From Octopus vulgaris (lineage: Eukaryota), in contig OX597815.1 of the NCBI GenBank assembly GCA_951406725.2, forward strand, positions 189,844,001-189,908,000: a stretch of DNA of 64,000 nucleotides. The letters run 5' to 3'. Positions 1 to 64,000 of this stretch are shown one piece after another. Under the pieces are notes generated by a model that did not search any database, had not been told where the DNA came from, and saw nothing but the letters and a program-made list of their open reading frames with translations. Each line of letters opens with the position of its first letter. The stretch's first letter is position 1. A program made the translations under genes and the position numbers.

Positions 1-152
1 GATTTCGATGTGAATTTAATTGAAAAGGATTATGATGATTCGGAGAGGTGTTGACCTCTTAGTTTGATGTTTTGAAATATTAATTTCATTGAAAGATTAT
101 TTTAAAATGTAAAATTTATAACTACTGGAGTATCGGAAGCGAAAAATGTAAA

Positions 153-253
<101 letters not shown>

Positions 254-307
254 GTATATATTGTGTGTGTGTGTGTGTGTGTGTATGTGTGTGTGTGTGT
301 ATGTATA

Positions 308-383
<76 letters not shown>

Positions 384-410
384 CACACACACACACACAC
401 AAAATTTTAC

Positions 411-715
411 AATGGAAAAGTTCTTAAGCAGATCAGGCCGAAAATGTCACTAGAAGCTAGGATCACCAAGCATAGATTGGCATATTTTGGTCATATTATG
501 AGGAGAAAATCCCTGGAGAAGGATATCATGCTCGGAATGGTCAGTGGCAAGAGAGGAAGAGGCCGACCAAGAACCCGCTGGCTTAACGCCATCAAGAGTG
601 ATACCGGAATGGACATAGCCAGTCTGAAAGAAGCAGCCCAGGATAGAACTGACTGGAGGACACTGATCCATGGCATAACCGAGAGTCGACTTCGACTGAG
701 CGGATAGATAGATAG
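411..715 (+). mobile_element. 3' fragment of RTE-clade (BovB-like) LINE with (GATA)n tail
   Basis: ORF 156..707 C-terminus [10 protein letters not shown]...[12 protein letters not shown]...DRTDWR is the typical RTE C-terminal motif; flanked by microsatellites. Confidence 0.85.
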
Positions 716-716
716 A

Positions 717-755
<39 letters not shown>

Positions 756-1049
756 TTAATAGTAGAGAATATAAAATTACAAGGCAACAGGGGAAAACAA
801 ACTCAATTTAGTAATACTAAATCAAGTTTAACGATATATTATATATATAAAGAATTAAGAAATAGAACCTCCATGAAATTAATTCAATTAATAGTGAAAG
901 ATATTATCAATAATAAAATTTAATTGTAACTATATTATTAATATTGTACTAACAGTTACTATACTAAATAATACTCATTAAATCGACTACGCGCGTTTCG
1001 TAACGATATATTTAAATTGACAATATCAAAATCAGTAATCTCCAAAATT

Positions 1050-2052
1050 TATATTAATATAATCTGTTGGTGCCAAATCAGGTAAGTATGGCGGGTGTGG
1101 CAGCACTTTGCAGTATTGCGTTCGAATGGCTTCCTTGGTCATATTGGCAATACGAGGCGCGGGCGTTGTCGTGCAGAAGAAGAACTCCATGCTGACGATT
1201 AGGGCTTTTCTCTTGAATAGTCGTGTTGAGTCATTCCATCTGTTGAGCATAGAGTTCCGAATTGGCCGTTTGGTTCCACTCAAGCAATTCGAAATGGATA
1301 ATCCCTTCCCAGTCCCACCATACGCACAACATCGTTTTACGAGGATGAAGAACTTGTTTCGCTAAGCCATTCCTTATGCTGCTTCATATTGATGTACCGG
1401 TACCATTTTTTTGTCACCAGTAACGATTTAGTAAAGAAATCATTGCTTGTGTCCATGAGTTGAGCGGTGATGAGCAAGCAAACCAGCAGAGATTGTGGCT
1501 CGTTGATTTTTGTTGTCACTTAAAGCATGCGGAACCCATGCTCGATACTGCTGAACATTTCCTATCGAGTGAAGATGCTTCTCTATAGCAGCGTGGTAGC
1601 ATTCCATTTTCCATGCCAGTTCCTTTGTCGTTTGATGAGAAGTTGGTTTAATCGCTCTTCATCGAACTCAACTAGATGGCCAGAACAAGGCGTGTTTTTG
1701 AGGTCAAAATTTCCATTTTTGAACTTGACATACCAATCATGAGCGGTTCTTTTAGTAATGGCACCCTCTCCATACACAGCACAAATGTCACGAGCAGCTT
1801 TTGCGGCCTTAGAGCCTTGATTCAAAGCAAAAAGAAGGAGGTGTCGAAAATGCTTATTTTCCTTAACTTGACATTGCATTTTAATGATCTGAAAATAAAC
1901 AAAAATAAACTAAAATTAACTAGAAAAAATACAAAACACATTCCAAAATTATTCAAAAATAGAATTCACGAAAAAAATAGATTCCAAAATTTAAAAACGC
2001 AATAAATTCCAAAATTTTAAAAAACGGCGGGAACTTAGTTGCCAACTCAATA
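1050..2052 (-). mobile_element. Decayed Tc1/mariner transposon
   Basis: ORF 1583..1879 HTH (AARDICAVYGEGAI...WYVKFKNG); ORF 1032..1283 has HPPYLPDLAPTDY (YSPDLAP-like); frameshifted. Confidence 0.9.
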
Positions 2053-2079
2053 TATGAACCATAACGCATATATGACAGA

Positions 2080-2461
2080 CTAGCAGTATCGCCCGGCGTT
2101 GCTCAGGTTTGTAAGGGAAATAACTATAAAGCATTTTTAGAGAGTTATAACCAAAAAATAGCAAAAAAATGGAAAAAAATGATGGTAAATTTTTTTGAGA
2201 GTTAAAAAAGGATGGAGTTGCGTCCCCTAGACAGTTTGTGGTTCGTGTTTCTGATTCTCGACCCCATGTCGAATTTATCGATTTTTTTCAGAACTGGGGA
2301 AACTTTTCAAAATTTTGGCTGCGTTAGTTTTGAATTATGACATTGGGCTATGTGTGTGTCAAGTTTCATCAGAATCAGTTGAAAGCCGTGGTCAGGGTGA
2401 GGGTACAAGCAAACAGACACACAGAAACACGCACAGACAAACTGCCGTTTATATATAGAGA
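2080..2461 (-). mobile_element. Non-autonomous Helitron
   Basis: Minus strand starts TC and ends with a GC hairpin about 11 nt before CTAG; homologous to 35098-35470. Confidence 0.8.
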
Positions 2462-2505
2462 TATATATATATATATAAAACATATATAATATATTACACA
2501 TATAT

Positions 2506-2674
<169 letters not shown>

Positions 2675-2974
2675 TATAGATATGATGCACAACGCACCAT
2701 ATGTTTAATAATCTGAAATGTTTAATAAGAAATATCTAATGATAAACAATACAAATTTTAGCTTAGCTTCTGCTGCGGTGTGCAATATAATACATCTGGA
2801 CAGTTGTAAGCAAATGTTTATCAATAATCTACAATGTTTACAGAACTTAGAGACATGTTATTACTATGAAACCTTCTGACATGTATGGTTGATCAACCAC
2901 ATTAAACTGTGGTTCGGGTTATATAATCACTGTTTATCTCAAATATATTAACATATTTCGTTTTTTGGATTTGG

Positions 2975-3245
2975 TTTGCAAGATTCTTTATATGAGTTCA
3001 TGTGTTGAAGCATATTCTATTGTGTCTGGGGAGAGTCATTTTCTTTTTGTGCCTTATTATGTAACACACACACCGGTAAAATTTCCACATTTTTCCACAA
3101 TTTTCAAAACTATTGAAAAGGTTGCAACACGCAACGAAAATTTTAAGAAAATAAAAATAAGAAAAACGTGGAAATTTTACCGGTGAGGGTGTTACATAAT
3201 AAGGTACAAAAAGAAAATTTTTCTCCCCAGACACAATAGAATATT
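2975..3245. repeat. Fold-back pLTR-like element with U3-A8 HHR-like motif (3110-3146, +)
   Basis: Arms gtgtctggggag...accggtaaaattt and its reverse complement; same family at 14680-15010, 23630-23830, 32797-33270. Confidence 0.75.
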
Positions 3246-3481
3246 AACATATATTAATATATATAACACTTTATACACTTCTGACTTGAACTTGGTATTT
3301 CTTTATGCAATAGTTTTTGGTTTCTCAATAGTTTAAAGTGAAGCAAAGATAATGTGATCTATTATTTGGGCCAAGATATACACACGACATAGAACAGAAA
3401 ATAAAAATATTGGTTTCAAATTTTCGTACAAGGCCAGCAGTTTTGGGGAAGGATCTAGGTTAATTACATCAACACGAATGT

Positions 3482-3780
3482 GGAGGCACATGGCTTAGTG
3501 GTTAAAACAGCGAACTCGCGGTCAAGGGATCGTGGGTTCGAATCTTTGACCGGGCGATATGTGTGTTTATGAGCGAAATACCTAAGCTCTACTCGACTCC
3601 GGCAGAAAGTAATGGTGAACTTCTGCTGACTCTTTCGCCACAACATTCTCTCACTCTTTCCTCCTGCATCTTGCAGCTCACCTGTGACGGACCGGCGTCC
3701 CATCCAGGTGAGGAAGCTATACCTCAAGGAAACCAGGAAACTGGCCCTTATGAGCCAGGTAGGGCTCGAGAAGGAACATT
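3482..3780 (+). mobile_element. tRNA-derived SINE
   Basis: A box TGGCTTAGTGG and B box GGTTCGAATC; related head at 26088. Confidence 0.75.
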
Positions 3781-3949
3781 AACACCAATGCTCAACTGAC
3801 ACTTAATTTATTATCCCCCGAGAGGAGGAAAAGTATAGTCGACTTCAGTGAAATTTGAACTCAGGACATAAAGATGGATGAAATGCTGCTAAGCACTTTG
3901 TCCAGTGCACAAACGATTCCGCCAGCTCAATGGCTTAGAAAGGACTAAT

Positions 3950-4200
3950 CGCCATCATCATCATCATCCTCATTTAACATCCGCTTTCCATGCGGGCATT
4001 GGTTGGATGGTTTGACTGAGCACTGGTGTGCCAGAAGGCTGCACCAGGCTCCAATCTGATCTGGTAGAGTTTCTACAGCTGGGTGCCCTTCTTAATACCA
4101 ACCACTCCGAGAGTGTAATGGGCGCTTTTTACGTGCCACTGACATGGGAGCCAATCAGGCAGCACTGGCATCGACCACGTTCAGATGGTACTTTTTACAT
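3950..4200 (-). mobile_element. RTE LINE 3' UTR fragment
   Basis: (CAT)n tail plus similarity to 59041-59290. Confidence 0.75.
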
Positions 4201-4347
4201 ATCCTGTGTTTCAATTACTTACCAAATTTCAACAGTAGAAGAAAAGTTACATACATAACAGTATTTTTAGTTCTGTATATAAGAGTTGAGGAATTATGTA
4301 CATTATTTACATTTGATGGATATTTGTCCTCATCTTGTTTGTTGTTA

Positions 4348-4391
4348 ACACAACGTTTCGGCTGATATACCATCCAGCCTTCATCAGGTGT
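4348..4391 (-). ncRNA. Minimal type I hammerhead ribozyme motif
   Basis: Minus strand: acac CTGATGA a ggctg-loop-cagcc GAAAC GTT gtgt; copy at 53313-53356. Confidence 0.8.
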
Positions 4392-5476
4392 CTTGGGGAA
4401 ATTTTGAACCTGGGTTCTCATTCCTAAGGTATTTTTCGATGTCATTATTATTATTGTGGTGGTGGTGGCAGTGGTGGTGATGGTGGTGGTGGTGGTGCTG
4501 GTGCTGTTGCTGCTGCTAGTAATAGTAGTATTAATAGTAATAGTAGTAGTAGAAGCAGCAACTTTATACAGTAATATATAGTTTTTTTTATAAACAAAAT
4601 ACAAATGATTCAATATTGACAGTATTATATGAAAGTGAAGTACTCACACACACACACACACACACATGCACATCAAACAGTAATTTCTTTCATACAACAG
4701 ATACACCTAGTGAAAGTGAATAATTAATTCATTAATAAATAATTAGACTCTTGTAATGCTAATAATGATTATCAAAATTAAATAACCATAGTATATAGCC
4801 ACATATGAAAAGCCTGCAATTAGACAGCAAAATGTCTAACAGTTGGCAAACTTTATATTTCATTATATTAATTCCATTGATTACAGTTTGAATACAATGG
4901 CCGTTAGAGTTATTAGTAAACACTGCTTAATTCTTGGCTTATGATGTTGTTAAATATTTTACATCTTTACATGGATTTGTGTGTGTGAAGACGTGTGTTG
5001 GTAGTTGGAGTAATTAGTGAAATAAGTTAGTTATTGGAATAAAATATTTCTTCTTCTTTCAATCATTTGTAAAATTGGTAAAATATGGATTTGGACAGTA
5101 TTGTTTCCGTTACTTTGTCATTGGTGTTGGTGTTGTTGCTGCCTTTGTTTAGCTTCAGATCAACCTTTATAATTGAGGGCACTCCAGCTGTAGCCAATCT
5201 GTCATATTTTTATATTTATTTTATATTTATATATATTTATGTATATTTATTTTATATTTATATATATTTTTTTCAAGTAAATTTCATCTAAGAACACATG
5301 TTGCAATATATTATTTCTATTTTTTAAAGTGTGATATGAAAGATATACAGCTGCTATTTCTAGCATATCTAGTAACTATATAGACCAGACATTCTCAACC
5401 AGGCTCCATGCAATCCCTGGGAGTACACATATAAGTTTTGAGTATTCGCACAAGCAAAATAGTAAATTTCTGTGTT

Positions 5477-5514
5477 CCTTTCTGTCGAAGAGCATAGGCT
5501 CGAAATGTAAAAGA
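5477..5514 (+). ncRNA. HHR-like motif, CUGUCGA core variant
   Basis: cttt CTGTCGA a gagc-atag-gctc GAAAT GTA aaag. Confidence 0.6.
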
Positions 5515-5704
5515 CTTTCTCACTTCCTGAGCATTAAGCTAATACATCAGTTTGTTGTTTACACACCCATCTTTGTCTTTTGTTTTTTCGTAAATTCTAC
5601 CTATATACTGTCACCTTTTATAGCATTTTATTTATATTCCTTCGATCTTATATAGCTCTAATACATCACAAATTTTTCTACACATATACATCTTTTATCT
5701 TTTA

Positions 5705-6203
5705 TCTTTCACTTGTTTCAGTCATTTGACTGCGGCCATGCTGGGTCACCACCTTTAGTCGAGCAAATTGACCCCAGGACTTATTCTTTGTAAGCCTGGT
5801 ACTTATTCTATCGGTCTTTTTTGCCGAACCGCTAAGTTACAGGGATATAAACATACCAGCATCGGTCGTCAAGCAATGTTGGGGGGACAAACACAGACAC
5901 ACTTATATATACATATATACAATGGGCTTCTTTCAGTTTAGTAGACGGAAACTGAAAGAAGCCTGTCGTATATATGTATATGTATGTGCGCGTATATGTT
6001 TGTGTGTTTGTATTTGTCCCTCCAACATCACTTGACAACCGATGCAGGTGTGCTTACATCCTGTAACTTAGTGGTTCGACAAAAGAGACCAATAGAATAA
6101 GTACTAGGCTTACAAAGAATAAGTCCTGGGGTCAATGTGCTCGACTAAAGGTGGTGCTCCAGCATGGCCACAGTCAAATGACTGAAACGAGTAAAAGAGT
6201 AAG
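5705..6203. mobile_element. Two partial copies of the major tRNA-derived SINE in inverted orientation
   Basis: 5705-5940 (-) and 5941-6203 (+) share the tail ...cagtcaaatgactgaaacaagtaaaagag. Confidence 0.85.
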
Positions 6204-6243
6204 AGTATATATATACACACACACACATATATATATATATATA

Positions 6244-6495
6244 AGGCCCCCGTGCCGGTGGCACGTAAAAAGCACCATCCGTCCGTGGCCGTTTGCCAGC
6301 TCCGTCTGGCTCCTGTGCGGGTGGCACGTAAAAAGCACCCACTACACTCACGGAGTGGTTGGCGTTAGGAAGGGCATCCAGCCATAGAAACACTGCCAGA
6401 TCAGACTGGGCCTCGTGCAGCCTTCTGGCTTCACAGACCCCAGTTGAAACGTCCAACCCATGCGGACGCTAAATGATGATGATGATGATGATGAT
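6244..6495 (+). mobile_element. RTE LINE 3' UTR fragment
   Basis: Closely matches the reverse complement of 59041-59297; (GAT)n tail; inserted in TA tract. Confidence 0.85.
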
Positions 6496-6718
6496 ATATA
6501 TTATATATATATATATGTGTGTATGTATGTATGTGTGTATAAACACACACACACACACACACTGATATATGTACATGTGTATGTGTGCATATACATTTGT
6601 TTTGTTTGTACATGTCTGTAATTGCCTTGTTATGCTCATGTTCATACATAGACATATATTGCAGTAGTATATGTGGAGATATACCATATATGGGGTATAA
6701 CGTATGTCAGCATGCATG

Positions 6719-6753
<35 letters not shown>

Positions 6754-9206
6754 ATACTGTATGTAAATTCATTTCTGTTTGGAAATTATTTTTACTATAG
6801 GATTACATTTAAGTATACATTCGTATTCATGTGAAACTATCTGTATATATATATATATGTGTGTGAACATGCATGTAATATCAATGTGTATACACATATA
6901 ATATATGTGAACTTGTGTATTTATGTCTGTGTATACTTATTAAAGAGATTTAATTCTTTGAAGTACAAAATCCATTAAAATAAACTTTAACATGAATTAA
7001 GTAATCTTGCTTAGTTTGACCGACTTCAAAGACTCAAAATGCACTCCATTAATTCTATTTCATACAGAATTAGAATTTTTAAGCACCTCATACCCTTACA
7101 CTTAATCAGTATCATATAAGAATAAATATATGGGATAAGGGTAAACTCTAGATATTAATTAAAATACTATGCATTCCTATTACATAGCTATCGGCTTCTC
7201 TATGAACAAAACTTCAAATGGAATAAAATATTTTAAAAGTTTTGCAAATTACAAAGAAATGTTATGCAGTTTTTTCAAAACATATTTTATTGTCGACCAC
7301 AATAAAATTTTTTCAAGAAAAAAAAAAAAGTAATTTTAGTGGAAACATTCATGTTTCTAGAACATTCAGACTGTTAAGAATATGTTAATTAAATCAAAAC
7401 AAAGAATTTCTTATATGTAACAAATTTACATTTAACGCCATTTATCTTCAAGCTGCCAAGATAGAAAAAGAAAAAGAAAAAAAGCTCAGATAAATTTTAC
7501 ATCACTTCAGATTGTGAAAGAGGAAGAATGTTCTGTTGCTAAACACTTGTTCCATAACTTGGAGCCAAATATCTCAATTCTTCTAAATACCAAAGCTGGT
7601 AACTTTGCTTGATGAAAGAAGTAAAGAAATAGAATAAAGTAGAGAAGAATATCAGTAAGTTCTCTACATATTTACATAAAGGTGAGAATGATAGACAGGC
7701 AGACAGAGACAGAGAAATAGAAGAGTATATGTATACCTGTGTAAGTATGTGTTTGTGTATATGTGATTTTATGTGTGTGTTTGCAGGGATGGGTGGGGCT
7801 GGAAATAAAGTAAGCAATAAAGTTTTAATTTGAAGGAACACAAGTTAATGATAGATTAATGATAGATAATTAATGATAAACAATAAAAGATAGGTGTGTA
7901 AGAAGCAGTCTATGAAGTTTACCTTAAAAGTGAGTTTCTCTCACATGTTTCCTTTCATTTGAAGTTTTATTCATAGAGAAGCTGAAAGTTGCGTAATAGG
8001 AACAGTTAGTATTTTAATTGATATCTCAAGTTTACCCTTATCCCATGTATTTATTCTTAAATGACACTGACTGAGTGGAAATTATATGTGCTTCTTAAAA
8101 GTTTTTCTAACACCAATTACAGCTAACTTTATAGATGAGAAAAACATCCTATTTATTTGTATGTCTATACTGTTGACTGTCTGCCTAACGTCATTGGATT
8201 TCGAATGACATGAAGAAACAAACCATCAATGTAGAGAAAGTAATTTTAATTGTGAATTACTGCATAGATTTTTATTCTACATGATGTCATCGTTGTTATT
8301 GCTTAGCCTATGAATTGGTAAAATCATTAGAGAGATGTCCAAAATATTGGTGGCATTTAGAAATGACTCTTTACATTCTGAGTTCAAATCCCACTGAGAT
8401 CAGTCTTACCTTTTATGCTTCCAAGCAAGGGCAATAAAGTGAAGTAGCAATCAAGTAATGGGGTTGATTTAATATTGTTATAAAGCACCCTAGATGTTAA
8501 TGGAATTATAATATAAGATGAAGGCTAGCCCCAGGTCAACGTTGATCAGGTAGACATATATTGGAATGGATTTCAACTATGACCACCTTGTAACTCCATC
8601 TCAAGGATTTGGTAATTAAATGTCGCTTCCTATTTTTAAGATGAAAGCCTGCAATTTGAGAGAAATTTTTCTGCTATTTCCTGCAGATCAAAAACACACA
8701 TCGAGGCTGTCTCCGTGGTTCATATTCTACTTGTAATGGTTTCCACTTCTTTTTAATTGTCACTTGTTTCAGTCATTGGACTGTGGCCATGCTGGGGCAC
8801 TATCTTGAAGGGCTTGGTTGATCATATCAACTCCGATATCTATTTTAAATCTGGCATATATTTCTTCAATCTCCTCTTGCCAGACAACTAAATTAAAGGA
8901 TGTTAATAAACCAGCAATAGTTATCAAGGAGTAAGGCACAAAGACAAACAGAAAGACCACACAGCCATACACAGGTATTGCTGTGTAGTTATGAAGTTTG
9001 CTTCCCATGCAAATGGTTTTGGGTTCATTGTGTGGCACCTTGTGCAAGTGTCTTCTACTATAGCCTTAAACCTACCAATGCCTTGTGAGTAGATGTGGTC
9101 GATGGAAACTTAAAAAAGCCTGTTGTATGTGTGTGTGTGTTTATATATATAACCCGTGCTAGCGCGGAAAACGGACGTTAAACGATAATGATGATGATGA
9201 TGATGA

Positions 9207-9246
<40 letters not shown>

Positions 9247-9248
<2 letters not shown>

Positions 9249-9594
9249 CATCCAAGCATGATCATTGCCAGGGCCGCTGACTGATTCCCATGCCAGTGGC
9301 ATGTAAAAAGCACCATTCAAACATGGTCATTACCAGCATCACCTTACTGGCACTTGTGCTGGTGGCACGTGAAAGACAACATTGAGCGAGGTCGTTGTCA
9401 GTACCGTCTGACTGGCCTTGGTGCCGGTGGCACGTAAAAGCACCCACTACACTCTTGGAGTGGTTGGCGTTAGGAACGGCATCCATCTGTAGAAACTCTG
9501 CCAAATCAAGATTGGAGCCAGTGCAGCCATTTGGCTTGCCAGTCCTCAGTCAACCCATGCCAGCATGGAAAGCAGACGTTAAATGATGATGATG
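9247..9594 (+). mobile_element. RTE-related 3' UTR fragment
   Basis: gtgccggtggcacgtaaaagcacccactacac... ending in (GAT)n. Confidence 0.8.
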
Positions 9595-10769
9595 AGGAGG
9601 AGGAAGTGGAGGAGGAGGAGGAGGAGGAGGAAGTGGAGGAGGAGGAGGATATATTGTTGCTTTTTTTTTAAACAGAGGAAAAGTACTTTTCCAAACTCAC
9701 AAATCATTCATCTGTGAAATGAGAGCGGACTTTATTTTTAAGCTCAGCAGGTTATGGAAAAGCAAGGCTAAGTTGTCTGTTTTAGAACACAGGACATCGC
9801 TTCTAAAAGATGTAAAATAAATATTGCAAAAACGTTCGCCAAATGTAATATCGTATATTAAATATTTTATTGACAGAAGCTCCAACTTGCATGGGGTTTC
9901 TTATATGAGATGTGTCTGTCACGAAAACTTCAGAAAATAGTTCATGACACGTAAGTTTGTCAGATGATATAGTCTAAAATGAAGTTTCTTATAGCTTATA
10001 GCATCATTCTTAAAGGGAAAAATAGAACATTATATGACAGAAACGTTAATGCAATAACTGTAAAATTTATGAACTCTTTCCTGCAGGACACAGGAGAAAA
10101 TATGTAACAGACCAATATAACTCCATGACCTCAAAAAAAATCAATCACATCAATCACAATTATCTGATACAAATTGAAGTATAATTTCTTGTCTCTTCAT
10201 AGTGCTAATATCCAGTCATTTTCACCCTGACATTAAATACTCAATAAATATCATTTTTCATTCATTTCTTTTTCAATAGACTATGACAAACATTCTTTAC
10301 GAATGAAAGAATCATGCCACAAAGATTCAAGGCAGAAACACAACATGGCAACGGAAATACAACAAATATCACAGAATCAGAAATAGAACAAGCATTTCTG
10401 AAGAAAGACATTATTGCAAATAGGGTACAATAAACATCAAAACACTCTAGAATTGACTGAAAGTGTAAGTAAAGACAACAGGAAAACCCATCATCATAAG
10501 AACATGTCAGATGCGTTTTCAATAATCAGCATCAATTATATAGTTTTCAGTTACTTCATCAGAATATTCTTTGCTTTCATTCTATTTATGTTATTAGAGT
10601 TGCATGGCATAGCTTTATGGTTATGGAGTTGGGTTATTAAACCATGTGGTTCCATGTTTGGTCTCAGAGCACATGCAGCACTTCATGCAACAGTTTTCTA
10701 CCATGGGTTTTAAGTTGACACCAATGTCTAGTGACTGAACATTGGTTGATGGAAGCAATATAGATACCC

Positions 10770-10905
<136 letters not shown>

Positions 10906-11049
10906 CCATTCGTCGGACAGTTTTGTTTTTGATAAAGCATATTACTCTACCTCTGGTATTTGAGTACTCTTTTTTCCACCTTGTTTCATATTTATGTGCT
11001 TACTCCAGTATATATATATATGCACATACATATATCGTTATCATTTATT

Positions 11050-11440
11050 TTTATCTTTTCCTTGTTTCAGTCATTAGACTGTGGCCATGCTGGGGCACTG
11101 CCTTGAAGAATTTTTAGTCAAATGAATCAAACCCGGTTCTTCTTATTATTTTTAACCCTGGTACGTATTCTATTGGTCTCTTTTACTGAACCACTAAGTT
11201 ACAGGGATGTAAACAGACCAACACTGTTTGTCAAGCAGTGGTGACAAGGTGGGACACAAGCGCAGACACAAAATACATGCGCGTATGCACACACATTCAG
11301 CGACAGGCTTCATTCAGTTTCCATTTACCAAATCCACTCACAAGTCTTTGGTTGCCCTGAGAATATAGCAGAAAACACTTGCCAAGCAATGGCGCCAAAC
11401 CTGGAGTTTAATGCTACTGAATTAAACTTCTTACTTCACA
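11050..11440 (-). mobile_element. Major tRNA-derived SINE (diverged)
   Basis: Same body and tail as other copies. Confidence 0.75.
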
Positions 11441-11472
11441 ACCACCGTGATGTTGCTTAAATTATGCAACAT

Positions 11473-11630
11473 GTGTGGTAAGTAGCTTGCTTACGAACCA
11501 CATGGTTCCGGGTTCAGTCCCACTGCATGACACCTTGGGCAAGTGTCTTCTACTATAGTCTCGGGCCAACCAAAGCCTTGTGAGTGGATTTGGTAGACGG
11601 AAACTGAAAGAAGACCGTCGTATATATGTG

Positions 11631-11661
<31 letters not shown>

Positions 11662-11876
11662 ATATGTTTGTGTGTCTGTGTTTGTCTACCCAACATCGAT
11701 TGACAACCGATGCTGGTGTGTTTATGTCCCTGTAACTTAGCAGTTTGGTAAAAGAGACTGATAGAATAAGTACTAGGCTTACAAAGAATAAGTCCCGGGG
11801 TCGATTTTCTCGACTAAAGGCGGTGCTCCAGCATGGCCACAGTCAAATGACTGAAACAAGTAAAAGAGTAAAGAGT
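11473..11876 (+). mobile_element. Major tRNA-derived SINE
   Basis: tgtggtaag...gggttcagtccc head, internal microsatellite, (gtaaaaga)n tail. Confidence 0.9.
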
Positions 11877-12405
11877 ATGTTTCCATAGCATTGTTATTTA
11901 TTTGTTCTTTTATGTGTTACATCACATGATTACATAATCAGACTATATCGTCAGGCATTTTAGACAGTTGACAGTAAAAAAAATGACTAGCAGAAATTTC
12001 ACTTCAAAGTTTATTTTACCTATAAATTGTTCAAAATGCCTGGAAAAAATGATCTGGTAATATAATTATGTAATGTAACACATTAATAAGCAAATAAATA
12101 AGCAGGCTACAGAAACATAAGTAGCATGATTTAAATAACAATGCTATTAATATTCTTTTATTATATTTTCCACCACGTTAAGTGTACTGTGATTGTTGTT
12201 AAGTATGATGGATTTACTGAGTACTTAATATCATAATTTAAGTAGTTAATATTGCACTGTCTCTTCTGTTGACTGTTTGATAGGCAGTGACTATCATCAG
12301 TATTCCTGCTGAGTATTCTGTTAGCCAAATACACACTTCAGTCACCTGAGTTAATCACCTGAGTTATTTGCCAGGACTATTTAGATCTCCACTACTTGGT
12401 ATATA

Positions 12406-12437
<32 letters not shown>

Positions 12438-13048
12438 AATTTAAATAAATTTAAATAATTTAAATTTTAAATTTTATATTTTATATATTTTGTAAATTAT
12501 TTTAATTATTTTTATTTTTATGTTTTGGTTTATGTTTTTCACTGTTTGATTTGCCTAATAGTGGTTTTATCACTAATTTAATTTATATATATATATATAT
12601 ATATATACATATATACACGTATATGTGTCTGTGTGTCTATGTATATATATGTAGAGAGAGAGAGAGAGAGAGAGAGAGATACAAACACACATACACGAAC
12701 ACACGTTCTCACTTTTAAGTTTACCTCTACAGATTTTGTATGCAATTCAGTGCTAGCAATGAAAGTTATGACCATTTGTATACAAATGTTTATGCAAGCA
12801 ATAAGATCAAAGATAGGGTAATTGGTGTATATGCATATTTCACATGGTTGGTGGGAAGGGGTAAGCTGAATAACATCGACCCCAGTGCTCAACTGGTACT
12901 TATTTTATCAACCCTGAATGGATGAAAGGTAAAGTCGACCTCAGCAGAATTTAAACTTAGAACATGAAGATGGAGGAAATATCACTAAGAATTTTGCCTG
13001 GCATGCTAATGATTCTACTAGCTTGCCACCTTTTCCTCTTATCTAATA

Positions 13049-13467
13049 CTAGCACTATAGCCCGGCGTTGCTCAGGTCTGTTTTTTAGTTGCACTTAAAA
13101 TGGCAGACTTTAGAATTGGAATTTTTGAAAAGTAAAACGTTTGCATTATGTAGCTTGTTATTCTCTTTAAGTGAACATTTTTCTGGTTGAAATACACCAA
13201 AAAATGGCGACACAGCAGTCAAAAAATCATTTAAAAAATAGAGATCTTCATAGAAAAAAAGCTCCTTTTTGATGTAAATAATTTTTGGTGTTAACATGGT
13301 CCAATTTGAATTTGTTCTTCTACAGAAGAAAGAGCAAGCCTTCTTCTATCACACTTTCAATTTTGGTCAACTTGCACCGCAGCGTGTCGGAGGAGATAAT
13401 GCTAGTTGAAGGCTACCAAACCTGCCACATACACACACACAGACAACTTCAGCTTTATATATATAGA
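13049..13467 (-). mobile_element. Non-autonomous Helitron (second subfamily)
   Basis: TC start and hairpin+CTAG end on minus strand; homologous to 51647-52040. Confidence 0.8.
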
Positions 13468-14679
13468 TAACATGTCATTTCTGTTCGGTTTACTTACTGA
13501 CTTTAAGCAGTAACAAACAATGGTAGATTGTTAACAGTTTATGCCGTTCTCTCTCTCTTAAAATTTATAAATTATTCACTTTTGTTTTTGAAGTGGAATA
13601 AATTTTGCACATTTAGACATTTAAGAATTGTTAAAGTAATTGTTTTTACAGCTGAATGGTTTTTTGTACTCTAATGGTTATATAATGGTTTATCAGAAGT
13701 GTCAGGAAAACTGGTTTTAGTAATAATATTTAAAGTAAAGAACCTGTACCAAGCAGTCTTAACTAGGTGACCCATAGAAAATATCTCAGGGACATGTTCT
13801 GCATGCAAATAGGAATAGCATTTGTATTTGTGTACCATTTCTCCGTTTTTTACTGTCCTTCTTTTGTATACATTTGCTGCTTTCTTCCAAGGAATCTAGT
13901 GCTCTTAGTTTAGATTTTCCTTGGGGCTGGCCAGATTGAAGCAGTCTTGAGTATAACCAGTCAAAACTGCAAAGATGATCTGGAACTCGACTGAGGAAAG
14001 AAAACTCCGAATGACCCATCCTTGTTTTCTCTTGTCCCTTTTTGTATCATCTGTCTGGATGGTTTGTCGTCGCCTGTTGTATTCTTGTCCCACTTTTTGT
14101 ATTCTTATATATATATATATATATATATATTACGGAGATGTACTTGCATAGCAAGTGACCTGATCTGAGATCGTGTGCTGGAACGGTTTTTGTGTGTTTC
14201 TTAAATGGCTTATAAACACCTTCCACGCTGCAATTGTTTATATATATATATATGTGCGTGTGTATGTGTGTGTGTGTGTGTATACAGGGTAAGAGTTATT
14301 AAAACAATAACTTTTACCAGGGGTCAGCATACGTAATAAAAGTCAGAAAAAATAAATATTTCTATATAACAGTGTATAAAAAATTTACACACACAGAGAA
14401 GGCCACCATGTGGACTTCTAACATGCTGAAAAGAGCAGTCAAAACCCAGACTACGAAAACAAAGATTCTTCTTTAAGGCATGTTGCTTTTAAGTGAGCAG
14501 GATATCTAAATGAATAAAAGTCTCAGTTAAGCCTATACCCATTGAGTTTCTGCATTAATGATCAAATAATCTTTCTTTTCAGGGTTTGAGTTTTGACTGC
14601 CTTTTTCATCATGTAAGAAGTCCACATAGTGGCCTTCTCTCCGTGTATAAATTTTTCATACACTATTATAAATATATAT

Positions 14680-15010
14680 ATTTCGTTTTGGTTTGCAAGA
14701 TTCTTTATATGAGTTCGTGTGTTGAAGCATATTCTGTTGTGTCTGGGGAGAGTCACTTTCTTTTTGTGCCTTATTATTCAACACACTCACCGGTAAAATT
14801 TCCACATATTCCTTATTTTTATTTTCTAAAATTTTCGTTGCATGTTGCAACCTTTTCAATAGTTTTGAGAGTCAAAACTATTGAAAAGGTTGCAAAACGC
14901 AACAAAAAATAATTTTAGAAAATAAAAATTAAGAAATAAGTGGAAATTTTACCAGTGAGTGTGTTAAATAATAAGGCACAAAAAGAAAGTGACTCTCCCC
15001 AGACACAACA
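14680..15010. repeat. Fold-back pLTR-like element with two U3-A8 HHR-like motifs
   Basis: About 140-bp arms centred near 14870; motifs at 14826-14862 (-) and 14878-14917 (+, damaged). Confidence 0.75.
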
Positions 15011-15011
15011 G

Positions 15012-15049
<38 letters not shown>

Positions 15050-15054
15050 TATAT

Positions 15055-15455
15055 ATATTATTATTATCATTATTAATATTAGGAAATCAATATCAAAACT
15101 CCTCAGAAAGATATACATGTGTGAAAATAATTGTTGTATTAAAAATATCTAAATAAATAGATAAATAAATAAATAAATAAATATACATATGTATAAAAAT
15201 ATATGTAAACATGTATAAGTATAAATATATAATGTATACGAGTATCACAGTTAAAAGTTTTGAATTAATTATTTAAATAATTAATTCAAAACTTTTAAAC
15301 TGTCATATACATTATATATTTATACTTATACATATTTACATATATTTTTATACATATTTATATTTACTTATATATTTTTAATGCAACAATTATTTTTCAC
15401 ATGTGTATATCTTTCTGAGGAGTTTTGATAGTGATTTCCTAATATTAATAATAAT
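15055..15455. repeat. About 190-bp-arm AT-rich palindrome
   Basis: aatattaggaaatc...ctcctcagaaagatatac versus gtatatctttctgaggag...gatttcctaatatt; centre near 15275. Confidence 0.85.
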
Positions 15456-15597
15456 ATATTATTTAAAAATATATATGTATATAATCGCTCATATTAAATA
15501 TATAAATACTTTAATAGTATTAATTCTTTGATACAATTGAGCACTCAATATAAATTCAGTATATAATGTTCTTATTGAATATATCTAACTAAAGATT

Positions 15598-15629
<32 letters not shown>

Positions 15630-15633
<4 letters not shown>

Positions 15634-15905
15634 CTCCCCCCTCCTCACCTATCCTTTCCCCCCGACCCCTACTTCTTCAGTCCTTCATCCTTTCACCCCT
15701 ACTCCCCTTCCCTTCTTCCCTCTTTCTCCCTCCCTCTTCCCCTTCCCTCTGCTCCCTCACTCCCTCTCTCCCCTTCTCTCTTTCCCTCTCCCTCTTTCCT
15801 CCTTCATCCCCCTCCTCCCCCATCCTCTCCTCTTCTCCCCTCTCCTCCCCCTCTTCTTCCCCTCCCCTTCTCTCCCCCTCTTCTCCCCCTCCCCCTCTTC
15901 TCCTC
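15630..15905. repeat. Polypyrimidine/polypurine low-complexity tract
   Basis: Almost only C/T on the plus strand. Confidence 0.9.
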
Positions 15906-15949
15906 ACTACACCACATGACTTTACACATCACATCACATATGATGTGCC

Positions 15950-16285
15950 ATACTAATACACACACCAACTAATACATACTAATACGTACTAATACATACT
16001 AGTACATACTAATACATACACCAACCCTATACATACACACGTCCAGACCCCGCATACGCACTTATACTCTCTCATACACACACACACACACTTATACATA
16101 CCAATACGTACTAATACATACTAATACATACTAATACATACACCAACCCCATACATACGCACGTCCAGACCAATCCTACGCACTAATACTCTCTCATACA
16201 CACACACACACACACCCTTATACATACTAATACATACACCAACCCTATACATACACACATCCAGACCCCTCCTACGCACTATTAG
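15950..16285. repeat. Tandem repeat of about 120-nt units with ATACTAATAC subunits
   Basis: Three copies of catacaccaaccc...tccagacc...acgcact. Confidence 0.75.
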
Positions 16286-16446
16286 CTGGTCCCTCAACCC
16301 TTTTATCAACCCTATTATCTCCCCTTATTTCGCTCTCGCGTCTCATGTTTGATCTTTGACCTCTGGCCGAAATCAGATCGCCATGTTGATTCGTTAGCAC
16401 GCATTTTTTTTCTCTCCTTCTTTCTGTGTTTTTCTCTCTCTGTGTA

Positions 16447-16484
16447 TCTTTCTGTTGAAGAGCGTAGGCTCGAAACGTTAAAGA
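16447..16484 (+). ncRNA. HHR-like motif, CUGUUGA core variant
   Basis: tcttt CTGTTGA a gagc-gtag-gctc GAAAC GTT aaaga. Confidence 0.65.
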
Positions 16485-17541
16485 CTTGTTTTATTTATAT
16501 TTCCTGAGCGCCATACTAATACAATTGTTCGTTTGTTTTCCACCTGCCTTCGTCTTTTGTTTATTTTCATAAAGCTTCCCGTTATATATATACATATACA
16601 TATACACACATTTTGGTGTTATTTGAACCCAGAAAGTCAAGAGCTGGAAGAAGCACTGCCAAGTAATTTTCCTGACACACTAATGATTCTGCCAGCTTCC
16701 TGCCTTAAATACCTCTCTAACAATGATTTCAAATTTCGGCACAAGGCCAACAATTTCAAGGGAGTGGTAAATAAAATTATATTGACCCTAGTATTCAACT
16801 GGTATTTATTTTATCAACTCTGAAAGGGTGAAAGGCAAAGTCAATCTCAGTGGAATTTGAACTTGGAATGTAAAGTTGGATGAAATGCCCTAATTAAAAA
16901 TCCTGCCAACTCACTGCCTTAAATACTAATGAGTTTGTGTATCTGGTCTGTTGGTAATATGTCAAATTATTACTTTATAATTCATATTCTGATGGCCCAA
17001 AGTTGCGTAAGTCTGTCGACTGTAAAAGATGAACTTCACTAAACACCATCATCTTCATTTAACGTCTTATTTTTCATGCTGGCATGGATTAGACGATTTT
17101 GAAGGAGCTGGCAAGGTTGAGAGCTGGACCATACTCCATTGTCTGTTTTGGCTTGGTTACTACAGCCTGATACCCTTCCTAACTCCAACTACTTTACAGA
17201 ATTTATATATATATATATATGTGTATATATATATATATATATCTATATATAAGTATAGTCGTCACTACAGTGACAGAGGGTGCCAGTCAGCACCAGAATT
17301 CCTAGAAATACAAGTCGAAACAACTCTTAGCCACGTGAGGACACTTTTCTAATGACTGGCTAAGAGTTGTTTTGACAGTTATTTCTAGCAATGCTGACTG
17401 GGCACCCTCAATTATTTTAGTGGCAACTACGCTTGCAGCCTTTTGAATTGTCAGTCACCACATACAATGTATTTCACTATAAACAGACATCGTGTTGAAT
17501 TGAGGGCAGCAAGCTAACAGAATTTTTTTTTAAATGTGTTA

Positions 17542-17599
17542 TCTCTGTATCGATTGATTTCGGGATTAATCCAATGGATATTTCCTTCATCAGCAGAGA
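17542..17599 (-). ncRNA. Type I hammerhead ribozyme motif (canonical core)
   Basis: Minus strand: tctctg CTGATGA a gga..atcc/ggat..tcc c GAAATC aatc GATA cagaga; all three stems present. Confidence 0.85.
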
Positions 17600-18144
17600 A
17601 TACAATAAGAAATAAATGAAATGCTTACAAGCACCCATGGAAAAAGTAGAAGCAAAGTCATTTGTATGCATAAGCACCCCAAACATATGTAAATATAAAT
17701 TCGGTAACAAGCCTCAATGCATGTGTAATCAGTCAGGAACCACAGCTTAGAGTGGTCACCAGTCCCAAAGTGAATGGTAATAATTTTACTTCTAGTATAG
17801 GATAAAATTTTTCAAAAAATTTCATCAAGTGGCCAGCATATTAAGATATCTTTTAAGGAGAAAATTATAAGCAATTATAATTAAGGGCAGAAGAAAAATT
17901 TGTATGCCAATATGCTGAGAAATATATTGTATATGGTGTTTGATGATTTAAATTCTATTTTTCAGCATATTGGCATAGAAATTTTTCTTTTGCCCTTATT
18001 TATAATTGTGGAGTAGATGAAACAGGGACGACTGATGAAGGGGCATATTCTTTATGTTGCATGTCTCGTGTATACATACATATATATTTATAGATATATG
18101 CATACATACATATATATATGTATGTATATATATATATGCATGTA

Positions 18145-18184
<40 letters not shown>

Positions 18185-18364
18185 CAACAATTGAGGGTAA
18201 AATTAATTAGCTATTAATCAATTTCACCAAGTATTCAGTATGTAAAGGGACCATTTAAGGCGAATTCAAAATATTACATTGTATAAAAGGGCTTAGTAAA
18301 ATAAATTACTTTGCCACATACTGAACTCATTAGAAATAGCAGCCCAAAAAAAGATTTTGTAGCC

Positions 18365-18421
<57 letters not shown>

Positions 18422-19745
18422 AATTAATAAATAAAACATATGCATATATACATACATACATATATGTATGTACCTACCTCTACATGTATATATACATGCA
18501 TATATGGGTACAGGACACCAAAAAAACGTTGAACACAATGAGAAATGAAAACATAAACACAAAACCAAGGAAATGGACATTTTTCTTAAACAACAAAAAA
18601 ATAGAGTACAGGACATACAAAACAAGGAAAATTCCCCTTTTTCAGTCACCTTTGTTTCATCTACTCCACGTTTCAACATCATCATCATCATACAAGGTCT
18701 GTTGTCAATACTGGTATGGGTTGGACAGTTTGACAGAAACTGGCATGGTTGGGAGCCATACCAGGCTCTATCATCTATTTTGTCTTGGTTTCTACAGTTG
18801 GGTGGCGTCCCTAACACTAACCATTTTTTACAGATGTTTTTCATATAGCAAACAATTGGCCCTAAAAATGAATCCTGCTCTATGCCAATAAAGGAATGAA
18901 AACTTTAGATAAAACTCCATTGTAACTACAATGAGGAAAACAGATTAATATTTGTTAACAAATGTATGGATATTTCTTTTGCAGCAATCCTCAATAGAAA
19001 TAAACACAACATTATTAGCTGTGTAAATATATATTTGTTTCCAAATGATAATAAATGAGTGATTGAATCAATCAATCGTACCTATTGTAATCCTGAACAC
19101 AACTTAGCCTAATATTGTTGAACAAACACAAGTTAAACTGGGTCAGTGTTTCAGATTGGAATATCATATCTTAACCAGCAATTGTTAAGTCGTTTCATTC
19201 AATTTACCGAAAAAGTTGTTGATAAAAATCTTTTCTATGAAGAAAAAAAATAAACAAAATTACTGCATAAGTTACAGTGAAACTGGAGTATTAATGATGG
19301 AGAACCATCACTTGTTATGGCACCACACACACAGAGACTGAGATTATATTTTACCTGAAATCATGGACAAGCTTTCCTATTTAACTCATAAAATCAATAC
19401 TTACACTGTAGCTGTTCATAATAGAACAGTAAGTAGTGTTACAAGGAATTTAGGAAGCTTTTGTTTTTGTTAATAATTTAGTATTTTTTTTTCTCTCTTT
19501 GCAAAAAGACAGTTGTAGGTGTTAAAGGTTAGACACAAATACTGCGATGCATTAAATCATGGTTTGCAAAGTTCATGAAATCAAGTAGAAGACCTACAAA
19601 CAGCTACGAGGCCTGAAAAATATATTATTTTCTAGAAGTGTAATCATAAAGACTATCATAAACCATGTTCTTGAAACAATTAGGGTGGAAAGCAAGTCTT
19701 GTTGCATTTCTAACGCATTCGTTTTGGAAGTACTATTTCAATATT

Positions 19746-19991
19746 TACTCTTTTACTCTTTTACTTGTTTCAGTCATTTGACTGCGGCCATGCTGGAGCA
19801 CCGCCTTTAATCGAGCAACTCGACCCCGGGACTTATTCTTTTGTAAGCCCAGTACTTATTCTATCGGTCTCTTAGCCGAACCGCTAAGTAACGGGGACAT
19901 AAACACACCAGCATCGGTTGTCAAGCAATGCTAGGGGGACAATCACAGACACACAAACACACACATCATCATCATCATCACATCGTTTAGC

Positions 19992-20040
<49 letters not shown>

Positions 20041-20205
20041 TACTACGGGCTTCTTTCAGTTTCCGTCTACCAAATCCACTCACAAGGCTTTGGTCGGCCT
20101 GAGGCAATAGTAGAAGACACTTGCCTAAGGTGCCACGCAGTGGGACTGAACCGGAACCATGTGGTTGGTAAACAAGCTACTTACCACACAGCCACTCCTG
20201 TGCCT
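19746..20205 (-). mobile_element. Major tRNA-derived SINE, full length
   Basis: Head and tail match other copies. Confidence 0.9.
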
Positions 20206-20256
20206 ATGGAAAAATAAACATTAATGTTTTTTTCTTTCTTCACAGGTTTCTTTATA

Positions 20257-20453
20257 TCATCATCATCATCATTGTTGTTTAACGTCCGTTTTCCATGCTA
20301 GCATGGGTTGGAGGGTTCGACCGGGATCTGGGAGGCCAGGAGGCTGCACCAGGCTCCAGTCTGATCTGGCAGTGTTTCTACAGCTGGATACCCTTCCTAA
20401 CTCCAACCACTCTGTGAGTGTAGTGGGTGCTTTTTACGTGCCACCGGCACAGG
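20257..20453 (-). mobile_element. RTE 3' UTR fragment
   Basis: Similar to 59041-59230. Confidence 0.8.
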
Positions 20454-20829
20454 GGAAAAATGAATTAAAAAGGCTTTTCTGATAATTTCTCCACTTTAAC
20501 GATTAGATGTTCATAAGTTCACAAAAAGGTGACTCAGATAGGAGTTTGAAAACCACTTTTAAGGGAGAAATTCCTATCAGAGTCACACTTTTGTAAGCTT
20601 ATAAAGATCCAGTTATTAAAGTAATCTTATTAGAGTGTGAAAAGAGGGTTAGGGTTTTTTGAATAACTGTGTGTTTCTTAAATGGCTTACAAACACCTTC
20701 CACACTGCAATTGTTTTCATTCCAGCACACGATCTCAGATCAAATCACTTGCCTTGCGAGTACATCTCCGTAATATATGGAGGTTACTGTAACTAAATTT
20801 ACATCGATTTTATCTTTTAAAATTAGTTT

Positions 20830-21281
20830 ACATGAAAGCCATATCAGATACAGTATGCTGTATGAATTCAAAATGTGATCTTCAGCAATCAAAGCAGAAA
20901 GAAATATTCATTCTGTCTATGAAAATGAAGCTTTGAGAGTCTGGACATACTAAAAATGGTTTGGTCAGTTTTGCTCAGGAAATTTTTCTCTTGCAGATTC
21001 CCATCGATCTGAATTACAAAGTTCAGCCAATATCGAGTTTCTGAAAACCTTATTTACTCTTTACACTTTCTTTACTCTTTTACATGTTTCAGTCATTTGA
21101 CTGCAACCATGCTGGAGCACCGCCTTTAGTCGAGCAAATCGACCCCGGGACTTATTCTTTGTAAGCCCAGTACTTTTTCTATCGGTCCCTTTTGCTGAAC
21201 CGCTAAGTGACGGGGATGTAAACACACCAGCATCGGTTGTCAAGCAATGCTAGGAGGACAAACACAGACACACAAACACAT

Positions 21282-21329
<48 letters not shown>

Positions 21330-22130
21330 CAGACTTCTTTCAGTTTCCGTCTACCAAATCCACTCACAAGGCATTGGTCGGCCCGTTGCTATAGCAGAAG
21401 ACACTTGCCCAAGATGCCACACAGTGGGACTGAACCCGGAACCATGTGGTTGGTTAGCAAGCTACTTACCACACAGCCACTCCTGTGCCTTTGATGAAAA
21501 TTCCAAGCAAGCTGGATGAGAATTAAGAAAACAATTCAGTTCAAGTCCCACTTTGATCATAAAGCACCTTCACGAATTAGAAAAAGTGTCTAAACTTGGT
21601 CAGATTGCTTCTCAGCTTAACCAAGGAGTTACTTTCTGCTTGTCATTGAAGATGGAACTGCAACAAAACCTCTTCAAGATAGAATCATCACAAATGATGG
21701 AAAGTTGGTTCCCTACAACCATATTCAATGAAAAACGATAATGGTTAGCAGCTAATGAGAAAAACAAATCAGAGCTAAGTTACATTCTTTGTCTGGTAGG
21801 ACATGAAGAGTGTTGGCTGCCATAGAGTTTTGAACCAAAATAGAACATTTAATACAAATACTGGAATCATTACACAAACTTTCGTAGAACAAGTGCAAAG
21901 TAATTCAGGAAATGATTACGACAGCAAATATGAATGTTTTGTCTCATTCTCCTTACTCGTCTGGTCTTGTTCCATCTGACTGTTATCATTTCAGATCATT
22001 GCAGCATTTTTTAGAAGGAAATTAGCTTATTAATTGTGAAAAGGTTGAAAATGGTGTGGAGTGCTTCTTTGCTTTGCAACTTGAAGAATTTTACAATTCG
22101 CCAAATAGATGGGATTATGTTATCAATGTT
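20830..22130 (+). mobile_element. Decayed mariner interrupted by a SINE (21055-21490, -)
   Basis: Translates AERNIHSVYENEAL...KWFGQFCSGNFSL, KHLHELEKVSKLG and PYSSGLVPSDCYHFRSLQHFL. Confidence 0.8.
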
Positions 22131-22136
22131 ATCAGG

Positions 22137-22314
22137 TACAGGAGTAGCTGTGGTGTGATAAGTAGCTTGCTTACCAACCACATGGTTCTGGGTTCAGTCC
22201 CACTGCATAGCATCTTGGGCAAGTGTCTTCTACTATAGCCTCAGGCTGACCAAAGCCTTGTGAGTGGATTTGGAAGACAGAAACTGAAAGAAGCATGTCG
22301 TATGTGTGTGTGTA

Positions 22315-22369
<55 letters not shown>

Positions 22370-23064
22370 CTGTGTATGCGTGCATGTGTATTCGTTTGTC
22401 TGTGTTTGTATGTTTATGTCCCCATCACTTAGCAGTTCAGCGAAAGAGACCAATAGAATAAGTTATAGGCTTACAATGAATAAGTCCTGGGGCTGGTATG
22501 TTCTGCTAAAGGTGGTGCTCCAGCATGGCTGCAGTCAAATGACTGAAACAAGTAGATAAGTAATAAAGAGGGGAAATATTATCTTGATTAGATATATTAC
22601 TTAAGACCAAAGGAATATTGTTTCTTTTCCACCTGGAAGTGCTACTGTCATTTCTTCCCAACCTCTCTTTCTCTTTTACTCTTTTACTAGTTTCAGTCAT
22701 TTGACTGCGACCATGCTGGAGCACCGCCTTTAGTCGAGCAAATCGACCCCAGGACTTATTCTTTGTAAGCCCATTACTTATTCTATCGGACTCTTTTGCC
22801 GAACCGCTAAGTGACGGGGACCTAAACACACCAGCATCGGTTGTCAAGCAATGCTAGGGTGACAAACACAGACGCACAAACATATGCACATACATATATA
22901 CGACAGGCTTCTTTCAGTTTCCGTCTACCAAATCCACTCACAAGGCATTGGTCAGCCCGAGGCTATAGCAGAAGACACTTGCCCAAGATGCCACACAGTG
23001 GGACTGAACCCAGAACCATGTGGCTGGTAAGCAAGCTACTTACCACACAACCACTCCTATGCCT
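22137..23064. mobile_element. Two major SINE copies tail-to-tail (22137-22555 +, 22672-23064 -)
   Basis: Both near full length, opposite orientation. Confidence 0.9.
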
Positions 23065-23353
23065 AATTCTTAGAAATTTAAATTGTTGTTCATAAACCCA
23101 TCATCATTTAATTTCCACTTGCATTGGTCAGATTAAATTTGTTAAGGCATATTTTCTACAGCCTGATGCCCTAGAAATTTAATGAAAATACACTGTAGCT
23201 GTTATTTGATTTGGAGGTCAATGCAGCCAAAATAGAAATGGGAAATAATTGTTGTGGGATTATCAAAATTTATTTAAAGGATTCAAAGTTTGTAACAGCT
23301 AAAACAAACAGTTATGAGAACAATAGGAAGAAAGAAATTTGTGAAGAATTTTT

Positions 23354-23590
23354 GAAGGCAGTGAGCTGGCAGAAACGTTAGCATGCTGGGCGAAATGCTC
23401 ATCAGTATTTCGTCTGTCTTTAAGTTCTGAGTTCAAATTCCGCCGAGGTCGACTTTGCCTTTCATCCTTTCGGGGTCGATTAGATAAGTACCAGTGACAC
23501 ACTGGGGTTGATATAATCGACTTAATCTATTTGTCAGTCCTTGTTTGTCCCCTCTGTGTGTAGCCCCTTGTGGGCAGTAAAGAAATAAGG
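23354..23590 (+). mobile_element. Second SINE family
   Basis: gagctggcagaaacgttag...gagttcaaattcc; copies at 47247-47662, 49217-49450, 12860-13030. Confidence 0.85.
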
Positions 23591-23927
23591 AATTTGTGAA
23601 GAATCTTTTGAGAATTAATACATATGAGAGTCAACAACTATCAAAACGGTTGCAAGATAACGAAAATTTTAGTAAAAATGAATAAGTAAATGAAAGGAAA
23701 TCAGACTGGTGAGTGTGTTAAATCAATAAGGCATTAAAAGAGAATGACTCACCCCAGACACAATAAAATATGCTTCAACACACGAATTCACATAAAGAAT
23801 CTTGTAAACCAAATACAAAAACAAAATATATATGTAATGCTTTTATACTAGTATTGCTTATATATTACCAGTGTTGTTTATATAATGAACTATGTACATC
23901 AGCAGCTCAGTTAAAAATTATATTTTA

Positions 23928-24293
23928 CTAGCAGTATCGCCTGGCGTTGCTCGGGTTTGTAAGGGAAATAACTATATAAGCATTTTTAGAGAGTTATAGC
24001 CAAAAAATAGCAAAAAAATGCATTAAAAATGGAAAAAAAATTATGGTAATTTTTTTTTTAAATCGTTGACTCATCGTAGACATTTTTAGAGTTACTTCCC
24101 TTATATAATAGCGAGAAAAAATGCATTAAAATCATAGACTTATCGTAGACACGCGCTAATACCCAGAAGGGCTCGATATGAATCATGACTATAAGATACC
24201 CGGTTTTAGTTAAACTGCACCGCAAAATGTGTGAGTAGTTAGGAATCTAAATCATAGGAGACAGACACACAACTTCACTTTTATATATAAAGA
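23928..24293 (-). mobile_element. Non-autonomous Helitron
   Basis: Hairpin+CTAG end shared with 2080-2461; TC start resembles 13049-13467. Confidence 0.8.
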
Positions 24294-25532
24294 TGTGTTA
24301 GGAAAGCATAACTATATCATATATATATATATATATATATATACCCAGGCCTATTCCTCATTTTTTTTGTGATGAGTGGGTAACCACAGCAAGACACACA
24401 CCAGGCATTCCATTTATTCCTCAGCTCAAAGGAGCGAGCCCGGTTCTATGCTCAGGTCAAGGGTGTGGGTTCGACTACTGCACCAGTGGGGCATTGCATT
24501 CTTGAGCAGAGCACTTAATTTTACATTGCTCCAGTTTGCTCAGCTATAATAAATAGCATCCAGGAACTGAAACAGCCCTCACTCCCTCAATGCAACCCCC
24601 AATATGAGCAGCAGGGCCTGACAAACTATGCTAGTTTATCCCAGCAAATAAGTATATCATAAGAATTGAAATTTATAGGAATTTGCTTAATATTTATTAT
24701 TTTTTTTATAGGAAAGTAATAAATCATAATAAACCATAATAAATCATTGCTTAAAGAGTACTAACTGTTATACAATAAATTAACATCGTCCAAATACATG
24801 TTATTTTTATGTATAATTATAGAACTGAACATAAAGTCAAGACAGTTTTATGAATGCTATTGAGATTTGTTAAACACCTCTAAATGCTGATGTGAGGAAA
24901 TCACAGTATCTCCATTTAAATGTTTCAGTTGGCTATGGAGTTATTCTGGTGACCACAATACTTAGAATTGAATAGCTTCCAAGATCTTTTTAGCACTACT
25001 TTTATCAATACTAAAGAGAAGAATGGCCAAATCATGGCAGACAACGTTCTGACTCAGAACCACAAGGCATGGCAAACTAATAACGATATTTTATTTTTCT
25101 TTGCTGTACTATACACTGATTAAGTATAAAAGTATAAAAAAAAAATAAGAAAAATAAAATTGAAAGAAACGGAAAGAAAGAGAAATCTAGCTTAAGAGAT
25201 GTAGCAAAATTTGTGCCAAAAACGTAATTATTCCTAATTTGAAATGCAATGTAATGTTGAATTGTAAGAAATGTAATGTAACGTAGGATTTTTTTTTAAT
25301 AAACATATAATTTTAGCTCTGCTGAGAAATATAAACAAAGCAGTGTAAATTAAATAATTAATCATATTTGGCAATAATGAAATTTTTTTTTAAATGTTTA
25401 TTTTTTAAGCTATAGAATTTAACTGGATATGGCAACCAAATATTAGTGAACGCATACTATGGTATTGATGTTAAACTAAGGATAGCCTATGACCAAAAGA
25501 TTTCCAGTCATGAACCACCCCATTTCTTTTAA

Positions 25533-25751
25533 CCCTTTAGTATTTAAACCGGCCATATCCGGCCAAAATAGCTAATCTGTTTTATGTTCAAAGTGACCAG
25601 ATCCAGGCCCTCACACCTACCCTACAATGTTATTCCACATTAAGTAATTACACCATCAAGATCTTGAAGATATGAGATAATGCATGATTAATTCAAATCA
25701 ATGGGAATCAATAAGCATTATGTTTGATAGAATAATCTGAACACTAAAGGG
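25533..25751. mobile_element. piggyBac-like MITE
   Basis: TTAA|CCCTTTAGT...ACTAAAGGG|TTAA. Confidence 0.85.
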
Positions 25752-26087
25752 TTAAGCAATATGCATCCAGAACCAATGTGTCCTCTCCCTTCAAAGATGT
25801 CAGATTATGATATGAAGGAGAATACGTCGTTGTGTGTATGTTCGTGTGTGTGTGTGAGTGTGTGTGTTTGTTTGTGTTTGTTCCCAACCACCACTTGACA
25901 ACTGGTGTTGGTGTGTTTACGTCCCTGTAACTTAGCAGATCAGCAAAAGAAACCAATAGAATAAGTACCAGAGTTTAAAAAAAGTGCTGGGGTTGATTTA
26001 TTTGATTAAAATTCTTCAAGGAAGTGTCCCAGCATGGCAGCAGTTTAAACAAGTAAAAGTAAAATAAAGAGAAGATATACATATATA

Positions 26088-26310
26088 GAGGCGCAATGGC
26101 CTAGTGGTTAGGGCAGCGGACTCGCGGTCGCAGGATCGCGGTTTCGATTCTCAGATCGGGCGTTGTGTGTGTTTATTGAGCGAAAACACCTAAAAGCTCT
26201 ACGAGGCTCCGGCAGGGGGTGGTGATCCCTGCTGTACTCTTTCACCACAATGGCGGTGCCCCAGCATGGCCACAGCTCAAGAGCTGAAACTGGAAAAACA
26301 AAAACAAAAT
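26088..26310 (+). mobile_element. tRNA-derived SINE
   Basis: TGGCCTAGTGG A box, GTTTCGATTC B box. Confidence 0.75.
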
Positions 26311-26407
26311 ATAGCTTACTATACATGCTTGATTTTAGGTTTTCTATTTTCCTTGTAATGGGCCTGAGATTTTAGGTAAATACCCAGTTTGTACTTGGAA
26401 TGTGTGT

Positions 26408-26670
26408 GAAGGCGCATGGCTTAGTGGTTAGGGCATTTGGCTCACGATTGTAAGGTCGTGAGTTCGATTCCCGGCGACGCATCGTGTCCTTGAGCAAGAC
26501 ACTTTATTTCATGTTGCTACAGTCCACTCAGCTGGAGTTGTACCAATATTTCTACATTAGGGGTACACGTGTCTGTGGATTGCTCAGTCACTTGCACGTT
26601 AATTTCACAAGCAGGCTGTTCCATTGATCGTATCAGCTGGGACCCTCGTCGTCGTAACTGACAGAGTGCT
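26408..26670 (+). mobile_element. tRNA-derived SINE
   Basis: A/B boxes; homologous to 52717-53040. Confidence 0.8.
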
Positions 26671-27354
26671 CCTGCTTGGAATGTGTCCAGAAAAGAGATA
26701 TACTTAAAAGTTCGCAATTTTAATTTTCTTGCATGCAACAAAAAGAGAATGTTTCTTACCTCCTGTTTCAGATATTGGTGGATATGCCCAGTATTTGTCA
26801 GGACGCTTACATGTTCTATTTAATGCCACTACTGTTATATAGCTTTAACAGCTTCCCTCAACGTGATTGTAGAGGGAAGCTGCTAAATCTTTCAGCTACC
26901 AGATGTAGTTTGACTCTGAAGTGGAGCTGTGCTTTCTACAGTCGATGAATGAATGTGGTTATTATGTGTATTGGTTCGTGAATACATTTTCAGTGAACCT
27001 GAAAGCACTTCTTGGCTGAAAACAATTAAATATATTTCTACAGCTAAATTCATGCTAAGGTGATTGTGCAGTGTTTCTGGAAACGTCCTTGGGCTGAAAT
27101 TTGTGACTTTGTGTTGCCTGAATAATTACAGAAGATCTCAACAGAATGCTTATCAAATATTTTTGTGGTATCTACGAGAAGTGGGGAAGTGTGTACGTAT
27201 AAGGATTAGGAAGCATTTTGCGTTATTTGTGAAGACGTTTATACTGTATAGTCTAAAACGTTATTTTCCTGTTTCCGTGTTTAGTTAATCTTAATGCTGT
27301 GTTTACATATGACTAGTCTTGCCATTAGAAATCATTTCAGAATGATCAATACCC

Positions 27355-27758
27355 TTTTACTTGTTTCAGTCATTTGACTGTGGCCATGGTGGAGCACCAC
27401 CTTAAGTCGAGCAAATCGACCCCAGAACTTATTCTTTGTAAGCCTAGTACTTATTCTAGCGGTTTCTTTTGCCAAACCGCTAAGTAACGGGGGTGTAAAC
27501 ACACCAGCATCGGTTGTCAAGCGATGTTGGGTTGGGGGACAAACACACACACACAAACATATACACACATACATACATATATATATACATATATACGACG
27601 GGATTCTTTCAGTTTCCATCTGCCAAATCCACTCACAAGGCTTTGGTCGGCCCGAGGCTATAGTAGAAGACACTTCTCCAAAGTGCCACACAGTGGGACT
27701 GAACCCGGAACAATGTGGTTCATAAGCAAGCTATTTACCATACAACCACTCCTACCCC
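27355..27758 (-). mobile_element. Major tRNA-derived SINE
   Basis: Matches other copies. Confidence 0.9.
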
Positions 27759-28103
27759 TATGTAGAAATTAATAAGGAATGGTTTACGATTTTAGCTAAA
27801 TAAGTTACACATTACTGTTTCTATTGAGTACTTTTCTCCTGCTTGTTGCCACCAAACAGCAACAAAAGTCTGTGCCTGCTTCATGTCGGATGAGCTTTGT
27901 AATTGATCAGAGAATGTTAGCTGAATAATGGAAAAGCACACAATTAAGTACTAGCAGAAAAGAATTGGTATACTACCAATAAAACTATACACAAGCATCT
28001 GAATCTGAAAGAATGTTCAGAAGAACGAAATTGATGCCAGTCTCCTTCAACAAAGTTATTTCCATCTCCTCTCCTCTATGCATGTCTTTGGTTTCAGACC
28101 TAT

Positions 28104-28135
<32 letters not shown>

Positions 28136-28651
28136 ATCAGTTGGTTAGCATGTTGCCAATTGTGGTTATTAGCTCAGTAACCTCCAGCATGTAATTGGCT
28201 TGTAGTGTACACTACGGTAATACTAGTCAATTAATATTCCCGTTTTATCACCCAACCACAAGATTTTAATGAGATCCGGTATTCTGTAACTACAATGTCT
28301 GTAGCAGCATTAGTTACACACAACTTTCGTTGAACAAATATAATAAATTAAGATGAATAGACAATGACAGTTCAATGCATGCTACAAATGTTTCTATAGC
28401 ATGGTGATTTATTTGCAATTGGTGTCTTAGAAAAGTAGCGGACCAAAATTATTAGCCACCTCTGAACCACTGATAGAAAAAAAGTTGCTATTTTTTATTG
28501 ATGGTTCAGGATACCTGATGAAATGGTGGATAATTCTGACTTTCACAATATACCAATTGCAAATAGATTACTATAAGTTTGGAACATTTGTAGCATTCAT
28601 TGAAATGTGATTGTTCATTCATCTTCAGTTAGTGTATATGCACATGTGTGT

Positions 28652-28690
<39 letters not shown>

Positions 28691-28769
28691 TATGTATGTA
28701 CATATGTATAGTAACAGAAAGGGAGGAATTTCGATTATCCCCATGTGGTGAGTTGTAATATGTATATGA

Positions 28770-30218
28770 AATTAAAGAAGGAAAATGCACACTTTACATA
28801 GTTTTAATATAATTTTTAATACATCATATATTGTGTTTGTTGACCGGTTTCACTTTCTCTAATCCTGACTTTAAAATATATTTAAATGTGTATCTTCTTA
28901 AGAAAAAACTTTTTGTCCATGTCTGAGGAGTTTATGAATGAATCATTCAACAAGTAGAAAAATTTAAATGCAGTTAAATTAGATATTTCCATTCTAAATT
29001 GTTGAAGTTTGAATTAATTTTTCGCTTATGGAAAGTATTTGGGAAATTCTGGATATGGTCACAGAAGTCATCTAGTGTTTTATTCCTACATTTAGGTGGA
29101 AGATTATTGCTTCTGTCTTTAACCAGTGATTCATCCTCGTTGTTGTAGTCAGTTAGTGCTTCTGTGAGTCATAGTTTTCTGCAGAATTCTGAAATATTGT
29201 TTTTAAATTCATTATGGTTAACTCTTCGTGGGGTTGGAATGAACTTTAATCCTTTAACTAGTATATTGATCTTTGTTGCAGAGAGATTTTTCTTTGATAA
29301 ATTTGTTACTTTGGGTTTCTCCGAGGAGTTTTGTTCCAACATGTGTCCCTGTTTCTCTCCACTCGGTCTAAAAAAATTTACTGTAATTTGGTTGGTAGAA
29401 GTTAGTATTATTTATATCATTAATTATATCAGTATTGTTATTGTTATTATTATATTGGGATTACTGGGAGGTTGGTATTGCTGTCTAGGTTAACTGGTTT
29501 TACTTACGTGGTTCAGGTTTCTTCGTTGGAATAAATTGTTGAGGTGCTTAATTATGTTTAGGATGTTGAGGAGTTGGTTGTGCTGTCTGGGTAAATAGGT
29601 TGAGTTTCTTTGTTGAGAGGTAGAGGAAGTTTCTTGGACGTTTCTAGTTGCTGGGGAGTAAAATTTACTCCTAACCCTAGGTTGGTTTTTTCTAGAATGT
29701 CTTATTAGTGAGTTGTCCCTATTACTAGATTGAGAATGGGTTATTTCCAGGTGAGAAGTCAGTTTTGTGTGTTTGTGTTCTTTTGGATGTTTATAGTTAG
29801 ATCTCAGTGGACGTGTATTTATGTCTGTAGATGTACGTGTTCTAGATTTTTTTAGGAAGGGGTTATATGAAGTGTAGTCTCTTTTAAATTGAGTTTCGTA
29901 ACTAAGGAAGAAATTAAAACTGCTTTCCCATCGTTGCAGGGAATATATTTCTTCCGACTCACAGCTGTCTTTCCATAGTTTTATAACACTTTCCAAAAGT
30001 TGTTCATCAGCATGTTTAGTGAGTCTAGTAAGCATTTCTTCAGCGGTCGTTTCATATTTTTGTTCGTTATTCGATGCCCTGAGTTTAAGTAACTCAATCT
30101 CTATTTTCATTTTAATGTCATGATTGATGAAAGTGAAACCGGTCGACAAACAATATAAGATATATTAAAAATTATATTAAAACTATGTAAAGTGTGTACA
30201 TTTTCCTTCTTTAAATCC
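28770..30218 (-). mobile_element. Penelope-like element N-terminal fragment bracketed by inverted pLTR-like pieces
   Basis: Minus strand translates VTNLSKKNL...KGLKFIPTP...EFCRKL (typical pre-RT region of PLEs) downstream of ORF 29490..30149; 28770-28858 is the reverse complement of 30130-30218. Confidence 0.75.
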
Positions 30219-30416
30219 TTATCTATATAAATTGGAGCAATCTCGGGTATAACCAGCTGAAATTGATTGCAAAGATAATCTGACGCTCGACTGAGGATAG
30301 AAAACTCCGAATGATCCGTCCTTGTTTTCCTTGTATCATCTGTCTGGATATTTTGTTGTCCCTTTCTTGTTTCACCTAATAGTCTGGATGTTTTACGTTC
30401 TTGTCCCATTTTTGTG

Positions 30417-30475
<59 letters not shown>

Positions 30476-30492
30476 TAGAGAGAGAGAGAGAG

Positions 30493-30551
<59 letters not shown>

Positions 30552-30617
30552 TAGATATAGATATATATGGATGTACGTATGTGTGTGTGTATATATACAT
30601 ACATACATACATACACA

Positions 30618-30838
30618 CAGTAATCCCTCGACTATCGAGAGTGTTACGTTTCAAAGCCCCCATAGTAGGTAAAAATCCACGAAGTAGTGCACTGTATATT
30701 TTTTAAATTATTTTTATAATTTGTATATATTTATTTTATTATGGAAGCAAAACAACCCCACGGAGGATTCAACGTAAGCTTAAATAATAAGCTACGATAT
30801 GTGAGTCGTGATAGGTGAACCGCGATATGGCAAGGAAT

Positions 30839-30843
<5 letters not shown>
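30618..30843. mobile_element. Tc1/pogo-like MITE
   Basis: Imperfect TIRs cagtaatccctcg / gcaaggaattact; TA-repeat context. Confidence 0.65.
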
Positions 30844-30901
<58 letters not shown>

Positions 30902-31004
30902 GGAGTAAACACATAAATGTGAAACAAGGTGGAAAAAAAGAGTACTCAAATACCAGTGGTAGAGTAATATGCTTTATTTAAAGCAGCAGAAAATTCAACA
31001 AAAC

Positions 31005-31042
31005 CTGTTACTCTGAGTTTCCCGTTGCCGTTCATCGGACAG
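31005..31042 (-). ncRNA. HHR motif, CCGAUGA (U4C) variant, in fold-back 30972-31192
   Basis: Minus strand: ctgt CCGATGA acg gcaa cgg GAAACTC a GAGTA acag; mirror copy 31122-31159 (+). Confidence 0.7.
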
Positions 31043-31190
31043 TTTTTGCTAGAATGGAACCGATATGTCAATTCTATCCAGACTGGATAGAATAGACTTA
31101 TCGGTTCCATTCTAGCAAAAACTGTCCGATGAACGGCAACGGGAAACTCAGCTTAACAGATTTTGTTGAATTTTCTGCTGCTTTAAATAA

Positions 31191-31225
<35 letters not shown>

Positions 31226-31426
31226 ATGTATGTATGTATGTATGTATGTATGTATGTATGTATGTATGTATGTATGTATGTATGTATGTATGTGTGTGTT
31301 TGCGTGCGTATACACACACAGACACACACGGACATATACATAGATACATTTATAACAATCAAGGTTGAGAGATAATTCCAGGTAGATATAAAATAAGTCT
31401 CAGATGTCTCAGATGTCTCAGAAGTC

Positions 31427-31528
31427 TCCCTGATGAAGCTGTTTTACTAAATAGATTGTATTGATTAACTATTTAATTATCTAATTATATAATTAGCTCT
31501 TGGTAAATCAGCTGAAACCTGTGTCGGA
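31427..31528 (+). ncRNA. HHR motif with long stem II
   Basis: tcc CTGATGA agctgttttacta...tggtaaatcagct GAAAC ctgt GTC gga. Confidence 0.75.
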
Positions 31529-31640
31529 TGTTTTATTTATTTGCTTATTAATGTCTATATTTTATGGATTTTATAGATATAAGAATAAATGAATAACTAA
31601 TTAATACACCAGTTTCCATTGTTAACTTTGTTTTATAAAT

Positions 31641-31673
<33 letters not shown>

Positions 31674-31731
31674 CATTTACGTATATATATGTATATATAT
31701 ATATGTATGTGTATATATATATGTGTGTATG

Positions 31732-31804
<73 letters not shown>

Positions 31805-31899
31805 CGGGAAGGTTTACGAAAATAATCAAAAGGCGAAGGCAGGAGGAGTACAAACAAACAATGTATTAGTATGGCTCTCAGGAATAGAAATAAAACAAG

Positions 31900-31937
31900 T
31901 CTTTTACGTTTCGAGCCTACGCTCTTCGACAGAAAGA
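31900..31937 (-). ncRNA. HHR-like motif, CUGUCGA variant, in a 200-bp element (31803-32001) between TA tracts
   Basis: Minus strand: tcttt CTGTCGA a gagc-gtag-gctc GAAAC GTA aaaga. Confidence 0.65.
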
Positions 31938-32000
31938 TACACAGAAAAGAAACAAGGAGAGAAAAAAATTGCGTGTAGGGGCTAACGATCCAACATGGCG

Positions 32001-32069
<69 letters not shown>

Positions 32070-32599
32070 GAAATTTTACCACTATGTGGAAACCCTTATG
32101 CTAGAAGAAGATCCGCTATGGTCTTAACCACTAAGAATTGTTCTCTAGAAAATTTAGCAAACACCAGAACCGTAAGCGAGCAAGACAAATGAAAAGTAAC
32201 AAAAATATAGATTATTCATAAACACATGTTTCACTATCAACAAATTACGTAATTTTACTTACATAGTGTATACATATGGTAGAGTAACCATGCTTCAAGC
32301 TCACCAAAAAGAATTATAGCTGTGCATCCAACCTGAACTCCAGCATTTTATGCTACATTATAATAAAAAAAACCAACTAATCAACCATATAACTTCCACC
32401 TTCAGTCTCTGCTGTTGGGTTTTTTATAAACTCTAGATTTTTCGCTCTAACTTGTAAGTAGTTCTACTACCCGTTGCTAGACATTCCACCCCCTTTCACA
32501 AATTGGATTAAAATGTTATCTCTGATTAGTAAAATCTTCTCTAACTTTGTTGCAAGTATGTATTTGCTCTCTTGCGAATGTTTTTTTACCATTTGCAGT

Positions 32600-33270
32600 T
32601 GCCATTCTAATGCTTCAAAAAAAAAAAAAAAAAAAAAAGGAAAAGAAAGAAAAAGAAAACAAAGTTTATGCCATGTAGACCAAATTTGAATTAAAAAAAC
32701 TGTTTAGCTAATTAATGAAGAATCATTAAGTTTAGTATAAACTCGAAAATCTATTTGAAAGGAGGCACCATAACTGAAAATTTTAAAAGCATAATCTGTT
32801 GTGTCTGAGGGAAGTCATTTTCTTTTTATGCCTTATAATTTAACACACTCACCGGTAAAATTTCCACTTGTTTCATATTTTTATTTTCCTAAAATTTTCG
32901 TTGCGTCTTGCAACCTTTTCAATAGTCTTAGCCTATTGAAAAAGTTGCAAAACACAACGAAAATTTTACCGGTGAGTGTGTTAAATTATAAGGCACAAAA
33001 AGAAAATGACTCTCCCCAGACACAACAGACTATGTATGGTTTTTAAAATTTCAAATATGGCACCTCCTTTCAAATAGATTTTCGAGTTTATACAAAACTT
33101 AATGATTCTTCATTAATTAGCTAAACAGTTTTTAAATTCAAATTTGGTCTACATCCTATAAACTTTGTTTTCTTTATCTTTTTTTTTTTCGAAGCACCAG
33201 ACAGAACAGAATATGCTTCAACACACGAACTCATATAAAGAATTTTGCAAACCAAATCCAAAAACGAAAT
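32600..33270. repeat. Nested fold-back with U3-A8 HHR-like motifs at its centre
   Basis: About 32655-32925 mirrors 32933-33175; motifs at 32889-32925 (-) and 32933-32968 (+). Confidence 0.8.
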
Positions 33271-35059
33271 ATAAAAACCATAGAATTTCCATTTACTATC
33301 GGTAAACTATATTTTCTTCCGTCAGCATTACAGTCGCAATTGAAAATAAAATTTCCTACATGTAACATGTATTAGTTCTGAGAGTGTGTATCCTGTTTTC
33401 TTCTCTTCTCATCTCTTTAATAGCTTGAAAGGACGCTGCATATTGTTGCCATTGTTTCAGGTGTACATCTTTCAACTGAATTATTTGCTGCTCGTGCATT
33501 ATAAGCTTTTCACGGAATCAACAACATATAATTGAGCAAACTACCTTTGATAACAGAACCATCAGCTAGAAGCAATATGGGTCTCTTGCAGGTGAATGTA
33601 CTATGTGCGCTCTCATCGATGTAAAGGACAATATAAGAGTTATACAACCTCATATTTTGTTTGAAATCATTATAAAAGGATTATTGGAATCTGACATTCA
33701 GCTTCGCATCATTCAAAAGGAAGGAAGCAGTTTTCCCTTATGGCATTGTTATTGAAGTATCCGTCACTAGGTTGTTCAAATATGAAACGTTTGGCCATGT
33801 GAAGCTGACATAGGATATTCATATCTCCACAGTAAAGTAGTTAAATGTTTTGTTTATTTGCATGTTGAACTGGATACTCTTTCGACAACATGTTTTCGAT
33901 TTTGACCAGTTTTCACTCCTTTATCGTTAGGCTCTCTTCTATTATTGTTGCATTAATTCTTGTCCTCCAGATTTCGTTCCCTTCGCATCCTGGGCCACAT
34001 GGCATTTCTTCTAGTATTTCCCCATTCATCATTTTCCATTTGATTTACTTTATCTCTGGATTGAGCATTTCTCATAATTTCCTGCTAATTCTTCATTTAA
34101 CCAATGCCCTCGAGCTGTTTTTCGTATAACTTCTATTTCTTTTTGACTTAAAGTGGATTTTCTTCACAGTCTTTCTCTATCTAATCTACGTGCGTGTTCG
34201 TACGTGGTGATTCCACATTTATCAGCTGGAACATTTCATAATAATATGTCAGCAATAAAGATAATATTATATATGCACACACGATATTAAAGTGTCCGAA
34301 AGATCGAACGAATTTGTTGCAACTGTGAAACGTTTTGCAAAGTAAATATGTCAAACTGTTAAAACAAACACCTCGTGCACCATTAGTGCAAAAGATTTCA
34401 AAATCCCTTTGCGTTCTTTCCTGCAAGAAGCTGTTGTTGTGAGGAATTTGCATACATATGTACATGCGTGCACACATACATGTATGCCCCTACCCCTCTC
34501 TCCTCCTTCCACGTGACTGATGTCCAGCCAGCTATGATCATTCTTTCTTGGCCTAAATGCCGACCGCCAACACTTCTTATGTACATCTCCTATGTCCCTG
34601 CCTTTAGGCTTTCACTGCCTTTAGGCTCAATTTGATTCATTCTCAGTCGAAAGACACCTGTTGTTATATTATTGTTGTTTGTATTTGTCATTGTGTACCA
34701 TGTTCTCCGTGTTTTGTCTTTGTTGCTGCATACATCTGCTAGATTTCTTACAAAGAATTCTAATGTTCTTAGCTTAGACTTTTTGGGGAGTAACCAGATC
34801 GAACTGTCTCAAGTGTAACTGCCCGAAACAGTAAGGACTGCTGGTAACTTGACTGAAGAAAGAAGGCCACGAATAGCCTGCCTTTTTTTGCCTGTCCTTC
34901 TAATTGTTGCTTCGCCTGTCCGCCTTTGTATCGTCTATCTGTCCGAATGTTTTATTGTCCTCTATTGCGTTTTTGCTACATTTTTTTATACGTACTTACA
35001 TACATACTTGCATAAGTACTAACATGTATGTGCGTGAGTTTGAGGTAAATGACAGTGTG

Positions 35060-35091
<32 letters not shown>

Positions 35092-35097
35092 TTGATA

Positions 35098-35470
35098 TCT
35101 CTCTCTGTATAAACGGCAGTTTGTCTGTGTGTCTGTCAGGTTGTACCCTCACCCTGACCACGGCTTTCAACCGATTCTGATGAAACTTGACACACACATA
35201 GCGCAATGTCATAATTCAAAACTAACGCAGCGAAAATTTTGAAAAGTTCCCCCAGTTCTGAAAAAAATCGATAAATTCGACATGGGGTCGAGAATGAGAA
35301 ACACAAACCACAGACCGTCTAGGGGACGCAACTCGACCTTTTTAACTCTCAAAAAAAAAATTTACCATCATTTTTTCCCATTTTTTTGCTATATTTTGGC
35401 TATAACTATCTAAAAATGCTTTATAGTTATTTCCCTTACAAACCCGAGCAACGCCGGGCGATACTGCTAG
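35098..35470 (+). mobile_element. Non-autonomous Helitron
   Basis: A|TC...cccgagcaacgccggg cgatactg CTAG|T. Confidence 0.85.
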
Positions 35471-36489
35471 TCTGAATTAAAATTTGATCGTGTTCATTCT
35501 GAAAACACTTATACAACATAATATACTGTATTAGAATGAAAATGACGATAAAATGGGTGTAAAATATAGAAAAAAATGTCGAAACAAAAGCGACGGAATT
35601 ATAAATTTCATTATGTCTCTTTTCTGTCCAAACAACGAATATTGAGATACACTAAACTGCATTTCCGTTTCGTTTTCTTTCTCGCTTGTTTTTACTTTAT
35701 ATTAATTTTACGTTCAACTATGATACTTCCTTTGACTATTCTGAGGTAGAATGCAGCTGTAGTAGCACCCTAAATTCATACACACACACACAAACACACA
35801 CGCACGAACGTATGCACGCACGCATGCACGCACACACGCACGCACTTATGTATGCATGTATGTATGTATGTATGTATGTATGTATGTATGTATGTATGTA
35901 TGTATCTATGTATGTATGTATGTATCTATGTATGTATGTATGTATGTATCACCTAAATTTATACACACACACGCACGAACGTATGCACGCACGCATTCAC
36001 GCACACACGCACGCACTTATATATATCTGTATGCATGCATGCATGCATGTATGCATGTATGTATGTATGTATGTATGTATGTATGTTTGTATGCATGTTT
36101 GTATGTATGTATGTATGTATGTATGTATGTATGTATGTATGTATGTATGTATGTATGTATGTATGTATGTATGTATGTATGTATGTATGTATGTAGCACC
36201 TACATTCATTCACAGACACGTTTGTATGTATGTACGTGTGTGTATGTGTGTATTGATATATGGTAACGGTAGACAATGACTTCGACGTTTCGGATTACTC
36301 GCCATTATTAGACTTGTGGTTCACTTTGGGTTTTTCTGTCTTCATATACATTTTGGCGAATTGCTCCTATGGTAGATGGGATAATGTGGATGAGAGTTAG
36401 GTATAATGAAGGTGGGAGGGGAATGTGCTTTTGTAAGAAGAGGGGGAATAGAAAAGGGTAGGAGGAACATATATGTTTGTAGTATCTCT

Positions 36490-36713
36490 CTTTTACTCTT
36501 TTACTTGTTTCAGTCATCTGACTGTGGCCATGCTGGAGCATCACCTTTTAGTCGAGCAAATCGACCCCACGACTTATTCTTTGTAAGCCTAGTACTTATT
36601 CTATTGGTCTTTTTGGCCGAACCGCTAAGTTACGGGGACGTAAACACACCAGCATCGGTTGTCAAGCGATGTTGGGGGGACAAACACAGACACACAAACA
36701 TATACACACGCAC

Positions 36714-36760
<47 letters not shown>

Positions 36761-36928
36761 CATACATACATACATACATACATACATACACACAGCGGGC
36801 TTCTTTCAGTTTCCGCCAGCCAAATCCACTCACAAGGCTTCGGTCGGCCTGAGGCTATAGCAGAAGACACTTGCCAAAGGTGCCATGCAACGGGACTGAA
36901 CCCGGAACCATGTGGTTCGTAAGGAAAC
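36490..36928 (-). mobile_element. Major tRNA-derived SINE
   Basis: Matches other copies. Confidence 0.9.
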
Positions 36929-38334
36929 TAGTATATAGGTTTAAATAAAACTTTGCCAATATTGAAACGCTGAATCCTCCCCAATTTTCTTCTTGAAGAC
37001 ACAACTACTGAACCTCATCTCTGATTTAGTCACTTCCTGCAAATACAAAATCTTTTAAACCATAAGCATTTAAAACCAATGAATTTCTTCATTGACTAAA
37101 CATGTCATTCGCCTTCCTCTTCTTCTAACATAAATAACCCTGACGCAGAAAAGGAACTCTCTACTAGCAACGACAACAATAGCTTTTCCACCTCATTCTT
37201 CGACTACAATTATCGACAAATTATGCAAGTATGAACTATGATACCTTCAAAAAGATTCTAATTAACGATCTATCTCTAGAACACAAACAAGACGAGGACA
37301 AATGGTCCCTAGAGACAAAGATGCTGAACAACAATATTTTCACCTACCTACATTCTTTTGTGAACATTATGTGAACATTAGGCGTAGGAGTGGCTGTGTG
37401 GTAAGTAGCTTGCTTACTAACCACGTGGTTCCGGGTTCAGTCCCACTGCGTGGCACCTTCGGCAAGTTTTTTCTACTATAGCCTCGAGCTGACCAAAGCC
37501 TTGTGAGTGGATTTGGTAAGCAAACTACTTACCACACAGCCACTCCTTCGTCTATACATCTTTAATATTCCGTATTCTTCTTGAAGGTCATACTCTAAAG
37601 GATTGACTGTAATTCTTAATTTATTTTCAACTCTAGATTACATTAAACAGTTCAATTCCGAAAGGAGTAATCTAGGGGATATCCAGTGGACATTTAACAA
37701 ATTTAAATCCAAATTCGTCAGATTTAGTTAGGACTTGTAAATATTTATCGAAATAATATGCGCTCTGTCGAAGTCTCTGAGTTAGTGAACTATTTTCTTT
37801 TAAGTGCGACCTGAAGCATAATTTCCTGTGTTAGACAACAGTATTTTTAGTCTGAAATGCCAATATACTGTTTTACATGATGTAACACTGTCAGAAAAAA
37901 GTATTGTAACGAAGTTACTTTAATACATTTACAATTTAATGATTGAGTAGACAAGACTTAAGCAAAGAACTCAATATGAGTTATATAAGCAAGTAGTGTA
38001 CAGTCCGACGGGCAGAGTAAATCTTTATTCTTCGTAATGACACGGCTGTTTCATAAGAAAATTATTGATTTCTAAGTAAAATCAAAATAAATTTTTTCTA
38101 GAAAAAACGTGGGAGAATACAGTTCTGTTGTAAACTAAGTCAACGGATTGAAGTCTTCTAAATCTTTTTTTTATTTTTTATTTTCTCTTACAAAGTTGGT
38201 TCAAACAATAAATTTGTAATAAATGGACGTAAATTGTCATGAGCATCTATTTCTATTGACTCGTTAATAAAATAGAAGCTGAATTTTATTTAATCTACAG
38301 TAAATCTATTTGGCTCTTTATAGCGGATAACTAT

Positions 38335-38347
38335 AAGAAGCCCGTCG

Positions 38348-38412
<65 letters not shown>

Positions 38413-38620
38413 GTGTGTGCGTGTGTGTTTGTCCCCCCCCCCCAACATCGCTTGACAACCGATGCTGGTGTGCTTACATCCTCGTAACTTAGCGGTTCGG
38501 CAAGAGAGACCGATAGAATAAGTACTAGGCTTACAAAGAATAAGTCCTGGGAGGTCTCGATTTGCTCGACTAAAGGCGGTGCTCCAGCATGGCCGCGTCA
38601 AACGAATGAAACAAATAAAA
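38335..38620 (+). mobile_element. Major SINE, 3' half
   Basis: Matches tail half of other copies. Confidence 0.85.
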
Positions 38621-39987
38621 GAAAAAAGAAAAAAAAGAATAGGTGAGGAAACGTGAGTGTTCTGTTAGAACATCGAAGCAAAATGGTAGTTTTCATGATG
38701 GGTTGAAATCATAAAAAACACACACATGCACACACACACACACACACACATTCTATCATCACTTTTGAATGACAGGTCATCGTTCATCATGAGTATGTTC
38801 TGACGATCAAGAAAGAGTTTCCCTTGGATCTTCCTGTCGGGAGTCGTAGCGTCGTTGGCTGGTCTTAGATGACGATCAGTTGAATTGCTGAACGAAAATG
38901 TATATCTTTTGCCTGCGTGAAGAAGTAACTGACAACAACCGCGAACAATTAACTGAAGATTTTGATTTTATTATTGCCCATGGAGTTTTAACAGTGTTGG
39001 TCATTTACTAATAATAACAGCAATTACACTCCTAGAGAGACATATTGTTAGGTGTCTACAAACTTACTGATATAGTAGTTTGTGTTTGCCTCATCATAAC
39101 TAGAAACAATCGCGCTATATTTGTGGCGATTATAATCTTGTCCACTATCCACCTTAACCTACAATCCACCTTAACGAGAATGGAGACACAACGCTCAGCA
39201 TTCTGTAATTACCGCCAAAAACGGCCTCAATATAGGGCACAAGGAGAAGATTCTAGAAGAATGAATCACGTGATGGCCGAATGCTGATTGGTTGCTTGAT
39301 AGACAATTCAATTGAAATTACTGTAGTTTGATTGAGATGGATGACCGCGTACCTGTTACCTCGGTTTCGAAACATTGCTATAGTCCCGTGTTGTTGAGTC
39401 TATGCGATTGGCCTCGATTTAGACAAGCGAAATATGTATGGTGCACCATAATAAAGCACATGCTCACGTGTCACGCTTTATCTGTGATTTTTCGGAGAGG
39501 CACAGAGCACATTTTTGTCCCTCAAACCAAAACTCAACCTGAAAAGTCACCAATTTCAGTCGAGAGAACTGTTTGAAGAAAATTCCTTATGAGAACTGAG
39601 CACTGTCTCTGGAAATGCGTTCCAGGACGCATCCCAAAACTGGAACTGACATTGAGAATGGCGTATCAACAGTGGAGTGAGCGATTTTGAAGAAATTGAT
39701 TCTGATTAAATTGTAAACAGAGCGATAAATTTGTTTGCTTTCTTTTTGGACAGACCTCGAATATTTTTGACAAAGTTTACTGTTTTAATTCAACACCCAG
39801 CAGAATTGTAACATTGTTTGAAATCTAAACATCATAATTTTAAATTTCCTTTTCCTGCATATCATTAGCGTCTTTGCAAGGAGTAAAACATTAATTTGGA
39901 AAATCGATCAAACTCTACCTTATTATTTGTACTGAGTTCTTTGATTAATTGGTGTCTAGTCAATCAATAGCTAATTTACACACACAC

Positions 39988-40053
<66 letters not shown>

Positions 40054-40094
40054 TAACTCATTCATACACACACACACACACACACGTCTATGTA

Positions 40095-40918
40095 TACGAG
40101 CATGAGCTAAAAATTTCATAGGTTGACAATGAAGGAGTGGTGCTAGAGCTGTGAATTGAATTCTTACATGATTTAATTTCAATTCTCCTTAATTACCTCT
40201 GCCTTAGCGAAGGCGGAGGTATTGTTTCAGTCGTATTTGTCTGTTTTTCCTTGGACAAGATATCTAAAGAACCGCTTGAAGGACTCGGATGAAACATTCA
40301 GGATTGTTTGGCCTCGTGACTAGCACGAACTGATTAGATTTTGGGATCGATCCGGTACCAGACAAGGATTCTGGATTATTTTTCTGGGTTTTTTTACTTA
40401 AATTTTGAGAGCGTTCGGGTTCGTTTTTAGTATTCTCATTTGTGAGAGAAGTCAAGTTTATTTCAGATATTCTCATTCTAAAAATCATCTCTGGCTAATC
40501 TTTGAGAGGACGTTGGTGTTGCCTTGGCAGAGGTTTGCGCTCTCTGAGTGCTCTTGTTGATAATTGCACTGTTTCATTCCAGGTAAACTGTCATCTGACT
40601 CTTCAAGGAAGACTTCAAGAGTAACTAGTAGTGACTTCTCTTGAAAATGGACAAAAGTTGGCTTCGTGGTGTTATCAGGTACCAGCAGAAAAAAAGGTTT
40701 TAGACCCTAAGGTCATACTGATATGGTTACTACATTAGGGTAAGGCGCTCCAGTTTTTGGCTGTGTGGTAAGTAGCTTGCTAACCAACCACATGGTTCCA
40801 GGTTCAGTCCCACTGCGTGGCATCTTGGGCAAGTGTCTTCTGCTATAGCCCCGGGCCGACCAATGCCTTGTGAGTGGATTTGGTAGACGGAAACTGAAAG
40901 AAGCCTGTCGTATATATG

Positions 40919-40951
<33 letters not shown>

Positions 40952-41470
40952 TTGTGTGTCTGTGTTTGTCCCCCTAGCATTGCTTGACAACCAATGCTGG
41001 TGTGTTTACGTCCCCGTCACTTAGCGGTTCGGCAAAAGAGACCGATAGAATAAGTACTGGGCTTACAAAGAATAAGTCCCAGGGTCGATTTGCTCGACTA
41101 AAGGCGGTGCTCCAGCATGGCCGCAGTCAAATGACTGAAACAAGTAAAAGAGTAAAAGAGTGCAAAAGTAGGCAGCTGAATTCAGAAGGGGAGGGGAATC
41201 TTGAAAGTGATCCCAGTTCTGGAAATCCTGAGTCTGCCATCAACGAGGAAAACATTGATCGGGTTCACCACATGGCGATGAATGACAGGCGATTGACAAT
41301 AAATCAAATAAGCAATTCTATTAGCATATCCCGTGACAGAGTTGAAAATATCATGTACAATGAACTTGGCGGCATGACGACGGTTTCTACTCGGTGGGTA
41401 CCACGGTCTTTCTTCTGACACCTGATCAAAACTGATTAAGGCTGATCACATCACGGGAAAACTTGACAAC
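40095..41470 (+). mobile_element. Decayed mariner with nested HINE and SINE (40758-41160)
   Basis: ENIDRVHHMAMNDRRLTI...STRWVPR mariner motif in ORF 40984..41418. Confidence 0.8.
40191..40558 (+). mobile_element. Helentron-associated (HINE/DINE-1-like) non-autonomous element
   Basis: Sub-terminal inverted repeats acctctgcc / ggcagaggt, 5' palindrome, 3' hairpin gcgctc-tct-gagtgc, T-rich ends. Confidence 0.7.
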
Positions 41471-42023
41471 GAGACCGAGGTGTTTTTGTTCATATTTTGA
41501 TTGTAAAGTGACAACACAAAAAATAACTGAGGCCCAAATACTTTGTCTAAAGAGACTCACACAAACCCTTAGAATCCTTTCAGCCATATGCATCTTGAAC
41601 AGCCGATAAGGTTTGTGATCACCAAGTATTTTTAATTCTTGTTAATTCTCGCTGCAGCGTTGCTTTCCGTGACATACAGGGTCTTTCTACGGACTTTTAT
41701 TCTTTGCATTAGGATCCAGCAAAGCCTTGTAAATTGATTGTTTTTCCTTTGGTAGCAGGGACATATCCTTGTTGTTGTTATTAAATCGGCCTTTGCGTTT
41801 CTTTCTTTTTACTCCCAATGTAGCGATGCTCAAATCATACACCTGGTCCTTGAAATTCGTTCAAGCTTCATCGAAATTGATATCATTGAACTTGTTTTAT
41901 ACAAGTTCTAATATATCCGATTGAGTTAATTTAGCAATATCAATTTGCGTTAGACGGTTCGCCCTATTTATGCATATTTCCTTATGTATAGATGCTTACA
42001 CACACACACACACGCACACATAG

Positions 42024-42059
<36 letters not shown>

Positions 42060-42234
42060 GCATATACATATACATATATATATATATATATGTACTTACA
42101 TATATACATGTATATACACACATACACACACATAGATACATACATACATACATACATACATACATACATACATACATACATACATACATACATACATACA
42201 TGCATGCATACATATTATATATATATATATATCT

Positions 42235-42552
42235 TCTTTTATTTGTTTCAGCCATGGTGGAGCACTGCCTTCAGTCGAGCAAATCAACCTCAGGACTTAT
42301 TCTTTATTACGGGGATATAAACACACCAGCGTCGGTTGTCAAGCGATGTTGGGGGAATAAACAGACACACAAACATACACACACATACGACAGGCTTCTT
42401 TCAGTTTCCGTCTACCAAATCCACTCACAAGGCTTTGGTCGGCCCCGACGCTATACTAGAACACACTTGCCCAAAAAGCCATGCGGTGGGACTGAACCCA
42501 GAACCATGTGGTTGGTAAGCAAGCTACTTACCACACAGCCACTACTGCACCT
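42235..42552 (-). mobile_element. Major SINE with internal deletions
   Basis: Matches other copies. Confidence 0.85.
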
Positions 42553-42663
42553 ATGTATATGTATATTTGTATCTCTCTCTCTCCCTCTGTATTATATCTT
42601 GATGGATGGATGAATGGATGCATACATTTATATATATATATATAAAGATATATATATATATAA

Positions 42664-42713
<50 letters not shown>

Positions 42714-43012
42714 GTGAGGTAAACAGATAGGGAGAAAGATGCATACTTACATGGCATATTATTGCATATTTTAAATATTTACTTTGCAACGTCAAGGATT
42801 AAATTTATTTTTCACATCTAATTGCTTTCAATAACGATAAAAAATTCGCTGAGTTTACTCCTTCAGTGTTATTAAGGACATAAATATAAACTTGTCAGTT
42901 CTTGAATTTATAAGGAGAGTCAAGTTGTTTTAGTGAGAAACATCGTAAATTTAGGAGTCCTTAATGGAAGTTAGAACACTTAATTATGCATGTATGTATG
43001 TTACAGACACAT

Positions 43013-43052
<40 letters not shown>

Positions 43053-43369
43053 GCGGACGTGTATATAATATATATGCGTGTGTTTGTGCACATATATATG
43101 CCTATGCATGTACAAGATATATGTGTGTGCATAATACATGCAGGCACGTATATATATGTGTGCATATACATGTACATGTATACACACTCACACTCATACA
43201 TGACAATATGTGTTTTTTATATGCGCGAAAGCAACAAACATTAACTGAATAAACCTCTCATTACGAGTGTAGATCAGAAGGAATTTTATTGACAGTAACT
43301 TCGAAATTTCCATAGATGGCAGGTTGATCAGCAAACGTGCAATTAGTTGTACCTAGTGAGTATATTGGC

Positions 43370-43410
<41 letters not shown>

Positions 43411-43445
43411 CTTAATTAAAATAAAAACATGATGCCAAGGATTCA

Positions 43446-43523
43446 GCAGTACATATGTTTCGGGCCTTTATTAGACGGATTTATAACAATGCATAATGTG
43501 TGTCTATGGCCTTCTTCAGCCGC
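43446..43523 (-). ncRNA. Hammerhead motif (left arm of fold-back 43425-43689)
   Basis: Reverse complement of 43591-43668 with one stem I substitution. Confidence 0.8.
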
Positions 43524-43590
43524 GCACAATTACTACCCCAAGGACGTAGAATTTTTGATGTAATACATGTCCTTGGGGTAGTAATTGTGC

Positions 43591-43668
43591 GCGGCTGAAG
43601 AAGGCCATAGACACACATTATGCATTGTTATAAATCCGTCTAATAAAGGCCCGAAACATATGTACCGC
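43591..43668 (+). ncRNA. Type I hammerhead ribozyme motif
   Basis: gcgg CTGAAGA a ggcc.tagac...gtcta..ggcc c GAAAC ATAT GTA ccgc; palindromic stem III. Confidence 0.85.
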
Positions 43669-43851
43669 TGAATCCTTGGCATCATGTTTACTCCACCACC
43701 TACACCACCAAACGGTATATACAGGTGCTTACAATTATCAAGTACTCACCCTAAATTTCTATATATATATATATATATATATAAAGGTAGAAGAAAATGG
43801 AGATTGTGAAGTTAATAAGAGTTTATTATCAACAACAAATTGATCATTATT

Positions 43852-43930
43852 CCTTACAGCTGTTTCAATTATACACAGTGAAATTAATTAAATGTTAAGT
43901 TCATATTTCTGAGCATAATATCTTCAGAGG
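43852..43930 (-). ncRNA. Type I hammerhead ribozyme motif
   Basis: Minus strand: cct CTGAAGA t attat...ataat t GAAAC AGCT GTA agg. Confidence 0.75.
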
Positions 43931-43971
43931 GGAAAAAATATACCATTAGATGTTCTATATACTTGTTTATA

Positions 43972-44026
<55 letters not shown>

Positions 44027-44093
44027 ACCGCGTGTGTACCGTTGGCGATTTTTTCCCTCTGTCTTCCCTTCTCTGGATCTTTCCTTCTCCTAT

Positions 44094-44128
44094 GTTTCCG
44101 ACGAAGAGCTCCGCTCGAAACGTTAGAC
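44094..44128 (+). ncRNA. HHR-like motif, CCGACGA variant, in element 44020-44228 between TA tracts
   Basis: gttt CCGACGA a gagc-tcc-gctc GAAAC GTT agac. Confidence 0.65.
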
Positions 44129-44227
44129 CCTCCTTCTTTTCTTCTTTCCTGAGCGTCCAATAATACTGTATTTGTTCCACGTCCTCGCGTTGTTGTGTTT
44201 TTTTTTGTGCTTTCATGTTTGGATTAA

Positions 44228-44278
<51 letters not shown>

Positions 44279-44983
44279 TATATATATATATATATATAAG
44301 TTCAGCAAAATTTAGATTCAGATGAATATGGTACTTAAGTTAAAGGCACCAGAATTTGGTATGGTATTATCCATACAAATCAAATAATCATAATAAGCAA
44401 CAAGGATATCCAAGGTAGTGTAGTACAATCATTTCATGCTACTTCATTTTATTAAACACTGTAAGTATTACATCAGTTTTAAAAGTATTGTTAATACTTA
44501 CATCACATCATAACATCATGAATAAAAGACAGGAATTAATGATACGATGTAAACATATTTACTACACTACTTTTAAGATTATTCCCTAGATAATTAATAA
44601 TTAATCATGTGAGTAATTGGATATTATAACACCCACAAACCATGGTATAATGGATTAGGAATAATGCATACTTAAGTAAAATAGCAACGGAGATTTTTTT
44701 TAGTTACTGCTATCATAGAAATATCCTTCCACATCTATCTTTTATTCTTTTTTATGATAGAAGGATTCCATTTATATTATTTTTCATTTTCCTATATTCA
44801 TTCTCTTATTTTTCACATTTTATTTTCTTTGTATTTTCTGTTGTCTTGGTTTTATACTCATTTTAATTTATATTTTGTTTGGTTTTTGTTTTTACTTATT
44901 CTTCTCATTTAATACCAGTGGAATTTACTACACCACCCTCTCAATGAATCGTGGCTTAGCACACCATTGCAGCAATACCAATG

Positions 44984-46535
44984 GTATTGAGTCATCCCAT
45001 AAATAATGCGTTTTTTCAATTGCATGAACTAAAAGTCCAATCAGGACGGGATGAACTACCTGTATCGAGTTGCAAGCCAAAATTTTACCTTTTACTTATT
45101 CTTAGTGCAGATTCTGAAGAGTGCAGTACGATTTTAACAGTTATTTTTTTCAAAGCTACAAAGGAAGTGACAAAGGATCATATTCAGCATATTTTTATTT
45201 ATGAGTTCAATAAAGGCAACAACGCAACGGAAAGTGCGAGTAATATTAATGCAGTATATGGGGATCGGTCAAGAAGCGTAACCCAGTGTCAATGAGTGAC
45301 TGGTGACGAGAAATGGGTTCTCTATAAAAATGTCAAGCGCCGAAGACAGTGGGTAGGAAAATAGAAACATCGACACTCCAGTCTAAAAAAGGTCTTCACC
45401 TACGTAAGGTGTTGTTATATGTTTGGTGGTATATGAAAGGCTTAGTCCACTTTGAACTTTTAGACCCAAACCAAACGAGACCAAATCGGGTCAATGGGTT
45501 CCTCACAATCTTACCCAATCTAATCACGCGCAGAGAGTGAATGCGTGCTCTTCTTCGCTGTCACGTCTCACGAATGAATTTTTTTTTTTTTTGGACTGAA
45601 TAGTGACCGGTGACGAGAAATGGGTTCTCTATAAAAATGTCAAGCGCCGAAGACAGTGGGTAGGGAAAATAGAAAACGGTGCTCCACCTACCATATTCGT
45701 TGGACATTGCCCCATCTGATTATCATTTATACCGCAGGCTTCAAAATCATTTGAACGGAAAAAATATGAATTTTGTAGACGAGGTGAGAACAGTATTGGA
45801 GAGGTATTTTTCGTCATGACAAGTGAATTTTAGGATAATGTTTGACCACATACAGCAAAGATAACATTCCAAAGGCTGGAGCAGTTTGAATGGAAAACGG
45901 TGCTCCACCCACCATATTCCGCAGACTTCAAAATCATTTGAACGGAAAAAATATGAATTTTGTAGACGAGGTGAGAACAGTATTGGAGGGGTATTTTCGT
46001 CATGACAAGTGAATTTTGGAAGTGGAGCCTTGTAGAAAATGATCGTTAGATATTCTAAGCCTGATGTAGTCTTCGTAGTACTGTGACCTTACGTATTATA
46101 AGTTACAAGCATTATCGCCCGGCGTTGCTCGGATTTGTAAGGGAAATCGACCCCGGACTTATTCGTTGTAAGCCCAGTACTTATTCTATCGGTCTCATTT
46201 TGCCGAACCGCTAAGTGACGGGGACGTAAACACACCAGCATCGGTTGTCAAGCAATGCTAGGGAGACAAACACAGACAGACACACATACATATACATATA
46301 TACGACAGGCTTCTTTCAGTTTCTGTCTACCAAATCCACTCACAAGGCATTGGTTGGCCCGGGGCTATAGCAGAAGACACTTGCCCAAGGTGCCACACAG
46401 TGGGACTGAACCCGGAACCATGAGGTTGGTTAGCAAGCTACTTACCACACAGCCACTCCTGCGCCTATGTATGACTTAATTTTGAAAAATAAAAGAAGTA
46501 TAAAGAAACTGTACTATTTATGGGATGACCAGATA
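44984..46535 (+). mobile_element. Rearranged mariner with TIRs and nested Helitron end plus SINE (46105-46465)
   Basis: TIRs gtcatcccataaata / tatttatgggatgac; VTGDEKWVLY and HLPYSLDIAPSDYHL motifs; internal duplications. Confidence 0.85.
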
Positions 46536-47246
46536 TATCGTTAGATATTCTAAGCCTGGTGTAGTCTTTGTACTATTTTGTAGTACTTTGTAGTACATTG
46601 TAGTAACACCTTACGTGTTATAAGTTAATTATTTATTTTATTCCCTGACTTCCAGCCCTAACTATAACTATTAAATGTCCTGTACTAATATGAGTTCCTG
46701 TAACTCCGTAACAAGATAGATGTTGATACTTCACACTTAAAATAACTAGAAATACCCAGCTTCTCAATACCATAGCGTCCAAAATATTATAATAATCGCC
46801 AATAGCCTGCCTCTGGCCCCTAACGAATTCGTTCTGCATCAACTTTCTATACCGGATGTTAAGAATATTCATCCGTCGCAAGAGAAAACACCACCCTTGC
46901 ATAGCGTCGAAAATATTCTTGAATTCGTCGAAAGCCGGCCAAGTTGTTGAGTGTCAAATTTCAATAGTGGATGTTAATACTATTGAACCATGGTAAGAGA
47001 GAATAATAGTTTAAGGCTGATGGTCAGAAACAAGCGGCCAAATTCTGTGTAGATACAACAATGATCATATTCCTTCCTCTTCTTTTCTTTTCTTTACTTC
47101 TCTTTTCTTTTATTCCTTTACGTTGGTAGTTAATGTGTTGGGCTCTGACGACGATAGCGTTCCAATGGTCGATCACTGTATTTTCAATCCCTCAATCGAT
47201 CGATTAATTAAATTGAACCATGAGCGCACCCAAAATAAATACTTAT

Positions 47247-47662
47247 ATCTTTACTACCCACAAGGGGCTAAACACAGAAGGGACAAACAAGGACAGACAA
47301 AGGGATTAAGTCGATTATATCGACCCCAGTGCGTAACTGGTACTTAATTTATCGATCCCGAAAGGATGAAAGGCAAAGTCGACCTCGGCGGAATTTGAAC
47401 TCAGAGCGTAACGGCAGACGAAATACCTATTTCTTTACTACCCACAAGGGGCTAAACACAGAGAGGAGACAAACAAGGACAGACAAACAGATTAAGTCGA
47501 TTATACCGACTCCAGTGCATAACTGGTACTTATTTAATCGACCCCGAAAGGATGAAAGGTAGAGTCGACCTCGGCGGAATTTGAACTCAGAAGATAGCGG
47601 CGGATGAAATACTGCTAAGCATTTTGCCCGGCGTGCTAACGATTCTGCCAGCTCGCCGCCTT
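47247..47662 (-). mobile_element. Second SINE family, tandem dimer
   Basis: Two direct copies (47247-47427, 47428-47662). Confidence 0.85.
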
Positions 47663-47885
47663 CCAAAATGTATACCTGAAACAGCTGTAACTCTATAATG
47701 ATCAAGAGACCCATTATTTATGCCATACATTCACACACACACACATCCGCATGAATTAAGTTTTATCAACTGGTAAACATACTTTTAAGTATCTTTTATC
47801 TTATTATAAGCCTCGAAGCTTATACTCATTCAAGAATAAACATAATCATTCAAGAAATAAACTCTTGGAAACCATTGGAACACGC

Positions 47886-48296
47886 GGATCTTTTCGGTTT
47901 GACCGGCAGTTTTTAAAAATAATTTCCACGTAACTAAACACTTTTAAACATCGTATACTGGTAGAATGTGTTTATAAAATATCTTTTTCTCTTGGCTTTA
48001 TTGAGAAAATTCTATGGTTTGTAAGATATTTGTTGTTTCTTTTTCTTCAATTTCTGCAATTTCAACCAATCAATGACGTCTATTGAGGTGAAAACATTCT
48101 ATGCCGTATGAATATGTCTATCGTTTAAGAAACAGATTGGGTTTATTTACATTTCTGAAGAAAAAAAGATAGCCTTCCCCCATCCCTAACCCTAAAACAG
48201 ATTGAAATGCAATAGATCGATACTAGGGTCATAATTATGGGTGACAATTTCATATGACACCGCTAGAAAAATCTGCCGGTCAAACCGAAAAGATCC
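47886..48296. mobile_element. MITE with GG-terminal TIRs (Merlin-like)
   Basis: ggatcttttcggtttgaccggcag / ctgccggtcaaaccgaaaagatcc; imperfect 8-bp flanks gaacacgc / aaactcgc. Confidence 0.8.
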
Positions 48297-49216
48297 AAAC
48301 TCGCAGCCAACTTTGTTGTTTCTTGCTTCTATTATTGACAAGCACAAAATTCTCATTTAGAAACAATTCGTTTTACTTCCTTACAATCCTCTCGTCATGC
48401 GTCACCCGTTACCATTATATACATGTTTGAAACTTTCGTCAGCATACACTTTTAATTTTTAGCAAGATGCCTGATATTTTATTACATATGCACAATTTCT
48501 ATCTCACTTATGATTTTCTATTTTCTATGTGCGTATTTTTTTCCAATTCACCACACACCTTTTCTCCTCTTTTCCCGCATCGATTTTTTTTCAACTACAG
48601 TTTGTTTTATGTCAGTTTTTTCGGCACCTAATCAAAGCTTTTTACGATATTAAAATATTTTCTGTATCATCTATTACGTCCTTGTTTCCCATGTTTTATT
48701 GATTAATGTCTGTAAATTGGAAAACCTGAAATTCGGAGTTATCGTTGAAGTTTTCAACAGAGAGCATTTTATTTCTATTCCATCTTGAAACTATTATCTG
48801 AAATATTCGATCGTGAAAACTGAAAACCTTAAAAGATTAAGGTGGATCATTAAAAAGTACGTAAATAAAAATATGAGACTCAGAACACGGAGAAATCTGT
48901 TACTTAACATGGACTTAAGAAACATCTTTAAAAAATCCCAGAAAATTCTACAATTGCTTCCGAAGATTGTTACCAAAGAAATTGTCGTAGTTACACGATT
49001 AAAAAAATGCTCCTGGTGGATAAGACCAAAAAATTTCAGGTTGTTACTTAACATTTAAAACAACATATAACTAAATCTGAAACCACCACAGACACACACG
49101 TCATGAACCTAGAAACTCAGAAAGCTTTACTGCCCTTAATATTTCTTTCAGGTACCACATACGATACTTTAGGTCTAGAAATCTAACTACACTATCAACT
49201 CTAAATGTAAGTTGAT

Positions 49217-49450
49217 ACCTATTTCTTTACTGCCCACAAGGGGCTACACACAGAGGGGACAAACAAGGACAGACAAACGGATTAAGTCGATTACATCGAC
49301 CCCAGTGCATAACTAGTACTTATTTAATCGACCCCGAAAGGATGAAAGGCAAAGTCGACCTCGGCGGAATTTGAACTCAGAACGTAACGGTAGACGAAAT
49401 ACCGCTAAGCATTTCGCCCGGCGTGCTAACGATTCTGCCAGCTCGCCGCC
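49217..49450 (-). mobile_element. Second SINE family with target duplication
   Basis: gtaagttgatacc on both sides. Confidence 0.9.
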
Positions 49451-50199
49451 GTAAGTTGATACCACAAAATAAATTGAGTTAGAAATAGTTAGCAGGCAAA
49501 TTACCTGGGAATTTATTCTTGGGGTTATAATGGGAGGCAAGGTTCACGATATCGGATGATTATCGCCTTGTCCCATTAAAATTGTTCTTTGTATTGTTTC
49601 AGGCTCCAGCAGGCGAGGAAAGAAGTCTCAAGTGGAAATGCAAATTCACAACCAGTTTTATTTACATAGTTACACAGAATAAATGAAGTGTGTCGCTCTC
49701 AATAGACCATCTCAAGCTGTGTACGTTTCGTTGTATCTCGGTTAACGCGGGCCCATTACCTCTGGAGATACGACGGGCAGGCAGGACTAGCCTGCAGACC
49801 CAGCCAGCGAATATGTATATTTAGCAAGCGCTTGCGGTGAAGAAGAGAGAGAATCTATTTGTTGGGCCCTTATATCCAGTTTGCCATCGCGAGCTTGTGC
49901 CGCTAGAAGGTAAATATGTATATAAACGATATTATTTCCATTGCGAAACAACTATATGGAAACAGGTGTTTCAAATTTTGGCACAAGGCCAGTAATTTAA
50001 TCGACTTCCCCAGTACTCAACTGATGCTTATTTTATCGATCTCCGAAAGGATAAATGGCAAAATCGACCTCAACGGAATTTTAGCTCAGAACGTACATAC
50101 AGACATAGTTACAGGTAGGTGGATAAATACGAAATACCGCTAAGCATTTTGCCTAGCCTGCTAACGATGTTGTCAGCTCACAGCCTTCACTAAATGGTT

Positions 50200-51600
50200 T
50201 TGAAGAGTCCATGGTAAGTAGTATTGTAAATTTACATAACTTGACATAACCGGTTTTTGTATGGCTATTCCTTCACTCTAACACTTTGACCTTTGCAAAT
50301 ACAATTGTAACGATTGACGAATCAAACATTAATATAAATAGGCGTTCAAGAAAACTCATTTACCTTTCGATAATTCCGCTTGGATAAGTAAAACAAAAAC
50401 AAGATAAATTATTTGATACTTGCATAGGCTAATTTAATGCGGTTCAATTGTGCAAATTAGAGACATTTATATCCTTGTCATTATAGGCAAAGGACACTTT
50501 ACAGAAAGGTTGGGTGGAATTTATAGAGAAGATGGACTCGCGAAATATGAGTGGATATGAATAGCCAGAATTAGGAAAGAACTAATAAAGCTATTTAAGG
50601 AAATAAGCGTACGCTTTACAGTAGATACTGTTCTTGGTATAGCTAACTTTTAGACATTACTTTCAATGAAGAGACAAAATATCAACCTTCATCATTAGCC
50701 TAATGAAAATTATGCTAAATAAATAAGAATTCCACACTCCTGGCTAATATTTTTTGTAATTCCTAACATTACTAAGGAAACCCGTTTGTCAGTGCTTCTC
50801 ATTATTAAAATGCATCTCCACGGAACATTGAATTCTTAGAGAAAATGCAATATCAGCATGCATCTAATATTTCAAAACGTAAAGTAGGAAACAGCGCATT
50901 ACGTGATGTAATCTCGTATATAATGTAAGGGTTAAAAGGAACGTAGATTTCGAGTTCTTTAAATTAATCTCGCTTCACTCTCCAAAACCATAAACCACAA
51001 AATTTGCAGTAGAAATTGATTAAGTTTTAGCTACACTACATGGATAAAAACTTCTCGTGTTCTATTAGAAAATACATTACCAACTGACTTTCTAATACAA
51101 TTAATTCAAATTATCGGTACTACTTGGGAACAGTGGTCCCGGTGCGCACACTCGCGTAGTCGCGCATCCGCGCTAGCTAGTCGTGACTAGTCGATCTTAC
51201 AACGACTACCTAGCAAAGTAAATAAAACACAAAATAAATTTTTTTACACAAAGTAAATAAAACACAAAAACAAAGTAAGGATCGACTAGTCACGACTAGC
51301 TAGCGCGGATGCGCGACTACGCGAGTGCGCACACTGTTCTCAAGTAGTACCCAAATCATCCACTTACCTGTAACTGTGTCTACTTTGTAGAAAAACGCAG
51401 CAACTATAGATTTTATTTTAACAAAAAGAAATATGCATTCATTTCATCAGCAAAATACCCAAGTGATCATTGCTTGAACTAGACTCGTTTATATACGTTT
51501 GTGACTGGAGTACGAGGTAATCTAAGGATGTTACACATGATAGATAAGTACTTTCTCTAAGAGAAGATTTATCTCTTATAAACTAACACCATGAAATTAT
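50200..51600 (+). pseudogene. Highly decayed Penelope-like reverse transcriptase
   Basis: Collinear remnants LDITGF, LFDTCIG*FNAVQLCKL, GIYREDGL, RIRKELIKLFK, ANFLDITF resemble FDVTMGSFDGAE..GLYRDDGL..NFLDVTF of PLE RTs. Confidence 0.7.
51116..51351. mobile_element. CpG-rich MITE with about 80-bp TIRs and 9-bp TSD (Merlin- or MULE-like)
   Basis: caaattatc|GGTACTACTTG...CAAGTAGTACC|caaatcatc. Confidence 0.85.
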
Positions 51601-51646
51601 ACAGCTTATGAGACATTTAATATTCTAATATTAGCTTTATCATTTA

Positions 51647-52040
51647 GTAGCAGTATTGCCCGGCGTTGCTCAGGTTTGTTTCGACCCTTTAGAATTGGAA
51701 TTTTTGAAAAGTAAAACTTTTGCATTATGTAGCTTGTTATTCTCTTTAAGTGAATATTTTTCTGGTTGAAATACACCGAAAAATGGCGACACAGGAGTAA
51801 AAAAATCGTAAAAAGTAGGTATTTTCATAGAAAAAAAAAGCACCTTTTTGATGTAAATAATTTTTGGTGTTAACATGGTCCGATTTGAATTTTGTCTTCT
51901 ACGGAATGAAGAGCAAGCCTTCTTCTATCATACTCTCAATTTTGGTCAACTTGTGCTGCAGGGTCTCGGAGGAGATAGTGTTAGTTGAAGGCTACCAAAC
52001 CTGCCATACACAGACAACGTCAGCTTTATATAGAGAGAGA
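51647..52040 (-). mobile_element. Non-autonomous Helitron (second subfamily)
   Basis: Homologous to 13049-13467. Confidence 0.8.
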
Positions 52041-52289
52041 TTACATGACTTAGGCAACAAACTTTACTTCACTTGTATACAATGTAATCTCAAATATAAT
52101 AAGACATGGCTGTGTGATTAAGACATTTGCCTTGCAACAATGTGGATTTTAGGATTCAGTTCTTACTATGCAGCAACTTGAGCAAGTGTCTTCTACTATA
52201 ATCCTCAGTCAGCCAATGCCTTGTGAGTGAATTTGGTAAATGGAAACTGTGTGGAAGCCTATCGTGCGTGTATATATGAATGTATATAA

Positions 52290-52672
52290 TTATTCAGTTT
52301 TATTTCAAGATTTCTTGCCAATAGAGAAAGAACAAGTTTCTAACCTAAATCCAGGGCTCCTTCATTGGAATTTCAACATCAACAACAGGGTATTTTTGTT
52401 TGTATGCATGTTTTCCTTTATGTATGTATTCTCATGCATATAGTTGCATATGTAGACATGCTCATATATATTTAAACGATAAATTTCTGGAAAGCTTTAC
52501 AGATTTTTACAGTTCCAGTGATGGATTGGATCAGTAATCTTCGAATTAGCTTTTTCCTTCCTGGTTTTCAGAAGCCTAATTTCTCAAGATTGGTATTTAG
52601 GCAGTGTGTTACATTTCCCAGAGCCCCCATAATTACAGTTATAAACCTGAACTTGTAATCTGGATAGAGCAA
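52290..52672 (-). mobile_element. 3' end of R4/Dong-like non-LTR retrotransposon
   Basis: Minus strand translates LLYPDYKFRFITVIMGALG...LEKLGF*...GTVKICKAFQKF, like the C-terminus of REL-endonuclease elements, followed by 3' UTR. Confidence 0.7.
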
Positions 52673-52716
52673 AATATATGTATGTTTGTATATGTGTATG
52701 TATGTGTATGTGGAGT

Positions 52717-53040
52717 GAAGGCACATGGTTTAGTGGTTAGGGCATTCTGCTCACGATTGTAAGGTCTTGAGTTCAATTCCTGGCAATGCGTTGTGTCCTT
52801 AAGCAAGAAACTTTATTTCACATTGCTCCAGTCCACTCAGCTGGCAAAAATGAATTGTACCTCTAATTCAAAGGGCCAGCATTGTCACACACTGTGTCAT
52901 GCTGAATCTCCCTGAGAACTTCATTAAGGGTCCAAGTGTCCGTGGAGTGCTCAACCACTTGCCCGTTAATTTCATGAGCATGCTATTCCATTGATTGTAT
53001 CAGCTGGGACCCTTGTTGTCATAACCAACAGAGTGCTCCT
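52717..53040 (+). mobile_element. tRNA-derived SINE
   Basis: A/B boxes; homologous to 26408-26670. Confidence 0.8.
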
Positions 53041-53257
53041 GTGTATGTTTGTGTGTGTTTGTTTTTGTCCTCACCACTGCTTGACAAACATTTGAGTTTA
53101 TTTATGTGCCTATAACTTACCAATTCAATTAAGTGACTGATAGTTTTGGGGACAAAATAAGTACTGGGGTTGATTTATCCTATCAAACCATTTAAAGTGG
53201 TGTTCCAGTATGGCCACAGTCCAATGATTGGAACAATTAAAACGTTAACCAATTAAC

Positions 53258-53628
53258 ATTATTTACATTTTTTACAATTGACGGATATTTGTCTTCATCT
53301 TGTTTGTTGTTAACACAACGTTTCAGCTGATATACCCTCCCGCCTTCATCAGGTGTCTTGGGGAAATTTCGAACCTAGGTTCTCATTCCTAAGGTATTTT
53401 TCAATGTTGTTGTTGTTGTTATTATTATTATTATTATTATTCAAGTCACTGCCTGGAATCGAACTTGGAATCTTAGGGTTAGTAGCCCGCGCTCTTAACC
53501 ACTATGCTATATGCCCATGGGCATATGGAGTAGTTGTTAACATTGTGTTAACAACAAACAAGATGAGGACAAATATTCGTCAAATGTAAATAGTGTAAAT
53601 AATTCCTCATCTCTTAAATATAGAACTG
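53258..53628 (-). mobile_element. tRNA-headed, HHR-containing SINE-like element with inverted 3'-end copy
   Basis: tRNA-like 53445-53516 (-), (AAT/AAC)n, HHR 53313-53356, inverted tail 53543-53628. Confidence 0.7.
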
Positions 53629-54077
53629 AATGACCAATGAAAATAATACATTTTTACCCTCTTCTTTTACTCTCTAACAAAATGTTACCCACCAATTTTA
53701 ACTATGCTATTTAATATTTCCTCATACTGCACATGACATGAGTAAATATGGTCAGCCCAAGGATAAAGTAAATTGCATTTGTCCAAGGTGCTACACAGCA
53801 GGACTGAAGCTGAGATCATGTGGTTGTGAAGCAAGTTTCTTACCACACAGCCATGCCTGCACCTGGTTAGGAGGTATTGTACATTCTTAAAATAGTTATT
53901 GGCTAGAATTATCTATAATTCTCAACAAATAATTATACAATTTAAAGAAAGAAGAAAAAAATTTATCTTCACCATAGTTTCATCAATAACAGGGCAAAAA
54001 CAAATAACTAAACGCATTAACAAAAACCGAGAGCAGAGAAATAAACAAAAATATACATACATACTTATATATTCATA

Positions 54078-56192
<2,115 letters not shown>

Positions 56193-56194
56193 GT

Positions 56195-57842
56195 AAAAAA
56201 TGAAGTTCGAAAATGCTGCTGTATTATATAATTTTTAATTTTTATATATACATTATAACATGTTTCAGTTCCTGAAATGAACCTTATCAAAAAAAGTTAT
56301 ATATAAAAAGAGACAGCTCATGCCGTCAAACACAAGAAATTCATTTATAATACACAACGGAGTCAGACATCTTAGAGTTCATGTATAGTTGATATATAGT
56401 TCATGTATAGTTGATATATAGTTTGAAGTATATTTCAAAGTGTTCGATGCAGTGGCCCACGGTGGCGATACGTATTCAATGCAAAAAACAGATCAAAGTG
56501 GTGGAAAGCGGTCAATACAGAAGATTGATGTTTCCGAAAGAGCGAGGAATTCATTTTTACCTTAAGCAATTGTGATGACCCATGGTGGAAGTTCGCTGGG
56601 TGGTTCTAGTGATTTTTTGTGAAATGCTTGGTTTTATAATGCCTGTTAGGTGGTCAATCTAGCGTAGCGTGACGTCATCAATGTTTTGACCAATCGTTTC
56701 GTTAGTTGGCTTTAATCAAGTGGAACGGGACGTCATCATTATTTTGACCAATCAGTGCATTATAACTCCCTCTTGTTTGTTTCCTGTCTTGACCAGTCGC
56801 TTCGTTAGTCAAGCATAGCGGGATGTCATTCAGATTCTGCCCAATCACGACTTATAGCTACATTAGATCTGTCCCCTGTCTGTACTTGTTAGGTGACTAT
56901 TCAAGCAGAAAAGGACGTCATCAATATTCTGACTAATGACTGTCCCCTGTTTGTATCCTGTCCATTCTAGCAGAGCTAGATGTCATCAACTTGTTGACCA
57001 ATCAGAATCGGGTCTGACCCTTAGCTGTATCGTATGTATCAGGGTCAGATTTGCACGAAAGAATTTTTTTCCTTTTTTTACTAAGGCATATTTCCGTCAG
57101 AGTGAGTGTCTGTTTGAAGTAGCGGCCGTGGTGAAATTTGGTTCTCCTTTTCGGAGGACTTATCTTTTGTTTTAGTATTCCTGGCCCAGGGTGTTTAAAC
57201 TTGGTCTAAATTTTTTTATGAAATATAGTTCTTTATTTTGGCGTTGTGTGAAGGTTGCGTTGTCACTGAATTTATAGAGCGGGTTAGTTGTAAATTTCGG
57301 ATTTACATTTCCAGCACATCTATCTATGTGTCCGCTGACCGGTATTTTGCGGTAATCAGGGTTTCTAATTTGTGATTTATGCACCGCCATCCTGTTACGT
57401 AAGCTATTTTTTGTATGGCCTATATACTGCCTATTGCAGCCTGCGCATGTTATGACGTAAATTAAGTTTTCTGATGCGCAGGTGAAGTTTGTTCTAATGG
57501 TGAACTGGTGGCCTTGTTCCAGTATAAATTCTGATCCTTCTTTCAAGATGACACAGATTCCGCAGTTGGGCCTTCCACATTTTCTAACTGCTGGTTTTGT
57601 GGTTGATGTTGAGTGCAGTGTAGCTTGGGTTAAAATCCTTTTCAAGGATTTTGGTTGCCGTTTACTTTTAATGATCGTGTGTGTTTCGAGGATCCGGTTC
57701 ATCTTTGGGTCTCCCTTTAGTAGGGCTGTGCTTTGTAGTATGGTGTTGAAGGCCTCATTGTTGAGTGGGTTGTGTGTAGAGATGTAGGGAAGGGTTTTTA
57801 ATTGTTCTTTCTTTTTTGGTTTTGTTTGTCTCAGGTCTTCAT
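56195..57842 (-). mobile_element. 5'-truncated Penelope-like element (GIY-YIG, 3' UTR, pLTR with HHR-like motif)
   Basis: GIY-YIG ORF followed by about 1 kb UTR; both ends in TA arrays. Confidence 0.9.
57172..57842 (-). CDS. PLE linker and GIY-YIG endonuclease (partial)
   Basis: LPYISTHNP...CGRPNCGIC...[25 protein letters not shown]...LRNRMAVH...RQNKELYFI...PSLN; frame open upstream to the TA tract. Confidence 0.9.
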
Positions 57843-59040
<1,198 letters not shown>

Positions 59041-62000
59041 TCATCATCATCATCGTTTAGCGTCCGTTTTCCATGCTAGCATGGGTTGGACGGTTCTACT
59101 GGGGTCTGTGAAGCCAGAAGGCTTCATCAGGCCCAGTCAAATCTGGCAGTGTTTCTACGGCTGGATGCCCTTCCTAACGCCAACCACTCCGTGAGTGTAG
59201 TGGGTGCTGTTTACGTGCCACCCGCACTGGTGCCAGACAGAGCTGGCAAACGGCCACGAACGGATGGTGCTTTTTATGTGCCACCGGCACGAGGGCCAGG
59301 CAAGGCTGGCAACGGACACGAAACGGGGCGGTGCTGGCAACGGTCGCAAAACGGAAAGTTCTCTTACATGCCACCGGCACTGGTAACACATCTGCAATTT
59401 CCATTGATCGATTTCCATTGATCGATTTCGATTCTGATCCTCACTTGCCTCAACGGGTCTTCACAAGCAGAGTTTTGACATGCCACCGGCACTGGTAGCA
59501 CATCCGCAATTTCCATTGATCGATTTCGATTCTGATCCTCACTTGCCTCAACACGTCTTCACAAGTAGAGTTTTGTGTCCCAAGAAGGGAAGGTATGCAT
59601 ACGTAGGCCGGCTCCATCCCATGTAGAAGGCCACGGGTTATGGACTCACTTGTCCTGCCGGGTCTTCTCGCGCACAGCACACTTCCAGAGGTCTCGGTCT
59701 CTAGTCATTTCCTCAGTGAGACCTAAAGTTCGAAGGTCGTGCTTCACCACCTCGTCCCAGGTTTTCCTGGGTCTGCCTCTTCCACAGGTTCCCTCAACCG
59801 CTAGGGTGTGGCCCTTTTTCACACAACTATCTTCATCCATTCTCGCCACATGACCATACCAGTGCAAACGTCTCTCTTGCACACCACAACTGATGCTTCT
59901 TAGGTCCAGCTTTTCTCTCAAGGTACTTACACTCTGCCGAGTGTGAGTACCGGCATTACACATCCATCGGAGCATACTGGCTTCATTTCTAGCGAGCTTA
60001 CGCATATCCTCAGCAGTCACGGCCCATGTTTCACTGCCATGTAGCATGGCTGTTCGTACACACGCATCATACAGTCTGCCTTTCACTCTGTGCGAGAGGC
60101 CTTTTGTCACCAGCAGAGGTAAGAGCTCTCTGAACTTTGCCCAAGCTATTCTTACTCTAGCAGTTACACTTTCAGCACACCCGCCCCCGCTGCTGACTTG
60201 GTCACCTAGGTAACGGAAACTATCAACTATTTCTAGTTTTTCTCCCTGGAAAGTGACGGAAGTTGGTCTCAGAGCATTTTCAGTGTTTATTGTTCCTGAG
60301 CATCTGCCACATACAAAAACCATCTTCCTAGTTAGCCTTCCTTTGACATTGCTGCATCTCTTATGTGTCCATAGCTTACACTTGGTGCATCTTATAGAGT
60401 TTCTACCTACACCTTTTCTACAGATCGAGCAGGGCCATCTACCTGAAGGTGTTTGTGATTTGTCTACCTTCCTACTGATTACGACTTTGGTTTTAGCTAG
60501 ATTGACTCTGAGGCCCTTCGATTCTAATCCTTGTTTCCACACCTGAAACTTCTCCTCCAGTTCTGATAGCGACTCAGCAATTAGAGCAAGGTCATCAGCA
60601 TAGAGGAGCTCCCAAGGGCATCCTGTCTTGAATTCCTCCGTTATTGCCTGGAGGACTATGATAAATAGGAGGGGGCTGAGTACTGAGCCTTGGTGGACTC
60701 CTACCTCTACCCGGAATTCTTCACTGTACACATTTCCAACCCTCACCCTACTAGCGGCGTCCCTATACATGGCCCGCACAGCTCTCACTAACCATTCATC
60801 TATCCCTAGTTTCCTCATTGCCCACCAGATAAGGGATCGGGGGACCCTGTCGAAGGCTTTCTCCATGTCAACAAAAGCCAGGTACAGGGGCTTATCTTTG
60901 GCTAGGTATTTCTCCTGCAGCTGCCTTACCAGGAATATAGCATCAGTAGTACTTTTCCCTGGCACAAACCCAAACTGCATCTCATCTAAACTAACTCTCT
61001 CTCTAATTAGTTGGGCTATGACCCTCTCCGTAACCTTCATCACCTGGTCCAACAGCTTGATACCTCTGTAGTTATTTGTATCTAGGGCATCACCTTTACC
61101 TTTGTAGCAGTTGACTATTATACTGCTACACCAGTCATTGGGTATGACCCCTTTGTGTATCACCTGATTAACTATACGGGTGACTAGGCTATAGCCGACA
61201 CTACCAGACATTTTGAGCATCTCTGCAGTGATTCCTGATGGGCCTGGGGCTTTCCCTGTCTTCATGCTTCTAATTGCCTTAGCTACCACGGAACTATCAA
61301 CTCGGATAGCTGGTCCCTCTGTTGGGTCAACATTCGGCAGACTCTCTTTATCCCATTCATTTTCTTCATTCAGCAACCTTTCATAGTGGCATCTCCAAAC
61401 CTCTCTCTTTGCATCCTCATTTAGCGCAAGTGAACCATCTTCCATGCGAACACACTTCTCTCCTACCACATCACGATTCTCTCTCACACACTGTCTTGCA
61501 ACACGAAACACCTCCAGTCTTTGGTCCTCACGGCGCAGAACATTGGCAAATTTTTTCTTATCTGCTTCCCCTCTGGCTAAATAAACCTGTCTCCTAGCTT
61601 CTCTTTTGGCAGTCTGATACAATCCCCTGCTACCCCCATTTTTCCAGACCTTCCAAGCCTGTCTCTTTTCTCTAATAGCCCTGTCTACAATATTGTTCCA
61701 CCACCACGTTATTCTAGGTCGAGAGGGGACTTTGCACCAGCCACAGATCTGGTCAGTGGCTCTCAGCAGGTTGTCCCTTAGAAACGTCCAGCTGTCTTCT
61801 ACCCCCTGTGATGCTCTATCCCCTTCTACTTCGTCAGAGGCTTCAAGTAATATGTCCCTAAATCTCTGTCCATTTGCAGGATCTTTAAGCTTCCAGATCC
61901 TTCTTCTCCATATTTGTCATCTTCTGGTTGTCCTCCTAGTCCTGATCCTAAAGTCACTAACTACCAGTCTATGTTGTGGGGTACATTCTTCACCTGGGAA

Positions 62001-62441
62001 GGTTTTGGCATTTATAAGCAGCCATCTCTCCCTTTGCCTTGTAAGGATGTAGTCAATTTGGCTGGTATGTTGGCCCGATTGGTAAGTGACTAGGTGGCTG
62101 GTAGGTTTCCTGAAGTTAGTGTTGCAAATCATAAGATTATTTGCATCGCAGAACTCCAGCAGCCTGGTTCCCTCCTCGTTGCGGGAGCCATAGCCATAGC
62201 CTCCATGTATGCCATGGAAGCCCCCAGCATGTCGTCCAACGTGACCATTGAAGTCACCAGCCACAAAGATAAGGTCTCTGTCGTTCGTCAACGAGGTAGT
62301 CTGCAGTAGAGTGTCATAGAATCGGTCTTTCTGTCCATCGGGTAGCCCCGACTGAGGAGCATAGGCTGATATAATGGTTGCTAAACTATGATGAAGCACT
62401 AATCTAATCTTAAGTATTCTGTCACATACTCTGATTACCTC
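59041..62441 (-). mobile_element. Near-intact 5'-truncated RTE-clade LINE
   Basis: APE remnant ([26 protein letters not shown]), RT ORF, 3' UTR, (ATG)n tail; stop near 61917 and frameshift near 61622. Confidence 0.95.
59646..61622 (-). CDS. RTE LINE reverse transcriptase with internal PHD-like Cys cluster (disrupted ORF)
   Basis: KAPGPSGI, QFGF, FVDMEKAFD, GVHQGSVLSP, YADD, CSIC..C..C..H..C..C..C, GRGRPRKTW. Confidence 0.92.
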   Translation of the reverse strand: MYQTAKREARRQVYLARGEADKKKFANVLRREDQRLEVFRVARQCVRENRDVVGEKCVRMEDGSLALNEDAKREVWRCHYERLLNEENEWDKESLPNVDPTEGPAIRVDSSVVAKAIRSMKTGKAPGPSGITAEMLKMSGSVGYSLVTRIVNQVIHKGVIPNDWCSSIIVNCYKGKGDALDTNNYRGIKLLDQVMKVTERVIAQLIRERVSLDEMQFGFVPGKSTTDAIFLVRQLQEKYLAKDKPLYLAFVDMEKAFDRVPRSLIWWAMRKLGIDEWLVRAVRAMYRDAASRVRVGNVYSEEFRVEVGVHQGSVLSPLLFIIVLQAITEEFKTGCPWELLYADDLALIAESLSELEEKFQVWKQGLESKGLRVNLAKTKVVISRKVDKSQTPSGRWPCSICRKGVGRNSIRCTKCKLWTHKRCSNVKGRLTRKMVFVCGRCSGTINTENALRPTSVTFQGEKLEIVDSFRYLGDQVSSGGGCAESVTARVRIAWAKFRELLPLLVTKGLSHRVKGRLYDACVRTAMLHGSETWAVTAEDMRKLARNEASMLRWMCNAGTHTRQSVSTLREKLDLRSISCGVQERRLHWYGHVARMDEDSCVKKGHTLAVEGTCGRGRPRKTWDEVVKHDLRTLGLTEEMTRDRDLWKCAVREKTRQDK

Positions 62442-62444
62442 AAT

Positions 62445-62459
62445 TAATATATATATATC

Positions 62460-62523
<64 letters not shown>

Positions 62524-62880
62524 GATAGATATATATATATATATATGTAGATATATATATATATATATGTAGATATATATATATATATGTAGATAGATAT
62601 ATATATATATGTAGATAGATATATATATATATATGTAGATAGATATATATATATATAGATAGATATATATATATATATGTAGATAGATATATATATATGT
62701 AGATAGATATATATATATGTAGATAGATATATATATATGTAGATAGATATATATATATGTAGATAGATATATATATATATGTAGATAGATATATATATAT
62801 ATAGATATATATATGTAGATATATATATATATATAGATATATATATGTAGATATATATATATATATAGATATATATATGT

Positions 62881-62915
<35 letters not shown>

Positions 62916-63020
62916 GATAGATATATATATATATATATATGTAGATAGATAGATACATATATATGTAGAGATATATATATATATAGATAGATAGATACTC
63001 ACATACATACATACATACGT
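62445..63020. repeat. (TA)n/(GATA)n compound microsatellite
   Basis: Directly visible. Confidence 0.95.
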
Positions 63021-63691
63021 ACATATTATATATCCATATATAAACTCAATTAATTTGAGCAAATGCTTTGCGACAAATATTTTTGCCCAGAAATAAACAG
63101 AAATAATGCAGACAACATCCAAATAAGAATACAAACAAGCGAGCAAAATATATAATGAGACTATACAGTGGAACGGCAATCCTGCACATATAAATGTAGA
63201 CAATGTAAGACATAGCTGAATTCAAAAATATACAATATCTCGTCTCAGTTATTAACAGAGTTCAGAAAAGACAAAAATAATCAAAGAAACAAAACCAAGA
63301 TTAACTATCTTAGAAGTAATCACCGACTCGATGTTCAGCCAAAGTAAAAGAAACTATGCTTCTGATATGCTATAAATATAGCAGACATTTCCTAGACTAT
63401 GTCAATTTTGGTTCATGCCCACATTACAAACTGTGGCTTATAAATCAAAACAAACTACAAATATTTCAAAATCACACTATGAATTATGATAAGCTGTGTG
63501 TTGTACTACAGCAGACACTGACCACCAAATGCATATTATTGCAGTGTAGGAGAAAGCCTTGTCAATATATTTATTTAACCAGTCACACTTTGGGATTATT
63601 TGCTGTCAATGCAGGCCTTCCAAGTTCCCTATATTTCTGGATTATATCTTATTAAAGTTCACCTCTCTCTCTCTCTCCCTCTCCATTTCCT

Positions 63692-63722
<31 letters not shown>

Positions 63723-63892
63723 CCTGAATGACACAACAATGGACTATAATAACTGCTATAATTTAATCATCCATAGTCTGATATAATAATAATATTTCAG
63801 AATATAAAAATTCCTTCTTCAGATAAACAATGTTTCAAGTGAACTATATCTCTACGCCTGGGCTGGGCCAAGTTCGCAACTGCTTGGGAGTT

Positions 63893-63930
63893 TATCTGAA
63901 GAAGGAATTTTTATATTCCGAAATATCATA
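63893..63930 (+). ncRNA. Minimal HHR motif in fold-back 63732-63980
   Basis: tat CTGAAGA a ggaat-loop-attcc GAAAT ATC ata; mirror copy 63788-63825 (-). Confidence 0.75.
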
Positions 63931-64000
63931 TCAGATTATGGATGATTAAATTATAACAGCTATTATAGTCCATTGTTGTGCCATTTAAGACACATTATAT

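What the first reader, a model, noticed from the sequence alone, without database searches (positions are those of the whole stretch)
16380..16583. Recurrent CUGUYGA (A6U) hammerhead-like family
Seen in three dispersed copies (5477 +, 16447 +, 31900 -) with conserved stem I cttt/aaag, stem II gagc/gctc and GAAAYGTH. A6 is normally strongly conserved, so a shared change means the variant was amplified. Inference: either a tolerated new core or a catalytically dead fold kept as an RT recognition signal.
Basis: partly seen in the sequence, partly recalled or inferred. Interest (0 to 1): 0.7.

Follow-up and report, generated by a model that had tools for sequence, protein, structure and literature searches.

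The report
Retroelement hammerhead with fixed U6 core
Three scattered copies of an abundant animal repeat, likely end pieces of a Penelope-like jumping gene, carry that group's known tiny hammerhead RNA motif with one normally fixed core letter changed (A to U) across the family while the other catalytic letters are kept, so it is predicted to be a slowed self-cutter rather than a dead one, though cutting is untested.

Summary
Observation confirmed. Three copies (core C3 at 5482+, 16452+, 31932-) read CUGU(C/U)GA-A-GAGC-loop-GCUC-GAAAYGUH; 0 of 100 shuffles give a match. The layout is the published minimal type I hammerhead of Penelope-like elements (PMC4209133) except U at position 6. The free position 7 takes all four letters. 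The hammerhead is better kept than its flank (34/36 vs 59/90 between two U6 copies). In metagenomes, 84 of 85 same-stem motifs have A6 and none has U6. All window copies span the cut site, so they were likely copied from uncut RNA. Best reading: an attenuated, dimer- or protein-dependent ribozyme under selection. The RT-recognition idea is weaker: a tested PLE RT uses templates lacking the core (PMC11167929). No RT ORF was linked and cleavage is untested. This scan noted the same thing before on other DNA (two pieces of this genome, four notes from other genomes). New variant of a known kind.

The parts
16447..16484 (+). Focal minimal type I hammerhead motif, core CUGUUGA (U6 at 16455), extra A at 16459, stem II GAGC/GCUC, palindrome ACGU, predicted cut after 16479
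16379..16585 (+). ~200-bp repeat unit carrying the motif; its 3' end meets a (TA)n-like tract about 103 nt after the predicted cut
16262..16378 (+). Upstream extension that belongs to the same repeat in other genomic copies (contigs bridge 16380 with >=31 letters each side, e.g. X5 record 19, X10 records 12 and 13); no ORF remnant seen
15631..16261 (+). Pyrimidine-rich tract and 10-bp/122-bp tandem repeats after a (CA)15 run; possibly the rest of this 5'-truncated copy (not tested)
31802..32001 (-). Second copy of the unit, between two (TA)n tracts; core CUGUCGA with C3 at 31932, U6 at 31929, predicted cut after 31905
5467..5604 (+). Third, more diverged and 5'-truncated copy; core CUGUCGA with C3 at 5482; 34/36 identical to the second copy in the hammerhead, 59/90 in the 3' flank
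44021..44232 (+). Distant sister copy of the same unit between (TA)n tracts; core CCGACGA (A6 kept, U4C), C3 at 44098

Best explanation
These are dispersed short copies of a very abundant repeat, likely the 3' terminal (pseudo-LTR) piece of a Penelope-like retroelement, whose minimal hammerhead has U fixed at core position 6 and is predicted to be a slowed, dimer- or protein-dependent self-cutter still under selection. Shown: the motif, its architecture, fixation of U6, free variation at position 7, better conservation of the hammerhead than of its flank, and copies that run through the cut site. Inferred: the element's reverse transcriptase starts about 90-105 nt downstream of the cut site and must copy through an uncut hammerhead, so slow cleavage is tolerated or favoured, while some residual cleavage keeps the other catalytic letters fixed.
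For: Architecture matches PMC4209133: extra base between A9 and G10.1, G10.1-C11.1 pair, palindromic 15.2/16.2, helix I of 4-5 bp, no helix III. Position 6 shows no other letter at >=3% in 4 of 4 DNA runs or >=1% in 4 of 4 runs. N7 is the only one of the 36 hammerhead positions with three alternative letters (in X1: U 32%, A 20%, G 7% against C). At the C7-G8 CpG, C>U reaches 29-49% but G8>A only 0.2-1.9%. C3, U4, G5, A9, G10.1, C11.1, G12, A13, A14, A15.1, U16.1 and A17 have no listed variant at >=1%. Two U6 copies: 34/36 identical in the hammerhead vs 59/90 in the 3' flank, Fisher p=0.0004; another pair 32/36 vs 63/92, p=0.013. Hundreds of contigs align only over the ~39-nt hammerhead with unalignable flanks (loose ends at 16448/16449 and 16487; at 31935/31936 and 31897), so U6 is shared by diverged subfamilies. 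A same-stem A6 relative (L043) lies about 100 nt after the stop of a GIY-YIG ORF piece. Natural A6C is slow but active (PMC3088659; kobs 0.004 vs 0.31 per min at 1 mM Mg vs Mn, PMC7151607). The Anolis PLE hammerhead cleaves only with protein, and uncut RNA is the insertion substrate; its RT starts 85-92 nt after the cut (PMC11167929). All 4 window copies span the cut site.
Against: No cleavage data for U6 were found or produced. In a pairwise mutational scan of a type III hammerhead, all single and double mutants in the CUGA turn were low except the C3-G8 swap (PMC9901934). PLE minimal hammerheads are already weak with A6, so U6 may abolish activity. No RT or GIY-YIG ORF is linked to any U6 copy; PLE membership rests on architecture and insertion pattern. 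No tandem pair, which the dimer needs, is present in the window. Loop 2 and most stem positions are also nearly invariant, so part of the conservation may be ascertainment (>=80% alike, depth-weighted contigs) or a non-catalytic constraint. The third and fourth pair comparisons were not significant (p=0.05, p=0.34). The modelled double-hammerhead dimer is 3-10 kcal/mol less stable than two monomers in a nearest-neighbour model that ignores core contacts.
Confidence: 0.5

Rival explanations
1. The U6 motif is catalytically dead but its sequence or fold is kept for another job in the terminal repeat, such as binding the element's protein, RNA dimerisation through the ACGU palindrome, or a DNA-level promoter or target signal.
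For: CUGA-turn mutants are low in activity. The PLE hammerhead was dispensable for insertion in vitro. Loop 2 and the stems are as invariant as the catalytic letters, apart from CpG changes. With U6, a U4-G16.2, G5-C15.2, U6-A15.1 helix closes the core in the focal copy (P 0.79-0.98).
Against: The one freely varying position is N7, the position that hammerhead catalysis leaves free, and G8>A does not amplify despite lying in a CpG. The Anolis PLE protein used a template lacking the core and most of stem II. The closing helix is only P about 0.4 in the second copy and 0.04 in the third.
Confidence: 0.25
2. U6 is an inactivating mutation that hitchhiked in one successful master element; the fold is a relic and nothing selects it now.
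For: Naiad PLEs proliferate without a canonical hammerhead (PMC8557442). A sister copy carries a different core lesion, U4C, which fits relaxed selection.
Against: U6 is shared by subfamilies with four N7 states and unalignable flanks. The hammerhead is significantly better kept than the flank between U6 copies.
Confidence: 0.13
3. U6 is a fully working alternative core, rescued by a family-specific tertiary contact (the nearly invariant GUAG loop), by the element's protein or by another metal ion.
For: A6C is almost fully rescued by Mn2+. Perreault et al. propose that tertiary contacts offset core changes in natural variants. The loop is conserved apart from a CpG change.
Against: No second-site rescue in the CUGA turn was found among all double mutants. 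No class of copies starting at the cut site is listed (table 6 'none'; top loose ends lie elsewhere, with 553 and 223 rows not shown). Contigs of RNA-guessed runs bridge the cut site.
Confidence: 0.1
4. The pattern reflects protein coding, with N7 a synonymous third position (GUN in the sense frame, UCN in the antisense frame).
For: N7 is a fourfold-degenerate third position in one frame on each strand; in the Anolis PLE the ORF overlaps the hammerhead.
Against: Of the other fourfold sites inside the motif, only 1 of 5 in the sense frame (a CpG site) and at most 1 of 7 in the antisense frame has a listed variant. The majority A17 makes a TAA stop in the sense frame, and frameshifting indels are common next to the motif.
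Confidence: 0.02

Closest known systems
Minimal type I hammerheads (min-HHR) in pseudo-LTRs of metazoan Penelope-like elements (Cervera and De la Pena 2014, PMC4209133; parts 1-2 of 4 of the text and part 2 of 3 of supplementary file 2 read; file 1 not searched)
   Same: Extra base between A9 and G10.1, G10.1-C11.1 pair, palindromic GAAACGU with no helix III, 4-5 bp helix I, mostly solitary dispersed copies, U-rich 5' flank.
   Different: U at position 6. All 44 of the 56 representatives that I saw have A6; the one core change they report is C3-G8 to U3-A8. Their descriptor fixed the core, so U6 families would be missed. No ORF link is shown here.
Natural A6C hammerhead of phage Bcep176 (Perreault et al. 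2011, PMC3088659, passages read; Naghdi et al. 2020, PMC7151607, parts 1-2 of 4 read)
   Same: A natural substitution at position 6 with the rest of the core kept.
   Different: C not U, a single phage motif with its own stem III, and shown to be slow in Mg2+ and active in Mn2+. Here U6 is fixed in a high-copy animal family and untested.
PAc, Poseidon-clade PLE of Anolis carolinensis (Frangieh et al. 2024, PMC11167929, parts 1-2 of 4 read)
   Same: Copies end about 90-105 nt after the predicted cut, in AT-rich targets, and run through the cut site.
   Different: PAc has an ORF starting at stem II and a tested, protein-assisted hammerhead; no ORF start is seen here.
Animal non-LTR retrozymes (Li et al. 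2026 preprint 10.64898/2026.07.22.740005, part 1 of 5 read; PMC7229834, search listing only)
   Same: Non-coding, type I hammerhead, linked to PLE pseudo-LTRs.
   Different: Retrozymes are defined by tandem units; these copies are dispersed monomers with differing 5' ends.
Small dimer-cleaving hammerheads associated with PLEs (Lunse et al. 2017; not held; seen only as cited in PMC6765202)
   Same: Shortened stem III, dimer cleavage, PLE association.
   Different: Could not check whether position-6 variants are among its motifs.

Membership tests
PLE minimal type I hammerhead | Core CUGANGA | tested here: not met
   U at position 6 in 3 of 3 copies; C3, U4, G5, G8, A9 kept
PLE minimal type I hammerhead | GAAA box, U16.1 and H17 not G | tested here: met
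   GAAAYGT then T or A in the window; family letter is A17
PLE minimal type I hammerhead | Extra base between A9 and G10.1, and G10.1-C11.1 pair closing helix II | tested here: met
   A 16459; G16460-C16471
PLE minimal type I hammerhead | Palindromic 15.1-16.1 instead of helix III | tested here: met
   ACGU in 2 of 3 copies, AUGU in the copy at 5482
PLE minimal type I hammerhead | Helix I of 4-5 bp | tested here: met
   (U)CUUU/AAAG(A), formed in predicted folds of 2 of 3 copies at 53 nt and 3 of 3 at 48 nt
PLE minimal type I hammerhead | Self-cleavage as a dimer | not testable with these tools
   Needs an in vitro assay; contigs cannot show RNA ends
Penelope-like element (EN+) | Linked ORF with telomerase-like RT and GIY-YIG endonuclease | tested here: inconclusive
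   No ORF remnant upstream of the longest copy; no genome held. A same-stem A6 relative lies about 100 nt after a GIY-YIG stop (L043). An unlinked GIY-YIG piece is in the window
Penelope-like element (EN+) | Copies share the 3' end and are 5'-truncated | tested here: met
   4 copies end about 90-105 nt after the cut; 5' ends lie 15, 69, about 77 and >190 nt before C3
Penelope-like element (EN+) | Insertion bias for microsatellites (Neptune, Naiad) | tested here: met
   Copies at 31932 and 44098 lie between (TA)n tracts, the focal copy ends at one, the copy at 5482 does not clearly
Penelope-like element (EN+) | Tandem or inverted arrangement forming pseudo-LTRs | tested here: inconclusive
   None among the 4 window copies; solitary truncated copies are the published majority
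Non-LTR retrozyme | Tandem units each with a hammerhead | tested here: not met
   Dispersed monomers in the window; the rest of the genome was not available
Rfam hammerhead families | Covariance-model match | tested here: not met
   No hammerhead row among the 150 shown of 164 matches up to E=1

The most novel reading that the evidence does not exclude
CUGUNGA is a naturally selected, working alternative hammerhead core, held for a long time across many subfamilies and several species and switched on by the element's own protein, a tertiary contact or a metal ion, so that the RNA stays uncut while it is reverse-transcribed and is cut only at a later step.
Probability: 0.2. Interest if true: 0.7.

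Novelty: new variant of a known kind. Interest (0 to 1): 0.42.

Why it matters
Why Penelope-like elements keep a hammerhead is an open question: it is weak in vitro and was dispensable for insertion in the one reconstituted system. A high-copy family with a fixed change at a normally invariant core position, and the other catalytic letters still conserved, is a natural experiment. If U6 cleaves, the hammerhead consensus and the search descriptors that fix CUGANGA are too narrow and miss whole families. If it does not, the fold has a non-catalytic job in these elements. The class is known and the activity untested, so interest is moderate.

Tried and rejected
Own-genome search: no genome held, so no copy number, subfamily tree or ORF link. 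Rfam scan: only microsatellite and palindrome noise among the rows shown. U6 pattern in viral contigs and genome contigs: 0 matches each. No RNA holder on record was listed; this says nothing on expression. Three runs guessed to be RNA gave 2,628, 203 and 258 laid records with U6 and some contigs bridging the predicted cut (X19 records 19, 20; X20 records 27, 29, 30), but they may hold DNA and contigs show no ends, so this is not used for or against cleavage; the sharper depth peak over the motif in those runs is not interpretable. First reading that position 17 varies between A and U was dropped: with an A17 reference no variant at >=1% is listed, so U17 is rare or private to the focal copy. 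Idea that U6 locks the monomer by pairing with A15.1: strong only in the focal copy (P 0.97), 0.41 and 0.04 in the others, and mean P(G5-C15.2) 0.03 when modelled in 64 A6 relatives; kept as a weak lead. Folding z-scores were not significant for any of 6 stretches. Pairing of loop GUAG with an upstream CUAC and a 3' splice site at the AG after the pyrimidine tract were considered; the focal copy lacks CUAC, no phased sequences were available, and no such joint or loose end is among those listed. Coding constraint rejected. Literature searches for a natural A6U hammerhead listed none; Lunse et al. 2017 was not held and subscription papers are not covered. PMC11014351 has no A6U passage; PMC13282606 has no mention of ribozymes.

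Full report
Observation. The window is AT-rich, microsatellite-rich animal DNA full of dispersed repeats. Earlier scan notes call the genome octopus-like (unchecked), which fits my recall of its short repeats; I did not test this. A descriptor scan finds the three motifs with C3 at 5482(+), 16452(+) and 31932(-), each CTGT(C/T)GA-A-GAGC-loop-GCTC-GAAA-YGT-H between CTTT and AAAG. The 27-letter pattern has 3 exact matches, none further with 3 mismatches, and 0 in 100 shuffles. BLAST and an HMM show that the motifs sit in a ~200-bp repeat unit with four copies in the window; the fourth (44021-44232) has core CCGACGA, that is A6 kept and U4C. Rfam shows no hammerhead among 150 of 164 rows.

What it is. 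The architecture is that of the minimal type I hammerheads described in the terminal repeats of metazoan Penelope-like elements: an extra base between A9 and G10.1, a G10.1-C11.1 pair, a palindrome in place of helix III, a short helix I, and mostly solitary copies (PMC4209133). The 44 representatives that I saw of the 56 in its Figure S3 all have A6. The four window copies share a 3' end about 90-105 nt after the predicted cut, differ at the 5' end, and three of four abut (TA)n tracts, as expected for 5'-truncated microsatellite-targeting PLEs (PMC8557442, passages). A metagenome scan with positions 6 and 7 left free gave 85 loci with the same stem II: 84 have A6, one has C6 (L049, no stem I, long ORFs around it, probably chance), none U6. 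These loci are not independent: most belong to one element group and 64 distinct A6 excerpts remain. Two of 85 carry a GIY-YIG-like match, and in L043 the motif lies about 100 nt after the stop of that ORF piece on the same strand. No ORF is linked to a U6 copy, and no whole genome was available, so PLE membership is inferred.

Is U6 the family state? Contigs from four DNA runs of four coded organisms (11,026, 12,399, 8,062 and 4,801 records at >=80% identity) laid on the focal copy list no other letter at 16455 at 3% of depth, while the next position shows A (18-22%), C (16-19%) and G (8-15%). Laid on the second copy with a 1% threshold, one DNA run and three RNA-guessed runs again list nothing at position 6 (31929), nor at C3, U4, G5, A9, the extra A, G10.1, C11.1, G12, A13, A14, A15.1, U16.1 or A17. 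The listed variants inside the motif are N7 (three letters), CpG-type changes (G8>A 0.2-1.9%, C15.2>U 3-6%, G16.2>A 3-14%, loop G>A 3-21%, stem II C>U 0.2-5.5%), a stem II G>A (0.1-2.5%) and a stem I G>U (1-6%).

Is the core still selected? Three signs say yes. First, N7, the position that hammerheads leave free, is the only one of 36 with all four letters. Second, at the C7-G8 CpG the C>U change reaches 29-49% and the G8>A change at most 1.9%. Third, two U6 copies in the window are 34/36 identical over the hammerhead but 59/90 over the 3' flank (p=0.0004); a second pair gives 32/36 vs 63/92 (p=0.013); the pair with the sister copy gives p=0.05 and the closest pair p=0.34. In addition hundreds of contigs align only over the ~39-nt motif, with unalignable flanks on both sides (loose ends), so U6 is shared by diverged subfamilies. 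A coding explanation fails because the other fourfold sites hardly vary and A17 makes a stop. Against over-reading: the loop and stems are nearly invariant too, which could be ascertainment or a non-catalytic constraint.

How it likely works. Shown in the literature: position-6 changes lower activity. Natural A6C gives kobs below 0.1 per min (PMC3088659), 0.004 per min in 1 mM Mg2+ but 0.31 in 1 mM Mn2+ (PMC7151607); in a full pairwise scan all CUGA-turn mutants were low except the C3-G8 swap (PMC9901934, passages). In the reconstituted Anolis PLE the hammerhead cleaves only with protein, catalytic mutants insert normally, uncut RNA is the main substrate, reverse transcription starts 111-118 nt into the ORF with the cut at +26, and a template starting at +20 still works (PMC11167929). 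Shown here: every window copy spans the cut site, and no class of contigs starting at the cut is among those listed. Inferred: the RT starts downstream and reads through an uncut hammerhead, so fast cleavage would destroy the template and a slowed core is tolerated or favoured; residual dimer- or protein-dependent cleavage would explain why the other catalytic letters stay fixed. I put this at 0.5, a dead fold kept for another job at 0.25, hitchhiking at 0.13, a fully rescued core at 0.1 and coding at 0.02. The RT-recognition version of the dead-fold idea is weakened by the +20 truncation, though that is another PLE clade. A model in which U6 pairs with A15.1 and shuts the monomer holds strongly only for the focal copy.

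Novelty. The class is known. A natural family-fixed A6U core was not listed by my searches, but the published descriptors fixed the core, Lunse et al. 2017 was not held, and supplementary file 1 of PMC4209133 could not be searched. This scan had already noted U6 families on other DNA: two other pieces of this genome and four notes from other genomes. Those notes are unchecked AI readings and are not counted as evidence; my first reading was written before I saw them. Verdict: real, family-wide, a new variant of a known kind, activity untested; interest 0.42.

Noticed in passing
window 44021-44232 (+): Sister copy of the same ~200-bp unit with core CCGACGA (U4C, A6 kept) and a 3-nt loop; natural U4C is reported from a viroid. 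Whether U4C is fixed in its subfamily was not tested.
   Followed up: partly
window 4356-4391 (-), with related repeats at 53258-53420 and 53539-53630: Another minimal hammerhead family with a canonical core (CUGAUGA-A-GGCU...AGCC-GAAACGUU); the two copies near 53 kb form an inverted pair.
   Followed up: no
window 63822 (-) and 63896 (+): Head-to-head pair of minimal hammerhead-like motifs with canonical CUGAAGA cores about 75 nt apart.
   Followed up: no
window 56240-57840 (-): 5'-truncated PLE-like piece between (TA)n tracts: Cys-rich linker and GIY-YIG domain (Pfam PF01541, E 7e-7), then a ~930-nt 3' region with repeated ATTGG and TGACGTC motifs; no minimal hammerhead found by my scans.
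   Followed up: partly
window 29000-30110 (-): Broken ORF that by recall resembles the N-terminal part of a PLE protein; no Pfam match for the 206-aa piece. It lies 1.7 kb downstream of the 31932 copy but other repeats intervene, so no link is claimed.
   Followed up: partly
window 59646-63221 (-): Near-intact non-LTR retrotransposon ORF (756-aa open stretch with YADD RT motif; endonuclease part upstream, split by a (TA)n tract), RTE-like by recall.
   Followed up: no
window 30967-31197, 43425-43689, 17872-18008, 14348-14689, 14729-15016: Several long near-perfect palindromic repeats (MITE-like or inverted PLE ends); they cause spurious Rfam miRNA matches.
   Followed up: no
window 16379-16388 and 31992-32001 (-): The short unit starts at CGCCATGTTG, which by recall resembles a YY1/initiator motif; the copy at 32001 begins exactly there, so it may mark the element's transcription start.
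   Followed up: no
position 31928: The RNA-guessed runs X19 and X20 favour the A7 subfamily (44-48% vs 20% in the DNA run), and CpG-type changes in stem and loop are rarer in them; possibly younger or expressed subfamilies, not interpretable from contigs.
   Followed up: no

What the first reader, a model, noticed from the sequence alone, without database searches (positions are those of the whole stretch)
32889..32968. Family with compensatory U3-A8 hammerhead core (UUGAAAA)
Seen: cta TTGAAAA g GTTGC-loop-GCAAC GAAAATTT tag recurs at 32889 (-), 14826 (-), 3110 (+), with damaged copies at 14878, 32933 and 23638. Known: C3-G8 is a tertiary Watson-Crick pair and a U3-A8 swap preserves it. Stem III is reduced to the palindrome AAAAUUUU and the predicted cleavage triplet is UUU. 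Inference: a divergent ribozyme lineage that standard CUGANGA searches would miss.
Basis: partly seen in the sequence, partly recalled or inferred. Interest (0 to 1): 0.8.

Follow-up and report, generated by a model that had tools for sequence, protein, structure and literature searches.

The report
Penelope-element hammerhead with U3-A8 core
The motif is the small hammerhead-ribozyme-like fold at the start of the terminal repeat of an abundant Penelope-like jumping gene; its swapped U-A core pair is real but already published, whether it cuts RNA is untested, and the one less ordinary point is an older subfamily that spread with a U-G version.

Summary
The motif is real: 2,485 exact copies in the genome against 0 for the reversed control. 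It opens a ~200-nt repeat that is the pseudo-LTR of a Penelope-like retroelement (RT motifs, C-terminal GIY-YIG, Cys linker, ~4.3-kb unit). The window holds four ORF-less stubs, three of them head-to-head inverted pairs, so two of the 'damaged copies' are opposite arms. A young sister family (60% protein identity) has a C3-G8 hammerhead at the same place. The novelty claim fails: U3-A8 minimal hammerheads in Penelope pLTRs (~1,300 in Schistosoma), the extra nucleotide and the 2-nt palindromic helix III were published in 2014, and natural U3-A8 in 2011. This scan has also noted the variant in six other findings. Cleavage is untested. Copies begin 9-16 nt upstream of the core and none begins at the cut site, so uncut RNA is likely the template. 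One addition: an older subfamily spread with U3·G8. Whether it is the intermediate from C-G to U-A or an offshoot is unresolved.

The parts
32889..32925 (-). Intact minimal type I hammerhead motif: helix I CUA/UAG, core U3 U4 G5 A6 A7 A8 A9, extra G, helix II GUUGC/GCAAC, G12 A13 A14, helix III AAUU, predicted cut after U17 (UUU)
   Evidence: the MFE fold gives helices I and II with an open core, z -2.7; covariation
32787..32929 (-). pLTR arm, positions -7 to +134 relative to U3, without tail
32930..33034 (+). Opposite pLTR arm (-6..+32 and +58..+131, internal deletion) with the damaged hammerhead at 32933
33056..33186 (.). Inverted copy (92%) of the local left flank 32641-32772, lying between the arm and the tail
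33197..33272 (+). Displaced pLTR tail (+113..+188, within the start of the ORF)
14826..14862 (-). Intact hammerhead motif
14681..14868 (-). pLTR arm with tail (-9..+178)
14868..15016 (+). Opposite pLTR arm without tail (-13..+130), damaged hammerhead at 14878 (G12 lost, insertion)
3104..3244 (+). pLTR arm (-9..+130) with hammerhead at 3110; helix I reduced to 2 pairs (TAA)
2953..3095 (-). Opposite 5'-truncated arm with tail (+47..+188), no hammerhead
23627..23829 (+). Single, more diverged pLTR stub (-13..+188, 84%) with a decayed hammerhead at 23638

Best explanation
[quoted passage not shown] SHOWN: position in the pLTR, 103 nt before the ORF's ATG; direct pLTRs about 4.3-4.4 kb apart around the ORF; inverted truncated partners; two 3' ends (+130 and +188); covariation with the sister family. 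INFERRED: transcripts start about 10-13 nt upstream of the core; the two ribozymes of one pLTR-ORF-pLTR transcript (or of two transcripts) pair through the AAUU palindrome and could release a unit-length RNA; reverse transcription starts at the two 3' sites and usually copies uncut RNA. The window copies are dead, ORF-less stubs.
For: 17 of 20 loci chosen by the endonuclease region carry the repeat downstream on the same strand. The ORF has RT motifs (QVQGAAIG, YVDD), a C-x4-C-x2-C linker and GIY-YIG PF01541 at 28.7 bits, cut-off 22.6. 4 of 20 loci chosen by the N-terminus have direct pLTRs on both sides, and 2 of these (L064, L069) also have an inverted truncated copy upstream. 33 of 56 loci are head-to-head pairs, and in 27 of those 33 exactly one arm has the tail, as described for PLEs (PMC8557442; PMC11167929). 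The sister family (intact 1312-aa ORF, 60% identity over 427 aa, homologous N-terminus) has CCA CUGAUGC G GUCAC n6 GUGAC GAAA GAAC UU UGG in 20 of 20 pLTR copies found in 12 loci. On the 4-row alignment 44 of 44 cells pair and 5 of 11 pairs change on both sides; 1 of 500 shuffles reaches this, and slid controls give 37-59% paired. Other minimal hammerheads in the same loci and window share the extra nucleotide and the UU at 16.1/17. Of 30 loci chosen by the 3' part only, 13 begin at -16..-9 and none at the cut site (+31; nearest +28 and +39).
Against: No cleavage data. The active dimer scores -8.6 kcal/mol against -14.6 for two monomers and -15.6 for an inactive dimer paired through all of AAAAUUUU (secondary-structure energies only). 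[quoted passage not shown] Within the family the core is no better kept than typical sites (3.1% against a median of 3.4%), as expected for dead copies. An older subfamily spread with U3·G8, so a Watson-Crick 3-8 pair was not needed for copying. All five double changes come from one comparison (the sister row). The sister has C at position 9. Pfam found no RT domain in P0001 and nothing in the whole sister protein at E 0.01.
Confidence: 0.88

Rival explanations
1. A hammerhead by descent that no longer cuts: the fold is kept as a promoter-proximal or protein-binding structure, or is drifting.
For: No copies start at the cut site. A U3·G8 subfamily multiplied, and C3·A8 copies are 131 against 2,485. 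Hammerhead mutants do not affect insertion in vitro in the anole element (PMC11167929). The active dimer is not the lowest-energy form.
Against: The unpaired core letters (U4 G5 A6, GAAA, U16.1) and the 3-8 pairing are kept between families whose helices have changed, which is hard to explain without catalysis. The anole PLE hammerhead does cut with protein help. This rival differs from the best explanation only on catalysis.
Confidence: 0.3
2. A MITE or foldback DNA transposon whose central hairpin mimics a hammerhead by chance.
For: The window copies are long palindromes (83-90% arm identity).
Against: The centre of symmetry differs from copy to copy, the arms are unequal (tail on one arm), the arm encodes the N-terminus of an RT-GIY-YIG ORF, and longer copies run into that ORF.
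Confidence: 0.02
3. A different register: cut after UUA, with loop AUUU and helix I starting at the following G.
For: UUA is a valid NUH triplet by sequence.
Against: It leaves about one helix I pair (direct reading).
Confidence: 0.04

Closest known systems
U3-A8 minimal hammerheads in pLTRs of Cercyon Penelope-like elements, Schistosoma mansoni (Cervera and de la Pena 2014, PMC4209133; parts 1-2 of 4 read)
   Same: U3-A8 core, unpaired nucleotide between 9 and 10.1, G10.1-C11.1, place in the pLTR, mostly single or opposite-strand copies
   Different: Here helix II is 5 bp (7-8 there), helix I is 3 bp (4-5 there), and the host is an octopus; a U3·G8 subfamily is not mentioned in the parts read
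Drosophila virilis Penelope pLTR hammerhead (same paper)
   Same: Helix III with a 2-nt palindromic insertion, very short helix I, extra nucleotide before helix II
   Different: U3-A8 is not reported for it; it has a bulge in helix II and an intron end at helix I; no intron support was found here
Poseidon element of Anolis carolinensis (Frangieh 2024, PMC11167929; parts 1-2 of 4 read)
   Same: Two RT start sites in the ORF start defining a tail; uncut RNA as main template; no read ends at the cut site
   Different: C3-G8 core; its ATG lies inside helix II, whereas here it is 103 nt after U3; the tail is about 58 nt here against 30-40
Neptune/Nematis clades of EN+ Penelope-like elements (Craig 2021, PMC8557442; passages read)
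   Same: C-terminal GIY-YIG, Cys-rich linker between RT and EN, tandem and inverted pLTRs, hammerhead in the pLTR
   Different: Clade not tested by phylogeny against named elements
Natural U3-A8 hammerheads (Perreault 2011, PMC3088659; section 8 and passages read)
   Same: The same covariation at 3-8
   Different: That paper does not link them to Penelope pLTRs in the passages read

Membership tests
Minimal type I hammerhead of Penelope-like elements | Core N3 U4 G5 A6 N7 N8 A9 ... G12 A13 A14 A15.1 ... U16.1 H17 with a Watson-Crick 3-8 pair | tested here: met
   U3-A8 in 60 of 60 whole cores; C3-G8 at the homologous place in the sister family
Minimal type I hammerhead of Penelope-like elements | Helix II opening with G10.1-C11.1 after one extra nucleotide | tested here: met
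   5 bp, 2 pairs changed on both sides against the sister
Minimal type I hammerhead of Penelope-like elements | Short helix I closing the motif | tested here: met
   3 bp, 1 pair changed on both sides; present in the MFE fold of 2 of the 3 window copies folded
Minimal type I hammerhead of Penelope-like elements | Short palindromic helix III | tested here: met
   AAUU; 15.2-16.2 is A-U here and G-C in the sister
Minimal type I hammerhead of Penelope-like elements | Self-cleavage after H17, as a dimer or with protein | not testable with these tools
   No assay; RNA reads of a related organism show no pile-up of ends, which does not decide it
EN+ Penelope-like element | Single ORF with reverse transcriptase | tested here: met
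   RT motifs in translation (motif names recalled); best homolog labelled reverse-transcriptase-domain protein; Pfam itself gave no RT hit
EN+ Penelope-like element | C-terminal GIY-YIG endonuclease | tested here: met
   PF01541, E 1.7e-6, 28.7 bits, cut-off 22.6, residues 331-424 of 428
EN+ Penelope-like element | Direct pLTRs flanking the ORF and overlapping its start | tested here: met
   L061, L063, L064, L069; N-terminal homology to the sister ORF, E 8e-31
EN+ Penelope-like element | Inverted 5'-truncated copy and a tail on one end only | tested here: met
   33 of 56 loci; 27 of 33 with the tail on one arm
EN+ Penelope-like element | Retained intron in the pLTR (optional) | tested here: inconclusive
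   A GTGAGT lies in the 5' UTR, but no matching joint was listed in RNA reads and the sister lacks the candidate acceptor
Neptune/Nematis clade | CX2-5CxxC linker before the endonuclease | tested here: met
   CTNDNCMVC in P0001; definition from PMC8557442
Neptune/Nematis clade | RT phylogeny with named members | not tested
   No named reference elements were held
MITE / foldback DNA transposon | Fixed terminal inverted repeats, no link to an RT ORF | tested here: not met
   Variable centre, unequal arms, continuity with the RT-GIY-YIG ORF

The most novel reading that the evidence does not exclude
One genome preserves a stepwise compensatory change in a ribozyme's tertiary core pair: C3-G8 in a young sister family, U3·G8 in an older subfamily that still multiplied, and U3-A8 in the younger main family. 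The wobble form would then be a viable natural intermediate (C-G to U·G to U-A), passable because copying uses uncut RNA.
Probability: 0.3. Interest if true: 0.45.

Novelty: new member of a known kind. Interest (0 to 1): 0.22.

Why it matters
As a ribozyme type it adds little: the U3-A8 minimal hammerhead of Penelope pLTRs is in print, and this scan has met it repeatedly. It does give an unusually clean natural comparison, three states of the 3-8 pair in homologous positions in one genome, with a young, intact-looking sister family beside thousands of datable dead copies. That makes a small open question testable: whether PLE hammerheads need to cut for the element to move. The 5' ends of copies and the spread of a U3·G8 subfamily both suggest they do not.

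Tried and rejected
Rfam scan: no hammerhead family among the 150 rows shown of 246; the other 96 were not seen. The repeat finder was swamped by microsatellites. Excess of C3-G8 double changes within the family: 6 seen against 2.7 expected from 131 and 51 singles, Poisson p 0.056, so not claimed. A separate C3-G8 master in the old subfamily: 3 of 12 G8 cores, one of them at a truncation junction; the Fisher test used 3 of 13 before this recount and is not relied on. First arm-dating attempt: p 0.09, confounded by alignment through the asymmetric centre; redone on shared columns. Direction of the 3-8 change: the ML tree nests G8 copies among A8 copies, the alternative is not rejected (p-AU 0.10), and diagnostic columns match the sister 18 young, 9 old, 3 neither; unresolved. 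A 48-nt intron in the 5' UTR: no support. Sequencing runs: no RNA holder listed. Raw RNA reads of organism C (3 runs, about 6 in 100 read) cover the pLTR about equally in both directions with no pile-up of ends; this reflects embedded copies or an unstranded library and a species that may differ, so it is no evidence on cutting. The paralog of the 32.9-kb locus also holds the insertion, so it is not an empty site. PDB sequence search: nothing significant. Lunse et al. (PMC5785218) is not held; it is known here only through PMC6765202. Paper searches for U3-G8, C3U/G8A and octopus with Penelope and hammerhead listed no paper on a U3·G8 PLE subfamily or on this family. Supplements were not read (Cervera 2014 Figs S2-S5 may show such variants), and subscription papers and repeat databases are not covered.

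Full report
OBSERVATION. The motif CTA TTGAAAA G GTTGC n5 GCAAC GAAA AT TT TAG is intact at 32925-32889 (-) and 14862-14826 (-). A 34-nt exact pattern occurs 2,485 times in G000 (2.8 Gb, 227 contigs) and the reversed control 0 times. Folding the two intact copies gives helices I and II around an open core (z -2.7 and -2.4); the 3110 copy folds otherwise. No hammerhead family appears in the 150 Rfam rows shown of 246.

CONTEXT. The motif is the start of a ~200-nt repeat (1,148 first-look candidates). Numbering from U3 = 0, the window has four insertions: 3.1 kb (arms -9..+130 and +47..+188), 14.9 kb (-9..+178 and -13..+130), 32.9 kb (-7..+134 and -6..+131, with a displaced +113..+188 piece) and a single older stub at 23.6 kb. 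Genome-wide, 33 of 56 loci examined are head-to-head pairs, and in 27 of the 33 one arm ends near +130 and the other near +188. Some copies run upstream through a CA-rich UTR into an ORF. 17 of 20 loci chosen by that ORF's 3' end carry the repeat downstream on the same strand. The ORF has RT motifs, a C-x4-C-x2-C linker and a GIY-YIG domain above Pfam's cut-off. 4 of 20 loci chosen by the N-terminus have direct repeats on both sides of the ORF, 4.3-4.4 kb apart where both cores were located, and 2 of them also have an inverted truncated copy upstream. The ATG lies at +103, inside the repeat. This is the pseudo-LTR architecture of EN+ Penelope-like elements, with the Neptune/Nematis-type linker (PMC8557442, passages). 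The best protein hit, P0002, is labelled Octopus vulgaris and is encoded in G000 at 100% identity, so the host is taken to be that octopus.

IS IT A HAMMERHEAD? Variation among dead copies cannot show selection: the core varies 3.1% (23 of 749 cells) against a median 3.4% per site downstream. The informative test came from P0002's family, a young sister element (most copies 98-99% identical, ORFs up to 1312 aa, 60% identical to P0001 over 427 aa, homologous N-terminus). At the same place in its pLTR it has CCA CUGAUGC G GUCAC n6 GUGAC GAAA GAAC UU UGG, identical in 20 of 20 copies in 12 loci. On a MAFFT alignment of two window copies, one old-subfamily copy and the sister, all 44 cells of the 11 predicted pairs pair. 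5 pairs change on both sides: one in helix I, two in helix II, 15.2-16.2, and the tertiary 3-8 pair (1 of 500 shuffles as high; slid controls 37-59% paired). All five come from the one sister comparison, but they fix the register, including U17. Other minimal hammerheads in the fetched loci and in the window (4387 -, 63896 +) have C3-G8 and the same extra nucleotide, and at least two unrelated families have U3-A8. Only AAUU can form helix III. Full pairing of AAAAUUUU gives an inactive dimer at -15.6 kcal/mol against -8.6 for the active one and -14.6 for two monomers, so weak or protein-assisted cutting is expected, as reported for other PLE hammerheads (PMC4209133; PMC11167929).

MECHANISM. 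Of 30 loci chosen by the 3' part of the repeat alone (three of them already held, one being the window's own copy), 13 begin at -16..-9, and none at the predicted cut (+31; nearest +28 and +39) (binomial 3e-7 against a uniform spread over a range chosen after the fact). Inference: transcripts start just upstream of the ribozyme, reverse transcription begins at +130 or +188 and usually runs to the 5' end of uncut RNA, and the two products join head to head. This matches the anole element, where two RT start sites bound the tail and hammerhead mutants still insert. Cutting, if it occurs, would need two copies paired through AAUU, and would trim the leader or release a unit-length RNA. RNA reads from a related organism did not decide this.

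THE 3-8 PAIR ACROSS SUBFAMILIES. Exact-pattern counts are U3-A8 2,485, C3·A8 131, U3·G8 51 and C3-G8 6; the doubles are not clearly above the 2.7 expected (p 0.056). G8 is not scattered. 28 of 60 copies with loop AAGAA have it, and most of the 20 of those 28 that were fetched share downstream diagnostic letters. Among 22 loci chosen by those downstream letters alone, 12 of the 15 readable cores have G8 (9 U3, 3 C3 with one at a junction), 2 have A8 (one duplicated locus) and 1 has C8, against 0 G8 of 67 in loci chosen without regard to the core. Paired arms of this subfamily differ by 13.6% (5 pairs found in 39 loci) against 7.0% in the main family (23 pairs in 42 loci), one-sided p 0.002, so its insertions are older. 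Direction is open. With the distant sister as root, the ML tree of the ORF 3' part nests G8 copies among A8 copies (the second left out five rows). Holding all A8 rows together is not rejected (p-AU 0.10), and diagnostic columns favour sister = young 18 to 9. In one deep mutational scan only the G-C swap rescued this pair (PMC9901934, passage), so U3·G8 may be a poorly cutting form that spread because cutting is dispensable.

COMPARISON WITH WHAT IS KNOWN. Cervera and de la Pena 2014 (parts 1-2 of 4 read) report U3-A8 minimal hammerheads in Cercyon PLE pLTRs (~1,300 hits), the extra nucleotide, G10.1-C11.1, palindromic 15.2-16.2, opposite-strand pairs, and a 2-nt palindromic helix III with 2-bp helix I in D. 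virilis. Perreault 2011 (section 8) first saw natural U3-A8. The NUH rule admits U17 (PMC3884650, passages; H = not G is recalled). Six earlier scan notes on other genomes reach the same filing; I had formed this reading before seeing them. Searches listed nothing on this family or on a U3·G8 PLE subfamily, with supplements and subscription papers unseen.

VERDICT. The boldest reading left open is a preserved C-G to U·G to U-A path (probability 0.3, interest 0.45).

Noticed in passing
window 4387 (-) and 63896 (+): Two canonical C3-G8 minimal hammerhead motifs of other families (extra A before helix II; palindromic CG or TA insertion; 5-bp and 3-bp helix I), probably other Penelope pLTR stubs.
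   Followed up: partly
window 33056-33272: In the 32.9-kb insertion the tail is separated from its arm by a ~130-150-nt inverted copy of the local left flank, joined to the tail through a short shared stretch; this looks like a template switch onto target DNA. Seen in 0 of 33 other paired loci.
   Followed up: yes
G000:C2:189828000-189830200 (L193): A local inverted duplicate (about 88%) of the 32.5-33.0 kb region, including part of the insertion, lies about 47 kb away, just outside the window.
   Followed up: partly
L171-L182 (e.g. L175): A very young sister Penelope-like family (many 98-99% identical copies, ORF up to 1312 aa, 4.6-kb unit) whose hammerhead has C3-G8 but C at position 9 and a GAAC helix III insertion.
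   Followed up: partly
L025 (two copies), L039, L068: At least two further unrelated U3-A8 minimal hammerhead families with an ACCGGU palindromic helix III.
   Followed up: no
window 30991-31173: A 183-nt near-perfect palindrome, probably a MITE; the Rfam miRNA match is far below the gathering score.
   Followed up: no
window 5700, 19752, 21071, 22675, 27348, 36493: Six copies of a 226-nt dispersed repeat at 73-92% identity, SINE-like (family D20).
   Followed up: no
window about 53900-59050: Very long low-complexity TA-rich tracts (GC 0.10 in 54001-56000), with a 577-nt self-complementary run near 57841-59041.
   Followed up: no
L010, L012, L009: Short tandem reiterations of the hammerhead 5' half or of the tail at insertion junctions, suggesting repeated priming or slippage.
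   Followed up: no
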